A stretch of 63,891 nucleotides of DNA, counting the filler, from Reticulomyxa filosa (Eukaryota > Protista > Foraminifera), in the NCBI GenBank assembly GCA_000512085.1. It is 21 parts of 21 records of this genome, joined end to end, with 100 filler letters (N's around TTAATTAATTAA, not from the genome) between each part and the next. Parts side by side here need not be neighbours in the genome. Positions count along the whole stretch, not along the records: positions 11,133 to 18,797 come from ASPP01029371.1; 20 more parts are not named here. One strand, 5' to 3'. The notes beneath the pieces were generated by a model. The model worked only from the letters and a program-made list of their open reading frames with translations. It did not search any database and was not told where the DNA came from. The translations under genes were made by a program, and so were the position numbers. Position 1 is the first letter of the stretch. Each line of letters begins with the position of its first letter. Shown here piece by piece: positions 1-63,891 of this stretch.

Positions 1-1360
1 TACTTATCCGAGATGCTGCAACTGCGTCTGGAGCCAGTGGCGGCGAGAAGGAATGTGAGGGTGTTGAGGACAATGTCGCCAAAAGGGGACTGAATGGAGG
101 GGTTCCAAGATGTTGAGAATATAAATGATGTAATTTCTCTTCCTTTGTCTTTGCACTTTTCACAGGAATAGTCGAATCTTCGCTGGCCTTGCTAGGGTCT
201 CTACACGGGCGTGACCCTTGCATAGATGAGGAGACAGGCGCCGACACAGAGACAATTGACTGTATTGGACTTGCTACAGTTTTCTTCGCAGAAGGGTCAG
301 AACATGGGATCAATGACAACTTCGACGGGACGTTTGAAGCTGCATTCCTTGATTGCAAAGGGGAGGATGTAACATTTTGGTCACTCGCTTTAAACGGGGG
401 AGTTTTCATCGGCTCAACCGTGACGTTATTGTTATCCCAGACAGGGCATTCTTGTATGCACAATTTATGTTTGTACCAAACACAACAAGAACTACGTACA
501 TATGTACATATACACATATATAACAGTGTACATCCAGACAGAAACTGTACGTAATCATGTACAAATTTAAAAAAGTAGTTAGATTAACCTTGGTCCGAAT
601 AACAAGCATTGACGTACTCATCACTTCTAATTGCTGTCTGTTCGTATTCCATTTCATATCCGATTTTCTCGTCGTCATCGCGGTCGCGTACTACTTTTTC
701 ATACGTACACATATATACATGTACACATGTGCATGTACACTAGAACAGCTTTTTGGTACAAACAAAATTTATAACCATTGGAATGATGTTTTTGATTGGA
801 ATTCAAATGATTGTGATAATCTGGATGGACATAATACTCATCGCAATATTGGACTTGGTGCTCATATTGTGATGAATACGAATAGCTTTGGCGTGACTTA
901 TTTTTTAAAACTTTCTTTTCCAGTTTTTTTTGACAGGTATCAATCCACGCGTCCCGATGCGAAAAGTAATCTTCCCCATCACGATACTCGCATCCTTTGT
1001 TCAACTGCTTATTATGGCAGTATATTCGAGGCATGTTTTTTACAATTGCTTCTTCATCTCTTTTTTCTGCTGTCTCTTTTTTTCTTTTTCTTTTTCATTA
1101 TCATTTTCGTCGCTCGAGGCGCTTGGAGTGTGTGGTAAATTACGGTTTGATTTTCGGGAGTATCTAATGATTTTGTTTCAAAAGGCATGTTTTGTATGGA
1201 TGTTTAGTGTGTACGTTTTGTGGGTGATTGAGTCAAAAATAAACTTGTTTCTCTTTTTGCATTGATATGCAGCTTTACTGCGATGCTTTACTCGATCTTT
1301 CTTTTGATCATGATCTTCATGCCTTTCGCTATCTTCGCTACTTGTAATTTGATCAGACAT
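1..1360 (-). CDS. Multi-exon hypothetical low-complexity protein, 3'-truncated at the window edge
   Basis: Minus-strand exons join through GT..AG introns in phase (…HSN G|V RDRDDDEK…SDQ|E CPVWDNNN…). The last exon is open from 450 to position 1. One homopolymer frameshift is needed near 1080. No recognisable domain. Confidence 0.55.
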
Positions 1361-2069
1361 GATACCTTGCAGCGAGATCTTTTTTCTTCAATATGAACAA
1401 TTTTTGTACCAAAAAACTCATTTGACCTTTCTAGTAGCTCGTCTATTTCAAATTCCTTTAACAGAAATACCAGCATTACTACAAAAAATAAATCCAAAAT
1501 AACGTACTAAAGCGAAATAGTTTCACTTTTTATTTGTAGTGTTATATTTTAAATCTTTAGTAACACAATAATTTGCGACTTAAACGTCTCTTATGAATTT
1601 TCTCTATTAAAAGCAAATATTTCATTTTAATTTTAAAAAAACGTTTGAAGTACGGCACTTTCAATATAAGTGTTGATCATACACGAAATTCAGAATGCAA
1701 AATTCAACGAAAAATAACAGCCCTAATTTAGCTTGCAAAGATTAATAGAAAGTAGTATTGGAACAACAAAGTAATGTTTTAGGACGGTGATACTACTTAC
1801 GTCGCAATGAAGTCATGACGAATTCAAATATTTCACTTTTTTTAAAATTTAATTTAACAAAAAATCATTTTTCCCACCCCAGATTCTCTTCAAGGTGTCA
1901 CATTTTTTTTTTAAACTAACGTGCTGTCATTTACATTAAGTTTTTATATGATATACTTGCCAATGAAATGTTTTGGTTCAGATGTTGTAGAATGCAAAGA
2001 ATGATAAAATCTTAATAGGCATTGTTGAAAACAAAATGGAATTGATATCTTTGTCTTGGCAGATTGAGA

Positions 2070-3236
2070 TTATCCCCAAAGTCGGATAGATTTATCGTTG
2101 GATGCAGAGGCAATCATGGCACCATTAGGTGAAAAATTTACTACCCCTACACCCAGTGAATGTCCGTTCAATTTTTGAATTTCTTGTCCAGATTTTGCAT
2201 CCCACAATCGAACAGTTTTATCCCAAGAGCAAGATACAATAGTTTCACCATTTGGTGAATATTGTACATCGCATATTGTATCAGTGTGTCCACGCAATAT
2301 TTTCAGCATTTTTTCTAATTTTACATCCCATATCCGAATAGTTTTATCCCATGAACATGATACAATAAACTGACCATCTGGAGAATATTTTGCACCGCGT
2401 ATGTGCTCTGAGTGTCCTGTCAATCGACATATTTCGTTGCCTGATTTTATATCCCATATTCGAATCGTACAATCATTTGAACATGATACAACAGTTTGAC
2501 CATCTGGTGAAAATTGTACATCATTTACTTCACTTGAATGCCCTCTTAATATTTTTATCTCTCTTCCCGATTTTGCGTCCCACAATCTAATAGTATTATC
2601 CCATGAACAAGACACAAAAGTTTGACCGTCTGGCGAAAATTGGACCTTTGCCACGTTTTCTGCATGGCCTTCCAATCTTTTTACGTTTCGTTCTGAGTTC
2701 AAGTTCCACAATCGAATTGTTTTATCTCCTGAGCATGAAACAATTGTACTGCCATCTGGTGAAAATTGTGCATCACTGACCCATTTGGAATGTCCTTTCA
2801 ATGTTTCAATTGATTTTCCTGATTTTACATCCCATATCTGCACTGTTAGATCATTGGAACTCGAAACAATCCTGTCCCCATTTGGTGAAAATCTGACGCT
2901 CCTCACACTGTCCCAATGCCCTTGCAACGTTTTAAGTGCTGAAAAATTTTTGCCTGTTTACATGCAGACTTGTCAATTGTGACGCTGAAACTAAGAAACA
3001 ATAGAAATGTAGCCAACCATAGCACGCAATAATTTTGTTCAAATCGTTAATCCATCCAACACGAACAGACAAAGAACGAACCCAGTTTTCAACAATAAGA
3101 TATATCTTTTGTTCATACTGATTTTTTTCACAAGTCACACGACTTTTCTTTTGTTACAGTTGGTTTTTGTTTGGTTTTGGGATACCAGGTGTATTCTTTG
3201 AACATCCTTCTTATTTTCTGCGATTTGTGTATTCAT
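2070..3236 (-). CDS. WD40-repeat beta-propeller protein (about 7 repeats) with a short N-terminal 'W.R.L....GWI.D.NKII' leader
   Basis: ORF 2070-2927 has regular GH…FSPDG…S.S.D.TIR.WD repeats. Upstream exons (ATG at 3236; 2932-3138 frame) splice in through short introns. Confidence 0.92.
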
Positions 3237-3588
3237 TCCTTATATTTTTTTCCTTTTGACAAAGGAAGATGATAAATATTGTTATGATCAAAAGCTCCTT
3301 TTTGACGGAACTATCGACTTGAACGTTTACAGTGAATTGTTTAAACAAAGCAGATAAAACATAACAATTGGCTGTTCCAGTCAATTGGTTTTCAATGTCC
3401 AATAGTCAAATCTGATGTGACAAGTAAAACACGAAATTTTATTGACATTTTTCCCTCAATATTTCATTTCATTTGATTATTTTGCAACAAAAAAAGTTAG
3501 TGTACAATCCAATGCAAAAATTTATAACTTGCAGCCAGAATTTTTTAAAAAAACTTTTATGTGAACGATTTATCATTTCGTTTCCAAA

Positions 3589-6500
3589 ATGGCAGAAAGA
3601 AAAGAGGAGAAAGACGAAGAAGAAATACAGATATTGGCATTTTTGAAGAACACAGTCAAAATAGATCGTGACGATGCCTCAAATCTCGCCTCTTACTTGC
3701 GTCGAGAGGAAAAAATAACAGAAGGGAAGGACATTTCAATGTTGGAGCCACAACAATGGAAAACAGCTTTTATACATGTGCAATTGAACCCGGCTTCAAA
3801 GAAAAAGCTATTGAAAACGGTGAATAAAATGCGTGAAAGTGAGAACGAGAAACCATTGAATATTGACGAACTAATAAACAACCCTGTACCACAAATGTAT
3901 ATGCCGACATACCTATGTTGACAACAGTGAGAAAAGATAAATGATTGTGTTCTGTCGATACAGATCACACAAGTACGCGCAAATTCTATGTATCAATGGT
4001 AATGAGGCAACAATTATTCTGGAGGTATTTTTTTAAAAAAAGAATGTCTCTGACTCGAATACGTTTTAATGATCAACAGCAAATACAATTAAAATAAAAA
4101 AAAAAAAAAAAGGAACAAATTGGTGAGATTCAGCTTAAATGATGACAGATGGGAAAATATTGATTTAAAGAGTGGAGATGAACTGCTTTGTGAATGTTCA
4201 GGGTCAAATCATGAGTTGAGTGTGAACAATATTAAATTCCCTGTGCCATATGAAAGTGAAGTAAATGAAGATGATGACTCTCAATTTATACTTGTTCAAG
4301 TACATTGCACAAAATCGGTAATATTGCACACAATAACCAAACACCAACATTGCAGCACATTTTTGTAATATTCAATATTGTGAGTGATGTATGAATATCT
4401 TTGTTTGTCAAAGCAACAAGAAACAAAAGTGAAGCTCATGAATGATGGTCAAAAGAAAAAAAAATGGAGAGTTGGAGACAAAGTGAAGTTTCGCTGCAAA
4501 TATCGCAATGACGAATGGACGGCTGTTGATATCGAAATCCTTCAACAAGCTCCTTTGTTTAGTTCTTTGTCTTTTGCACAACAGCAACGACAAAAACAAA
4601 GTGGTGTTGTCTTGCACTTGTATATTAGACGAAGGATAGGAGATATCAAAGCAACTGCAACAGTGAAAAACAAACAAGAAAAGGCTTTTCAAATTTTGAA
4701 TTGGCTGGAACATCCTTTGGAAGGTACTATTTAATCAATATATACACATACATATGTATATATATTTTCTCCAAAAAGTAGAGCCTCAAAGTTGCTTGTG
4801 CACGTTTCAGAAAAGGTCGATTGGAGTAATTTCGAAGATATGAATGTGTCGGATCTCGTCAATCAATACAAAGATGAACACAGCCATTCTTCGCACGAAA
4901 CTGAAAGTAACAACAAATTACAACGTCTGAAAACGCAGATAACATTGGAAGCGATGAAGTGCGTAGTGAGCGAATGTATGAACGAAGAGTGTGGTGTCCC
5001 ACAGGCATTGACAGAACGAATCATTCGAAATCTTAAATTTTCCAGTGAGTTGCCATCTATAGCCGGCTCGAATAGCTCCAACATATCAGATGCAATAGCA
5101 TTGTTGAAAGTATTCATTGACAAGTATCATCACACAAATGAAAAGGATGATTTAACGGACTTGCAAAGAGAGTTGAAACAAATTGAGATCCTCCCACAAT
5201 TGATCGAACAAAAGACTTTAGATAATACGTACTGGATTGTCTCAAAACATATAGAAAATTCACGAAGACTACGAATCTATTTGTATTGTCCAGAATGCAC
5301 TGAGCTCAAACCTGATCGTGTTCGGAGTGTCTTTTTCCTTAATATACCTGAGGGTATGTCCTCTTCATCTTCATCTTCTTCTTCTTTTATAATTTGTAAT
5401 TGATGACTCTCTCTCTCTCTTATTCACTTCGAATAAATGACAACAGCCGATAAGCGATATCCATTAAAACTTGCAAAAGAGGACATTCCTTGGTTATATT
5501 GGAGTGACTTTCAAGTCGCTCCCAACTTTCAATTATTGTGCAGTATATTCGATATAGAAAGAAAAGTCGCAATTGCCACCATTCCTGCTTCTGGTCAAAT
5601 CATTATTGTGGAAGAACAGTCTCTGCGATCCAAATCGAACCAAACACGTGTGGCGATATTAGGTCATATGACGGGAACATCGACAACCAATATCAAACAT
5701 GTGGAGATTTTCAGACATTTGATTCGAGAAATTGAGGACGAAACATCTTTTTGTTTTGCTGTGAATCTTGTCAAAGAGTTAAAGGCGCAAATTGGTCCGT
5801 CTCAATCTGACATCAGTGATGCATCGACTGATATCATTTCAAAGTTGGATAAATTCGATGCGACTCTCAAACAAGTATTATACATTATATTTATGTTATC
5901 TCATGCCTTTTTTTTGTAATATTGAAAAAAGACAAAAACAAAGAAAAAAATTAACAATCATGAATTCAGGTGTATCAAGCACTATTTGTATGCACGCTTT
6001 GGAAAGAATGGGATATGAGGCAATATCTATCTGCAAAACAATTTTTTGTTATTATAAACGCTCTTGTCAAAGAGGAATCATCAAAACAGCCTCATTTATC
6101 GGTCATTCAAACCTTAACACACAATTTTACTGCCTTTGAAGCTAACAATGCATCCATATTGCGCGATAGCATAAGCAATATATCTTGCGCCTCGTTTGAA
6201 AAACTTATGCTAATTCCATGTTTCAATTACTTGGCCTTGTCAAAGTGGGCTACCCAACAAGAAGAATTTTTACATTTTAGTGAAACACTGCGAAATATTG
6301 ACTTTGAAATTGATAACTCGCGGATCGACGAGAAAGTTTTGGCAGAGATTCTCATCTTAGACTTGCGCTTGCGCAAGAACGTTAAACTCCTTCCCAAAAT
6401 CAGTATTGTCAATAATTTCATTTCTGTATTGCAATATCATCGTCATCACATCGAATATCTTGTACAATTGTCAATTAACAACACCCATGAGAAAATTGAA

Positions 6501-9436
6501 AGTCAAGGGTTTGCTCTAATATTGCAATTGATATGGACAGTTTCGTTATTTGTCCATGCATATATGCGTATATGTTTTATTCACATCCAACAATAAATAT
6601 ACAATATATAACAAAGAAAGGTGAAGAGGACGAAAAAATAAACGAAAAGCAGGCGCTGACAAATATCATATTTAGGTTATTCCTAAAAAATACAAGCAAT
6701 CACACACGTTGGATTGAATTATTGGCAGATTCGAGCACGATAAGTGATCATAAACTCTTCTCGAGAGCACTCCGAGATTCATTCAAAGAATGGCTGCAAA
6801 ACAAGGAGGAAGAAGAAAAGGATACTTCTGGAAAAGTACTGTTTCACTCCAAAGTGATTGAATTGGTGTCCTCCGATTCATTTGCAAAGGCTAAGTTGTA
6901 TCATCCAGATCTAATTGAAAGTGTGAATGAAAGGCACGACGAACTGTCGATGAACAATAAGAAATGGAATTCAAAAGAAATTGAAATCTATTCAAAAGTC
7001 AAATGGGAATTGTGGTCACAGATTTTAAATCACATCGACAACATTCCGAAAATAGAAGATGTGGATGAAAAAAATGTGGAGTCAGCAAGCAAAAAACTTT
7101 GTTCAAGCTTGGGACACTGTTTTGAATGTGAATCGTGGTTTAAACAAGAAAGCTCAATGCAAACAAAATTGTTCACTTTTTTCAACCAAGTGTTAACACA
7201 ATTGATTACAAAGAACAAACTTCTTCCTGTTTATGTTTATCAATATTTAGTGCAACATTGGAAAGCCATTGAAAACATTACTTCTCATTGTCCAATGAAT
7301 GTAAAATCATCATTACAGCAATTGGAGAAAATTGTGGATGAGTATCGACAATTCTTCGAACTGATTCAAATGTTCAGACGTATACATAGCGATTATTTGT
7401 TGGAACATGATTTGTCAGGCAGATTGAAGGAATTCAGACAACAAAGCGATACTTGGGAAACTCAAGGATTTGTGAGTGTAAAAGAAAATTATAAAGACGA
7501 AATCCAATTATTGAAGTCGTATGAACAAAAAATGAAAATTACATTGGAACGGAGTCAAAGTTTGATGTTTAATAAAATTTGGGAAAAATACAATTCACAA
7601 TGTACATCGATCAGAGATCAAAAGCCTCTTTTTATTTTTGACAAAGTGTTTAATGATATGGGCCATATATTGGAAGATTTTAAGCAGGTTCATAATCGTT
7701 TCTTTCTATTGAAAAGAAAGGAGAGGAAGCTTCATTTTTCAATCTATTTTGTGTTCTTGTGTCAGTTAATGTATGTAACCTTCTCTGGATGGGGATCTAT
7801 AGGGTCTGCAAAATCGAACACTCAAGTATAGAGATTTGGAGTGGGTATTCGTCAAAAATGCAAACGATTCAAAAAAAATTAAAAAGTGTTTGATAGATGA
7901 AATGAAGCATTTATTTCCAGAATATAAAGATGAACAGCGACAAGAGATTGCAAATGACGTAGAACAAAAATTTAAAAAAGAGATTGATTTAAAAGAGCAA
8001 CTCCAGTCTTGGATAGAGTTGAGGAAAGTGACAGAGAAAATCAAAGAGTATCATCCTTGCAAAGATAAAATAAGAGAAGACGAGAAATGGAAAGAATATG
8101 TAAAAGCATTGGCACGAATGGAAGAAATAACAAGAACAAATGAAGATATTTCAATCGAACAGACATCCCAATGTTACGATGCTTGTATCGAATGCGTAGG
8201 TGAAGGCGCCAAACCCTGCGTGGACATTGGTCTCTTTGATGTCTTGAATCGTTGTGAAGATCAATTAAAAATATTGGTGCAAAATCAAAATTTTAATGAT
8301 GAAGCACACTTTGAGAACACATTGAATGTATTGAGCAAAAGTAAACATCAAGCGATTCAAGATTTGGTCACTTCCTTGCGACATGTGAATTCCATAATGC
8401 AAGAGACATTATGGAAATGCCCATTGGAAGATACGACTAGCTTGGCCAAAGCTATATTGAAATTACATTCCAATGATCAAGAGTTTGTCAAAATGATAAG
8501 CAAATGTTGTGATATGGACTTGAATAATATCTCTATTATGGTTAACGAAGCAGACAAAATTCGAACTGAAAAAAGTTTAAAGCAATTGAAAGATGCAATG
8601 GCCTTTGGAGAATGGCAATTTGCAAGTTGTGAGGATGCATTGCAAGGAAAGAAAGAAAAAGAGCTATTTTTGAAAATGGCTGATACTACTTGGAATTGTG
8701 AGGAAATTGGAGAAAATATTGATCGTGTATTGCTTGGAGTGGACAAACAAGAGTTGAAAAAGATTGAATCTATCATTCAACAATTTGAAGAGTGCAAGGA
8801 GATTAGTTCATATCGGATTGAATTTTGGAAAAAGGGAGGACGAATTGATATCGAAGATGATGAAAAAGGAGGAATTCAGAATGGCTCTTTGAAGTTATCT
8901 GTGCGTTCGCAAAAAGATGAATTTGAGAACTGCAAGGAACTTTGGAAACGAAGATTAATGGAATGGAAAAAACAATGTTTCAAATTACGAGAAAAATTTC
9001 CAGCACTCAATTATTTTTGTTTCAATCAAGTGCACTTTTTAATTCAAACAATGGATCAACTAACTGTACCCAACTTTCGTGATCATGCTATTCAAGCATC
9101 CAAATATATCAAACCCTTTCTTCAAAAAATTAATTGTCATGTCACTGATTATAATGTTAATAATATATTGAAAGATTGGATAGGTTTTAATTTCAAAGAT
9201 CTTGAACAACATGATGCCAATGATAACGACAGCAATTTTAGAACATGCAGAGATTCAATTGCAAAGTTTGGAATGATCCTCCATCCTATATGGGTTGCAT
9301 CTCAACATAATTGTGTGGATGAAAAACCATTTTCCATTGGATTGCATGCAGGCAAACCCAATTTGATAATTAGATCCAAAGAGTTGCTGTTTGAATTGCT
9401 TGGTTTATTTGAATCTCAACATTTTATCCCACGAGC
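3589..9436 (+). CDS. Giant multi-exon RNF213/mysterin-like protein, N-terminal half, truncated at the contig end
   Basis: Consecutive same-strand exon ORFs from 3589 to 9436. The distal part has LREKFPALNYF and GKPNLI…FIPR, and is collinear with the 41630-44173 copy, which runs on into RNF213-type AAA motifs. Confidence 0.7.
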
Positions 9437-9536
9437 NNNNNNNNNNNNNNNNNNNNNNNNNNNNNNNNNNNNNNNNNNNNTTAATTAATTAANNNNNNNN
9501 NNNNNNNNNNNNNNNNNNNNNNNNNNNNNNNNNNNN
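9437..9536. other. Artificial contig spacer N44-TTAATTAATTAA-N44 (first of 20)
   Basis: An identical 100-nt linker with stops in all six frames also starts at 11033, 18798, 20133, 23586, 31796, 34514, 36686, 38023, 40421, 41530, 44174, 45784, 47380, 50131, 51623, 54060, 55162, 60129 and 62462. Confidence 0.99.
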
Positions 9537-10250
9537 CTGTTACTGTTGCGGAATTATATTACTTCAAAGTACAAGTGTCGCTGCGCTGTTATATATTATT
9601 AATTTTGACAAAGATCTCAAGTCTGCAACGATTTGCATCACATTACTGTCGATATTTTTTGGTTTTGTAATATTAGCTGATCAACTAACAATTTATGTAT
9701 ATATATTTTTTTTTCATTTAAATATCTTATTGTGTTGTTTTTTTTAAGAATGACCGTTTTTGTCCTCGAAAATAAGAATTAAAATTTTCAATCTTACAAC
9801 AACACGAATAACCATTTTTAGGCATCAACAAATTTTCAACATTTATGACTGTACGTAAAAAAAAAGCGAACAAGATTACATAAAAGCTTATGTCTTTTAA
9901 TTTATTTTTCAAGAGTTGTTTTCATTTTGTTTTGGCAATGAAATGATTTATTATTTGTTTCATTCACAACTCACACTACTCAAAAATTTCTCCTACTATA
10001 ATTTGGAGCAATTTTTTTTTGACTGACTCCATTTTAATTTTTACGCAAATCTATATTTTCCTTTACGTAAAGCTTTTTTTGGGAGCTGCCTTGCAGAATC
10101 AGATCTGAGAAGTAAGGATTTATCGAATAGCACTCAAGCGAATGAACTATTGTATTGTCGAATGCAACAATAAGCATTGCTGGCCGATAAAGGCTGGGCC
10201 AGCATTGTAAACGGTTTCAAGTTTTAACAGAAAAAAAAAAGTCGAAATGT

Positions 10251-11032
10251 TTATGCATCTTGCTGGACATAGCTGGTTAAAGGAATATCAATTTCTTTTT
10301 GTTGAGCAGATTTGCGGTTAAGCGCAATTCGACGATAGATGAAATATGCAATCAAAGCAATGATTACAACAAGCGCACCAGCAACGACAACAGGGACAAT
10401 GACATTGAGATTGTTGCTATCATTTCCTGAACTGGAGCTGTTTGAGCTTTGAGCACTGTCATCTATGGTATCAGTTTCAACACTTTCTTCGGTATCTTCA
10501 TCAGTGTGGTCTTTATCTTCATTAACATCTTGATTGGTAATTTCAATGCGTGATGAAGTGGAGCATTTCGACCATTGATTCATAATATAATTGTTCCACT
10601 CACTTGCAGTCATGCTTACACCCCGATAAGTCCAATAGTCGTAAGAAGGACGCATATCAGCGTGAATATATGTGTTGGCCAATCCCAAGCCAATATCTTG
10701 GCCATTGCTTTGGAAGATAGGACGACATTTGCAAATGACTGCATTGGCATAGTTCCACAATCCAGCATTGCTGTATGCATCGACAGCAGTTCCGGACATG
10801 TGACGGGAGTAGTTGGCACCACCTACAGCAGAATTGTGAGTCACTGTACGATAGGCACTGTTGATATACACTGCACTCTTTAACGTATCTCTTACTGTTT
10901 GCAAGCATTGGACCAACTCTGGAGCCAGTCTGAATCCGTCACTGCCATCTTTGCTTACAAATTCTTTCACTGCAAAATTGTTGCTCAGCAAAGTGTTCAA
11001 TCCACTTTGCTTGGCACTGAACAAGCTTTCAC
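10251..11032 (-). CDS. Peptidase M15A/YcbK-like zinc metallopeptidase with Ser/Asp-rich stalk and C-terminal transmembrane anchor, 5'-truncated
   Basis: Motifs NFAVKEF.SKDG, INSAYRT..HN..VGGA..SRHMSGTAVD (H-x6-D) and GLG…YIHADMR. TM segment VIVPVVVAGALVVIIALIAYFIY is followed by RR. Confidence 0.85.
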
Positions 11033-11132
11033 NNNNNNNNNNNNNNNNNNNNNNNNNNNNNNNNNNNNNNNNNNNNTTAATTAATTAANNNNNNNNNNNN
11101 NNNNNNNNNNNNNNNNNNNNNNNNNNNNNNNN

Positions 11133-11962
11133 GTGGTATTGTGGGTAATACCAATAAATTGAGCAGGTGGAGGAGCTTCAATGTTGGCGATCCACTCAGT
11201 CTTGGCATAATTTATCTCAATACCATGCGATTGTTCGAGTGTTCCCAATGAAACCATTGCTTGTGTAATTGTTGCTGAAGAAGTTGCAGCCAGCGTTAGA
11301 TCATCGTGATATGCAGCGTGATAGATATTATTTAATCCGGATAATGCGGTCTTTAGGGCGTCTGCTAGTACGATGGCGAAGAGAGCTCCCCCTAAAGGAT
11401 CGCCCTGGTGGACACCTGACTGAGATAGTATCGACGATCCGTTAGGTAGGAAAAGAGTTGTGTGCGAAGAGTAGCATCCTTTGACGTATCCAAACAATTC
11501 GGGTATTTCTTTTCTAACCAGCTCAATGACTCTGGATCTTTTGCATGAATTAAAGGCATTCTTGAAATCGACTTTGACTGCAGCTGCATCTTTGATCGGT
11601 CTAATGTGCTGGAGGACGGCCTTAAAGCCATGGATGAATAGTTCGATGCCTGCCTTAACGTTAATGCCGAATTGATTGGGGCCCACAATGCGCTTAATCT
11701 TTTCGGCATGCCTTTTCATCAAAATTGCGCCCGCGGATCTCCTCAACAATGACCCAATTGCTATTGGTCTTGGACTACCATCGGGCTTGGCGATCCCAAT
11801 TAGCCTTGCTCCATATGCGATGGGGGCTGCACTTTGACAGACCATTCCGTTAATAATTAACGTCGTTACCTTGGCCCAATTGGATAGTGTACCGGATTCA
11901 TATTCGAATGGAACAAGATCAATTAGATGCTGGGCAGCGAACAGGTCTACGCCTCCTGCTGA
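11133..11962 (-). other. Non-LTR reverse transcriptase domain of ORF2
   Basis: Motifs SAGGVD…HL, KPDGSPRPIAIGSLLRR, QFGINVKAGIE, KVDFKNAFNS, GVHQGDPLGGALF, AYHDD (11300-11311) and GIEINYAKTE. The RPIAxG/QFG/NAFNS pattern is typical of CRE/SLACS/Cnl1/MoTeR-type RTs. Confidence 0.95.
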
Positions 11963-14900
11963 TGTTCTTCCCAATTTTCTGGTATAAGCGATTAGTTCGT
12001 CTACCGATATGGGGTCGTGTGCGGGGATAGGGGCCAGTGTGTGAATGACATCATCGGATTCCAAAGAATGCATTAGTTCTATGGGTGGGGCCTCCGGTGG
12101 GTGTTTCTGTTGCAGTTGTTGAATGGTGTTTTCATCGTATTTTATGGGTTGGCTGGGGGTCAATGCTTTGAAGGCTTTTGATAATTCACCCAACGCCGTT
12201 AGCTTGATAGCCTTTGCGTGTGATGCGTTCGTTTTTGCTTGTTTGGATGGGTTCAATTCTCTAGCTTCATTCGCCGCTATGATTGCGTTAGAATGTTCGC
12301 AAAAATCTTTCCACAATTTCAGCAAATTGTTTTCTTTCCATAATTTTATTCTGCTTATAATAGCCTTGGTAGTTGCGTTAGCGTGTCTGGAGCCCCCTCT
12401 TCCCGGGTCCCATAATATAAGCCTTGTGAAAAGAAGCCATTTGGTCCATGCTGCATCGTCGTTGTTTGTTGCCACTTCTCTAAGAATCCATGCCGTTGTC
12501 GATGCGATTGAGCTTCGTGCATTTTTAGGGACGCGACCAATAATTTTGGCTGGTTTGTTGATAATCTCCTCCATGGAGGGTGGTTGCCAATTACTACTTT
12601 CATCTTCGTACTTCTGCTCGGCAGATTGATGTGACCTGGAACGGTGATTCCGGAAGGCCCTTTTCTGGATGACCATATCTTCATGGCACTTCTTGTGCAT
12701 ATTATCCCATGCGACCGTACTTGGTAATATTTGCCTACATCTGTGACAAATGATTCTGCCAAATGCTTGAAAGTACGATTGTGGTACGCGCGCCCCGGCT
12801 TCGTCCGACATGTGTGTGTTGACGTGGATATGGAGCCCTGCTTCGGTTTTGAGTACCGAGCTGCATCCGTGAACCGGGCATTCAAAGGAGTTAGCCTTTC
12901 TGCTTGGGATATCGGTTGCTTGCTGCGGGGGATCCGGAGAGTGAATTGGCATGACCGTGAATAGCTCGTCGCGTTCGAATGAAATGTCGGAGTTGTCATG
13001 GTTAATTGACTCCGTATTGTGTGTATGTTCCGTGTTTGGAGGTTGATCTGCAATTATATTCGTGTTGGGATCCGTTGATTGAAAGAAATGGCCGCCTATG
13101 GAAAAAACATTTTCGATATCGTGTGGGTCTGCCATGTGATTGCTGTTATAATTATCAAACAATTTACGCGGTTCATTATGGTGTATGTTGTCATTAGGGA
13201 TTGTGCGTGGCGGTTCAACGAATAGACTGCGTCTAACACTGCCATTGGTGAGTGCGTTGTCAGCGCCCTGTGCATGACCATTTGAATGCATCGTGCTTGA
13301 TATTTTGGGAGATGACTTGGAGGTCTTGTGGCGAGCATCCTTCTTTTCCGTTTTGTTATTTCTGTATAAATGAACCGCGTCTGGATCGATGTCAGGTTGT
13401 TCGTCGTTGCATTTCATGTCGTTCCCGATTGATCTCGTGTTGGTGCTATGTTGGATGATAGCTTTCGCAGGTGCTTGATTCAAGTTCGACCATGTGCGAT
13501 TCGTATCATAATCGTATGAGTCCAAAGGAGGCGTCACATTCTTTTCACGTTCCCCTACATGATCGTGCACAAGGTGATGATGCACCTTTTTGATTGCAAG
13601 TGATGGGCTCAGGGCGGTATCGAGGACGGCGGAGGACAGAAGACTGGATGCGCTTTGTTGTTGTTTTTTTGATGTTACTGTTACATCAACTTTTCGCGTT
13701 TTGGGGGAAATGCTCGTTCTGTGGTCATCGTTTGATTGTTGCGCTTCTTTAAGCGATGAAGATGGAATGCAGTGGCTAGGTTGTGGGCTTCCATTCGTGG
13801 GCTGGGTTTGGGGTTTATCATGTTGAATTGTAAAATGTGTGTGTGGAGGCGTCAGTTCGTTTGATTTTGTGTGTTCCGCACTGTGTGTAGCTTCATTGAA
13901 ATTATTTTCATTGTTATTGGTGCTTGTATTCTTTTCACCGTTTGATTCGTCGGTAGGCCGTTGTAGTTGTTCCTTTTCCGGTGGGCCTGTTAAGACTATG
14001 TTAAGTTCCTTCGGCAATACTTTGATATGAGAAATTTCTGCAGCAAATTGGAGAATTTCGTCAGTTGAGGATGCCACTCTAACTGTGGGATTAATTACAA
14101 ACATTAATGATATGTTGGATGACCTTGCCACACATGATAGTAAAGCTTTCCGCCATTCGCCACAACCGCTCTGGTTGCGATAATTCGTTTTGGATTTGTT
14201 GAGATTTTTAAAAATAGTTCGGAATTGTTTTAGGCCTGATGAAACACATGCCGATTCAAGAGATTGCAGAATTTCATTATGGATGTAAATCTGATTTTGA
14301 AACCCTTTATGATGTCGAGTTAAATTATCTAACGTTTCACCTACTAAATTAACAATAAAAATGTTACTTTTCATTTGTGCGACCTCATGGTCATTGTTAA
14401 CGAAAGTTTGACAAATTGACAATTGGAATATTGTGTGGCCTGATGGTGGAGAGTGTCCTGTGGTTTGAACTTGGAGTTGGGAATGAGCAGCTTTCCTAAT
14501 ATCAACGAGTGCATTTTCAAGGTCTGCAATATTATCAATATTTCTTTTGGATAGCTTCGATGGGTTGATTGACGAATGGCCTTTCTTCTGGTCGTTGGAG
14601 ATTGCATTAATATTGGCATCGTTTAATAAGTCATATGCACGAATTTTTGTTACATTTGTGCCGTAAAATTCGACTGCCGTAATGTTTAACAAAATGGTCA
14701 GTGCGCTAGTGCATCTGAACAATTCACCCACTATTGATTGTGTTGTCGGAGTTAAGACATCTCTTATCGGTGGCAGGCCCGGTGCGAGTAGTTGACCGTA
14801 TATGCAGACCATACCGGAGTAACCATCAAGAGCCATTGCAACAGTTGGGCCATTAATTTGTAGAATGGCATCTTTGAGGTCTGCTGATGGGCCAAAGGCC

Positions 14901-15259
14901 TTATCAAAGATGTAGTGATTACCCGCTCGTGATGTGGTTCCGGATCTTGTGGATAATATATTGTCGGTGACTTTGATGTATTGTTCCTTTGTTCCGCTTA
15001 ATTCAGTATCCTCAATTAGTGCGTATGTCTTGATGGGGATACCCTTTTGCGTCCCGGCCCATGATAAAGATGAAACTTTGCTGTCGGAGCAAACACCAAA
15101 ACGATGCATATTCAAAGATGGTTTGTGATTTGAAGCTGCTGCTTGCGAATGCGTCATACTTGCGACGATTGGTTGCCACTGTTGCTTTGGTACGAAAGAG
15201 CTAGTGGTGTCACTGGCAGCATCGGCTGTATACGAAGTACAGGATACCCGTGGGTCCAT
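11133..15259 (-). CDS. ORF2: degenerate kinesin motor domain, disordered linker, C2H2 zinc fingers, reverse transcriptase (truncated in the RT C-terminal region)
   Basis: Uninterrupted frame of about 1375 codons. Start is either ATG 15259 or ATG 15157. Domains are listed separately. Confidence 0.9.
12683..12886 (-). other. C2H2 zinc finger plus a second Cys/His finger in ORF2
   Basis: FECPVHGCSSVLKTEAGLHIHVNTH (C-x4-C-x12-H-x3-H), followed by CHRC…HKKC. Confidence 0.85.
14021..15037 (-). other. Kinesin motor-like domain (ORF2 aa ~75-413) with degenerate nucleotide motifs
   Basis: Ordered matches to the kinesin consensus: YIFDKAFGP, PTVAMALDGYSGMVCIYGQ, AVEFYG…AYDLL, SGHTIFQLSI, SNIFIVNLVGE, ESACVSSGL, ISLMFVINP…STDEILQFA. 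Confidence 0.85.
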
Positions 15260-18200
15260 GCTCTTTCTTTGCTATTAATGATCTCTATTGAGTCGTTGAT
15301 GGGCTGCGGTTTTGCGATGCCGGTTGTTTGGAGAAAGGTCCTTGTAAGGAGATTGTCAGCGACAAATATGTGAGGTTTCTCGACATGCGGCTGGTCTTGC
15401 TTTGCCTGCTTCGGCGCGGGGCTGCATTGCGATGGGGACTGGTTAGTTTGCAAGTGCTCCCTTTGTATATGGGCCTGGTTTTCGATTATTACCACTGCGG
15501 ATGATATGGGCCATGGTGGGGTTGTTTTTTCCACCTCTAAACTCGCTGTCTGGATGTCGATTGTTGGATGATCAATACGTTGAGTCAGTGCGGGTGGTAT
15601 GACGGCTGGTGTTCCGGTGGACAGTGATATTTCAACGGTCTGGCTTAGAACAATGGGAACTGGAACTTGGCTTGGATATTCGCGGGTGGACGGCTTTGGT
15701 GTGCTTGACGAATGTAAATCACTTGTTGTGACAGCTGGTAGTGCCAATTGGCTTCGAGGGGGATAAAGATTGGTAGCTTCGGGGATGGATGGTACACTAT
15801 GCAATGCGGCACCGTTGATGCTCGACACAGTTGGCGCTGTTGAGCGTACTTCAGGGACGCTTTCGGCGGAAGATGTTGGATGATTTTTGGTGGACTTACG
15901 ACTTGGCTTACGCGATAGCCAGTGGTCCATCTGAATGGTAGCCTCGCGGCTTTGTTTCTCCGGATTATTTTGTTGCGTGGTTCGGTTGGTGGCTTTCATG
16001 TAACGGGACGATGTGCTTCTGTGAGGGAGATTCCTGGTCTTCAAGTTTTGTTTCGGAATTACTACGAAAAATTCCTCGTCCTTCGTGTCAGGTTCGGAAT
16101 CGATATCGAATAATGCGTCCAGTTGCTCGCTCGGTGTACTGGACTCGTTATCATCAAAATCTTTGCCTCTAGGAAGTTCCGGGCTGGGGTATGTTATTAA
16201 ATTCGACGAATGGCAGTCGTTGTGCGAAGTCGATATGTGGATGGTAGTACTGCTATTGGATATCTTCTTTGTATATTGCGGGACTGCATGACTGGGACTG
16301 GGTTCTAAAACCACTGATCCAATGGGTGTTTCACGAGTCGCTGTTTGGAGAAGTTCGCCAGGGACCATGTCGGGTCTGAAATCGAGCGGATCACGTTGGG
16401 GCAGGGCCGATGGAGATGATGTCGATTTTTGTTGGTTTTGGTGAGGCATACAGTTGAAGATTCCTGTGGTTGAAATGCCTTCACAGAAGTTTTGTGACGC
16501 GTTCTCGAGTTTGGCAAGCGTGGTTGGTACTTGGCTCATTTGTGGTACCTTTTGTGATGTTGGTGGTATGGAATTCTCCCACTGGAACTCTATGTCTTTC
16601 GTTCCGTGCCTCCTGGGCTCATTCTGGATTGGAGCGTCTGCGATACTTTGAATCGCGGGAAGCGGTCCTGTTGACGGTAATGGTTTAACTAGTGGTGAAG
16701 TGATTGGCCTTATTGTCGGTATTTGGGGGCCTTGCGCTTGATCGCACTCACGTCGTGAAGGTTGTAGCGAATTCGCGATTTGGGAACAATGCAGTTTGGA
16801 TATGATGGCAGTGATAGAGTTGGCAATAATTTCTTGATTATAAGTTGGTACCTGTTGACTGGTTTGCCCGTTGGGAGATATGGAGGGGAAAGCTCTTTCG
16901 TCTTGTAGCTTGGTGGTACTTGTCACATGTTGACTGGAGGGGATATTCCGAGAGTTTTCCGCCAGTATCCGATGCTTGACGATTCCGCTACTACTATTGG
17001 GCCATGTGATTGCTGCTAGGGAAGTGGCATCGGGAGGAACGACTGCCGAAAGCGATGGAATGCTTGCTGGATCACTAGAGGACGGTGCTTGCGCGGAGGG
17101 TGGAAGTGGTCGCGTGGTGGGGACGGATTGTGTCGTTTGGCTAGAAAAAGCCATCCCCGTGGGTGCGATCGAATTTACCATTGATTCATCTCCAAGTGTT
17201 TGCGGGGGGGTGAATGGAGCCCATGTTGTGCCAAACTTCGGCCTCGGGATGTCTGTCGGTGTCAGGTGGGCGGGTATTTTAAGCTCAATCTTTTGCCGGT
17301 GGCCTGTGTAGTGGTGATTGAATGCATCATTACTACTGCCACCTGTGTAGACTGTCGGTGAAATTTGATAATCCACAAACGATTGGTCGCACGGGGACGA
17401 TTGCTTTTGACTTTGGTATAATAAATGCGATTCGCAATTGACTCTGGATGCATTAAGGTTTTGTGTTGTCCTTGTTGTTGAATGCAGGTAATGAGCGTTT
17501 CGAGGCGAGGTGGTGCATGTTTGTCGTTGCTCTATGCCCGGGAGAATCCAAGAGGGATCAGTCGCAGTACCTCCTTTATTACTACCGATTGTCGGTTGAG
17601 TATTGTGCAAAATCATCGTGGTGGACGGATAAGAGTTTGTTTTTTCAATACGCTTTTTCTTTTGCGTGGTACTATTGGTTTCGCAGTGATGCCAAGTTGC
17701 TGTGCCAGTTTCGCGTGTGCTTCCGCCTCCCGTTCCAGTTCCGCCTCCGCTATCCTTACTTTTCCGTCTTCGACTTCCTTTTCCGTTTTCGTTTTCGCTT
17801 TCACTTGACTTTTCACCACTGTTTCTAGTCCAACTTGGACTCCGGCGTCCTCTAGTGTGTTCCATGCCACTTTGAAAATGACTTCTGCTTCTACTATTAA
17901 GGATAGTAGTGCTGCAATCTCGCAAGGGGTCCCTTTGGGACTTGCCACTCCTTGATGATCCGATGATGAGTTGATGATGATGGTCGAACTTTTTATCCGG
18001 GGTTCCCAATGAACTTTGATCGTAGTCTGCCAAATTCTTACTTGTCGGATTTTTCTTTTTTGATTTCATTTCGCCCCTTTTTGAATTTTGATCTGGTTGA
18101 TAATTCTCTTTTTGATACACTTTTGTGCCATTTGATGATGATTTAGCATTTTTTGCTTGTTTATACGTCGATATTTTGCTTTGCTCACTTTGGATTTCAT

Positions 18201-18441
18201 TTTCAACAATTTCTTTGCTTGACATTCCGGATACTTTTTCAAAATCTGTAAATAGATTTTTGGGGATGTGGACGGGAGTGGGAGTGGGAGTATGAGTGTA
18301 ATTCAATTCTGAAAGCTGCGATGATGCGTCGCATTTTTTAAACAATGTCAATGGACGGTCTATTGTTTGCAAGTTGGTTAGTCCAGTATTTGACTTTTTA
18401 AGAGCAAAGTTGTTATCATTTACTTCGGCTATTTCTTGCAT
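15154..18441 (-). CDS. ORF1 of the retroelement, about 1095 aa, Ser/Pro/Thr/Gln-rich and apparently disordered
   Basis: Uninterrupted frame from ATG 18441 to TGA 15156-15154. No introns. No CCHC knuckle or RRM recognised. Confidence 0.75.
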   Translation of the reverse strand: MQEIAEVNDNNFALKKSNTGLTNLQTIDRPLTLFKKCDASSQLSELNYTHTPTPTPVHIPKNLFTDFEKVSGMSSKEIVENEIQSEQSKISTYKQAKNAKSSSNGTKVYQKENYQPDQNSKRGEMKSKKKNPTSKNLADYDQSSLGTPDKKFDHHHQLIIGSSRSGKSQRDPLRDCSTTILNSRSRSHFQSGMEHTRGRRSPSWTRNSGEKSSESENENGKGSRRRKSKDSGGGTGTGGGSTRETGTATWHHCETNSTTQKKKRIEKTNSYPSTTMILHNTQPTIGSNKGGTATDPSWILPGIEQRQTCTTSPRNAHYLHSTTRTTQNLNASRVNCESHLLYQSQKQSSPCDQSFVDYQISPTVYTGGSSNDAFNHHYTGHRQKIELKIPAHLTPTDIPRPKFGTTWAPFTPPQTLGDESMVNSIAPTGMAFSSQTTQSVPTTRPLPPSAQAPSSSDPASIPSLSAVVPPDATSLAAITWPNSSSGIVKHRILAENSRNIPSSQHVTSTTKLQDERAFPSISPNGQTSQQVPTYNQEIIANSITAIISKLHCSQIANSLQPSRRECDQAQGPQIPTIRPITSPLVKPLPSTGPLPAIQSIADAPIQNEPRRHGTKDIEFQWENSIPPTSQKVPQMSQVPTTLAKLENASQNFCEGISTTGIFNCMPHQNQQKSTSSPSALPQRDPLDFRPDMVPGELLQTATRETPIGSVVLEPSPSHAVPQYTKKISNSSTTIHISTSHNDCHSSNLITYPSPELPRGKDFDDNESSTPSEQLDALFDIDSEPDTKDEEFFVVIPKQNLKTRNLPHRSTSSRYMKATNRTTQQNNPEKQSREATIQMDHWLSRKPSRKSTKNHPTSSAESVPEVRSTAPTVSSINGAALHSVPSIPEATNLYPPRSQLALPAVTTSDLHSSSTPKPSTREYPSQVPVPIVLSQTVEISLSTGTPAVIPPALTQRIDHPTIDIQTASLEVEKTTPPWPISSAVVIIENQAHIQREHLQTNQSPSQCSPAPKQAKQDQPHVEKPHIFVADNLLTRTFLQTTGIAKPQPINDSIEIINSKERAWTHGYPVLRIQPMLPVTPLALSYQSNSGNQSSQV

Positions 18442-18732
18442 TGCAAGATAACAAAAGAAATACAAAGTTGTTTTTGGAAGTATCTAATCAACAAAATGTA
18501 GCTAAAATAAAAAACAAAGAAAAACAAAAAAGAACAAAAAAACAAAAGGGTATTCATTTAAACTTTTGTTTTTTTTTTTAAACAAAAATTGACTTAAAAT
18601 TATAATTATTTTTTTTAAATAAAATTTTAATAAAAAATAAATATATATTTAATAAAAATTAAATTTTTTTTTAAAAATTAATAAAAAAAGAAATTTTAAT
18701 ATAACTTAAAACATAAAAAGTTAAAAGCTAAA

Positions 18733-18797
18733 TTAGGGGCTTAGGGCTTAGGGCTTAGGGCTTAGGGCTTAGGGCTTAGGGCTAGGCTAGGCTAGGC
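18733..18797 (+). repeat. Telomere-like tandem repeat: TTAGGGGC (TTAGGGC)6 (TAGGC)3
   Basis: Read directly. The G-rich strand runs 5'->3' toward the contig end, as expected at a chromosome end. Confidence 0.85.
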
Positions 18798-18897
18798 NNN
18801 NNNNNNNNNNNNNNNNNNNNNNNNNNNNNNNNNNNNNNNNNTTAATTAATTAANNNNNNNNNNNNNNNNNNNNNNNNNNNNNNNNNNNNNNNNNNNN

Positions 18898-20132
18898 CTT
18901 CTTCTGTTCCACAAAAGCAAATGCCATTGGATATGATGGTGTCACCCAATCATGGATTTTTAAAAGAGAAAAATATCCTTCTCGACGTAATCAAAACAGC
19001 TTGCAATGCGGGCAATTGGACAATACAACATCGCACACGTTTTGTGTACGACTTGTTATGTGTCGTTCAACACGTGGAAGATTGGGACAATGACACATAC
19101 CAAGCCAACTTTCGATACACTCTCGAGACTATATTTGGCACATGGGACAAATTGATCAATCCCACGTCCCAGTTGTTATCGTCTTCTTACTCCTTTTCAT
19201 TTCTCAAAAACTGCTTGATGTTCCAATCTTTAGAGCGTCTGCTGCAAAACAAATGGAAGCTTCCAGAGATCAAATTGCAGCACGATGAAAGCGTCATTTT
19301 GAATCGGGTGTATGAGAGGCTCTATTCCAATTTGGATATCACGTCGGAGGAAAATGACTTTGAGCAACGTACACACACAGACAACGACCGAATTAGAGTC
19401 ATTTCCAAATGGAAAGTGCAATTAACTAAATACATTAATACCATTGATACAGATATGAATGGGGCAATTTGTCAATATTTGTCGTATTTCCAAAGCCATC
19501 AAAAGCTCTTTGGTGATGCTTGGAAGGCCTATCAACGTAGCTTCCATATATGGTTTTGAAGCAATGCTGTATGTCTAAAGGCTTCATTTGGACACAGATG
19601 TTCGCCTTACAACCATTTGTTAAAAGTCAATTGTGCCAGGATCCTCTCAATCCTATTTCTCAATTCCGACATCAAGCTGATATTGAATGGCTTACAGTAC
19701 ATGTGACAAAGATTTTGGTACTAAATATACAAGTTTTAAGAAATGTTTAGTGGATGGAGAAATTCTCACTTCTCAAATGCATGAGAGACACGATTTTGCC
19801 TGTTTGTTAACCACTGTATTAGGTACGTTCAATTTATCGAACGTTCCTTTGAAATTGGGCACCCTTTTACCAAGTTTTGAATTTCACTGTTTGTTTGCAA
19901 AATAAATGAAAATAAATGTCTGATTTGTAAAACTATAGAAATTCAAGCAAATTTGTTGAAAAGTCGACAAATAACTTCTAGCATTGAGTCCAATTGTATT
20001 CGAAACTTGCTTTCCGGTATTCCTTCCAGCACAAAGAAAACAATGTTTTCCTTGCCAAATTGCAAAGACATAAACCATGAAATCCTTGCAGACTTTGCTT
20101 TCATTGGTTGGCTATTCTTCAAATTGCTGAAA
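18898..20132 (+). CDS. Internal fragment of a large hypothetical protein, interrupted by frameshifts or introns
   Basis: Successive protein-like plus-strand ORFs at 18921-19559, 19550-19750, 19687-19905 and 19953-20132. No recognised domain. Confidence 0.45.
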
Positions 20133-23100
20133 NNNNNNNNNNNNNNNNNNNNNNNNNNNNNNNNNNNNNNNNNNNNTTAATTAATTAANNNNNNNNNNNN
20201 NNNNNNNNNNNNNNNNNNNNNNNNNNNNNNNNAAAAAGTACTTTTTTCTAAAAAAAAATTTCCAAAAGTCTGAAATGGGGGGGATGTTGTTCAAATTTTT
20301 TTATGTTGATTTTTTTAATGCTTCTTTTTGGGCAACAAAAAATACCTCTGCAGTGGCCTTTGCTAACATAAAACAAAAGAGAAATAGTGTTAGAAGCAAA
20401 TCATGGAAGTAAATAGTCGAATGACGACGTTAGGGAAGTCAACTAAGCGACAAAAGAAGCAAAGACAGAACGGAACGAAGAACAATAACTCAACCATTGA
20501 GCCAACCGTCAAAAAATAGTATAGTGATTTTTTGTCAAGCACGTGGGTCATGTTGTCAAGCACAAGACTGGACAATTGGAAAAATCTTGACAGAAAGAAG
20601 ATATTTATCACCGAGAAGGAAATTGTACGAACATGAAAAATTATCCTATGTTGCTTTGGATAATGATGAATTGAAGAAAGCTGATACCTCCAGCGAACTG
20701 GAAAACAAAACTACGAATTATCTGGTTGCCAAGTTATCACTGCTGGTGCTGAAAGATTCCGACGCACAAAAGTTTTGTTCGAACAAAACTTGATTAGATT
20801 GGAAACATCGATTACGAAAGGAAGCCACAAAAAAAGGGGGTATGTTCTTAAAAAGAGAGAAATTGCAAATGAATTTATAATAAATTTTTTTTTCAAAATA
20901 ATTGAATTATTTCAAATCATAAAAATTTTTCCAAGTACAAACAAGTACACCCAAAACAACACAACAAAAAAAAAGACTGGAATGGCATGACAACTGGAAA
21001 CAATATCAAATCAACGATCATTGATACCAAATCGATACTATTTAAACACGACATTATGACAATCAATCGATGTGAACATTTGCAAATATGTTTTAATGAA
21101 GATAAATAAAAAGATAGGCGAAGACGAACATGCAACATCGGAAGATAGCATACTTTGGCGACCGTTTGCAAGTTGATTATTATGGAGGGAATTGAAGTTT
21201 ACAACATAACACAGTTGTATCTTCACTCCTCCAATATAAGACTATTAGTAGACCTATGGGATGTATCATCCCAAATAGCGCTGCTATCTATTAAAGCAAG
21301 CCACATGGCCGCTCAACAGATAAGTCGCGCGATGTGGAGTCGTTCTGATAATGTCCATACAAGATGGATCCTTTCTTCGCAGGAACAGGCAGCATCATCG
21401 ACTCCTAAGATGCTTTCATAGCATCATTGCAGGTCTACATGCGTGCGATATGACTTGCAGTAATGAGGACCACAACACAAACCGGAAGAAAATATCATTA
21501 CCAAAATCCACAATACCACAATACCATGGAATACCCAGTAAATGACAGCAACCATCATTTCAATAAATAACACACCAAATTCAAACATTAACCAAAAAAG
21601 TTAAGTCAAAAAATTATACAAAGTGACAATTTGCAACAAGTGCACTTGGATAAAAGTATCTTAAAAAAAATACGTGGACTTTTAAAAAATACGAATAAAA
21701 ATATCAAATCAATGCAAAGGTTGATAAAAAAAAAATAACACGTGAACAAAAAAAAAAATTGCCAAGGGAGCACAGGGACAATTGGAGAATAATCAACCAT
21801 TTGGATGCAATACCAGTCTATGAAAAAAAAGACAAAACATTCACAACGTATAATAGAGATAGAAATAAATTGTTACCAGATTATAAAGTACAAACCTCTG
21901 GAACAAGCGAATAGCATAATAACGGCCGCTGTCAGTCGTGGAAATAATTCAAGGTGTTTGTAGTTACTCTAACTGCGTCTCTACTCATCTATTGCCCACA
22001 GTCATACTGTCGCCACAGAAGAAGAGACGCTGTCATATCCATTACAAATGGATACTGCTGCCTGTCCTGCGATATAAACGCACGATGATGTATATCTAAC
22101 CCTTCAACGACAAATCGTAGTCGTTGATGTGGTCTAGGGCTTCCTTGACTATCATCGGCACACCTTTGGCACGCGATGCATTGGAGCTTGTTGCAAAAAG
22201 TCTCTATTGCGCCAGTGAAAAGATCAATACAACAACGACTGGCACAGACGCTGCAACAAACTTGAACTCTATAATCAACACGAATACTGCAACAACGAAT
22301 AACAATTATAAATCCAGAATACTATCTTGAAACAAACGAATTTTCTTTTTTTTGGATGTGCAAGATTGGAGCATTAACTTTGGAGTGTCCCGGCGAAGCG
22401 TGCGAAATATGCAAAGCACAAATCAGAAACTCTAAAATAATGTATCTTTGCTCTTGACTAATAGTGGCTTCATTTTGTCATTACGTCATTAAAGCTTTGC
22501 TCACTTTTCCAAAAATTAAAAAAATAGATTGCAATTGTTAAACAAATAAAAACTTTTGTGTGTTGTCTTTGAGTGATGAATTTTGAAATGCATAATAAAT
22601 GTCTGCACAAAGAGAAAAAAAACTAAACAAACATTGTTTCCAATTCTTTTTTTAAGGCAAAAAAAAAGAGTCTGCTGCTACACTTGTATACTGGTGTAGT
22701 GAACTCGTTATTGGCTTAATTTGTATATCTCATATAAAATTTCACGTAACGTTTCTTTTTGTTTTTTCTTTTGAACGGAAGTATGAGGGAAAAGGAAGTT
22801 TCTCTCCTCCTTCTTTGAGGACTGTGAAGTAATGAGGAAGAACATTGAAGTGACTAACAAACCAAGCTATCGTACAAACTTTATCAAAATAATGTGTACT
22901 CTTTATTTAAAAACTTAAAGCGACAGAACGTGACAACAAAACATTGGAAATCAATTATCAATTCGAGATAAAATGGAACATATTGAATACTTACATTTAA
23001 TTGAGAAGTAGTTCCAGAAAGAACAGAGCTCAAATAAATCCTACAAATCACCACAAAACAGTCGACAAAACGGACAAAGTACATTAACGATCACATATAC

Positions 23101-23685
23101 TTGATAATTAAAATAGGAAGAACTCTCCAAATATGGATGTTTTTGTAAAAATAATTTAAAATTATGTGACAAAGTTAGAAAAATTCCCAAAATTAAGACA
23201 AGTTTACAAACCATCAAATCGTTTCAAGGTTTTTTCGAAACGAATTTTAAATATCGATATTTCTAGTATTGCACATAGTTTAAAAATAGTACTTATTACC
23301 CTGCATCAATATGAATATGATACATTTTAAAATTCAAATTTTACGCAATGTCTTTTCGCTACGACAAAAAAAGTTGAAGGTGAACTTTTTTTCCTTTTTT
23401 AAAGTTGTTTAGCTAACGTCGTTCCTGTACAAGATTGCTAATGGATGGATTAAGTTTGGTTGCAGTGTCCATATCTTTCCTGTCAAGTAAAAGCGATTCT
23501 TTTCTCATCTTTTGTGTTTTTGTTTTTGTTTTGACGAATTAAAAGTTTGGAGCGTAATGAAAACACATAATAAAAAATAATTGAANNNNNNNNNNNNNNN
23601 NNNNNNNNNNNNNNNNNNNNNNNNNNNNNTTAATTAATTAANNNNNNNNNNNNNNNNNNNNNNNNNNNNNNNNNNNNNNNNNNNN

Positions 23686-24045
23686 ATTTGTATTTGCATT
23701 TGCATTTGCATTTGCATTTGCATTTATATTTGTATTTGTGTTCGCATTCGTGTTCATGTTTTCATGCCAATTTCGATTTAGATCGCTCATACTTTTATTT
23801 GTTTTGTAGATGCTGTCATTATGTTGGAACGGAGACAGTGGAACTCTGTTGCCACCAAAATAGTATACTATTCGATCGTCATCTTTGTCGTCGTCATTGT
23901 CATCGCCATCATCCACATCGTCTTTGTCCGAGTTCGTTGACTCGCTCATCAAACTGTGGCGTCGTTGCAACTCACACTGTCTCGTTCTCTCTTTCAATGT
24001 CTGCATATTCGTCTTGCCCACCGATAATCGACTTCCATCCATTTC
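23686..24045 (-). CDS. Exon of a hypothetical Asp/Asn-rich protein ending in an (NA)n repeat
   Basis: Open frame with a D-rich tract and an AATGCA hexamer repeat at the contig break. Confidence 0.4.
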
Positions 24046-24980
24046 CTCTGCTTCTTTTTTTTCGTCAATCTCAACTAGCCATTTGTTTTTTTAATTTCAT
24101 TAAAAAAAAAAAAAAAGTGGATTGATCAGAGATACGTAAGAGGGGGTGGTAGGGGAAAAAAAAAAAGAAGTCAAAAAAAAACACGTATATGTACACATAC
24201 AAATTTGTTGCATCGATATTATTTCATCGATACATAAAAACAAGAGTTTAACTGGACAGAGCTTGCGGATGTGTGTGGATTTCTTTGTTTTTTTGATATT
24301 TTCTTCCTTCCTGTGATTATAAAAAAAACGAAAAAATCACATTTTCTTGTAATACCTTGCTCAAGATTTACAAAACAAGCAATGAAAGAGAAAAGACAAA
24401 ACTGATACTATTGAATGATGACTCAACGTTTCGTGCATTTTTTGTTTGTGTATTGTTGTAATCTGTTTTGTTTGATAAGTTGAGATGACTGAAATTGTGT
24501 GATGTATACTTACTATGGTGATAATTTTACAGTGTCCTCCCTGGTATGTTTGGTCGAAACATCAACAGGTTTGCCTAAGTCTGGCAACGTTTTTGGGAAA
24601 CTTGAAAGACTTGGAGAGTTTATTGCATACAAATTTGCTCCAATTGAAGGCTGTTTTAGGCTTGCCATGAAAAATGTTTCGGCAATGCACTTATTTTTTT
24701 ATAAACTTCTTGTCGTTGGCCCCTTTCCTCGTGTGCACAGCAACTGACAAAAACTGTGCTAGAAGAGCAAAAAAGATTTTTTTTTTTAAGTGTTTTGACA
24801 CATCGCCTGGAACAATGAAAAAAGATCGACGAGCAAATCGACAAAAGAACGTTGATGTGATTGCACAAGTTGAACAATCACAAAAATTGATTTACAGCTT
24901 TTTTGGGAAATGTCCACACAGTTGGAATACAAAAATGATGTTGATATTTTCAGACAGAAGAGGCTAAGCTATGAAAGCAG

Positions 24981-26033
24981 TCATGAGGAATCATGAGCGG
25001 GAGGAATATCACAATATCCGCAAGTCTTTGTGCAAATATCATATTTGAGATGGCATTCAGATCTTTGCGCGGCCCGATCACAAATGACAGGTAATGCTCG
25101 ATCAAAGCAAGGTAAGCTGATATGCTTATTAATTTTGCCATCATGATAATCGTTTCCTTGTGTACATATATAATACATGCATGTGGATATAGTAAGGTAA
25201 TGCTCTATCAAAGCAAAAAAACAAAAAAACTTGAAAAATCTGCGATTTGTTCGGAGTTGAGCTGAGCTTGATCATCCAAAAAAAAGTTGGATTTTCTCTG
25301 GTCATCAACAAAGTCCCAATTGCGTTGAAACGAATTGGGGTCTTCATTATTAGGTGATGAGTCATATCTATATTTATGTGGTTGTTGTTTCATTCTCGAA
25401 GTAAAATGATCCCTTCCATCTTCTCGCCTTGCCACGCCCGTATCATCATCAATAGTATTACCAAGACGATAATCTAGCCATTGTAAAAAAAAAAAAAAAA
25501 AGATTCACCAAAATTAACCACAATAAAAAGAATTTAAAAAAACCAATAAAATTGCATACCTACGTACCTCTCGATTGTCCATGTCCTTCAAAGTTGTCAC
25601 GCTTTGGAAATCGGTCGGACAAATCAGGAGCAATAACCCTATCGTTGTCCCGACGGTCAAATACGTCGCGTTTTGGCATTTCATCTCTGTGCTTCAATCG
25701 ACCTTGATTTATTTTGTCATCATTCCAATTTTGTTGTTTAGAAATTTCCATCCGTTGATTATCCACCCCTTTGGCTCCCTCTTCTCTTCCTCGTTCAACA
25801 TTTGCATTTGCGTAATGCTGCTCGTCTTGGACCTGATTTGCGTCTTTATGTGCTGTGGCTAACTGTTGATCCCAACGACTGCCCTTGTTACTCGGCTCTT
25901 GCAGCTGTCGCGATACCACAGTCGATTTCATTCCTCCAAAGTGCGACATGTAGATTAATAACATCACCACTATGCCCAAAAAACCACATAGCGAACATAC
26001 GTACCATTTACTCGCTTTGCTCTTTGCACTCAT
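24981..26033 (-). CDS. Type II membrane or secreted protein with a C-terminal ShKT domain (3 exons)
   Basis: N-terminal hydrophobic segment WYVCSLCGFLGIVVMLLIYM and a polar stalk. The last exon encodes CFDRALPVICDRAAQRSECHLKYDICTKTCGYC (six Cys, C.KTCG.C signature). Confidence 0.75.
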
Positions 26034-26490
26034 TGACAATAACTTATTGTAGCGGTTTGATGAAACCCCACCACGTCTCCGTATACTTTAATTTGTAGTT
26101 GTTTGGTTTTTATTGTTAGTTCTTGGTTTGGATTTGTTTCCGTCAACACTCACCCCAAGCGAACCATTTTGCACATGTTGCAAAAGAATGAAGCACAATA
26201 TGCACCTGGTTTGAACCAGCCCTGGATTCAAATTCACCTCTAGATCGATTAAATTGGACATCGAAGCTGACTTTTATCTAACTCAAAAAATTCAAAGGAG
26301 TTACCAACAGCCAATAAATAATTTTTTTTTGGTGCTAAATAATCAAAGTTAATATCCTATTAATATTTCTTCTTTTCCTGTTTTTTTTTAAATTGTAAGA
26401 AACTTCAATTACTTGTTAAGAGATCTTTTTCAGCACAAAAAGAGGAAAAAAGAACAAAATTTTGAATCAATTTGTTAACGTAAGAGAACA

Positions 26491-27756
26491 ATGATACCGT
26501 TAAGCGGTAGTACTGAAGCAGGACAAAATTTCATGTTTCCTTGCTATTTCGTTTGTCTATTAATTTTGGTGTTGATACTGGTGGTGCACTTATACAAGAT
26601 CAGTAAGAAGCAAGGGAGAAGTGGTCCCCACAATAATTCAGTTATACAGCAACCATTCCGAACTAGTTCCTGCCAATGGTTAAATTTGCTTGCGTATTCA
26701 CAATTGATCGACATATTTTCTGTGCTTGCTCTCCTGGCCGGCTGTGGATGTCTGTTGGCGAATGTGTTACCGTACCATCAGTTCAAATTGCAAGTTCCAA
26801 CCTGCGATCGCTTTGGTCCTTCAGGGCAAATATTGTATCTTGTGCACAAATGTTTCATTTATGAGTGTTTGATAATCCGTCTACAGTCGTCGTTTGTCGG
26901 AAGCGTTTATACGTATAACGCTAAAATGATGCAGGGATTACACGTTTTGAACGTATCCTTAATAATATTATTTTCTGTAGGCCTGTGTACGGAAATTTCG
27001 GGAAAACATAAATACGAAGTAACCAAAGCAAGCAATGGCGGATACATATGTGTCAATAAAAATTCCTTCTCAATCTCTAGTGTGATTGTTGTTGTTGATG
27101 TGATAATGAATGTGGTGCTGTTGGTACTGTTCGTAAAACCGCTGTATGCGTTATCCAAAAAAAGTAAACCATCAAAAAATGCCAATGCTGCTTTATTCGA
27201 TTATCACCATAACAACACTCATAATAACAACAATGACAAGAATAACAACGACCAAAGTCAAATTGTTTCCGTATCCTTAGGAACACTGCCACCGTTTCCA
27301 CCGGTTACTACTACGACCACGAGTACTGACACAACCACGACTACCACTGATGTTTCTGCAGGAGGACCACTGCCCTGGGTCACCAAACAATCGATTAGTG
27401 AATCAAAGTCACTGCAGCATCGACCGTCTTTTTTTGAACTCACTACCAAAGTAAGCATTTTGACATTGATCATGACGCTAAGTACTCTCTTTTCCATTTT
27501 ATTGCTTGCTTTGCTAAAGTGGACCGTGTTCGTTATGTTCGATGTCGTTATCAACTGTTCTTGTTTGCTGTTAGTGTTCAAACAATATGACCCGATTTAT
27601 CGACTTTTGTGCAAGTGCTGTCTTCATCCTTCCTGCTTTTTGAATAATGCTTCATTCAACCAATCTCGAGTGTCACAAACCACGACTAATACTCCCGTGT
27701 ATCCCTTTAATCTTCGCAAACAGCCGACTACTTCGTCTATTGATGATTTTAGGTGA
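26491..27756 (+). CDS. Intronless 7-transmembrane GPCR-like protein with a long low-complexity third intracellular loop
   Basis: Seven hydrophobic segments, Cys at the start of TM3 and in the second extracellular loop, an N/T-rich loop, and a Cys-rich juxtamembrane tail. Confidence 0.75.
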   Translation: MIPLSGSTEAGQNFMFPCYFVCLLILVLILVVHLYKISKKQGRSGPHNNSVIQQPFRTSSCQWLNLLAYSQLIDIFSVLALLAGCGCLLANVLPYHQFKLQVPTCDRFGPSGQILYLVHKCFIYECLIIRLQSSFVGSVYTYNAKMMQGLHVLNVSLIILFSVGLCTEISGKHKYEVTKASNGGYICVNKNSFSISSVIVVVDVIMNVVLLVLFVKPLYALSKKSKPSKNANAALFDYHHNNTHNNNNDKNNNDQSQIVSVSLGTLPPFPPVTTTTTSTDTTTTTTDVSAGGPLPWVTKQSISESKSLQHRPSFFELTTKVSILTLIMTLSTLFSILLLALLKWTVFVMFDVVINCSCLLLVFKQYDPIYRLLCKCCLHPSCFLNNASFNQSRVSQTTTNTPVYPFNLRKQPTTSSIDDFR

Positions 27757-28268
27757 GGGACACTAAACCTTCGTCACCAATAATTCCGCTTTTTTGTTCT
27801 TTTGTGTCATTTTATTTTTTTCTATGTCACTTATATTTGTCAGATTCTTTCAAAAAAGTCGCTCTGGAATTTTGTTTGGTTTTTGTTTCCATTGTTGACA
27901 TGTTTTCACATCGTTTTTTTTAGATATGTTATATATTGTTCCAAGAATAGCTCCTTGCTAAGGCATAGGGCTTCTTAACACTGAATCACCTTAACTGATT
28001 GAAGGAGAAAATACTGTCTTTTGTTTTGTGATTACCTTAGACCAAAAATTACTTGTAATAAGAAAGGGTATTTGAAGTACAAAATTGACATATTTTAAAC
28101 AGTAAATTTTCGCTGTTCGTCAACAAAGATTGTTGGTTCTATTTCTCTTAAAGAAACAAGATAACGCTGCAGTTAATAACATCATTCGAATTAAAAACAA
28201 AACAAAAAAAGAGGTGTTTTCTTTTGTGCTACTACAAACACAATACAGGAAGGCCAATTCGGACGCTT

Positions 28269-29861
28269 TTACTCTTCTGCTGGTTTGGCAGCTTCTGCAG
28301 GGGCGGCTTCAGGTTTCTTCTTGGCTTCTTTTTTCTTTTTGGCAACTTTGGGTTTGTTGGCAGAAGCCTTGCGTTCTTGTTCTTTCAACAATCTCAAGAG
28401 TCTCGTTTTCTCACGGGTCTTTTTTCTCAACGCATCCACTCGAGGTGGCAAGATTGTCTTTTTGGCGTATCTCGTGCCGACATAGACTTTCTTTTCATTT
28501 TGGTTGTGCTTAGGTTTTGCAATTTTGCTCAATCGAATATCTCGGTCAGTAACCACATCCAACTTGACACCTTTGCCAGGAGGTAATCGAACTGCGGGTT
28601 TGGTGCCCTTGCCTAAAACGAACAAATTTTCTCGACGAGTGGCAAACTCATTTCCGGCTGAGTCTTTTACATGGACGATGTCGAAAGATCCTGGATGTTT
28701 TTCCAACTACAAATATTTGTATATAGTTTTGTTCAAAATTCCAATCTTTGTTTTTAATTACTGATGAAGGCGTTTTTTACTCGTCGTACAAACGCCTTTT
28801 TATTTTATTTAATTTCGCTTTGCAACCAAAAAAAAAAACACAAACTTTTTCCAAAATTCCCACTCGTCCAACGTTGCGTCCACCGATGACCATGACAATG
28901 ACACCAGTTCTCCATTCAAACAAATCCATCATCTTGCCTTTGAAGAAGTCGTACTTGATGGTATCTCCAACTTTTATTCTTGGGTTTGGGTAAGGAATGG
29001 TGCGACCATCGTGAGTGACAACATAAGGGATTCCACGAGCACCAACTGCTTTCTTTACAATTTTGCACAATTTCCACTGTAAACAATACAAACAAACAAG
29101 CATGCAGCACCCTTTGTGTTAATGTAGAGTTTAAAAGCTTCTTTGTTTGTAATGAAATGAGTAATTTGTACACAAATTTTGTCATCTTTTGTTTTTTTTT
29201 ATTATTATTATTGTTGGTTTTGTTATTTGTTTTAACACAAAAACATAACGGTGGCATCTTCGACAGGAATTCTCGACAAATGAAAGCGTCCTTTTGTGTT
29301 ATAAATCAATCGAAAATGCTCTCCAGTACGATTGATGGTGACCACGTCTTGGAAACCGCATGGGTATGTTGTGTCTGTGCGCACTTTGCCATCAACTCGA
29401 ATGTGTCTGGACATCACTATCATCTTCACTTCTCTTCCTTTCCAATTTTTTTGTTTTTTCAAAATGCAATACAATTTTTAAAAAAAGTTAATAGTGATCG
29501 TGCGCCCTCATGCAATTTCGCATTTTTTTTTACTACCCTTCAAATAAGTTATTCTCTTCTTGCAACCCCTTTTTTCCTTTTTGAAGATAATTGCTAACCA
29601 GTGAGAGCGTATTTCAAACGGTTTCTGAGCAGAATAGTGACTGGCAAGCATTCACGCAATTTGTGCGGACCTGGGGAAGGACGTGGTGCCTGTTTGTTAC
29701 AAACATTACAGACATTCATTCCTTCACATCTCTTGTTGTCCGCTGTGTCCTGCTCTTGTTCGGAAATTTAAACTTACCCAGACACCGGACATTTTGTCCA
29801 ATAACCAATGCCTTGGGGCATTGATTCTTTTCAAATGCTGACTTCTTGGGTTCCTGTTCAT
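28269..29861 (-). CDS. RPS4: 40S ribosomal protein eS4 (5 exons) with a C-terminal extension
   Basis: [91 protein letters not shown]. Confidence 0.97.
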
Positions 29862-30599
29862 TTGTTCCTACACTTTGTTTTTGATTGCACAAAGAGGAAT
29901 TTTTTGTTTTGTTTTCTCTCCCAAAGCAAGCTCACTTCTTGCTTTAGTGTCCTTTTTTTTTTTCTCAAGCGTTTAAATAAAAAAACACAATTACTAAAGA
30001 GTGTTTTTAATTTTTCTCGTCAAACATAAACAGTGCTTCCATATGAAAGTAATAGGCAAAAAGCTTTCATTTGAGCACCATTTTCTGAGAAACTAGGAAG
30101 GCACTTTTTCAGAAATTTACTTTAATTTAAAAATTCGCTCAAAGAAACTATCCCATAGTGTTGCCATTACTTTTGGGTTGTATTTTTTTTCTCAACACGC
30201 AATCAATTCCGTTCAATAATAAACATTAAACAGCGGAGCAAAAAAAAGAAAGAGTTAGAGTTGAACGAAGAGGGGGAGAAAGATAAACAAAGAGGAATCA
30301 AAGAAGAGAAACAATCAAAACAAAATGAAATTTCTTTGTATTCCTTTGACGTTTTTGAAATACAAATTAATGGGTTAATTTACTGTTCGTTTTCGTTTCG
30401 CTCAAATAATTATTCAAATGTTGTTATTATTTTGTTTGCAAACATAATTTGTTGTTTTTTTTTTTTGTTGTTTATTTATTTTTTGTTTGAGGAAACACAA
30501 AACAACAAAGACAATAATAATAAAAAATAAAAAAAAAGAACCGATATATGTTGACAGTCAGAAATGAACTTGTAAGCAGAAGAAGGAGTGTTTTTATTT

Positions 30600-31755
30600 T
30601 CATGGGATGGGTGGCATAGGATCATTTCTGTCATTTGTTGACTGAGTGTTTCCATTGGACGATTCGTTTTTGATGAACGAGTCCATAGGACAAGAGCTGA
30701 GCTGAAGCGGAATAGCGGAATGCATCGGCATTTTTTCGTCAAAGGGAGCAGAAGTAAAAAGAGCCTGGGATGAAGAAACAAAAGAATTTCCGTTCTGTCC
30801 GTATATAATATTCGACGTTCCAGTGTTTCCGGGAAACGACATATGACCGGCCATGTGAATGTTTGTCGGTATGAACGTCAAGCCATTGGACAGATGAACA
30901 TCTTGATTGGATTGCTGCAGCATCGAACTAACAAAAAGAGTTGGGTCGAAGTTGAATTTCTCAATATCTCTATTGTCAATGGGGGCTTGTTGTGGGGGTT
31001 GAAGTGGATAAGACGATTGACCTTGAACTGTTCCACTCGGATTATTTAGAGTGTGTTTTTTAAACTTTTTATTTGATGTTCCGACGGGTTGTTGTGACAC
31101 ATTTTTTTCGCAAGTTTGAGATCGATCTTTCGTTTTCAGTTTTGAAGACGATTTCGTTTTTGCTTTGTCAGCATTGTTGGCATTGTTTGCGTGATTGGTA
31201 TTCCTTGCATGGTTTTCATTATTTGCATCGTTTGCATTGTTTTGCAAGAGCGTTTCCATTTCCATTTTCGCCCTTGATCGTTTTTTTCCATTGGCAGAGT
31301 CTTTGATCACATTCGATTTTTTTTGCTTTTTCGCCTTTGGTTTCCTTGCAATAGCTGTTGCTGTTCCAGTCTCGCATACATCCATTGGCTCTGCTTTGGA
31401 TCCCGTCATTTGATGTCTTTCGCAATCGAGATTGTTTTTTTTCAATGCGTCCAACATGCAATTTTGACAAAAATATGACCCCTGAATTTCATAAAATTTT
31501 TATACAAACACTTGCAAAAAAAAAAAAAATAAAAAAAATAAAAAAAATAAAATTGCAAGACAGCCCAACTTCCGGAAGATAAGCCGGTTCTATAGGCTCC
31601 CAACATGTTAAATGCATGCTTTCAGTGCACCACTCGCAAAACGCTAATTCCCACTCGCCAATGGGGTCGTTATATTTGCAAACGCGACATTCGCTAGGGA
31701 CATACGCCGATTCTTTTTTTCCTAAAATCTTTTCCGCTATTTCATAATTTCTTTC
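30600..31755 (-). CDS. PHD-finger protein, C-terminal part
   Basis: The exon at ~31570-31755 encodes CRVC…FCEWCTESMHLTC and splices to GSYFCQNC (C4HC3). A basic low-complexity tail follows (ORF 30600-31457). Confidence 0.8.
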
Positions 31756-31757
31756 CT

Positions 31758-31794
<37 letters not shown>

Positions 31795-32032
31795 GNNNNN
31801 NNNNNNNNNNNNNNNNNNNNNNNNNNNNNNNNNNNNNNNTTAATTAATTAANNNNNNNNNNNNNNNNNNNNNNNNNNNNNNNNNNNNNNNNNNNNAAAAA
31901 AAAAAAAAAAGGGTGTTTTGTGTTCCCCCCCTTTTTTTTCTTGTCACATTAAAGGAAAAAATATGTACGTAACAAACACCTCACAACAGACAGACACAAC
32001 AAATATGTCGACATTTTAGATTTAAAAAATAC

Positions 32033-32359
32033 CTGATGACCATGGATGATACCAATTTGTACTATTTTTTTTTTTTGCTAAATTTAGATCCTTATAAAAA
32101 TCATCTATCACTTGACGATAATTCGGAGCTGCTTTTGTCAAATACTCTCGTATTTGTTTATTTCCAACATTTCCAGTTGCCAATACATGATAGATTTTGC
32201 CAGGTATCTTAATATTTTATTGTTTCCTCTTTTTCAACAACAATATTTCTTTGTTTTTTTTCGTCGTCTTACCAACAAATTTTTAAATTGTTCTGATAAA
32301 TCTCTTGATCTTGTTGGTACATGCAGATCACCCAAAACTAATGCTAATTGTGCTGCCAT
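32033..32359 (-). CDS. VPS29: Retromer subunit VPS29, N-terminal two exons, truncated and possibly decayed
   Basis: MAAQLALVLGDLHVPTRSRDLSEQFKNLL|IPGKIYHVLATGN…IGIIHGHQ. There is a frameshift in a 12-base homopolymer near 32070. Not in the ORF track. Confidence 0.8.
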
Positions 32360-32786
32360 ATCTTCCTAACTATATAATCTACTCAAAAACAAATCAGATT
32401 AGTCACCCCACAACATACGTTCACTTGCAAACAGTGGACTTCCGTGATAAGTTATATTTTGATTTGTAAATGGAATAATCTCAGTAATTTTAATATAACT
32501 GCATTCCAAAAGTATATCATACTTGAACGTAAATTTTTTATTGTATAAATTAATTAAGTACTAATCTTCTGTTTCATCACGCAATATTTCCTTTTGGAAA
32601 GTCTAAAAAATGAATTAATTGAATTTTTTGAAATTTCAAAACCATACAATACGTACGTATGAATTGACCTGTTGTTCAAATATGTTTTGATGTAAAACAT
32701 AAACGGGGAAATCCCGAAGGTTGAAACTAGAAGTTTTGCTTAAGTTGTGTTGTTTTTTTTGTTATTGTTTGTAAATTTAAAAAGAA

Positions 32787-34220
32787 ATGAGAGAAGTTCT
32801 CACAATTGAAGTCGGTCAAGCCGGCATACAATTAGGCAACGCCATTTGGGAACAATACTGTGCAGAGCACGCAATTGACAACGCTGGCAAGAGAAAAGAA
32901 AACTCTGGAAAAGATGACTCTTTTAAGGTCTTCTTTGAAGAGACGGGCAGTGGCCAATTTGTCCCTCGCAACCTTGCAGTTAAGTGCTCCATTTGGCGTT
33001 TCGTTTTTCCGCATACGTATAATGACGAGAAAAATAGGTTGATTTGGAACCAAACGTTATTGATGATGTCAAAAACGGCCCTTTTGCGGCTATGTTCTTC
33101 CACCCTGAGTTTTTGGTCCATGGGAAAGAGGACGCAACAAACAACTTTGCCCGTGGTCATTACACAATCGGTAAACAAATTATCGATAAAGTGAATGACC
33201 GATTGAGAAAACTTGTCGATAACTGCGACAACGTGATGGGCTTTTTTATTGGACACAGTGTTGGCGGAGGCACTGGCTCAGGGTTGGGTGCCTTAATTTT
33301 GGAACGTTTGGCGGTTGATTACAGAAAGAAACCAAAAATTGGCTTTGAAATTTATCCCTCACCAAACTTGTCAACCTGCGTAGTTGAACCTTACAATGCT
33401 TTATTGGCGACGCACTGGTTATTGGACCACACCGAGGTTTCTTTGCTGTTAGATAATGAAGGCCATTTACGGAATTTGCCAAGAAACAATTACGAATTGC
33501 CAAGCCAGATGTAGATAATCTGAATAAATTGATTTCGAAAGTTATCTCCGCCATGACTGCGTCTTTGCGATTTAGCGGTGAAATGAACGTAGACTTAACG
33601 AATTTCAGACGAACTTGGTCCCTTTCCCCCGTTTACACTTTATGACCACTGGCATGAGCCCAATTATTCCAAAAGTTGATGTTTCAACTGCGCCAAACGA
33701 TGTCCAAAAAATCACCGATGATTGCTTTAAGCCAGCAAACTGGTTTGTGAAATACACGGAATTTGATCCCGCTGAAGATAAATACATGGCCATCTCCTTG
33801 AACTATCGTGGTGATATCAAGTCGAAAGAAGCTAACGCAACGGTACAGTGGTTGAAGAGCAACAATAAAGTCGCCTTAGTCGAGTGGTGTCCGACTGGTT
33901 TCAAAATTGGCTTGAATGAAGTACCAGCAGTGACTTTGGAATCCGACGATGTCGGAGCTTTTAGCAAAAACGCGATTATGATCGCAAACAACACGGGCAT
34001 TTCCAGAGTCTTTAGCAAGGCATTGCCCAAAAGTACGATCTGATGTCTCGCAAAGGGCATTTTCCACTGGTACGTAGGAGAAGGTGTGGAAGGAGAATTT
34101 GCTGAAGCCCGTAAAGATTTGGGCTTTTTGGAAAAAGTACTTGGATGTCTTAAGTGAGCAACCAACTGACGATGTTGGAGGTGATAACGATAATGCTGGC
34201 GATGACGCAGGTGACAATTA
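32787..34220 (+). pseudogene. Divergent alpha-tubulin with multiple frameshifts
   Basis: [59 protein letters not shown]. Frame breaks near 33460, 33597, 34020, 34046 and 34137. One intron at ~32978-33038. Confidence 0.8.
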
Positions 34221-35365
34221 ATTAATGATTTGTAAAGTTTTTTTTTTTTTTTAAGCTCTTGGTTTCTTTTTGAATTGAATTGATTGAAATTTTGGATGGA
34301 ATGAATCTCTTTTATTTCGCAAAAATGTTCGCAAAGTCATTTTCTAAAATTCTTTTGCCAAAAAAGATTTTTGAATGCATCAAGAAAACAACTTTGCTCA
34401 ATAAACTTTTTTTCTCAGTCATTGAAAATTTATCAATGGAGCAAAAGTGAAGGAAAATTAATTTACTTGAGATACTAAGAACAAAACCAACATATGATGA
34501 CATTTCAAAGAGTNNNNNNNNNNNNNNNNNNNNNNNNNNNNNNNNNNNNNNNNNNNNTTAATTAATTAANNNNNNNNNNNNNNNNNNNNNNNNNNNNNNN
34601 NNNNNNNNNNNNNATTTTTTTGCAATATACGTATTACAACTGTCTGGTGCAAAGTAGCTGATTTCACTCTAACTACACTTGTGGCTCAAATGTAATATTA
34701 TCTATGTTATTGTTTGTTTATGTAATATTTGATCAAGTGAGTGTCTAATATATCCAACGGACATAAAAATGAGAAATTCTCTTTATCATATATAAAGCAA
34801 TTTTGTTCCTTTCATATTGCAATATTTTTCAACTCCAAAATTTGATTAAAGAAAATTTGCTTGCAAAAACTGAATTGTCTGAAATCTTTTGCTCTTTGCT
34901 GGATAGCAACAGAAGAATATCTGAAAATCTTTTTAAACAAAATTTTTGTGTTCTTAAATCAGTGTCAACATTTGCGTAAGTTGAAATTAAACTCCACATA
35001 AATTTTTTTATTAATAAAAGTGAAAATGTTTTTTTGAAACAAACTAATACAACAAAGAAATGAGTTTTTTTGAAAGAGAAGCAAACATTTAGCATCTGAT
35101 CCTTTGTACAAGCCAAGAGAATCACGGATCATAAGTTCTTGTTGTTCACATCATCTTATTTACTTTTTTTGCTATCTCTCTGTACACATATATATTCTTA
35201 ATGCTTAATTGAATGAAGAAAATCGCTTATTTTTAAGAGTTGCACTTAAGTATCATTTTTTTTGGTATTGTAATGTTTCTACCGTTTCTTTGGTAAGAGA
35301 GTGAAAAGTAGAGGAAGGAAAGAGTTTGCAAAAATTTCTTGAAAGCTTGTCAAATAAGTGAAGAC

Positions 35366-36631
35366 ATGGCCATGGATGAAATGAAAAACAAGCTCAAAAC
35401 AATGCCTATCTTTCGGAAACGTTTGAATTCTCCCACAGACATACACTTAAAAAAAGTGGAATCTTCTAACAAAGGAGGACAACGAAGAACCTCCATGGGA
35501 CACAATAGTAGAGCTAACGGACTTGTGTAACAACGACCTGAACTTGTCGAAGAAAATAATATCGTATCTGCGAAAGATAACTCAGCGGAGCATTGAGAAG
35601 TCGTTGGACAATCCGTGTTTAAAAAATTGTTTGATAGTGATCGACTCATTGGTAAGAAACGGTAATGACAACTTGATCAGTTGTGTGCATCAGCAGTATT
35701 TACGAGTGTTATACAAATATTTGCTACTCACAAAAGAGGCCCTAGTGGATGACAAAGACAAATCATTGCTATGGGCAGGTAAGAGAAAGACATGTCAAGA
35801 CATTGCATTGGAGCTGATACTATTGTGGGCATTCGGAATGGATCAAATTAAATATCCACAATTTAAACAAATTTACTTTAAATTATCAGTTCAATGCGAA
35901 TATCACAAATGGGGGTACCCCCTTTTTTCAAAAAAAAAAACAACTTTTTTTTTTTGTGTGTATGGTTTTTGTTTGTCACAATTACACTCAGTCCGAAGGA
36001 CTACCTTTTTTCAAAAGTTGACAAAAGTCAATTGGTTCCCATTGGCGAATCGCATGGGATAAGTATTTACAAAAACAAAGACAAACAAAACAACACCGAT
36101 AATACGTCGACAACGACGACGAACAAACCACCTGAGCCCCAAAAACAGGAGGAGGAAAAAGAAAGAGACAATTCATCCCCTTGGACTGCACGAGGCTTAC
36201 AATTTGGTGTGTGGTACAAAAAAAAATTAAAAGAAGACTTAAAAGTCTTGGCCGATATGATTTGTATGGCACAAGATGTCATTGCGATGCAAGTTTGTGT
36301 ATTTTATGTTATTCCAAAAAAAAAACTTGAAGATTTTTTTTTAAAAAAAAAATTCCTCCCCCCCCCCCTCTTTCCTGCTCTTTCAAAAAAAAAAAAAAAA
36401 AGAAATGTCGAGGACATTGAACAAATTCACGCGGAATTGCGAGAGACATTAAACCGCATTGTTTGTATCGCATTGCGTGCTGAAAACCCTGGAGCTTGTC
36501 AAACCTTAATGCAATGGATTGTGATCATCAGTGGCCTAATTGATTGTTGCAACAAACTGAAAAAAGGGGAAAGGGTTACCGTGCCTGGTGTCACTAGACA
36601 TCATTTGCAGATTTTAATTGACTGTTTGTGA
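35366..36631 (+). CDS. VHS-domain (TOM1-like) protein with a possible GAT-like helical C-terminus
   Basis: PWDTIVELTDLCN…CLIVIDSLVRNG…ALELILLWA…FKQIYFKL fits the VHS pattern. Two introns and one homopolymer frameshift near 35455. Confidence 0.65.
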
Positions 36632-37832
36632 GGAAAATTGTTTCGTTTTTTTAACTTTTTTGACTTTTTCTTTTTTTTTTTTTTTNNNNNNNNNNNNNNN
36701 NNNNNNNNNNNNNNNNNNNNNNNNNNNNNTTAATTAATTAANNNNNNNNNNNNNNNNNNNNNNNNNNNNNNNNNNNNNNNNNNNNTATGTTTTAGGCGTT
36801 CAGTTTTCTTTGCAACCTACTGTAGATGATGAAATATAAAAAACGTTTATCAAAACTGAGTTATCTCAATAAAATAATTATTTCAAATTGTTTGATACTT
36901 ACTGTTCGAAAAGTAAAACTATTTGTATAATAAAAACTTAAATTTTCCAAAATCGAATTGTAAAGTATGATTCTTTAATTCATTTAAAATATCGAAACAC
37001 ACTCTATTTTGTAAGATATACAACACAAGTTTTGATGTTTTATTTTCTCTGGGAAAGAATTATTTTTTAAAATGTAATAACCAGCAAAAGAACAAACAGC
37101 TAAATTTTTCAAGATATTATCCATAGGTTTGCTATGTTGACCAATTTTTGAATAGAAGTAGATAAATTACATATTCAACAATATGCAATACTTATTAATC
37201 AAATTGGATTTGACACATACTGTAGAAGAAATATATTCTATGGAAAATATACTTTGATTTCTTTTATTTGGATTCCACCAAAAATTATTTTTAAAGAGGA
37301 GTTTGCACGATATTAAAATCAAATGAAAAATATATCTTTTAAGGGTAATGCCAAGTCAATCAACACAATTAAAAATGATTCCACGTTTTCCAGTTCTCGT
37401 TGGTAACCAATTAATAAAATCATTTAATGAAAATACAAGGAACAAGGTTTCAATTGTCAATGTTTCTAAAAAGAATAAAAATTTATCTAGATTTGATAAT
37501 AGAGCATATCTAAAACTTAATTCGTTGCAAATCAAAATTGAACATAAAAGTTTTCAATGCTATTTAAAAATTCAATTTTATCTTTTTAATCAAATTATCA
37601 TTTCATCAATTTCACATTCCATATTAATTTCAAATAAATTGTTTGGAAGATGTTCTGTTAAATGTTGGTGAATTAAAGAATATGGAACAACTTTTGAAAT
37701 ATCATACTTAATCATCCAACAACAAAATAAATAAAACAAAGTAAAACTGTGCAACTCAAAATAAAATTTTTTTTCAAAATACGTTTTGATTCGAATAATC
37801 TTTATTTAAACTTTAAACAAATCAGCATACAT

Positions 37833-38022
37833 TTACAAATTCTTTAATTTTGTCATTATCCCTTGTGTCTTTTGATGATTTTCACCAAATTTTTGAGTAT
37901 AAATCGACAACACATTTTCATAACACTTCTTTGCCTCTATTTTGTTACCTTTTTTACAATTGATATCCCCTAAAATACTATATGTATTACCAACATCTGG
38001 ATGATTAGAATCCAATTTCTTC
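37833..38022 (-). CDS. C-terminal end of a TPR-repeat protein (kinesin-light-chain-type 42-aa TPR)
   Basis: NHPDVGNTYSILG…EAKKCYENVLSIY…FGENH. Confidence 0.8.
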
Positions 38023-38599
38023 NNNNNNNNNNNNNNNNNNNNNNNNNNNNNNNNNNNNNNNNNNNNTTAATTAATTAANNNNNNNNNNNNNNNNNNNNNN
38101 NNNNNNNNNNNNNNNNNNNNNNATGAGGACATGAGCTTATTGAATGGAAAATGTTTTATTTGTAAAGTCGTTGCAACATAACTTTCAGTTTCCTTAAGAA
38201 TACTGTCTATTTTATCTGACACTTGAACTTTAAAATGCGATATTTGTATTCAAATAGCAATAGTATTCATAATATCGAAAATTATTTGTACATTGTGCTG
38301 ATTTCTTTCACATCAAGCAAAATAAAAGATTTATACACTACAATGACAACATAGTAAAGATTGATATATTTTTGAGATAGTGTTTGATTGAGAGACTCAT
38401 TGATGTAAATCTTTTCATCATGAAATGAGTATTTCTTATGTGGCAGTGCATTCTATCGGTATATGTTTCAATTTTGATTGTAATTATATCTTTATTCAAG
38501 TTTATGCTTGTGATTATGATGATTGTGATGATTATGATTATAGTTGTGATTGTAATTGAAACGATAAATAGCATGGTTGTTGGACACTTCATTGTCTAA

Positions 38600-39900
38600 A
38601 TTATTATTTGAAGGATTCAAGGACGCAAGAGGTACTTCCATGTTTTGAGGGATATATAATCGAGTGGACGATTCTGTCTACTGTTCCCATTGCCTTTGCA
38701 ATAGTCAATGGTAAGTACAAATCACACAATCAAAACCAAGAAAATTACTTGTGTATTTGGCTGTTTCGGTTTGTAGTAATTACATACATAGTGTAGACTC
38801 AAAGGGGGCGAAAAAGACCAAGTGATTAACTGGGGTTGGTGGACATTTTCCACGTTCCATTGGTAATGCTGATAAGCGGACTGACAAATTGGTTTGGAAG
38901 ATTGATGTGGATATGTTCTTGTGCTTCTGTTGGGGACCTTCGAATGTGCATTTTCGACGCATTGATTTCGCCATTCATCATAGTGACAGACAGCTTTATC
39001 AATGATTCGCTCTTTTCATCGGTCAATTTTGGTATATTTGCACTTGTTACATTCGTTGAAAGAGATGTCATTGTTATTGCTATGATCGCTGCTATTGCCA
39101 TTGATAGTGGTGCCCGTGCTGGTGCTGTTGTTAGTATCATTGACAAGTTGAAAAGGGAAAAATAACGCTCTTTGTTGTTGTATGAGATGTAAATTTAAAT
39201 GTGAATAAAAGATTGGGGTAATTTGGAAAAAGTATTGTGATAGTTGACGTTTGTTGTGGTGTAGCAACAAAACGCAGATAGTGGTAATCATGGACGCTAC
39301 AGACGTAGTTAGTGACAGCAACTTGCCCCTCTTCGGTACAAAGCATACAATGGTGTCATCTTTCGCTTGTCGTCTTCCACGTTCTTGCAAATGTTGAGAT
39401 TGGTCCGCAAAAATGGTGACAAATTGTGGAAAAAAAAAGTCTCGTTGCTGATGTGTCTCGAGCCAATGCAAAACTAAGTCAATATCCGAAGACTCAAAGT
39501 AAACACCTAATTCGTAGGAACCATGGCAACACACATATGCTCTCTGTCTGCTCATCGTTCATTCATCCTTTCCATTCACAAAAGCCATTTTCTCAATATC
39601 CGCTATCACGCGAATGCGCTTTGTTATCTTCATGCAAAAGGGTTCAATTTTCATCGGATCAATGCTACATTGCGATGCGTGCGTACTGACAGGATGCTCT
39701 TTTATTCAAACGATTGATGGTTCCAATTTTCCCTTACGCTGGTAGAGACACAAGTCAACGGCTCACAATTCAAGTCATTGCCACGGTGTTCTGTATCTCA
39801 GTTCTTGTAAGAATTATCTGACGATTGTTGAGTGCGGTCATTGTTGTTTTCATGATGCTTTTCGTTGATCTCTTCATTTGCATCTTCATCATTACCACCC
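38600..39900 (-). pseudogene. Degenerate poly(A) polymerase-like nucleotidyltransferase
   Basis: HGSYELGVYFESSDIDLV matches the Pol-beta GS-x-DxD motif of PAP (GSYxLGV…DID). The same frame has in-frame stops just upstream. Boundaries are approximate. Confidence 0.55.
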
Positions 39901-41629
39901 TTATGTCGTGTTTGTCAATGCCATCACCGTTTTTGTTTATTGCCATCGTTACTATGAGTACCAAGTATTTGATGTAAAGAAGCAGAAAGAAGGAGCCAAA
40001 TGTGTGGAATCGCCAACGCAAATTTGCTTACAAAAATTGTTCGTGTATTTTTCCGATTTATTTGTCGGTGATACTATTTCAAAAAATGCAAAATAAAATA
40101 TTTTTAATTAAAAAAAATCAAAGAGTAAATTCAAACCAATCGACAAACAACAAACAAAAAAACTTTAAACAGAAAAAGTTTTGATTAAAAAAATAGCAAC
40201 AATCAGGGCAAAACAATTTGTAAAAGGAAAAAAGATATGATGGACACACAAGGCGCACACAAAACGAACACACAATGATCTGTTTTGTTATTGTCTGTTT
40301 GTATTGATGAAAAATCACTTTAATCTTTCAAATAATACTTTTTAGTTTAATTTTGTAAGAGCGATACGAGCAGAGCGCTATGTGCAATAATTTTTTGATG
40401 ACATCAAGCAGCTTGGAAAANNNNNNNNNNNNNNNNNNNNNNNNNNNNNNNNNNNNNNNNNNNNTTAATTAATTAANNNNNNNNNNNNNNNNNNNNNNNN
40501 NNNNNNNNNNNNNNNNNNNNAATTATGAAAGATTTAATAAAAAACCAAAATGATATTTAAAAAGCATACGATTTTTTGAAAATTTTCTAGAAAGAGATTA
40601 TGTCTAAATGTTGTTTTTTCATGTAGAAAATCAATCATGTATATAATGTGCCGTTTTATGTGTCAAATTTATTTTGTATTCTAATGTATTAAGTGTACTA
40701 TGTTGTATGTTTATTACAAAATTTAGACACTCGTTCATGCAAATAACAAAGAAAGTCATTTCGTGAATATTCATTCCAACAAATTTGTGTTTTTTAGGTC
40801 AGCTAATTCTAATATAATTTTATGCAAAAATAATGTTAAAAAACGATTATGAAATTGCTATATGAATAATTTCATTTGGAATATCAACAAAGTGTTTCTA
40901 AAAAAGTGTAGTTCTATTTATTTATTTTTATCTTTCTTTTAAATTATGATTACTTTTGTTCATATCCAATAGTAAAAAAATGTTTACTGTATCATATTTA
41001 TATAAATGTACATCAATAAGTTCCATCACAGTTGAAATAATGTTAAAAGTTTAGTTTATGGAGCTATGAAAGAAGATAAATGTGCGAAAAAGCTTTTGTT
41101 TTTTACTTGCGAACGTACATGTTAGTTTTCTACTCGCTTCGTTTTTTGTTTTGATGTTGTACATTATCATTTTTTATTTCGATGCTTGCAATTATAATCC
41201 CAGAAAAGATCTGGGCATTGTTAAGAGTTGTCTTGTTGATTTGCATTATTCCTATTTTATTGTTTTTGGTTTTCGCCATTTCTTTCAGCTTTTGAAATTT
41301 GTATTATTTTTTTCCAAATACATCCGATTTGTTTTCTTTAGAGTATGAGCATAAGGAAGATTGATTCATGCACTGTACAAATCAAATTCTAATTGGCCTG
41401 TTACTGTTATCAGTAGACTTTACAAACCTCAGCAAATGAGCATTATTCTGCAAAGTTTTGATGAGTGGACCGTATACAAACCGAACGAAAAGTATGAAGA
41501 AGTGGGTTACAAGAACAAGTAAAAAAAAANNNNNNNNNNNNNNNNNNNNNNNNNNNNNNNNNNNNNNNNNNNNTTAATTAATTAANNNNNNNNNNNNNNN
41601 NNNNNNNNNNNNNNNNNNNNNNNNNNNNN

Positions 41630-44173
41630 TATTTGGTGACTTCCTTGCGACATGTGAATTCCACAATGCAAGAAACATTGTGGAAATGTCCATTGGAAGA
41701 TATGACCAACTTGGCCAAAGCCATATTGAAATTACATCTCAAAGGCCAAGAGTTTGTCAAAATGATAAGAAAATGTTGTGATATGGACTTAAATACAATT
41801 TCTACTATGGTCAACAAGGCAGACAAAATTTGGACAAGTTTGAAACAATTGAAAGATGCAATGACCGTTGGAGAATGGCAATTTGCAAGTTGTGAGGATG
41901 CATTGCAAGGAAAGAAAGAAAAAAAATTGATTTTGAAAATAGCTAATATCGTTTGGAGTTGTGAGGAAATTGAAGAAAATATTGATCGTGTATTGCTTGG
42001 AGTAGAAAAACAAGAGTTGGAAAACATCGAACCTGTCATCCGACAATTTGAAGAGTGCAAGAAGATTAGTTCATATCGAATTAAATTTTGGAAAAAGGAA
42101 GGAAGAATTGATATTGAAAATAATAAAAAAGGAGGAAATCAAGATAATGATAAACCATTGAAATTACCTGTGTGTTCGCAAATGTATGAATTTGAAAGAT
42201 GCAAACAATTTTGGAAACAACGACTTATTCAATGGAAAAAACAATGTCTCAAATTACGAGAAAAATTTCCTGCACTCAATTATTTCTGTTTCAATGAAAT
42301 ACACTATTTAATTCATCAATTTAACACTTTACTTTCACCCAGCTGTCATAATCGTCCATTTCAAGCATTTAAATCTATTAAATCATTTCTTCAAAAAATT
42401 AATTGTCAAATCACTGATCAAGATGTCGATAAGGTATTACAAGAATGGCAAGATTTGAAGGCATTGACCAATTCCAAGATTTGGAAAAGTCGCAATGCAT
42501 CAGATGTTGACAGTGATGAGGATTATGAAGAGCACATTGCAGACGTTGGAACAATTTTGCATTCAGTGTGGCACGCATCTAAACACAATTGTGTTATTGA
42601 AAATGTTTTTCCTGTTGGATTACATGCTGGAAAACCTAATTTGATCCTTTTTCAGAATAAACCGCTATTGTCTGAAGTACTTGTCTTATTTGAATTGCAG
42701 AAGTATATTCCACGGGCGGAACATATTCTGATTTGTAATAAAAATACAACTGAAGAAGAAGTAATATGTTTGATATTTCGGGCGATCACCAATGATAAGC
42801 GCATAAAAATGGCAATAACAACAAAAATGGATTGGAATTCAGCGAAGCCATTGTACTGTTTAGTGTATCCAGAAAATTTGACACTGTCAACACTAAAGCA
42901 AGTTTGTCACGTTGTACAAGATTTATTGTTGAATAGCGTTCAAGTAAAAAACTAAGTCACTGCCTTTACATGTTTGTTGTCATGTCCTGTGATTCCGATA
43001 ATCCTTTATGTAAAATTTTGGAACCGTTCCATGTTTCACTTTCGAATATATCAGTCCAAAGTATTCCCAAACAAATGCTGTCTGAACTTTATCGTAACCC
43101 ATGGACCAATAGTCAGAAGCATGACATTGGCACAGAGCCACCATGGATACAGTTGTATACGTCTGAACAAGTCGCAATGGGAAAAAGTACACTTATTCAA
43201 AGAGATATTCAAAGTATTCGAAAGAAACATCAAAAAAAACAGTCCATGAAATTTGTGTTGCATTTAATAGTAAAGATATTGATTGGGATCAGATTATGAA
43301 TAGATTTTGGAGTTATCATCCTTGCTCCAATGATTCAAAAGGTGCAGACATTGACGAAAAAAATACATTGATTATTTATCATTTAAATATTTCATCTTGC
43401 GTTTCAAAACAAATGAATGATTTTTTATTTGAATTGTTATTTTTGCAACACATTAATTCCAATTCTCGAACAACTCAATGTTTCCATGTCAATTCCAATA
43501 TGATATTTTTAATCGAAATTCCTTCGACTTTGGATGAATTAAATTCCACTTTATCATTCAAACAATTCTTTTATTTACTCTTTTCCACTGTCCAATTTCC
43601 TACAGTTCAAGTATCGAATCAGAATAATGAATTTGTATTTGAAAAGGAGGCACAATATACTATTAAATGGATGCAAGAATTTTACAATGGAAATTTAAAG
43701 TTATCTTCAAATCCATTATTTTATAATTTTTTTACAAGCAATATTTAATGTATGTTGTAATGCGTTCTTTAAAAAAAAGGAAAAGAGTTATCGATCCTGA
43801 TGCCATGGCTAATCTTGAAAAGGACAAAATGAAGAGATTTATGGAAAAATACTTTAAGGACATAAGCAGATCAAATCCAGCTCACCAACTCTCATTTTTT
43901 AAATATTTGTACCAACAATTAATACCACTGAAGAATAAATTTTTTGAAACAGATCCAAAATCAGCCCAATGGAAACACGATATCACAAATTCAGTGATTG
44001 AAATGGCTAAAATGTTGTGCTGTCGTCAATATAATAACATAAAATTGAATGTGGAAGAAAAAGAACAAAAAATCGAAAGTACAGGACAAGAAGAGTTTTA
44101 TTTGTGTGAAAAATGGCATAATTCCAAAGAATGTTGTTACTTGGTCAATCAAGATGGAGGTTAATTATTTGTT
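41630..44173 (+). CDS. Second RNF213/mysterin-like paralogue, internal fragment entering the AAA region
   Basis: Collinear with 8362-9436. It continues with IPRAEHILICNKNTTEEEV, LYCLVYPENL, Walker-A-like VAMGKST (~43171-43190), IIYHLNISS…FLFELLFL and FLIEIP. Two frameshifts at A-runs. Confidence 0.72.
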
Positions 44174-44273
44174 NNNNNNNNNNNNNNNNNNNNNNNNNNN
44201 NNNNNNNNNNNNNNNNNTTAATTAATTAANNNNNNNNNNNNNNNNNNNNNNNNNNNNNNNNNNNNNNNNNNNN

Positions 44274-45223
44274 GGTGGTGGTGGTGGTGGAAAAGCATCC
44301 CCCAATCCAGCCGGTGCGGCCAATCCTTCTCAACCTCAAGCACAGCGATCCAAATCGCCTTCTCAAGCGGAAGGTCCAAAAGCAGATCCTAAAGCTCAGC
44401 CTGCAAATAATGCAGGTATGCCAATGGCAGGGGCAATGGGAGGTGCTATGGCAAACCCTATGCTAATGAATCCAATGATGATGCAAGCCGGTATGATGTC
44501 GCAAATGGGTAATATGGGTATGAAAAACCCAATGATGCAGAACCAAATGATGCAGAATCAAATGATGCAAAACCAAATGATGCAAAATCCAATGATGCAA
44601 AACCAAATGATGCAAAATCAAATGCTACAGAACCAAATGCTTCAAAACCAAATGCTTCAAAAACAAATGATGTCTAACCAAGCGAAGTCGGATCAAGCGA
44701 AATCGAATCAAGCAACACCAAACCAAATGATGCAAAACCAGATGATGATGCAAAATCAAATGATGATGCAAAACCCGATGCTGCAAAACCAAATAATGCA
44801 AAATCAAATGCTCCAAAAGCAATTGCTGCAAAGACAAATGTTACAAAATCAAATGATGTCACCCATGAATGCAGGCGGAGCGGCGCCCTCGGCTATGCAA
44901 GCTCAAATGTCTTTAAATTCACCTTCGGCGTCTTCTCAAAAGCAACCTCAAGCAGCAGCAGGAGTTAAAGCAGAAGCTCAAGACATTGACGCTACTATGA
45001 TGCTTGCTATTGCGCAGTCACAAAAAGAGGCTGGTGGAGCTGACAATGATCAAGCACGCGGGCAAAGTTACTTTTTCAAAAAAAGCAACTTATCTATCAA
45101 TACACAGATAAACAATCTATACATTTTCTTCAATTGCTTTATCTTTTTTTTTTGCTATTCATCAATGCGTCACATTGAACAGGGGGAATGAGTGTTGAAG
45201 GACCAGGACAAGAAGGAGTATAA
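44274..45223 (+). CDS. C-terminus of a Gln/Met/Asn-rich protein with an (NQMMQ)n repeat and a UIM-like motif
   Basis: ORF 44418-45191. DIDATMMLAIAQSQKEA resembles a ubiquitin-interacting motif. The likely last exon ends at TAA 45223. Confidence 0.65.
44526..44858 (+). repeat. Coding 15-nt tandem repeat (AAYCAAATGATGCAR) in two blocks
   Basis: Read directly. Encodes NQMMQ/NPMMQ/NQMLQ pentapeptides. Confidence 0.9.
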
Positions 45224-45931
45224 AAGAAAAGAGCAAATTTAAATTTAAATCGGAAGGGGATAATTAAAGCGATGGAATGAGTTGGAGGGACAATGTACAT
45301 ACAAATCACCAGGTCTTGAAAGGAAGACAGTGTAGAAACGTTGTTTTTAACATGGAAAAATTTTCAATAACTTGAAATAATCTCATTTTTTTTGTCTTTT
45401 TTGACACAAAAGAGTGAAAATAGCAGTAAACTTTGCTGCACAGCTACCATCGCTAACATGTATTTTTTTCGATTGGACATAAAAAAAGGTATTGATTTAA
45501 TGCACTCTACAAAAAAAAGAATCGTATAAATAAATTCGTTAGCTTGTCACGCGATATACTGATTTCTATTTTGAGCTAGTTGAAAGATTGTTTTGACAGA
45601 AAATGAATTAATCAAACAATTGAAAATATCTTGTCATAAAACTTCACAAGATGTGTCATTAGAACAAATAATAATTCAATAAAAAATTGTATTTTTGTGG
45701 TTCTGAAGTTTGATTTATTCAAGTTCGCCAACGTTCATAGTATTGTTGTCCAAACGGCCCCTTTTTTCTTCTGTTCTTTCACTNNNNNNNNNNNNNNNNN
45801 NNNNNNNNNNNNNNNNNNNNNNNNNNNTTAATTAATTAANNNNNNNNNNNNNNNNNNNNNNNNNNNNNNNNNNNNNNNNNNNNAAAAAAAAAAAAAAAAG
45901 GGGGGGGGGGGGGGGAAAGGGACAACAGTAA

Positions 45932-47325
45932 TTGAATGTTAACAAAATAATAAATACGGCAACGACACAGACATCCAAAGAGCCATTGCATGCCTGGATA
46001 CAAGCCGACACTCCCGAAAAACTGAAAAGCGGGGTGGCAAAGATTAAGGCACTTATCGAGCAAGCCACCACCGGACAAATGGATGCATTGGAGATACGAG
46101 AGCACGACTACGGAGATCACATTGACATTGAAATCCCAAATTCTCAATTGGGTGTTGTTATTGGCAAGTTTAATATATATATACATATATGTGTATATAA
46201 TTTATATTATATATGTATACATTTACTTGTTACAAAAAAAAAAAAAGAGGGGAAGCCAATATTCGACGAATTGAAGAATTAACAGGCGCGTCGGTGGCAG
46301 TGAGTCCTCACAATGTGCCAAAGAAACCCAAATATGAAAATGATAACCATCCAAGGAAGCATTGCGCAAATGACGGCAGCAAGGGACGAAATTGTGCGCT
46401 GTGTGCAAGAAATGTCTCGCTATCGACAGAAAGAAGTCGAGCGACAGCACGATAAGAAACGTTCGTATAATGGTCCGTCTTTTGTCCCTGCTTCTTCGTC
46501 TTCTTCTTCTTCTTCTTCTTCTTATTCCACATCTTCGTCGTCATTCGGTCATATCAATGACATGGACAATGTCAATTCGTTTCCTTACTTTCACTCGTCT
46601 GCTCAATCGCCTTCGTCCTTATCAATGTATGAACGACAACAACAACAGCAGCAGCAAAAGTTTGAACCTCCTCCTATTCCAAATCCAACGCGATTTAACA
46701 GTGGGGGCTTGCCCGGAGGCCAAATGGGCCTGATGCAAGGCCCGGTGCAGCCGTCGTTGCCCCAATACGAGGAGGCCTTGCAGCCGCCTATTCGCTCGGG
46801 TACCACCGAAAGTGGGTACATTGAAGTCGAGATACCGAGCGACATTGTCGGCCTGGTCATTGGCAAGTCGGCAAGCAATGTCAAGGCAATGAAGGACCGC
46901 ACGCGCTGCGACATTCGCGTTCAGAAGGACGAAGACGCCGCTCCTGACTCGAAAGTGCGCTTAGTGGCTCTGCGAGGGTCTATCGACTCGGTCAAAGCTG
47001 CTCGAAATGAATTGGCCAAAGTCATTCATGTTTCGGCAATTCTAACACTCAATTTTTTTTTTTTTTGCAAAACACATTATACACATACAAATATAAAATA
47101 TATACATATATTTTATATATGCATACATGTATATGTATATACGTTTATTGTGTATCAATTATATGCCAAACCGAGATAGACGAAAACCAATGCTGTCGTT
47201 CAAAGTCAGTCCAATGTGCTGCTGCCACAATATCCTCCAATGATGTATGGATATCCTCAAATGCCTGATATGTATGCCAGACAACAACCACAATCACAGT
47301 CACAGTCACAGCCACAATTGCAATC

Positions 47326-47364
<39 letters not shown>

Positions 47365-47379
47365 GCAACAACAGCAATC
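45932..47379 (+). CDS. Multi-KH-domain RNA-binding protein (FUBP-like) fragment with polyQ
   Basis: IEIPNSQLGVVIGK|GEANIRRIEELTGASV and VEIPSDIVGLVIGKSASNVKAMKDRTRCDIRV. A (CAA)n tract lies at the contig end. Confidence 0.85.
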
Positions 47380-47479
47380 NNNNNNNNNNNNNNNNNNNNN
47401 NNNNNNNNNNNNNNNNNNNNNNNTTAATTAATTAANNNNNNNNNNNNNNNNNNNNNNNNNNNNNNNNNNNNNNNNNNNN

Positions 47480-47523
<44 letters not shown>

Positions 47524-47524
47524 G

Positions 47525-48405
47525 GCTAAATACTATAGACAATTACCGATATCTTATAAACATCCAGAGGGTGTCAAATGCGTAAAATTTTCAAGAAATG
47601 GGACAAAAATAGTGGCATCTTTTGATAATAATACTATTGGAATATTTGATGCAAACTTGAAAAATATTCGAATGTTAGAAGGTCATTCAATGTGGGTGTA
47701 TGACATAGAATTTTCACCAGACAGTAATAGCCTTTTGTCATGTTCATACGATAAAACAGTGCGACTTTGGGATGTGAGCTCTGGAAAGCAAATAAAAACA
47801 TTAGAAGGACATACAGATGCGGTATTATGTGCACAATTTTCGCCAGATGGAAGCACCATTGTTTCTGGATCATTAGATAAAACAATTCGATTGTGGGATG
47901 CAAAATCTGGAAATCAGATAAAAAAGATGCAAGGAAACACAGCTATTGTATATGATACACAATTTTCATCAAATGGTCAATTTATTGTATCCTCATTGGC
48001 GGATACAACAATTAAAATATGGGATGTACAATTAGGTGAAAAATCAAAGAGCTGAAAGGACATTCTGAGGACGTACTCAAATCACAGTTTTCTCCAGACA
48101 ATCAATTTATTGTCTCCTGTGCATTTGACAATACAATTCGAATATGGAATACAATATTAGGAATAGAGGTACAAAGATTTGAAGGACATACTGGTTGGAT
48201 AAATAATGTAAAATATCTACCAGATGGTCAAGCCATTGTATCATGTTCAAATGACAAAACAATTCGCGTGTGGGATATTAAAACAGGAGAAGAAATGCAC
48301 AGGATAGAAAAACATTCGGACTGTGTAAGAGGAATGGATATCTCATTCGATGGTCAAACCATTGTGTCATGCTGCAAAGATGGAATAATTCAACTGTGGG
48401 GATGA
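47525..48405 (+). CDS. WD40-repeat protein (same family as 2070-3236), 5'-truncated, one frameshift
   Basis: GH…FSPD…D.T.RLWD repeats. The frame shifts at an A-run near 48040 and the protein ends LWG-stop like the first copy. Confidence 0.88.
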
Positions 48406-49434
48406 AAAAAAAAAAAAAAAAAATAAGAGCCAGTTAATTGTAATCGGGAGAGCTAGTTTTTTTGGAATGAGTAAAGAGGTAATTAAAGTGTCACCTCTTT
48501 TCTACTTCTGCATTGTTTTTACAATTTTATTAACATCTTTAAAAGCGCAATTAAAATTAACGTAGCTTCTTCCACAATATTTGAAGCAATACTTCTCAGA
48601 TATCCACAACAATTAAATGTAAAACCCATGGAAGGAAATAAAAATCATAAGCTCAAAAACATAAAACCGTTGAAACGCTTGTGTAAACACATTTTCCACG
48701 CAGTTGAGTCATTAAAAAAAAAAAGTAAGCACTTTAAAATTTTTTATTGTGAGAAAAATGACAACTGCTTCAATACGAATAGGACCCCCTATGCGAACCA
48801 TAACACAGATTAATATCATTAATATGACAATGATTACATTTGCTTTTCTTTTCGTTTAATTCCAATCTTGTCTTTCGGCCTTATCTCAACTTATGAGCCA
48901 ATTGACTTTCTTGTAGCAAGCTGCTCTAGAAACAAATTTCATTACTCCATAATCTTTTTCCTTCATTATCAATGCTCATCTCTAAACTTTTTTTTCAAGT
49001 TTTTAGGTCTTTTACACAAATTTGAGGTCTGTCTTGGTGTCGACTTATAACAAAATTTTCACCGTACAAATAATCCGGAAGCACAGTTCGAGTACTGTCA
49101 TATAGCCCTTGAGAAGATGACTTTTAGTTTCCTTTTGATCACATCATTTTTATAATCAGGAATGGAACTTGCTATAGCTTTTGAAATGGACATTATTAAA
49201 AAAGGGATTATAGTTACAAAAACTGAGTACGTTATTTACTGTAAATGTAACTCACAAAAGAGAAAATTTTTGGATTGCCACAGCTACTAAATTTGCATGC
49301 TAAGGATATTCGTGGTCTAGTGTCCAAATTAGGCTAGATGAAAAGTTTATTATATTTGGAGTCAAAAGGGGTAGTTTTTGTGTACTTCTCTTAATTTTTC
49401 TTGTTCATTATTTCGAATATTGTTTTGGAGATTC

Positions 49435-50045
49435 ATGGCTTATTTGAGTTTCGAGTAAGTAATTTTCTAAGGTCATAAATATATCAACAAATAAAGATCA
49501 ACGAACAAAAAAACAGAACTGACACAGAGCATGTCCAACTAGTAGGATCAACAGGGGTTGGTAAATCAGCGCATATCAGTTTGCTGACAGGGACGGAAGT
49601 AAAAGTGAGTGACGGCGCAAAGTCATGCACAATGGAGACGAGTATGTACGAAGGGAAAGATGACCGCTGTTATATCGACACAGTAGGTGTGGAAGACAGT
49701 CGCAAAATAAGCGACAAAAAAATATTGAACGAAACTCAGCGAGATTTGATGAAACACAAAGTGAAAAGATTGAAAGTGATATGGATCGTCAACGCAAATA
49801 GTCGAGAAACGTCAACATTGCAAAAGCAAGCACGATTTATCAAGTCGATGCACGCAGAAATATGGAAATCGGTCATTCTAATCGTCAGAGATCCAGGAAC
49901 AAATCTCGATAGAACATCCCAAGGTGCAAGAGAGGCTATTAAAGAATATGGAGGCTCTATTTTTGTTGCACAAATTCCTGTATTGGGATATACCAATATC
50001 GATTGGCAAAAGGATGTTCCAACTTTTGTTCCAAGATTAAGTTAA
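49435..50045 (+). CDS. AIG1/GIMAP/septin-like TRAFAC P-loop GTPase, 3'-truncated
   Basis: G1 LVGSTGVGKS, G2 AKSCT, G3 YIDTVGVED. The first exon and start codon are uncertain. Confidence 0.75.
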
Positions 50046-50094
50046 ATTATTATTATCATTATTTTTTTAAACAAAATAAAAAAAAATGTCATAT

Positions 50095-50130
<36 letters not shown>

Positions 50131-51850
50131 NNNNNNNNNNNNNNNNNNNNNNNNNNNNNNNNNNNNNNNNNNNNTTAATTAATTAANNNNNNNNNNNNNN
50201 NNNNNNNNNNNNNNNNNNNNNNNNNNNNNNGTGGTCTTGGAAAAGGATTGTTCATGATTTTCAGCAATCTGTCATCATATTCATGTATAAACATGCAATT
50301 CCTAGCCCTTATTTGGATAGTCATGGACAAGACGATATTCATGTGAATCAACAAAGCTGATTATCTCTCAGTTTTTTGGTGACTGCATGGGTTGTGGAAA
50401 ATAGTTGATCAAATATGAATGCACTTTAGTGGATTATAAAAAACAAAGAGAGAATATGTAATTCTCTAATTTTTTTTTTTAAACGTTCAGCTGAAAAACT
50501 TTTGTTAACTCCAAAAGTTTTATAAGTCTTTTTTTTTTAGCAAAAAAGTACTTTATGTTGTCGTGATTGATACAAAAAAAAATGAGTATTTATTATACTA
50601 AAGAGTCCAAATTTGTTTTATTTGGCGTCCACTTTTTGATAGCAGGAGAGAAGGAGAACAAGCGGGCAGGGAACTTTCAAAATATTGCTTAGTTGGAAGA
50701 CTATCCACGCCTCAAAAAAAAAAAGAAAAAAATTAAAACAGTACGTGGTATATCCTTATTTCGTTGACCCAAATTGAAAGAAAACAATATCTATATGATA
50801 AACAACAACCTCAAAACGATATTCTTCAATTCAAATTGTCACCTTTGATACCATCAATGGTCTCATCTGTCATTCACATACAACCAATTTTAAGGCCAGT
50901 TGAAAGATTTATTTGTTTTGGTAAAAAAAAACAAAACAAAACCTGATGGCATGTCTTGGGGAGTGTTATGATAAGCGGCAGTTTCAATGGTTTGAGCATG
51001 TTCATTTTCTATCAAAATATAGTACTTTTGTGGCTCTGAAGTTTGGAAGTTAGAGGCATTGACTTGACCAAGCTCACCAATATTCATGCTATTGTTATTA
51101 TCCAAATGGTCCCTTTTTTCTTCATCTCTTTTCCTTTCTCTCTCTCTCGTTTTCTTTTTCGGTGTCTTTGTTTTTATTGTTACTGTTGGAGGATCTATAT
51201 TTTTGCATGTCCAACTCCCAGCTCGGTTTCGCTGTCTCTTCGTTCTCGCGATATGTTTTGTGTGATGACGAACATGCCAGATCCGACAGGCGCGTGACGC
51301 GACTTGAGAGCTGTCAAATCTTTTTGGTTATTTTGACTGTCGTTCACTGCCAACTGTAATGAAACATTTCAAAGATTTTTTCACATAAAAAATTGATAAT
51401 TTTTATAAGCATTTAAAATGTCCAAACATAAGCTTGTATCACTTACGAACACTTATAATAAAAAAAATAAGCAGTCTTTTAAGTCTTTTTCTTCAAAAAA
51501 GAGCCACGTTGACAAAAACATTTACTTAAGTGGCATTTGGATCTTCTACCTCTTTAATTTATCTTTGTCTTTTTTTTTGGGGAATTTGTTATCTTCTTTC
51601 CATTTACTAGTCTTTCCCTCTTNNNNNNNNNNNNNNNNNNNNNNNNNNNNNNNNNNNNNNNNNNNNTTAATTAATTAANNNNNNNNNNNNNNNNNNNNNN
51701 NNNNNNNNNNNNNNNNNNNNNNACCAGGTTGTGTATAACTGTATATATATATATATATATGTATATACATATATGTGTATGTATGGTTTATATACGGTAC
51801 ATTTTTTGAGTTTGAAGAAGATTGATAACAATCAAAAAAAAAAAAAAAAG

Positions 51851-52811
51851 ACGTGTGATGATAAGACGATTGAAAAAAGATGTGCTGGAACAATTACCTG
51901 ATAAAGTTCGTAGTGTTGTCGTGCTGGAAATCGACAAAAAAGCGACAAAAAAGCTCCAAACACAAATGGGTCGCATTGAAAATGACCACAAAAAATTCAA
52001 TGATAGTAACGCTGACCATAACGACAGCGACAAGAAAGAGAGCACGAGCGTGGTAGACTGGGGACAAAATGAACACTTGACGGTCGATGAACAATCTGGA
52101 GTGGATGCATTGAGAATGTTGGAACTTCGGAACAGCAGTTTAATGGCTTGCTTCCGTGACACTGGCCTTGTGAAAATACCTGGAATCAGAGATTACATTG
52201 GGGACTTGTTCGAAAATGGAGAAAAGTTTTTGATTTTTGCACATCATCGTCAAGTGCTCGATGAAATTGAAGCCAAAGTTCGAGAATTGATCGGGGAACA
52301 TTATATACGCATTGATGGAGAAACAAAAGAAAAATTCAGAAAAGAATATGTGGACAAATTCCAAAATAATGAAGCATGTCGTATTGCTGTACTGAGCATT
52401 ACAGCAGCTGGCTTAGGGTTGACATTGACCAAAGCAACCACTGTTGTCTTTGCAGAGTTGTTTTGGAATCCTTCCACGTTATTACAATGCGAAGACCGAG
52501 CCCATCGCATTTCCCAAAATGAAGTTGTTAATGTCGTCTATTTGATCGGAAAAGATACATTAGACGATAAGATTTTCCCTATGATTCATAACAAAATTCA
52601 AGTTATTAGTAAAACACTGTCTGGAAAAGACATTGAAATGAAAGTTGACTCGTACAAAGAGTGCTTGTCGAATCGTGCTGTAAGCGCATCCGCTTCTGAA
52701 ACAGATACTCCCTTGAAACAAACAGATAAAACTTCAAAAAAGGAATTTGTACAATCCTCTTTGGACTCTTTTGTTGTAAGCACACCTGAAACAAAAAAAG
52801 TATTGAAATAA
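51851..52811 (+). CDS. SMARCAL1/ZRANB3-like SNF2 ATPase, C-terminal helicase lobe
   Basis: MIRRLKKDVLEQLPDK, KFLIFAHH..VLD, IRIDG.T, AVLSITAAGLGLTLTKA..VVFAELFWNP..LLQCEDRAHRI. Confidence 0.92.
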
Positions 52812-53064
52812 TTGTTTTGGAATGTTTTTTTTTTTTGGAATGAAAATGTTTTGTTTAATTCTTTTGGTATCAACAATGCTCAATAATGAATATTTATTAA
52901 TTTTTTTAAAAGCTCCAAACTATTTTAATTGATTAAAATTTGAAACAATTACATTGAATTCATTTTTATCCTTTTCTATACTGATAGACTTACAAAAGAA
53001 TTTCTCTAAAGACCATTGAATGGATTTAAAAAAAATTTATGATACACAAAATGAGACAAAATAT

Positions 53065-53930
53065 TCATACATTTTGAACAGTTTTGTTGTATATTTCGGT
53101 CCATTTACGATAAGCATCTGTTGTAGCAAATCGAAAATAAGAATCTCGCATTAGTGATAGCAGCTCTCTCAATATTTTGTCAAACAAAAAGATAATGTCC
53201 TCTTCGGTCAAATCATCAAAAGTGGCATCTATAGGCAAAGAGGGTCGCGCCAATGCCAGTCCAACCCTATGCTTGCCATTGTTACCATTGTTGTCATCGT
53301 TATCATTGTCACCATTATTCTCATCATCATCATTATCAACATTGTCAGCAGAAGCAATGATCGTCGGAAAAGATTGGCCCTCTAACTTCAAGTCCGTTTC
53401 AATTTCGGCATCATTACTGGGAGGGGTTGAAAACGGGGTAACACTAGCACTGGGCACCTCAACGGTGGCTGACTTTGTTTCAACTTTTTCTTGGCCAAAA
53501 ATTAAAGAGTTGGTTTTAACAACAACATCAATTTCCTTGTTACTGTGAGCATGATTATGTTCAGTGCTGGCGCGGTAATATGAGCTCGCAGCAACACTTT
53601 CTTTGCGAATCCTATTTACAGTGAAGCGACTGTTTTTGAACAAGCGGATCATTTCAAGACGCAAGGCATAGGGTATATTGATTTCGAATCTAGCTCCAGG
53701 GAGCACATATTTGTGCAGCAATATTGCAATTTGGATTTTGTGGTCAAGTCCACTGTGATGCACAAGAAATGACTGTGGCATTTCATCGCTCACCATAAAC
53801 TTGTTTCCAAGTCTATCTTCCAGCCGCACTGACGTGTTATGCACAATGTATTGTTGCTTCATTTTTTGTCGAAATTGGCACATTTCCAAGTAGCACAGCA
53901 AATTTTCAGAGGAAAATTCTGGTTTGGCAT
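53065..53930 (-). CDS. RGS-domain protein, last exon
   Basis: EFSSENLLCYLEMCQF…KYV..GARFEINIP…LFD….LLSLMRDSYFRF. A long low-complexity insert separates the last RGS helices. Confidence 0.8.
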
Positions 53931-55261
53931 AAGTATTTATAAGTGGAAATGTGTTTTGAGCATCATCAAGTTTTTTTTTTTTTTTTTTTTAATTTGTCCA
54001 TTTATATACGTATGTACATGTATAAACATATGTATGTATACTCTCAAAAAAAAAAAAAANNNNNNNNNNNNNNNNNNNNNNNNNNNNNNNNNNNNNNNNN
54101 NNNTTAATTAATTAANNNNNNNNNNNNNNNNNNNNNNNNNNNNNNNNNNNNNNNNNNNNAATTTTGAAACCTTTTTTTTGATTATTTGAAATTTTTTTAA
54201 AAATTTTTATTAAAAATTTGTTTTTTTATAATATTTTTACCATTTTGTTTGTTTTCTTTGTGCATTGATTATAATTTCAATTCTCATTGGCATTGACTCA
54301 ACTATAGCTTGACGTAGTTAATTGGCAGTTTTTACTATATTTTTTCAAATTTCTCACAAAGTTTTTGTTTGTTGTTAATTTTTTGCCTTTATATAATTTT
54401 ACTTTAATTTTCCGCCAAATGTTCTCAATCATAAGAAGTTCCAAAATGATTTGATGTATTATACTAATTCATTGCTTCAAACAAATACCATATTTTCTCG
54501 CTGATATTGCCAAAAAATCTTATATTTCTTCGCTGTCTTTACATGATGCTTACATGCCACTTTCTATCCTTTGTACGCTTGGATCATGTGATCGCATTTG
54601 ATCGTCGTTGGCACTGTTGTCGCTTGACATAAATTGCAATACTGCCATTTGTGCTGTCAAGTCTTGCATTGCCATTCGGACTGATCCCAACTTAAAATGA
54701 CTCTTGCCTCGTACTATGTCGCTGGCCACTATGGATCGTCCAAATGACTTTACATAATCTTCTATGCTAATGACAACATCCGACTTAAAACTTTGTTCAC
54801 TAACTGTAAATTTGACAACAACTTCACATACGTCACGCCGATTTGTCGCGTTCCTCTCTCATGGCGAACATATCTTCGCTTCAGAAGACTCAATCTTGAC
54901 ATGATTTGGTCAAAACATAAATAGTTTTTTTTTTTATGATTCGTTCCCCAAAACAGTGGGTGCCAAAAACAGAAAGTAGTCCGCCCTAGGAAATCCAAAG
55001 AAGCCAAAATAGAAAATAATTTAATGCTGCCAGAAAAACGATGATCCAACTTTAGAATCATTATAACCCTACGATGGTTTATACTACATCAAACTAAATT
55101 CAATAGACGGCAAATTACAAGTTTGCTTAAACAACAAGATAGTTTTATCTTTATCATTGTANNNNNNNNNNNNNNNNNNNNNNNNNNNNNNNNNNNNNNN
55201 NNNNNTTAATTAATTAANNNNNNNNNNNNNNNNNNNNNNNNNNNNNNNNNNNNNNNNNNNN

Positions 55262-56557
55262 ATATATGCATGATGTATATAGTATACGTCCCGTTTGGCA
55301 AGAGGTGACCATCTCCCCACGTATAATTGGCATTATAAATAGAAAAAAAAACAGTAAAATATGCAAGGATTTGGACAAGAAAAGTTGTAGTAACGTGTCT
55401 TTTTGAGCATCAGGTTTATCCGCTTCCGACACTTCTCCATATCCATCGCTGCCAATATATTGATTGGCGTCAAATTCCAAAGGAAACGGGATTTCCTTGT
55501 CAATTTTGACACGGGTGAGAGTGGCCATGTTGAAGGTCCATCGTCGAAAATAGACTTTCAAAATGTAAGGAAACGAATCAAAGCGATATCCTTTTTTCGT
55601 TGTGGTCTTTTCATTGCATATGTCACAAGTGACTTTGTTCCCATCCGTTAAGATTTCTGGCGTGATATAGCGTTTCATCGCGTCATCAAAAGATATCGCC
55701 TTTTCGATGTCCAATCCAATGCCGTGTGATGAGTCTTTTCGTGGACGTATATCCATGCACTGCATACATTGCGCATAACTCAACACATTCATACGGTGGT
55801 AAACGCTCACGACTTCCGCCAATCGAAAACCAAACGCCTGATTCTCAACAAAGTCAAACAGCACATCCGCCAATTCCAATACGTCGTGTTGCACATACAC
55901 TTGACGATCAGTCCATCCAAATGACGTGGTCAAGTCAGTTGTCGATACCTTTCAAGTTCAATTCAAAAAAAAAAGGGATAAAAAAAAGGTTCATCCGACA
56001 TACACCAAAAAAAAAAAAAAAAAATTTGCATATTAAAAACAAACAAACTAAACTGCTCCTTTGATAGAAATTTGTAGTCTTGCAAACAATCGCTGCAATT
56101 GCAATGGAATACACGACTTCTCTATTGGATGCAATTCCGGATTATACGCAAATTCGTACACTGCTTGTCTCAGCTCTGGGGTCATAAACAATGCTTGCAA
56201 TAAAGAGTTTAGGTAACACGTTGCCCCTTGGTTTTGTATCCCCGTAAAACCTGTCTCCGATTTGTCGCTTATGTGTCCTGTAAAGAAATTCAATTGTCGC
56301 CATGGCGGTAATGGCACTCGGGCATTGCGCACTGGCAACGGAACGCTTGGGTCCGATATCGAAGGAACACCACCTGTGTCGTATTCGCTTCCTTGTCCAA
56401 CACCCACGGTTGTGTACTGGTCCTTTTGTTTTAAACAAGGGAAAGGGTCGGAAAAACAAACGAAAATTCTTAACAAGATTATTCACAACTTTTAAAAACT
56501 TAAACCTACTGTTTCCTCCTTTCTCTTTTTCAAAGCGTTCAAAAATGCAGCGTTCAT
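55262..56557 (-). CDS. Ubiquitin-specific protease (USP7/USP47-like, peptidase C19), N-terminal part
   Basis: Cys box GIQNQGATCYLNSLLQALF, plus LQLQRLFARLQ, LTTSFGW and QHDVLEL. Truncated before the His box. Confidence 0.92.
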
Positions 56558-57567
56558 TATGTTGCTGTTTACTTCAAGCCCCCGTGCAGGTCTTACGTTC
56601 CAAGTTTTTTTGTTACGAGAAACTTTTTAGTAGCTGACCAGAAAACAAGTCACCAAGTTTTGTTTTTTTAAAGAAGATATACGAAATCTTCACTGTTTTA
56701 GCTACTTAAGAAATTTGACCTTTTTAATTAATGAAAAATTTTAATAAAAATTGCTCAGATATCTGAGCAAAAAAAGCAAACATTTCAAATTTAGAACAGA
56801 CATACCGAAAGTTTTGGGCGTGCACAGTGACCATATCCGTTCATTCTTACTATTCACAACCAAGAAAACTGAAAAAATTACTAAATTATTTTTGAAAAAT
56901 CTCGTGGATCAAGTGAAAATTTGAGTTTTTGCTATTAATAAATTCTTTTAATCAACAACACGAAAACGTTAAAAATGAAAATATGACTATATTGTGCAAT
57001 CTAACCTAATTATAATCCAAGTTATTGTTATTCTTTGAATGAAAGATATATTTTCTTTTGTTTATGTGTGTTAATGATGCAAAGCCATCATTCTATGACA
57101 GCTCTTGCATTTCAAGATTTGCATTTTCTTTTTGATTTAAAAAATGTAGTGAAAACAATTCTTTTAAAAAGAAAAGTGTATTTTGTAATGATCACTAAAA
57201 TTGGAAATTTTTTTTTGCATTTTGCTGCACAAAAACCTCAAGATATGACTTTTCTTATGACTTGCATTTATCTAAAATGATTGCTGTTAAACAGCAAAAT
57301 CATTTCAAAAGAATATAAATTATTCTTTTCAATTTGTTTTGTAATAATTGCATATCTATTGTATAACGTATGAGCATCATTCAAGTAGTTATAAGATAAC
57401 AACGTACTAAGGTAGATTGGCACAACTTATTTTATATTGAAAAGTGATTAATCTTTGCAAAGAAGACAATGTAACGTTCTTTAGTAAGTTAAAAGGAGTG
57501 AGCGAAAAAGAAAGCTCTGTGTTTGCAGTAAAATTTATTTTATTTAGAATCTCAAAGAATAAGCGTA

Positions 57568-59315
57568 ATGGCCACTCTTTTGAAAGCATCGACGACAAGT
57601 GGAACGACCACTTGCATGGTGACATCAACAGATCCAAAAAATGATATTCTGGTTCTGAAAGTCGTCGAGGAAGAGTTTACTGTTTTTTAAAAATTGGAGG
57701 TCTTTTTTTCGCAAAGGAAATAATATAATATTAACCTTTTCATCTTTTTTGTGCTTCAATTTACAACAAATAATAAAAAAATAGAGAAGAGAATAAAGAA
57801 CGTTTTGAGCCAGAATTGGAAGCACGTGTCCGGCAAATGGAAAAAGAAATGAAAAGAGACAAAATAAACGTGAAAGAGTGGCATGACAAAATTCAAAAAT
57901 GTGAAGAAAGCTATCGATTTGAATTTGAGCCAAAATGTTATTACAAAAATTGTAAAGAGGTCCCAAAGGTTAACAAGAAGTTGTTTGAGCATGACGTATA
58001 CTTCTGTCGCTGTCACCGAATTGAAATTGCGAAAGAGTTTAAAAAAAAATGCAAAAAAAGAAAGTGTTATGATGAGAATGCGAAAGAAATTGTGGACTTG
58101 TTAACAAACAACACGGATAAGAAATTGTTGGAAAAATCGAAAGAAAGTAAGTTGCCAAGCAACTATTTCGCTCGATTGTTTGCGTATTTTCAATATCAAA
58201 TGTATTGTGTTTGTAAGCAATTGATGACAACAGAGGCATCATTACCAGAATATTGGGAATTAAAAGCAAGGTATATTGAATTGCGAGAGCAAGCAAAGAG
58301 TTTAATTGTATTGCGAAAAATGATGAATCCACTTAATCTTGCCGTCGTCAAGGAGGCAATTAAGAATTACGTTAATCTGCGTATACTTGGGGGTATTATT
58401 TTGTTTGTGGTTGTTAGTAGTGTATTGGTTATAAAGCTGTTCCACTTCAGCTTCCGAGCGAAAGGGGCAACGTCAACACAGAATTCTGAAAGCCAGTCCG
58501 AAGTATTAATAAACGCCTCAGATGATGAAAAAAAGAATATTGATGAAGTGTCACAAGAGTCTCAACCCAAATCCCGGTCTGGGTCCATATCTGGGTCTCG
58601 ATCTCATGAAAATATACTGAAGACTATAGACACAATGCAGAAAGAGTTGGTAGCGTGCGGGTCAAGAATATACGATAATCAGACCAATCTTGAAATTCTG
58701 AAAATGAACGAAGATCCAACAGACAGCGGTGAGTACAATAATGTTGCAATAAACATTGAGCGTATAAACCATACACTTAAACAAAGGAAAAGAGCATCAC
58801 TCGAAAAATCACTCGAAAAAGGCAAGAAGGACAGAGATACATTGACAGAAGAGTTGAAAAAATTATTTCCCGAATGGAAACCGCCACTTACTCCAGAACA
58901 AGAAGAACGCGCTTTTAAAAAAATGCAAGAATTGAAAAAAGCTCATTTCCAAGAGAATTCTAACACTGTTTTTACAATGGTGTACAAAGATGAGATTAAG
59001 TATGAAAACTCGTTAATTGACTCGCATGAATTTAAGCCGGAATTTAATGCCTTTGATGACACCAAAGTATTATTCATAAAAACTGACCGAGGGGTCGTGG
59101 GAAAGGAAAATTTTTATGACATTTGCGAGAGTGTTTGTCGTGATATTCTAAATTTTGACCAAAACTTCGTTGGCGAAAGCAAAAATGCTTTCGAAAAAAA
59201 GGGATGGAAAGTAAACATTTTTGTTCACAACTCGCCTTATTCTCGTTGGAAGTGTGGATGTTCGATGCATTGGTGTGAGCATGTTGGCAGCCAAAAGGTT
59301 CATATTTGGCTTTAA
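57568..59315 (+). CDS. Hypothetical protein with Cys-rich, hydrophobic and coiled-coil segments
   Basis: 499-aa ORF 57816-59315 plus a probable first exon from ATG 57568. No family recognised. Confidence 0.6.
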
Positions 59316-60350
59316 GACAATCTTGTAGTTTAGATTAGATTTTTTCTCGATTTTATAGTCGAAAGGAACTTACATTATCTCTAGCACTCTCTTTCAATTT
59401 CGGTTTTAACTTTATTTTATATACTTTTCAGATGTTTTGCCAAAATAATATTGCAATTCATGACAAACGCAAAATTGAAAAAACATTGTTTCCAGCGACT
59501 GGTAGAATTATAACAGCTTGACCCCTAATGATAATTTGCCATGACGTAGTATTTGTACTTGGGCCTGCAATTATCGTTGTCTTGATAACACTTTTCACAA
59601 TTTGATTTGTTATGATATTATAGTAAAGCTGATGCAGAACTTGAAGCATTTGAAAATTGCTTTCAATCTAACTTATTCAAACTAAGATTATGGAACACAA
59701 ATCACGAAACACTTGTTGGAATAATGGGAAAAAAGTTGTTCTTGTTAATATTTTGAAAATGCTGTTTATTACTTTTAATTGTGTCATTAAACATTAGTTA
59801 TCTCCAAGTTCAAGAAGTAGCATATACTTCTTTTTTGAAGTATCTGTGTATTCATTTTGTATTATTTGCGCTCTAAGCTTTGTATGATTTTTTTGGACAA
59901 CAAGCGAGCAATCTGACACTTGGAATGTGCACATTCTAAAATATTGTACGCTCCAATGCAAAACATACCTCAGCAAAAAAAAAGACGGAACACAAAAAAT
60001 TAAAATATTTGTATTTTATAGCTAGCGTTAAAGACAATTTTTTCTGTATGTATTTAAAATCTATTTGCTTTGTAAACCTGTAATGAGTATTTCAAATGAA
60101 GTTTGGTAATTGTATTGAGTTTTTTTGTNNNNNNNNNNNNNNNNNNNNNNNNNNNNNNNNNNNNNNNNNNNNTTAATTAATTAANNNNNNNNNNNNNNNN
60201 NNNNNNNNNNNNNNNNNNNNNNNNNNNNTAGTTAATCTAATGATAGCAAAGTACATTTTAGTATGAATTTAGTATTAAAATTTTCCAAAAAAAGGAACAG
60301 ACAGGGGAGGGAAAAAAAAAAAGGAGATCATCCACTGTAGACAAGAAAAA

Positions 60351-61470
60351 ATGGTCAATCCACGAATATTTTCAATCCCAACAGTTTTGATGGCCACATT
60401 GTCCATTTGTTCATGTGGCTATGTCTGTAATTCCTCCTGGGAATACCGTAAAAAACCAAAGACTTGTCAAAGGAATAGTCTGTTTGTAGAGAATATATTT
60501 TTAATGTCGTTGTGCGACGGAGCAAATGCTCTGTGGTGTGTGTTGAATTGGCTGCCCGGAGCATTAACAATTTTTAACACCAGTAAGGATAGTTTATGGA
60601 CGTACGATGAAACAACGTGTAAGATACTGGGAATATTTTCGCAACTGGCAGGAACGAGCAGCCCTTTGTGGCATGTACTAATAGCATTATCCTTATTTTA
60701 TCTGATGCTGGGATATCCATTACCTGCCCTTATTCGGCACAAGAATAAACTCTATATTGCCATTATAATGACAGGTTTGGAACAAAGGACAAACAAAGCA
60801 AATGCAAAAACAATAGCAACAAATAACAGTTAGAGAAAATGCCTAAATAGGTGTGATATTGACGATTATTCCGTTGTTTTTTGACGCTTATGGATCATTC
60901 GCAAACCTTCCAAATGACAATGAGTGTTGGATTAAAAAAAAAAACTATCAAATGACAGAATATATCCCCGTTCTGTTTTCAGTGGCGTTTCATGACACTG
61001 TCACCCTCATTGTGGCTATCAAATATTACAGACATAAATACAAACACCAACAAGACAATGACCAATGCTTCATTTCGCCTGAAACCGATTACAATCGTAT
61101 TCTCGTCAACAATATGACTGCTTTTGTCTGCGTTTTTACCTTGATTCGAGCTTTTCCCACTGTCGATCGTATCTACGGACTGACTTCCAACAACACCCCT
61201 TCTTGGCTCGTCTTTCTGCACCATGTTTGTATTGCTTCCGTTGGTCTAGGTGATGGTTTAGTGTGGTATTATTCAAACAGGAACCGACAACACTCGAATT
61301 TTTCTGATCAAACCAGAGTCAACGAGGAAGCTGCCAATTCTCAAAAAACCGCCACTTCCAACATTGACCCACAAAACACTCATTCGCACCACAGTACCGA
61401 TAGTGATAGTACATCGAGTGAGACCGGCAGCAATATGTTGAGTAGTGTGTACACAACTAGTCCAGTTTAA
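60351..61470 (+). CDS. cAMP-receptor-like/GCR1-type 7TM GPCR (2 exons)
   Basis: IFLMSLCD, CKILG.FSQ…S.LW…IA, YG……ECWI. The intron at ~60775-60851 joins ORFs 60351 and 60853. Confidence 0.8.
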
Positions 61471-62229
61471 AGAATTAACTCACGTTTTTTTTTTAATTAT
61501 TCTTCGCTTTTTTTTTTTCCAAAGAAAAATTGACTCGGTTCTTAATTATTAACATTTTGTGTGCCATAATAAGCTCGTGAGCAAGTTTTTTCTGATATTT
61601 TTGTTGATGTGCTTAAAGTAATTTTTTTAATATAAAAATTGTCCTTTGAATAATCTGAAACACAAAAACTGTTATCATTGGAGATAGGTCTTAGCCCTTT
61701 TTTTCCCTCTCAGCATCAGGTTTTTTTTTTTATAAGAATACTTTTAAAAATCAAACAATTTTTCAATTTAAAGAGGTTTTTTTTCCCATTTTTTTCGTTC
61801 ATTCACCCAAACTCGACTTGTCATTAGTGAAGGGAACCCCTTTTTATCTTCTTAATGGATTTGGAGGATCTTTAGGAACTTGATTTGGAGGAACCTTTCT
61901 CCTAGGGGGAGTATTTCTTGGTGGGTGTTTCAGTTTTATAGGTTCCGATCTATTTGTTGTTGTTGTTTTTTTTTTCCATTGCACACAGCATATGCATAGC
62001 GTCTTTCTACCGTTGATTTTCTCAAACGATCAAATCACTGATAAGTTTGAAAAAAGCGCAACGCCAACAAATCTTGTGATTCGACGTTTGTCCAAACCTT
62101 ATTTACTTCCGTTTTTGACAATATGTCCAAGAAATTTATTTTTATTCTTTGTACTTTTTTTTTCCCTTCCTTTTTTTTTTTTTTCCCTTCCTTTTTTTTT
62201 TTTTTAATGTAAAAAAAAAAAAACTTACG

Positions 62230-62420
62230 AATGATTTGCCAATCGAACAGTGACTGGTGCCCCATCAATCAGTTTTCCATTTAACTCTCGCTGTGCCCTT
62301 CGGGCATCATTGCGATTGGCATAAACAATTTCCGCATTGCCTGTTGATTTGCCCGTTTTTCCGTCAAAGTTGATATATGCCCTGATTACAACTCCAACTG
62401 TCTCAAATATTTCCTTCAAA
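62230..62420 (-). CDS. RRM exon, Aly/REF (THOC4)-like
   Basis: LKEIFETVG…INFDGKTGKSTGNAEIVY…DARRAQRELNGKLIDG. Confidence 0.7.
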
Positions 62421-62461
<41 letters not shown>

Positions 62462-62589
62462 NNNNNNNNNNNNNNNNNNNNNNNNNNNNNNNNNNNNNNN
62501 NNNNNTTAATTAATTAANNNNNNNNNNNNNNNNNNNNNNNNNNNNNNNNNNNNNNNNNNNNATACATATATATATATATGTATAGCAAC

Positions 62590-63760
62590 TTCTAAAATAT
62601 CCAAAGTTCTCGTCATTTGACTAAAAAGCAAAACGCGAGACCCTTGCTCCTTCAATCGCCGAAGCAGCTTATCAAGCAAGACCATTTTCCCCGAGTTGTT
62701 GACCAAGTGTTCTCCTTCGACAAACTGGCCAAAGGCGTTTGGTTTTTCGGCGCCTTTGAACAGATAGGGGTGGTTGCACACCTTGCGCAACTGCATGACA
62801 ATGTTCAAGAGTCGAGACTTGCTCCCTGTCTTTTCATTGATTTCGTGGACATTGCGTTCGAGCACGTTTTTGTACCATACTTTTTGCATTTCCGACAGTC
62901 CGCAGAACAGACACACCTCAATCTTGGGCGGCAGTTCCTTGTCGACGTCTTTTTTCAGTCTTCGTAAGATGAACGGCCGCAGCACGCGATGTAGCTGTCG
63001 CGACGTGGCGTCGCTGTTCTGCAATGCTTCATAGCTAAAGTGTCGCGTAAACACCTCTGACGTTTTGAACAGCTTGGGTGCCAAAAAGTTCAATAGCGAC
63101 CACAGCTCGGTCATGTTGTTCTGCAGAGGAGTGCCCGTCAACAGCAATCTGTGTTTGCTGCTTAAATGTCGGATCACTGTTGACAACTTTGAATTTGAGT
63201 TTTTTATTCGATGAGCTTATTATTATTATTATTATTTTTATTATAAGTTTGAAAATCGATTATTATATATACATATATATATATATATAATATATATGTA
63301 TATATAATAACCTTCATCAATCACTAAATATTCCCAATCAAATTTGTTCAATGCCGCTTTTTCGGCAAGTGCAATTTGATAACTTGTGACTAACACATCC
63401 CAATTGCTTTCAAATAACTCAATCTTCAAATTTTCTGTACACGTCATCATGCTCCATTCAATCGTTACATGCAATTACATACAAAACATAACACACACAT
63501 ATATATATATATAAATATATGTATATATATATATATGTATACACAAAACTCGCTCGTCTTTCGATCCATAAAACAAAAACACCTCCATCGAAGGACAGAA
63601 TTTTTTAAACTCTTTCACCCAGTTTTGAGAGGTCGTGAGCGGCACAATAACCATATGTGGCCCGTCAATCTTTTTGTATTGCTTCAGCCACGCCAACAGC
63701 GATATGCACTCCAACGTCTTGCCCAATCCCATTTCATCTGCCAATATCCCATTCACATCG
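62590..63760 (-). CDS. ISWI-like SNF2 chromatin-remodelling ATPase, internal fragment
   Basis: [15 protein letters not shown]|AHRIKN across an intron, [46 protein letters not shown]. Confidence 0.93.
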
Positions 63761-63850
63761 TATCCTTCGCAGTTTAATTCATGTAATTGAATTAGCCTTT
63801 ATTTATTTATTTATTTTAATTTCTAATCCCCTTCTCTATGTTTATGTCAC

Positions 63851-63891
<41 letters not shown>

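What the first reader, a model, noticed from the sequence alone, without database searches (positions are those of the whole stretch)
11133..15259. Kinesin motor domain fused in frame to a non-LTR retrotransposon reverse transcriptase
Seen: one uninterrupted, intronless ORF carries at aa ~75-413 every block of the kinesin head in the right order and at plausible spacing. The matches are YIFDKAFGP~FTFDxVF; PTVAMALDGYSGMVCIYGQ~PLVxxVLxGYNGTIFAYGQ; AVEFYG…YDLL~YLEIYNE…DLL; SGHTIFQL~SRSHAIFTI; NIFIVNLVGE~KLNLVDLAGSE; and LMFVINP…STDEILQFA~MIATISP…ETLSTLRFA. About 380 aa of disordered linker, two zinc fingers and a CRE-like RT follow. Established: RLE-type non-LTR elements carry N-terminal zinc finger or Myb domains, and some have captured proteases, PHD or other domains. 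I know of none with a kinesin head. Inference: the retrotransposon RNP may engage microtubules. It could ride cytoplasmic transport between the nuclei of a multinucleate cell, or reach spindle- or telomere-associated sites.
Basis: partly seen in the sequence, partly recalled or inferred. Interest (0 to 1): 0.95.

Follow-up and report, generated by a model that had tools for sequence, protein, structure and literature searches.

The report
Retrotransposon carrying a dead kinesin head
A family of jumping genes in the giant foraminifer Reticulomyxa filosa has captured the motor head of a host kinesin and kept it under selection after its ATP site decayed, which suggests these elements hold on to microtubules, something I found described for no transposon.

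Summary
The piece is a whole 7,665-bp Reticulomyxa filosa contig. On its minus strand an uninterrupted ORF (15259 to the contig edge at 11133) encodes a kinesin-derived domain (aa 75-415; Pfam Kinesin 39.9 bits, cut-off 29.3). A disordered linker, two zinc fingers and a reverse transcriptase follow in the same frame.

The fusion is not an assembly artefact. Five further contigs from three more subfamilies join a kinesin domain to the same zinc-finger/RT module, and two short contigs add two subfamilies that hold the domain only. The intact 1,828-aa paralog L001 adds the C-terminal R2-type restriction-like endonuclease. All element-borne kinesin domains form one clade (99/99) inside an orphan kinesin group with foraminiferal members, so the capture happened once.

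The head in this window is not a working motor. The P-loop, switch I and switch II are destroyed here and in subfamily B, while basal subfamilies keep the P-loop. The domain is still under purifying selection (omega 0.135). Its best-kept parts match the tubulin-contacting face of kinesins, and its worst-kept parts are the nucleotide pocket.

My best reading is an ATP-independent microtubule tether for the retrotransposon's protein or RNP. That function is inferred, not shown. A kinesin-less sister family exists. I found no such fusion outside R. filosa or in the literature searched.

The parts
15154..18465 (-). ORF A: 1,103 codons (first ATG at 18441), Ser/Thr/Pro/Gln-rich, with no recognisable domain. 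It is probably the hypervariable disordered N-terminal region of the element's polyprotein, put out of frame with ORF B by one base.
   Evidence: It is open for 1,068+ codons, against a maximum of 231 in 500 shuffles; the other two frames carry 30 and 65 stops. There is no Pfam hit, no atlas relative, and no similarity to the upstream regions of other subfamilies. In L001, L006, L005 and L007 the equivalent upstream region is in frame with the kinesin domain.
15257..15262 (-). Frame break between ORF A and ORF B. The window lacks one base relative to subfamilies B and D just before the ATG of ORF B, which puts ORF B in the -1 frame.
   Evidence: DNA alignments and three-frame translation.
11133..15259 (-). 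ORF B: 1,375 codons, cut by the contig end inside the RT. It holds a short leader, the kinesin-derived domain, a linker, two zinc fingers, a conserved pre-RT region and the RT.
   Evidence: By comparison with L001, about 435 residues are missing (rest of RT/thumb, CCHC, endonuclease).
15203..15256 (-). Conserved leader block (aa 2-19), where homology between subfamilies A, B and D begins.
   Evidence: A 52-nt block is 83% identical to L001 while the flanks do not align. The same peptide block occurs in L006.
14015..15037 (-). Kinesin-derived pseudo-motor domain (aa 75-415).
   Evidence: Pfam Kinesin 39.9 bits; PDB phmmer; AF2 plus Foldseek; clade of element-borne kinesin domains; omega 0.135 in the sister subfamily.
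14744..14800 (-). Degenerate P-loop region (aa 154-172). The GxxxxGK[ST] motif is replaced by a Pro/Leu-rich loop.
   Evidence: Alignments. It is only 18% identical between subfamilies A and B, and model confidence is low here. The NCBI gene model removes 84 nt here as a GT..AG 'intron'.
14438..14467 (-). Switch I remnant (aa 265-274). Only the final Gly-His of the SSR(S/G)H motif survives.
   Evidence: alignment.
14294..14350 (-). Switch II remnant and L11 (aa 304-322). The Asp of DxxGxE is replaced by Asn, and the loop has diverged.
   Evidence: alignment; 26% identity between A and B.
14132..14293 (-). Alpha4-L12-alpha5 segment (aa 323-376), which in kinesins is the main tubulin-contacting face. 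It is the best conserved part of the domain.
   Evidence: Helices are placed by the AF2 model. A-versus-B identity is 45% for alpha4, 60% for L12 and 90% for alpha5. The role of these elements in tubulin contact comes from general knowledge of kinesins.
12893..14014 (-). Linker (aa 416-789): low complexity, rich in Ser/Thr/Pro/Asn/His, presumably disordered.
   Evidence: No Pfam hit. It has the highest dN of all regions (0.78 against L001; omega 0.39 in L001 versus L004).
12812..12880 (-). Zinc finger 1 (aa 794-816), C-x4-C-x12-H-x3-H.
   Evidence: Read from the sequence. It is conserved in every family member, including the kinesin-less ones. Pfam zf-C2H2 scores only weakly. UniProt names the paralog 'C2H2-type domain-containing protein'.
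12683..12748 (-). Zinc finger 2 (aa 838-859), C-x2-C-x13-H-x2-C.
   Evidence: Read from the sequence; conserved in L003 and L001.
11795..12682 (-). Conserved pre-RT region (aa 860-1155), which corresponds to the N-terminal extension of non-LTR RTs.
   Evidence: About 59% identical to L001 over aa 786-1155. It aligns with R2 proteins upstream of the RT core in the profile search.
11144..11794 (-). Reverse transcriptase core (RVT_1, aa 1156-1372), truncated by the contig end.
   Evidence: Pfam 65 bits; 78% identical to L001. The family profile hits R2 proteins at E 1e-23 to 1e-20, ahead of LINE-1 ORF2p at 6e-15.
18466..18736 (-). AT-rich (about 28% GC) leader between the telomere-like repeat and ORF A. 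It is either 5' UTR or flank.

Best explanation
The window holds one copy (here called subfamily A) of a diversified family of non-LTR retrotransposons of Reticulomyxa filosa. They are of the restriction-like-endonuclease type and are closest to R2. Their large ORF reads: a long disordered N-terminus, a kinesin-derived domain, a disordered linker, two zinc fingers, a reverse transcriptase, and a CCHC plus PD-(D/E)xK endonuclease.

Shown: the kinesin domain was captured once from an orphan kinesin group with foraminiferal members. All six element subfamilies found have kept it. Basal subfamilies (C, E, F) still have a P-loop and switch I. In the crown subfamilies A (this window) and B the nucleotide pocket has been destroyed, so this copy cannot hydrolyse ATP. 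Even so, the domain evolves under purifying selection.

Inferred: selection maintains the tubulin-binding face (beta5-L8 and alpha4-L12-alpha5). The domain would then act as an ATP-independent, rigor-like microtubule-binding module. It would tether the element's protein, and through cis-binding its RNA, to the very dense and highly dynamic microtubule network of this giant syncytium. That could keep the RNP near nuclei, carry it passively on moving microtubules, or lead it to spindle microtubules.

I put about 0.95 on the structural and evolutionary part and about 0.5 on the microtubule-tether function.
For: Identity of the domain: Pfam Kinesin scores above its cut-off in the window (39.9 bits), L001 (42 bits) and L007 (86 bits). 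PDB phmmer gives kinesin-1. The AF2 model (pLDDT 83.9) matches kinesin motor domains by Foldseek at E about 1e-19.

The fusion is real. A kinesin domain and the same zinc-finger/RT module lie in one frame on six contigs. These are the window, L001 (intact 1,828-aa ORF), L002, L003, L004 and L007.

It is a transposon family. There are multiple copies, some decayed by frameshifts and stops (L002, L004, L005, L007). The 3' UTR is conserved between L001 and L004. The RT and endonuclease are under strong constraint, with omega 0.05-0.07. The family profile hits R2 proteins best and weakly aligns the R2 endonuclease motifs.

Single capture: the seven element-borne domains form one clade with 99/99 support, nested in an orphan kinesin group. 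That group includes two Bolivina argentea (foraminifer) proteins.

Motif decay: P-loop, switch I and switch II states were read from the alignments and translations.

Selection: L001 versus L004 gives omega 0.135 in the kinesin domain (dS 0.42), against 0.39 in the linker. Window versus L001 has saturated dS, with dN of 0.44 in kinesin, 0.78 in the linker and 0.14 in the RT.

Conservation pattern between A and B: P-loop 18%, switch II/L11 26%, L8 region 60%, L12 60%, alpha5 90%.
Against: No experiment or expression data exist. No sequencing run could be listed, so transcription, translation and read-level support are untested. Microtubule binding is inferred from which segments are conserved, and their assignment to the tubulin interface rests on the AF2 model and general kinesin knowledge. 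The AF2 fold was predicted from an alignment dominated by true kinesins, which biases it towards that fold. L11, which is also part of the interface, has diverged. No coiled-coil neck follows the head. Even the 'basal' heads have non-canonical switch II motifs. The window copy has a one-base frame break between ORF A and ORF B and lacks its 3' end, so this particular copy may be dead. Everything comes from one fragmented assembly of one species.
Confidence: 0.6

Rival explanations
1. The kinesin fold has been re-used for something other than microtubule binding. It could be a rigid scaffold or oligomerisation module for the RNP, a decoy that binds host kinesin partners or regulators, or a nucleic-acid or chromatin-binding surface.
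For: The domain is constrained (omega 0.135) although the ATPase site is gone, so some non-motor function is selected. The element-specific three-residue insert before alpha5 and the long stem branch of the A+B clade show remodelling. A kinesin-less sister family transposes without the domain.
Against: The best conserved segments are those that contact tubulin in kinesins. Known ATPase-dead kinesin-like domains (Vik1/Cik1, KIF26; my own knowledge) still bind microtubules. Nothing in the sequence points to another partner.
Confidence: 0.25
2. The domain in this element is an active motor that walks the RNP along microtubules using ATP, which is the first reader's 'riding' idea taken literally.
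For: Basal subfamilies C, E and F keep a GxxxxGK[ST] P-loop and the SSRGH switch I. The ancestral captured head was probably active. The head is at the N-terminal side of its neck, as in plus-end motors.
Against: In the window and in subfamily B the P-loop, switch I and switch II are all destroyed, and the pocket segments are the least conserved. In C, E and F switch II is also non-canonical: the Gly or Glu is replaced, or an insert is present. No dimerising coiled coil follows the head.
Confidence: 0.04
3. The domain is a neutral passenger, a decaying relic of a transduced host exon with no function for the element.
For: The catalytic motifs have decayed. The domain evolves faster than the RT. 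A kinesin-less sister family exists.
Against: The domain is retained without stops over 340 codons in A and B although synonymous sites are saturated. Its omega of 0.135 is clearly below the linker's 0.39. It is present in all six subfamilies of a deep clade. A neutral 1-kb insert would be lost or broken.
Confidence: 0.05
4. This is not a transposon feature. Either it is an assembly chimera or a retrotransposon inserted into a host kinesin gene, or it is a domesticated host gene family that fuses a kinesin and an RT.
For: The assembly is highly fragmented, with 50,809 scaffolds (PMC13746701). L002 looks like a mosaic of two subfamilies. NCBI annotates L007's product as 'kinesin family member 4'.
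Against: The same order in one reading frame recurs in four subfamilies at 25-47% protein identity in the domain. Element-borne heads form their own clade. Decayed copies, a conserved 3' UTR and an intact RT plus endonuclease under strong constraint are what a mobile family looks like.
Confidence: 0.04

Closest known systems
R2 and other RLE-type ('early-branching') non-LTR retrotransposons (R2, CRE, NeSL, R4, Hero, Utopia)
   Same: N-terminal zinc fingers, a central RT and a C-terminal CCHC plus PD-(D/E)xK endonuclease, with no APE domain. In seven of the eight kinesin-bearing copies the head is in frame with the ORF upstream of it, as expected for a single large ORF. The family profile hits R2 proteins best (E 1e-23) and weakly aligns the R2 endonuclease motifs.
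   Different: It carries a roughly 340-aa kinesin-derived domain and 400-1,100 aa of disordered sequence upstream of the fingers. No Myb domain was detected. The clade within the RLE group, and any target-site specificity, could not be determined.
Non-LTR elements that captured accessory domains (NeSL-1 with a Ulp1-type cysteine protease; PHD-finger-bearing relatives)
   Same: A host-derived domain sits N-terminal to the RT in the same ORF. The nearest non-Reticulomyxa relatives found here carry PHD fingers at that position (P0102, P0106).
   Different: The captured domain here is a cytoskeletal motor head. I found no report of that in a retrotransposon in three literature searches. The NeSL protease is recalled from my own knowledge.
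ATPase-dead kinesin-like domains: Vik1/Cik1 motor-homology domains and kinesin-11 (KIF26A/B)
   Same: A kinesin fold without a working nucleotide pocket that is still retained under selection. In these known cases it binds microtubules (my own knowledge).
   Different: Those are cellular proteins that work with or as parts of motors. This one is part of a retrotransposon polyprotein, and its microtubule binding is untested.
Selfish elements that encode kinesins: maize Ab10 KINDR and TRKIN kinesin-14s (PMC7462060); kinesin genes of giant viruses
   Same: A selfish genetic entity carries its own kinesin-family gene.
   Different: Those are separate, catalytically competent genes that move chromosomal knobs or act in infected cells. 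They are not a domain within a reverse-transcriptase polyprotein.
Orphan kinesin group found in environmental transcript-like contigs and in Bolivina argentea (P0006-P0053)
   Same: This is the source lineage of the captured head. It shares unusual alpha4 and L12/alpha5 signatures that differ from mainstream kinesins, and the element clade nests within it.
   Different: The cellular members are about 600-aa proteins with intact P-loop, switch I and switch II, followed by a charged, probably coiled-coil tail. They have no zinc fingers or RT.

Membership tests
Kinesin superfamily (motor domain, PF00225) | Sequence match to the family model above the curated threshold | tested here: met
   39.9 bits against a cut-off of 29.3, covering model positions 25-327 of 327. 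The paralogs score 42 and 86 bits.
Kinesin superfamily (motor domain, PF00225) | Kinesin motor fold | tested here: met
   AF2 on alignment A3 gives pLDDT 83.9 and pTM 0.85. All top Foldseek PDB matches are kinesin motor domains, with E 3e-19 and TM 0.6-0.75. Caveat: the alignment contains true kinesins, and the single-sequence model failed.
Kinesin superfamily (motor domain, PF00225) | P-loop GxxxxGK[S/T] for nucleotide binding | tested here: not met
   In the window and in subfamily B it is replaced by a Pro/Leu/Ser-rich loop. It is kept in subfamilies C, E and F.
Kinesin superfamily (motor domain, PF00225) | Switch I (SSRSH-type) and switch II (DxxGxE) motifs | tested here: not met
   In the window only the Gly-His of switch I survives, and switch II starts with Asn and is out of register. 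Subfamily B has lost both.
Kinesin superfamily (motor domain, PF00225) | Microtubule binding and microtubule-stimulated ATPase | not testable with these tools
   There is only indirect evidence: the L8, L12 and alpha5 segments are the best conserved.
RLE-type non-LTR retrotransposons (R2 group in the broad sense) | Non-LTR-type reverse transcriptase | tested here: met
   RVT_1 scores 65 bits. The family profile's best PDB hits are R2 proteins (E 2.7e-23), followed by LINE-1 ORF2p.
RLE-type non-LTR retrotransposons (R2 group in the broad sense) | C-terminal CCHC motif plus PD-(D/E)xK restriction-like endonuclease | tested here: inconclusive
   The window is cut before this region. The paralogs L001, L007 and L008 have the Cys/His motif and RHD / PGD / D / K motifs. 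The alignment to the R2 endonuclease is only weak (9.8 bits, conditional E 1e-5). There is no Pfam or PDB single-sequence hit.
RLE-type non-LTR retrotransposons (R2 group in the broad sense) | N-terminal zinc-finger DNA-binding motifs and no APE endonuclease | tested here: met
   Two conserved Cys/His patterns are present in all members. No APE/Exo_endo_phos hit appears in any Pfam scan. The Pfam finger models themselves score only weakly.
RLE-type non-LTR retrotransposons (R2 group in the broad sense) | Multi-copy, with degraded copies; defined ends and target site | tested here: inconclusive
   Multiple copies and decayed copies were shown. Element ends and target sites are not recoverable from these short contigs.
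No Rfam RNA gene lies next to the copies.
Telomere-associated non-LTR retrotransposons (HeT-A/TART, SART/TRAS, Giardia GilT-like) | Copies abut telomeric repeats or chromosome ends in a fixed orientation | tested here: inconclusive
   The window copy lies 270 bp from a terminal (TTAGGGC)n-type array, with its 5' end distal. No other contig reaches an element's 5' end. The R. filosa telomere repeat is undescribed (PMC13746701).

The most novel reading that the evidence does not exclude
A retrotransposon lineage encodes its own cytoskeletal-motor-derived module and uses it to attach its RNP to microtubules. It began as an active kinesin head (subfamilies C, E and F still have a P-loop) and evolved into an ATP-independent tether. 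In a centimetre-scale syncytium with extreme microtubule-based transport, this would be the first transposon-encoded microtubule-engaging domain. It may be linked to delivery to nuclei, spindles or chromosome ends, since this copy abuts a telomere-like repeat.
Probability: 0.45. Interest if true: 0.9.

Novelty: new variant of a known kind. Interest (0 to 1): 0.82.

Why it matters
Retroelements and viruses are known to borrow host motors through adaptor contacts. An element that carries a motor head inside its own polyprotein would be a new solution to the problem of moving or anchoring an RNP in a very large cell.

The family also offers a natural series from a P-loop-bearing head to a pocket-less one that is still under selection. 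That series is useful for asking what a kinesin fold does without ATP.

On the practical side, these copies inflate kinesin gene counts in R. filosa. One is annotated as 'kinesin family member 4', and the large kinesin repertoire of this species is cited in the literature (PMC13746701). The public gene models also cut false introns out of these ORFs.

Tried and rejected
- Single-sequence AlphaFold2 of aa 61-433 failed (pLDDT 30) and was replaced by an alignment-based model.
- Read or RNA support: the look-up of sequencing runs listed no run. Junction support rests on independent contigs instead.
- Two metagenome scans were run. The kinesin-domain query found no relative. The RT query found 80 loci, none with a kinesin domain in six-frame hmmsearch. 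Only about 16 of those loci have enough upstream DNA, so this is a weak negative.
- Long kinesins among the profile hits carry no RT.
- ORF A has no Pfam hit, no atlas relative and no BLAST similarity to the upstream regions of other subfamilies.
- Programmed -1 frameshifting between ORF A and ORF B was considered. I rejected it as the simplest reading because the conserved leader block must be read in the ORF B frame. The window also lacks exactly one base that subfamilies B and D have at that point. I saw no slippery heptamer when reading the overlap, but ran no systematic scan.
- The 84-nt GT..AG 'intron' of the NCBI model was considered. I rejected it because it is in frame and stop-free, and it contains the conserved end of strand beta3.
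- Target site: Rfam found no RNA gene on four full-length-type contigs, and the 3' tails share nothing across subfamilies.
- The RT tree could not decide whether the kinesin-less family lost the domain or never had it; the result is a trichotomy.
- The R. filosa genome paper (Glockner et al. 2014) is not held in the library.
- Complex prediction was not used, because no tubulin sequence can be supplied under its rules.
The coordinates in 'parts' were therefore computed by hand from residue numbers.

Full report
WHAT IS THERE

The piece 11133-18797 is an entire 7,665-bp contig of Reticulomyxa filosa, assembly GCA_000512085.1. Its annotated product RFI_32957 comes back as the self-hit on a contig of exactly that length. 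All coding sequence is on the minus strand.

ORF B starts at 15259 and runs 1,375 codons without a stop to the contig edge. ORF A (18465-15154, 1,103 codons) lies upstream and overlaps ORF B by about 100 nt in another frame. ORF A is a real reading frame. It is open for more than 1,068 codons, where 500 shuffles of the same sequence never exceed 231, and the other two frames carry 30 and 65 stops.

THE KINESIN CLAIM

Pfam places Kinesin PF00225 on aa 98-412 of ORF B. It scores 39.9 bits (cut-off 29.3) and covers nearly the whole model. RVT_1 falls on aa 1156-1372. A plain phmmer search against PDB sequences returns kinesin-1 first (E 7e-7), followed by kinesin-5 and CENP-E.

A profile of this domain and its paralog, scored against 1.84 billion representative proteins, gives only 88 hits. 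These are family copies followed by kinesins. A single-sequence AlphaFold2 run failed (pLDDT 30). With a 34-row alignment the model reaches pLDDT 83.9 and pTM 0.85, and its best PDB matches are all kinesin motor domains. The dips in confidence fall on the former P-loop, switch I, L11 and L12.

The head is catalytically dead, however. The GxxxxGK[ST] loop is replaced by a Pro/Leu-rich loop. Of switch I only Gly-His remains. Switch II begins with Asn instead of Asp.

THE FUSION IS REAL AND IS A FAMILY TRAIT

Public R. filosa proteins and their contigs yield eight kinesin-bearing copies. I group them into six subfamilies.

- A: the window.
- B: L001, L002 and L004. L001 has an intact 1,828-aa ORF holding the kinesin domain (42 bits), the fingers, the RT and a C-terminal Cys/His motif plus endonuclease-like motifs. 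L002 and L004 are about 84% identical to L001 in DNA and are broken by frameshifts.
- C: L003. The head lies in one frame with a single in-frame stop, followed by the same fingers and the start of the pre-RT region.
- D: L006. This holds an upstream ORF, the leader block and the start of the head.
- E: L005. This holds the head with one frameshift, and the contig ends after it.
- F: L007. NCBI names its product 'kinesin family member 4, partial'. It has Kinesin at 86 bits plus RVT_1, with RT and endonuclease downstream.

Six contigs in four subfamilies therefore join a kinesin head to the same finger/RT module in one frame, at 25-47% identity between heads. That rules out a chimeric assembly or a chance insertion into a host kinesin gene.

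WHAT KIND OF ELEMENT IT IS

A profile of the finger-to-C-terminus region hits solved R2 retrotransposon proteins best (E 2.7e-23 to 1e-19), ahead of LINE-1 ORF2p (6e-15). It also produces a weak extra alignment of the C-terminal motifs to the R2 endonuclease. No APE domain is found anywhere.

The family is thus an RLE-type non-LTR retrotransposon.

A kinesin-less sister family exists in the same genome (P0097-P0100; L008 has an 1,801-aa ORF). It shares the fingers, RT and endonuclease at 47-50% identity, but has about 780 aa of low-complexity sequence instead of a head. A maximally sensitive hmmsearch finds no kinesin remnant in it. The RT tree leaves F, A+B and the kinesin-less clade as a trichotomy. 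Gain in one branch and loss in another cannot be told apart.

ORIGIN OF THE HEAD

The nearest non-element proteins are about 600-aa kinesins from short transcript-like environmental contigs. They share unusual alpha4 and L12/alpha5 signatures with the element heads. Two members come from the foraminifer Bolivina argentea.

In a maximum-likelihood tree the seven element-borne heads form one clade with 99/99 support, nested in this group. The order is ((C,F),(E,(D,(A,B)))). An earlier tree with fewer rows agreed at 92/89 support. This points to one capture from a host-type orphan kinesin.

Motif states follow the tree. C, E and F keep the P-loop and the SSRGH-type switch I, but all three have altered switch II motifs. 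A and B have lost all three motifs. D is cut at the P-loop.

SELECTION

Between the window and L001, synonymous sites are saturated. dN is 0.44 in the head, 0.78 in the linker, 0.32 in the finger/pre-RT region and 0.14 in the RT.

Within subfamily B (L001 versus L004, dS about 0.3-0.45), omega by region is:

| Region | omega |
|---|---|
| Kinesin head | 0.135 |
| Linker | 0.39 |
| Finger/pre-RT region | 0.19 |
| RT | 0.054 |
| Endonuclease region | 0.065 |

Because L004 is itself decayed, these values are upper bounds for the active lineage. The pocket-less head is therefore maintained by selection.

Between A and B the least conserved segments are the former P-loop (18%) and switch II/L11 (26%). 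The most conserved are the beta4-beta5/L8 region (60%), L12 (60%) and alpha5 (90%). In kinesins the latter elements contact tubulin. That role is established knowledge, but the mapping here rests on the model.

MOST LIKELY MECHANISM

Shown: the domain is kinesin-derived, it cannot bind or hydrolyse ATP in the canonical way in this copy, and it is kept under purifying selection within a mobile-element polyprotein.

Inferred: it works as a nucleotide-independent microtubule-binding module. Known dead kinesin-like domains behave this way (Vik1/Cik1, KIF26; my own knowledge). It would tie the element's protein or RNP to the microtubule network of this syncytial cell, whose rapid bidirectional microtubule-based transport is classic (cited in PMC13371060). 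I give this about 0.5.

The alternatives are a re-used scaffold or decoy (0.25), a true motor (0.04 for this copy), a neutral relic (0.05), and an artefact or host gene (0.04).

STATE OF THIS COPY

ORF B is in the -1 frame relative to ORF A. Where subfamilies B and D read straight through into the conserved leader block, the window lacks one base. That loss also creates the ATG of ORF B.

The ancestral arrangement is therefore one giant ORF. Here it would be at least 2,440 codons up to the contig edge, and about 2,900 if complete. The window copy either carries a one-base deletion or sequencing error, or it expresses ORF B from its own ATG.

The upstream regions are hypervariable, and no two subfamilies are alignable there. 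The NCBI model of this gene removes 84 nt around the dead P-loop as a GT..AG intron. The segment is in frame and stop-free, and it holds the conserved end of strand beta3. I therefore regard the intron as a prediction artefact.

SEARCHES FOR PRECEDENT

Three full-text searches found no paper describing a kinesin domain in a retrotransposon. The R. filosa genome paper is not held. [quoted passage not shown]

Metagenome scans found no further kinesin-RT fusion, though most contigs were too short to tell. Long kinesins among the profile hits have no RT.

VERDICT

It is a new variant of a known kind, an RLE non-LTR retrotransposon with an accessory domain of a type I found described nowhere. Interest 0.82.

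Noticed in passing
window 18737-18797 (contig end), with 18466-18736 next to it: A perfect 7-mer array GGGCTTA x6.7, then short variants, runs to the very end of the contig. Its G-rich strand points 5'->3' outward, which is the orientation of a telomere. About 270 bp of 28%-GC sequence separate it from ORF A, so the element's 5' end faces a putative chromosome end, as in HeT-A/TART-type arrays. The R. filosa telomere repeat is undescribed (PMC13746701).
   Followed up: partly
L002:1-2297 versus L001:921-3211: L002 is a mosaic. Its first about 1,350 nt (head plus linker) are 93-100% identical to L001, and the rest (fingers and pre-RT) only 63-77%. This is either recombination or template switching between subfamilies that moves the kinesin module, or an assembly chimera of two repeat copies.
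   Followed up: partly
window 14734-14817; also L003 near 1070 and the RT part of L001: Public gene models of these elements splice out in-frame pieces (84 nt with GT..AG here), or jump over a stop or frameshift. The deposited proteins (RFI_32957, RFI_30086, RFI_29435) are therefore not the true ORF products.
   Followed up: yes
L007:5125-5429: The contig of subfamily F ends in a run of 12 A, 305 nt after the ORF stop. This may be the poly(A) 3' end of the element. Subfamily B copies L001 and L004 share a conserved 3' UTR of at least 170 nt, with a 56-nt insert in L004.
   Followed up: partly
P0102, P0106, P0107 (environmental relatives of the RT): The nearest RT relatives outside R. filosa carry a PHD finger N-terminal to the RT. 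This group of elements seems prone to swapping N-terminal accessory domains.
   Followed up: no
L008 (ASPP01026421.1) and P0097-P0100: A kinesin-less sister family in the same genome has an intact 1,801-aa ORF. It has a long Gln/Asn/Ser-rich N-terminus containing short peptide repeats. It would serve as a natural control for what the head adds.
   Followed up: partly

What the first reader, a model, noticed from the sequence alone, without database searches (positions are those of the whole stretch)
15154..18797. Retroelement sits at an apparent chromosome end, 5' end outward, capped by telomeric repeats
Seen: ORF1 starts about 290 nt from a G-rich tandem repeat that runs to the contig end, and the element is transcribed away from that end. 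Established: this 5'-distal polarity is that of Drosophila HeT-A/TART, bdelloid Athena elements and Magnaporthe MoTeR. MoTeR and Cryptococcus Cnl1 are telomere-associated CRE-like elements. Inference: this is a telomere-targeting family in this lineage, possibly contributing to end maintenance.
Basis: partly seen in the sequence, partly recalled or inferred. Interest (0 to 1): 0.82.

Follow-up and report, generated by a model that had tools for sequence, protein, structure and literature searches.

The report
Kinesin-carrying retrotransposon beside telomere-like repeat
This is the front 7.3 kb of a jumping gene (an R2/CRE-type LINE) of the giant amoeboid foraminiferan Reticulomyxa filosa, lying head-outward next to a short telomere-like repeat; that its family targets chromosome ends could not be tested, but its replication protein carries a conserved, ATPase-dead kinesin motor domain, which I found reported for no other retrotransposon.

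Summary
The piece is Reticulomyxa filosa contig ASPP01029371.1. A perfect (TTAGGGC)6.7 tract, G-strand pointing outward, runs to the contig end. 290 nt inside it starts a minus-strand ORF1 (1095-1103 aa), which overlaps ORF2 (at least 1375 aa, cut by the contig edge).

ORF2 carries a C2H2 finger and a reverse transcriptase. This is therefore a restriction-like-endonuclease non-LTR retrotransposon of the R2/CRE group.

The telomere-targeting inference rests on this one copy. Nine related loci contain no such repeat, but their contigs stop too early to test it. R. filosa telomeres are undescribed. In metagenome contigs the same heptamer array is mostly interstitial.

The unexpected result is at the ORF2 N-terminus: a kinesin motor domain (Pfam 3e-10; AlphaFold model matching only kinesins at about 1e-19). 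Its P-loop and switch motifs are lost in this copy and intact in a divergent paralogue. The domain is under purifying selection (dN/dS 0.11). Six R. filosa gene models contain it, one annotated "kinesin family member 4". My verdict: a new variant of a known kind, with telomere specificity unproven.

The parts
18731..18797 (+). Telomere-like tract: one TTAGGGGC, six perfect TTAGGGC, then three TAGGC units. The G-strand points to the contig end.
18466..18730 (-). AT-rich spacer (12% G+C) between the repeat and ORF1. Either the element's 5' UTR or subtelomeric host DNA; it has no counterpart in the other copies.
15154..18465 (-). ORF1: 1103 aa from TTG (1095 aa from the ATG at 18441). Rich in S/T/P/Q, basic around aa 100-300, no Pfam family and no homologue in the 600-1900 aa candidate range searched. 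There is only a weak match upstream of the truncated kinesin region in paralogue L002.
15196..15269 (-). Nucleotide block at the ORF2 start, 82% identical to L001 and L003 where the rest is about 66%. Homology among copies begins sharply here. It lies within the ORF1/ORF2 overlap (15154-15259).
11133..15259 (-). ORF2, 1375 aa, open to the contig edge (3' part missing). The order is kinesin-like domain, disordered linker, zinc fingers, RT.
14024..14965 (-). Kinesin motor-derived domain (ORF2 aa 99-412). It keeps the kinesin fold but has lost the Walker A P-loop (14768-14800), switch I (14426-14449) and switch II (14333-14353).
12683..12880 (-). C2H2 zinc finger (aa 794-816, 12812-12880) and a second Cys/His finger (aa 838-859, 12683-12748). 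Both are conserved in the paralogues.
11144..11794 (-). Reverse transcriptase (RVT_1, aa 1156-1372), with the YHDD active-site motif at 11300-11311. Cut by the contig edge just after.

Best explanation
The piece is the 5' 7.3 kb of an apparently intact two-ORF non-LTR retrotransposon of Reticulomyxa filosa, of the restriction-like-endonuclease (R2/CRE-type) group. Shown: ORF1 is a long, low-complexity orphan protein. Shown: ORF2 is a polyprotein with an N-terminal kinesin motor-derived domain, a disordered linker, C2H2 and Cys/His fingers, and an RT. By homology with full-length paralogues, a CCHC plus PD-(D/E)XK endonuclease follows the RT. Inferred: the element copies itself by target-primed reverse transcription, in which the endonuclease nicks a DNA site chosen by the fingers and the RT extends from the nick. 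Inferred: the kinesin-derived domain, which in this lineage can no longer bind or hydrolyse ATP but is kept by selection, works as a microtubule- or tubulin-binding tether that couples the ORF2 protein/RNA particle to the cell's very large microtubule transport network or to the spindle. Shown: this copy lies with its 5' end 290 nt from a terminal TTAGGGC tract that has telomere polarity. That geometry is what addition to a chromosome end or insertion into telomere repeats would give. Whether the family does this regularly is open.
For: Organism and contig. RT. R2Bm as the only PDB relative of the RT. CCHC plus RHD..E..RPGD..D endonuclease motif in L001, L005, L006, L007 and L009; the motif pattern is taken from PMC12857005. 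The R. filosa copies form one RT clade with 100% support. Kinesin homology: Pfam 39.9 bits over profile positions 25-327; PDB kinesin heavy chain 7e-7; AlphaFold2 pLDDT 78 and pTM 0.81; the 50 listed Foldseek hits are all kinesin motors at about 1e-19. The fusion is real: uninterrupted ORFs join the kinesin domain to RT in W, L001 and L008, kinesin to C2H2 in L004, and a truncated copy exists in L002. Selection: dN/dS is 0.11 in the kinesin part, against 0.15 in the finger/pre-RT part and 0.42 in the linker (L001 against L002). Motif series: the P-loop is intact in L004, GKT is retained in L008, and it is lost in W and L001. Repeat and polarity.
Against: The 3' third of this copy is missing, so its own endonuclease and 3' junction are unseen. 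ORF1 has no clear homologue in the other copies, so its membership of the element rests on four things: the overlap, the shared strand composition, the codon-usage correlation (0.69 against 0.50-0.54 for the off-frames), and one weak hit in L002. Microtubule binding is untested. A sister lineage (L005-L007, L009) lacks the kinesin domain, so the domain is not essential to the family. No RNA or read data could be obtained.
Confidence: 0.8

Rival explanations
1. One reading: the family specifically targets telomeres (as MoTeR, FoTeR or Cnl1 do) and may contribute to end maintenance.
For: The 5'-outward polarity and the closeness to a TTAGGG-like terminal tract match MoTeR and FoTeR (PMC7367193, PMC12857005). 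The family has the finger-plus-REL architecture typical of site-specific elements.
Against: There is only one instance. No TTAGGGC units occur in nine related loci, including seven 3' flanks, although all of those flanks are short. The 5' end has no telomere-like variant repeats. The RT does not group with the fungal or SLACS-annotated sequences available. A sister metagenomic element ends in (AAT)6, not in telomere repeats.
Confidence: 0.3
2. The tract is a true telomere, but the element is an ordinary dispersed or subtelomere-accumulating copy. Its position and orientation (a 1-in-2 chance) are coincidental, and it was picked out because a scan of many windows will find such cases.
For: The other family contigs show varied, AT-rich, non-telomeric flanks. 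The family is divergent and multi-lineage. A 265-nt AT-rich spacer with no counterpart in other copies separates ORF1 from the repeat, so it could be host DNA.
Against: A random insertion within 300 nt of a chromosome end is rare a priori. The element is full-length at its 5' side, as expected if the end was capped soon after insertion.
Confidence: 0.4
3. The TTAGGGC tract is an interstitial microsatellite, possibly the element's insertion target, and not a chromosome end.
For: The tract is only 67 nt at the end of a short-read contig. In JGI metagenome contigs, arrays of three or more TTAGGGC units (in the loci fetched with a four-unit pattern) were internal 121 times, terminal-outward 8 times and terminal-inward 5 times. 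Telomeres of R. filosa are undescribed (PMC13746701). Some endonuclease-bearing relatives target microsatellites (my own knowledge of Dong/R4-type elements).
Against: The unit is one base away from the canonical TTAGGG. The polarity is correct. The array degenerates only at the very end, as read ends do.
Confidence: 0.25
4. The kinesin-RT link is an artefact: an assembly chimera, or a host kinesin gene interrupted by a retroelement.
For: The assembly is highly fragmented. NCBI annotates one such model as 'kinesin family member 4'.
Against: The same domain order occurs in one open frame on at least four independent contigs that are only 44-66% identical. The C2H2 region homologous to the retroelement follows an intact motor in L004. 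The domain is under purifying selection. The four retroelement kinesin domains fall on one side of a branch in the kinesin tree.
Confidence: 0.03

Closest known systems
MoTeR1 (Magnaporthe) and FoTeR (Fusarium) telomeric retrotransposons
   Same: Non-LTR elements with an RT followed by a CCHC/REL endonuclease. They are oriented with the 5' end nearest the chromosome end and capped by telomere repeats (PMC7367193, PMC12857005).
   Different: Those are single-ORF elements found at telomeres in every copy, in arrays separated by telomere repeats, with telomere-like variant repeats at the 5' end. Here there is one copy, an AT-rich 5' end, an extra ORF1 and a kinesin domain. No close RT relationship is shown.
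CRE1/CRE2, SLACS and CZAR (CRE clade)
   Same: An N-terminal C2H2 finger, an RT, and a C-terminal endonuclease motif of the C..C..H..C, RHD, E, R/KPD, D/E type (pattern from PMC12857005). SLACS and CZAR also have an upstream ORF1 (my own knowledge).
   Different: Those target spliced-leader genes. The motif spacings differ slightly: C-x5-C, RPGD, and 15 residues to the last D. Clade membership was not tested against curated references.
R2 (Bombyx mori R2Bm, PDB 8gh6 and 8ibw)
   Same: The only solved structures that match the RT. Same overall order: fingers, RT, then CCHC plus restriction-like endonuclease. The mechanism is target-primed reverse transcription.
   Different: R2 has a single ORF and is specific for 28S rDNA. 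The similarity is weak (E 4e-5 over about 150 residues). R2 has no motor-derived domain.
HeT-A / TART / TAHRE of Drosophila
   Same: 5'-distal polarity at chromosome ends (PMC5537684).
   Different: Those are APE-lineage (Jockey clade) elements that replace telomerase repeats altogether. Here a telomerase-type repeat caps the end.
Catalytically inactive kinesin-like proteins (for example KIF26-type, from my own knowledge)
   Same: A kinesin fold with degenerate nucleotide-binding motifs, thought to bind microtubules without moving.
   Different: Those are cellular proteins, whereas this domain is part of a retrotransposon polyprotein. Binding is untested here.
NeSL-type and related RLE elements with acquired accessory domains
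   Same: Precedent that this group picks up N-terminal host domains. Relatives found here carry Ulp1, UCH, PHD or SAP domains.
   Different: None of the listed hits outside R. filosa in the RT search carries a kinesin domain together with RT. No full-length match to this element's kinesin domain outside R. filosa, among 1.84 billion representative proteins, was a kinesin-RT fusion; the outside hits I scanned were plain kinesins without RT.

Membership tests
Restriction-like-endonuclease (R2-group) non-LTR retrotransposons | Reverse transcriptase of the non-LTR type | tested here: met
   RVT_1 at E 1e-17 with a YHDD motif. The only PDB relatives are R2Bm.
Restriction-like-endonuclease (R2-group) non-LTR retrotransposons | CCHC motif plus PD-(D/E)XK endonuclease C-terminal to the RT | tested here: inconclusive
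   This copy is cut before that region. The motif is present in all five full-length paralogues of the same RT clade.
Restriction-like-endonuclease (R2-group) non-LTR retrotransposons | N-terminal zinc finger(s) and no APE endonuclease | tested here: met
   C2H2 at aa 794-816 plus a second finger. Pfam finds no endonuclease/exonuclease/phosphatase domain.
CRE clade (CRE1/2, SLACS, CZAR, Cnl1, MoTeR) | RT groups with curated CRE-clade references | tested here: inconclusive
   No curated references were available. The R. filosa clade plus one metagenomic sister sits apart from the SLACS-annotated and Kwoniella proteins.
CRE clade (CRE1/2, SLACS, CZAR, Cnl1, MoTeR) | REL motif C-x(1-3)-C-x(7-8)-H-x(3-4)-C-x(9-10)-RHD/N ... 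E ... R/KPD ... D/E | tested here: inconclusive
   All the residues are present in the paralogues but several spacings fall just outside the published ranges (PMC12857005).
Telomere-targeting retrotransposons (MoTeR/FoTeR type) | Copies consistently at chromosome ends, 5' end outward | tested here: inconclusive
   One copy fits. Nine other loci carry no repeat but are too short to judge. No reads could be obtained.
Telomere-targeting retrotransposons (MoTeR/FoTeR type) | 3' end joined to telomere repeats, or arrays separated by repeats | tested here: inconclusive
   The 3' end of this copy is missing. Seven paralogue 3' flanks of 150-450 nt show no TTAGGGC, and the contigs end within or at the 3' UTR.
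Telomere-targeting retrotransposons (MoTeR/FoTeR type) | Telomere-like variant repeats at the element's 5' terminus (a MoTeR feature) | tested here: not met
   The 265 nt next to the repeat are 12% G+C and contain no telomere-like units.
Kinesin motor domain superfamily | Kinesin motor fold | tested here: met
   Pfam PF00225 over profile positions 25-327. The AlphaFold2 model matches kinesin motors with TM 0.6-0.77 and E about 1e-19.
Kinesin motor domain superfamily | Walker A P-loop (GxxxxGK[ST]), switch I (SSRSH) and switch II (DLAGSE) | tested here: not met
   In W and L001 all three are degenerate. They are intact or nearly so in L004, and GKT plus SSRGH are kept in L008.
Kinesin motor domain superfamily | Microtubule binding and motility | not testable with these tools
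   Needs biochemistry. A YRN motif corresponding to the kinesin YRD/N motif is retained.

The most novel reading that the evidence does not exclude
A retrotransposon lineage captured a host kinesin motor and kept it, first as a working motor (L004 type) and later as an ATPase-dead microtubule tether (this copy). Its RNA-protein particle could then ride or dock on the very fast microtubule transport system of a giant multinucleate foraminiferan to reach nuclei, spindle or chromosome ends. Part of the reported 'kinesin gene expansion' of R. filosa would then be retrotransposon copies.
Probability: 0.35. Interest if true: 0.8.

Novelty: new variant of a known kind. Interest (0 to 1): 0.6.

Why it matters
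There are three points.

(1) Retrotransposon particles have to reach the nucleus. A selected cytoskeletal motor domain inside a LINE-type polyprotein would be a new solution to that problem. Microtubule co-sedimentation and ATPase assays can test it directly.

(2) The expansion of kinesin-domain genes in R. filosa has been read as an adaptation to transport in a huge cell (PMC4758236, citing the genome paper). At least six kinesin-domain gene models are retroelement ORFs, so that count needs re-examination.

(3) TTAGGGC is a candidate telomere repeat for a foraminiferan, a group whose telomeres are undescribed (PMC13746701). If the family proves to be telomere-associated, it would take MoTeR-like biology outside fungi.

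Tried and rejected
- The look-up of sequencing runs listed no run, so read laying could not be used and neither expression nor read-level telomere evidence was obtained.
- The R. filosa genome paper is not held.
- The ORF1 searches gave nothing usable: word search in the 600-1900 aa candidate range, Pfam in three pieces, and the ESM Atlas (all scores under 0.9). The exact-sequence look-up of ORF1 found no gene.
- Rfam at E up to 1 found nothing in the piece, so no HDV-like or other ribozyme.
- The conserved block at the ORF2 start does not fold better than shuffles (z = -1.2). I dropped the idea of a structured RNA signal there, and I saw no canonical slippery heptamer by eye.
- The metagenome scan for (TTAGGGC)4 gave over 120 loci. 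None encodes a relative of this element, apart from one weak RT hit in L070.
- The 5' spacer has no similarity to upstream regions of L002, L004 or L008.
- tblastx of the ORF1 DNA against all loci gave only marginal L002 hits.
- A family-specific kinesin HMM does not detect the domain in L005-L007 or L009. Their N-terminal roughly 800 aa look disordered.
- The Atlas search with the whole ORF2 gave no usable hit.
- A literature search for kinesin together with RLE non-LTR elements found no paper.
- L004 has one in-frame stop. In the tools its two pieces were searched separately, and in scripts it was read through with X only.
Full report
**Origin of the piece.** Places 11133-18797 are the whole of contig ASPP01029371.1 (7665 bp) of the Reticulomyxa filosa assembly GCA_000512085.1. 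The word search returned the contig's own gene model RFI_32957, and the look-up returned the contig itself. R. filosa is a naked freshwater foraminiferan (Rhizaria).

**The observation.**
- The plus strand ends with one TTAGGGGC, six perfect TTAGGGC and three TAGGC units (18731-18797). The G-rich strand runs 5'->3' to the contig end, which is the polarity of a real telomere.
- A spacer of 12% G+C (18466-18730) follows.
- Then comes a minus-strand ORF1, 18465/18441 to 15154. It has no stop in 1103 codons where composition-matched shuffles have 31 or more.
- ORF2 starts at 15259, overlaps ORF1 by 106 nt in another frame, and stays open for 1375 codons to the contig edge.

**What the element is.** ORF2 has the following parts:
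- RVT_1 at aa 1156-1372, with a YHDD motif.
- A C2H2 finger at aa 794-816 and a second Cys/His finger at aa 838-859.

Protein searches recovered nine further R. filosa loci of the same family. Five of them (L001, L005, L006, L007, L009) run to a stop codon. Downstream of the RT they carry a CCHC motif followed by RHD, E, RPGD and D. This is the restriction-like endonuclease pattern given for SLACS, CRE and MoTeR in PMC12857005, with slightly different spacings.

The only solved structures matching the RT are Bombyx R2. In an RT-to-endonuclease tree the R. filosa copies form one clade (SH-aLRT 100) with one metagenomic sister. They sit apart from a clade that includes a SLACS-annotated protein and relatives carrying Ulp1, UCH, PHD or SAP domains.

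The element is therefore securely a restriction-like-endonuclease non-LTR retrotransposon. "CRE-like" is reasonable but not demonstrated.

**ORF1.** It is rich in S, T, P and Q, has no Pfam family and no homologue in the 600-1900 aa candidate range searched, and gave no Atlas lead. I assign it to the element on four grounds:
- It overlaps ORF2.
- It shares the A-rich, T-poor coding strand.
- Its codon usage correlates with that of ORF2 (0.69, against 0.50-0.54 for its own off-frames).
- It gives a weak hit upstream of the truncated kinesin region of L002 (E about 1e-6).

Homology among W, L001 and L003 begins sharply at the ORF2 start, in an 82%-identical block. Upstream sequences are unrelated, yet they stay open and in frame in L001 and L003. 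I read this as a fast-evolving disordered N-terminal or ORF1 region. The kinesin-to-finger linker is equally unalignable between the same copies.

**The unexpected part: a kinesin domain.** ORF2 aa 99-412 is a kinesin motor domain.
- Pfam PF00225 scores 39.9 bits over profile positions 25-327.
- Drosophila kinesin heavy chain matches at 7e-7.
- An AlphaFold2 model built on a 22-row alignment has pLDDT 78 and pTM 0.81. Its 50 listed Foldseek matches in the PDB are all kinesin motors, at E about 1e-19.

The fusion is not an artefact. One uninterrupted frame joins kinesin, fingers and RT in W, L001 and L008. L004 joins a kinesin domain to the homologous C2H2 region, and L002 is a truncated copy. 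These contigs are only 44-66% identical.

The motor motifs form a series:

| Copy | P-loop | Switch I | Switch II |
|---|---|---|---|
| L004 | GQTGTGKS (intact) | SSRGH | DLASSE |
| L008 | GKT kept | SSRGH | degenerate |
| W, L001 | lost | lost | lost |

Even so, the dead domain evolves under purifying selection. Between L001 and L002, dN/dS is 0.11, against 0.15 for the finger/pre-RT part and 0.42 for the linker.

The four retroelement kinesin domains fall on one side of a branch in a kinesin tree. Support is 83 and the branches are long, so a single capture is compatible but not proven. Their nearest outside relatives are plain N-terminal-motor kinesins of 600-800 aa from metagenomes, plus one from the radiolarian Astrolonche.

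Outside R. filosa I found no kinesin-RT fusion. In the RT search, only R. filosa proteins among the listed hits carry both PF00225 and PF00078. The exhaustive search of 1.84 billion representatives with this domain returned only 50 hits, and the outside hits I scanned are plain kinesins without RT. I found no paper describing such a fusion.

A sister lineage (L005-L007, L009) has an unrelated, disordered N-terminal region instead.

**Mechanism.**
- Shown: the domain content and its conservation.
- Inferred from the biology of R2 and CRE: the fingers choose a DNA site, the endonuclease nicks it, and the RT primes on the nick.
- Inferred, and the weakest step: the ATPase-dead kinesin fold acts as a microtubule or tubulin tether for the ORF2/RNA particle. 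R. filosa moves organelles along microtubules at up to 20 µm/s (PMC2113829). A particle that binds this network, or the spindle, could reach the many nuclei of the syncytium.

**Telomere association.** The geometry matches MoTeR and FoTeR, whose 5' ends always face the chromosome end (PMC7367193, PMC12857005). It is also what priming from a telomeric 3' end followed by telomerase capping would give. But the evidence is a single copy.
- None of the nine related loci has two or more TTAGGGC units.
- Those contigs stop inside the ORF or 80-260 nt upstream of it, which is less than the 290-nt spacer seen here. They also stop within the 3' UTR. The test therefore has no power.
- The 5' spacer has no counterpart elsewhere and contains no telomere-like variant repeats.
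- Telomeres of R. filosa are undescribed (PMC13746701).
- In JGI metagenome contigs fetched with a four-unit pattern, arrays of three or more TTAGGGC units were internal 121 times and terminal-outward only 8 times. The heptamer array alone is therefore not diagnostic.
- No sequencing run could be listed, so read-level tests were impossible.

My estimates are about 0.6-0.65 that the tract is a true telomere and about 0.3 that the family targets telomeres.

**Verdict.** The new result is a kinesin-derived domain under selection inside a LINE-type ORF2. At least six R. filosa kinesin-domain gene models are retroelement ORFs: RFI_32957, RFI_29435, RFI_34301, RFI_32840, RFI_30086, and the model annotated "kinesin family member 4". 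This bears on the published view that R. filosa amplified its kinesin genes for intracellular transport (PMC4758236).

Noticed in passing
window 14768-14800 (ORF2 aa 154-164) and protein P0001: The NCBI gene model RFI_32957 splices out the stretch holding the degenerate P-loop as an 'intron' and starts 34 codons inside ORF2. The continuous ORF is the better reading. This explains the 93% identity of the window to its own gene model.
   Followed up: partly
L008 (ASPP01002760.1) 1-3627, protein P0061: A retroelement ORF (kinesin domain, then finger, then RT) is annotated in NCBI as 'kinesin family member 4, partial'. Counts of R. filosa kinesin genes probably include retrotransposon copies.
   Followed up: partly
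L004 (ASPP01026273.1) 95-2341: This divergent family member has intact P-loop, switch I and switch II motifs, followed by the retroelement-type C2H2 region. There is one in-frame stop at 1070-1072, and the contig ends before the RT. It may represent the state soon after capture of the motor.
   Followed up: partly
window 15196-15269; L001 592-643; L003 1006-1081: A nucleotide block at the ORF2 start is about 82% identical between lineages that are otherwise about 66% identical, with unrelated sequence immediately upstream. It has no significant RNA structure (z = -1.2) and its function is unknown.
   Followed up: partly
L005, L006, L007, L009: This sister lineage of the same RT clade lacks the kinesin domain. 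Instead it has an N-terminal region of about 800 aa, mostly disordered, with short conserved acidic/serine motifs and a Q-rich repeat.
   Followed up: partly
L010-L129 (JGI metagenome contigs): (TTAGGGC)n arrays are widespread in environmental contigs and mostly interstitial. A few contigs (L027, L050, L084, L090, L091, L115) end in them with outward polarity, so some uncultured eukaryotes may use this heptamer as their telomere.
   Followed up: no
L131 (Ga0452205_117652) about 4491-4508: The closest element outside R. filosa (P0059, about 30% identity) is followed, after its ORF, by an (AAT)6 run and then unrelated sequence. That resembles the 3' tails of microsatellite-targeting RLE elements.
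   Followed up: no
L008 5418-5429: This copy ends in a poly(A) run exactly at the contig end. The other sublineages show no poly(A) within the available 3' UTRs, so 3' tail types may differ within the family.
   Followed up: no
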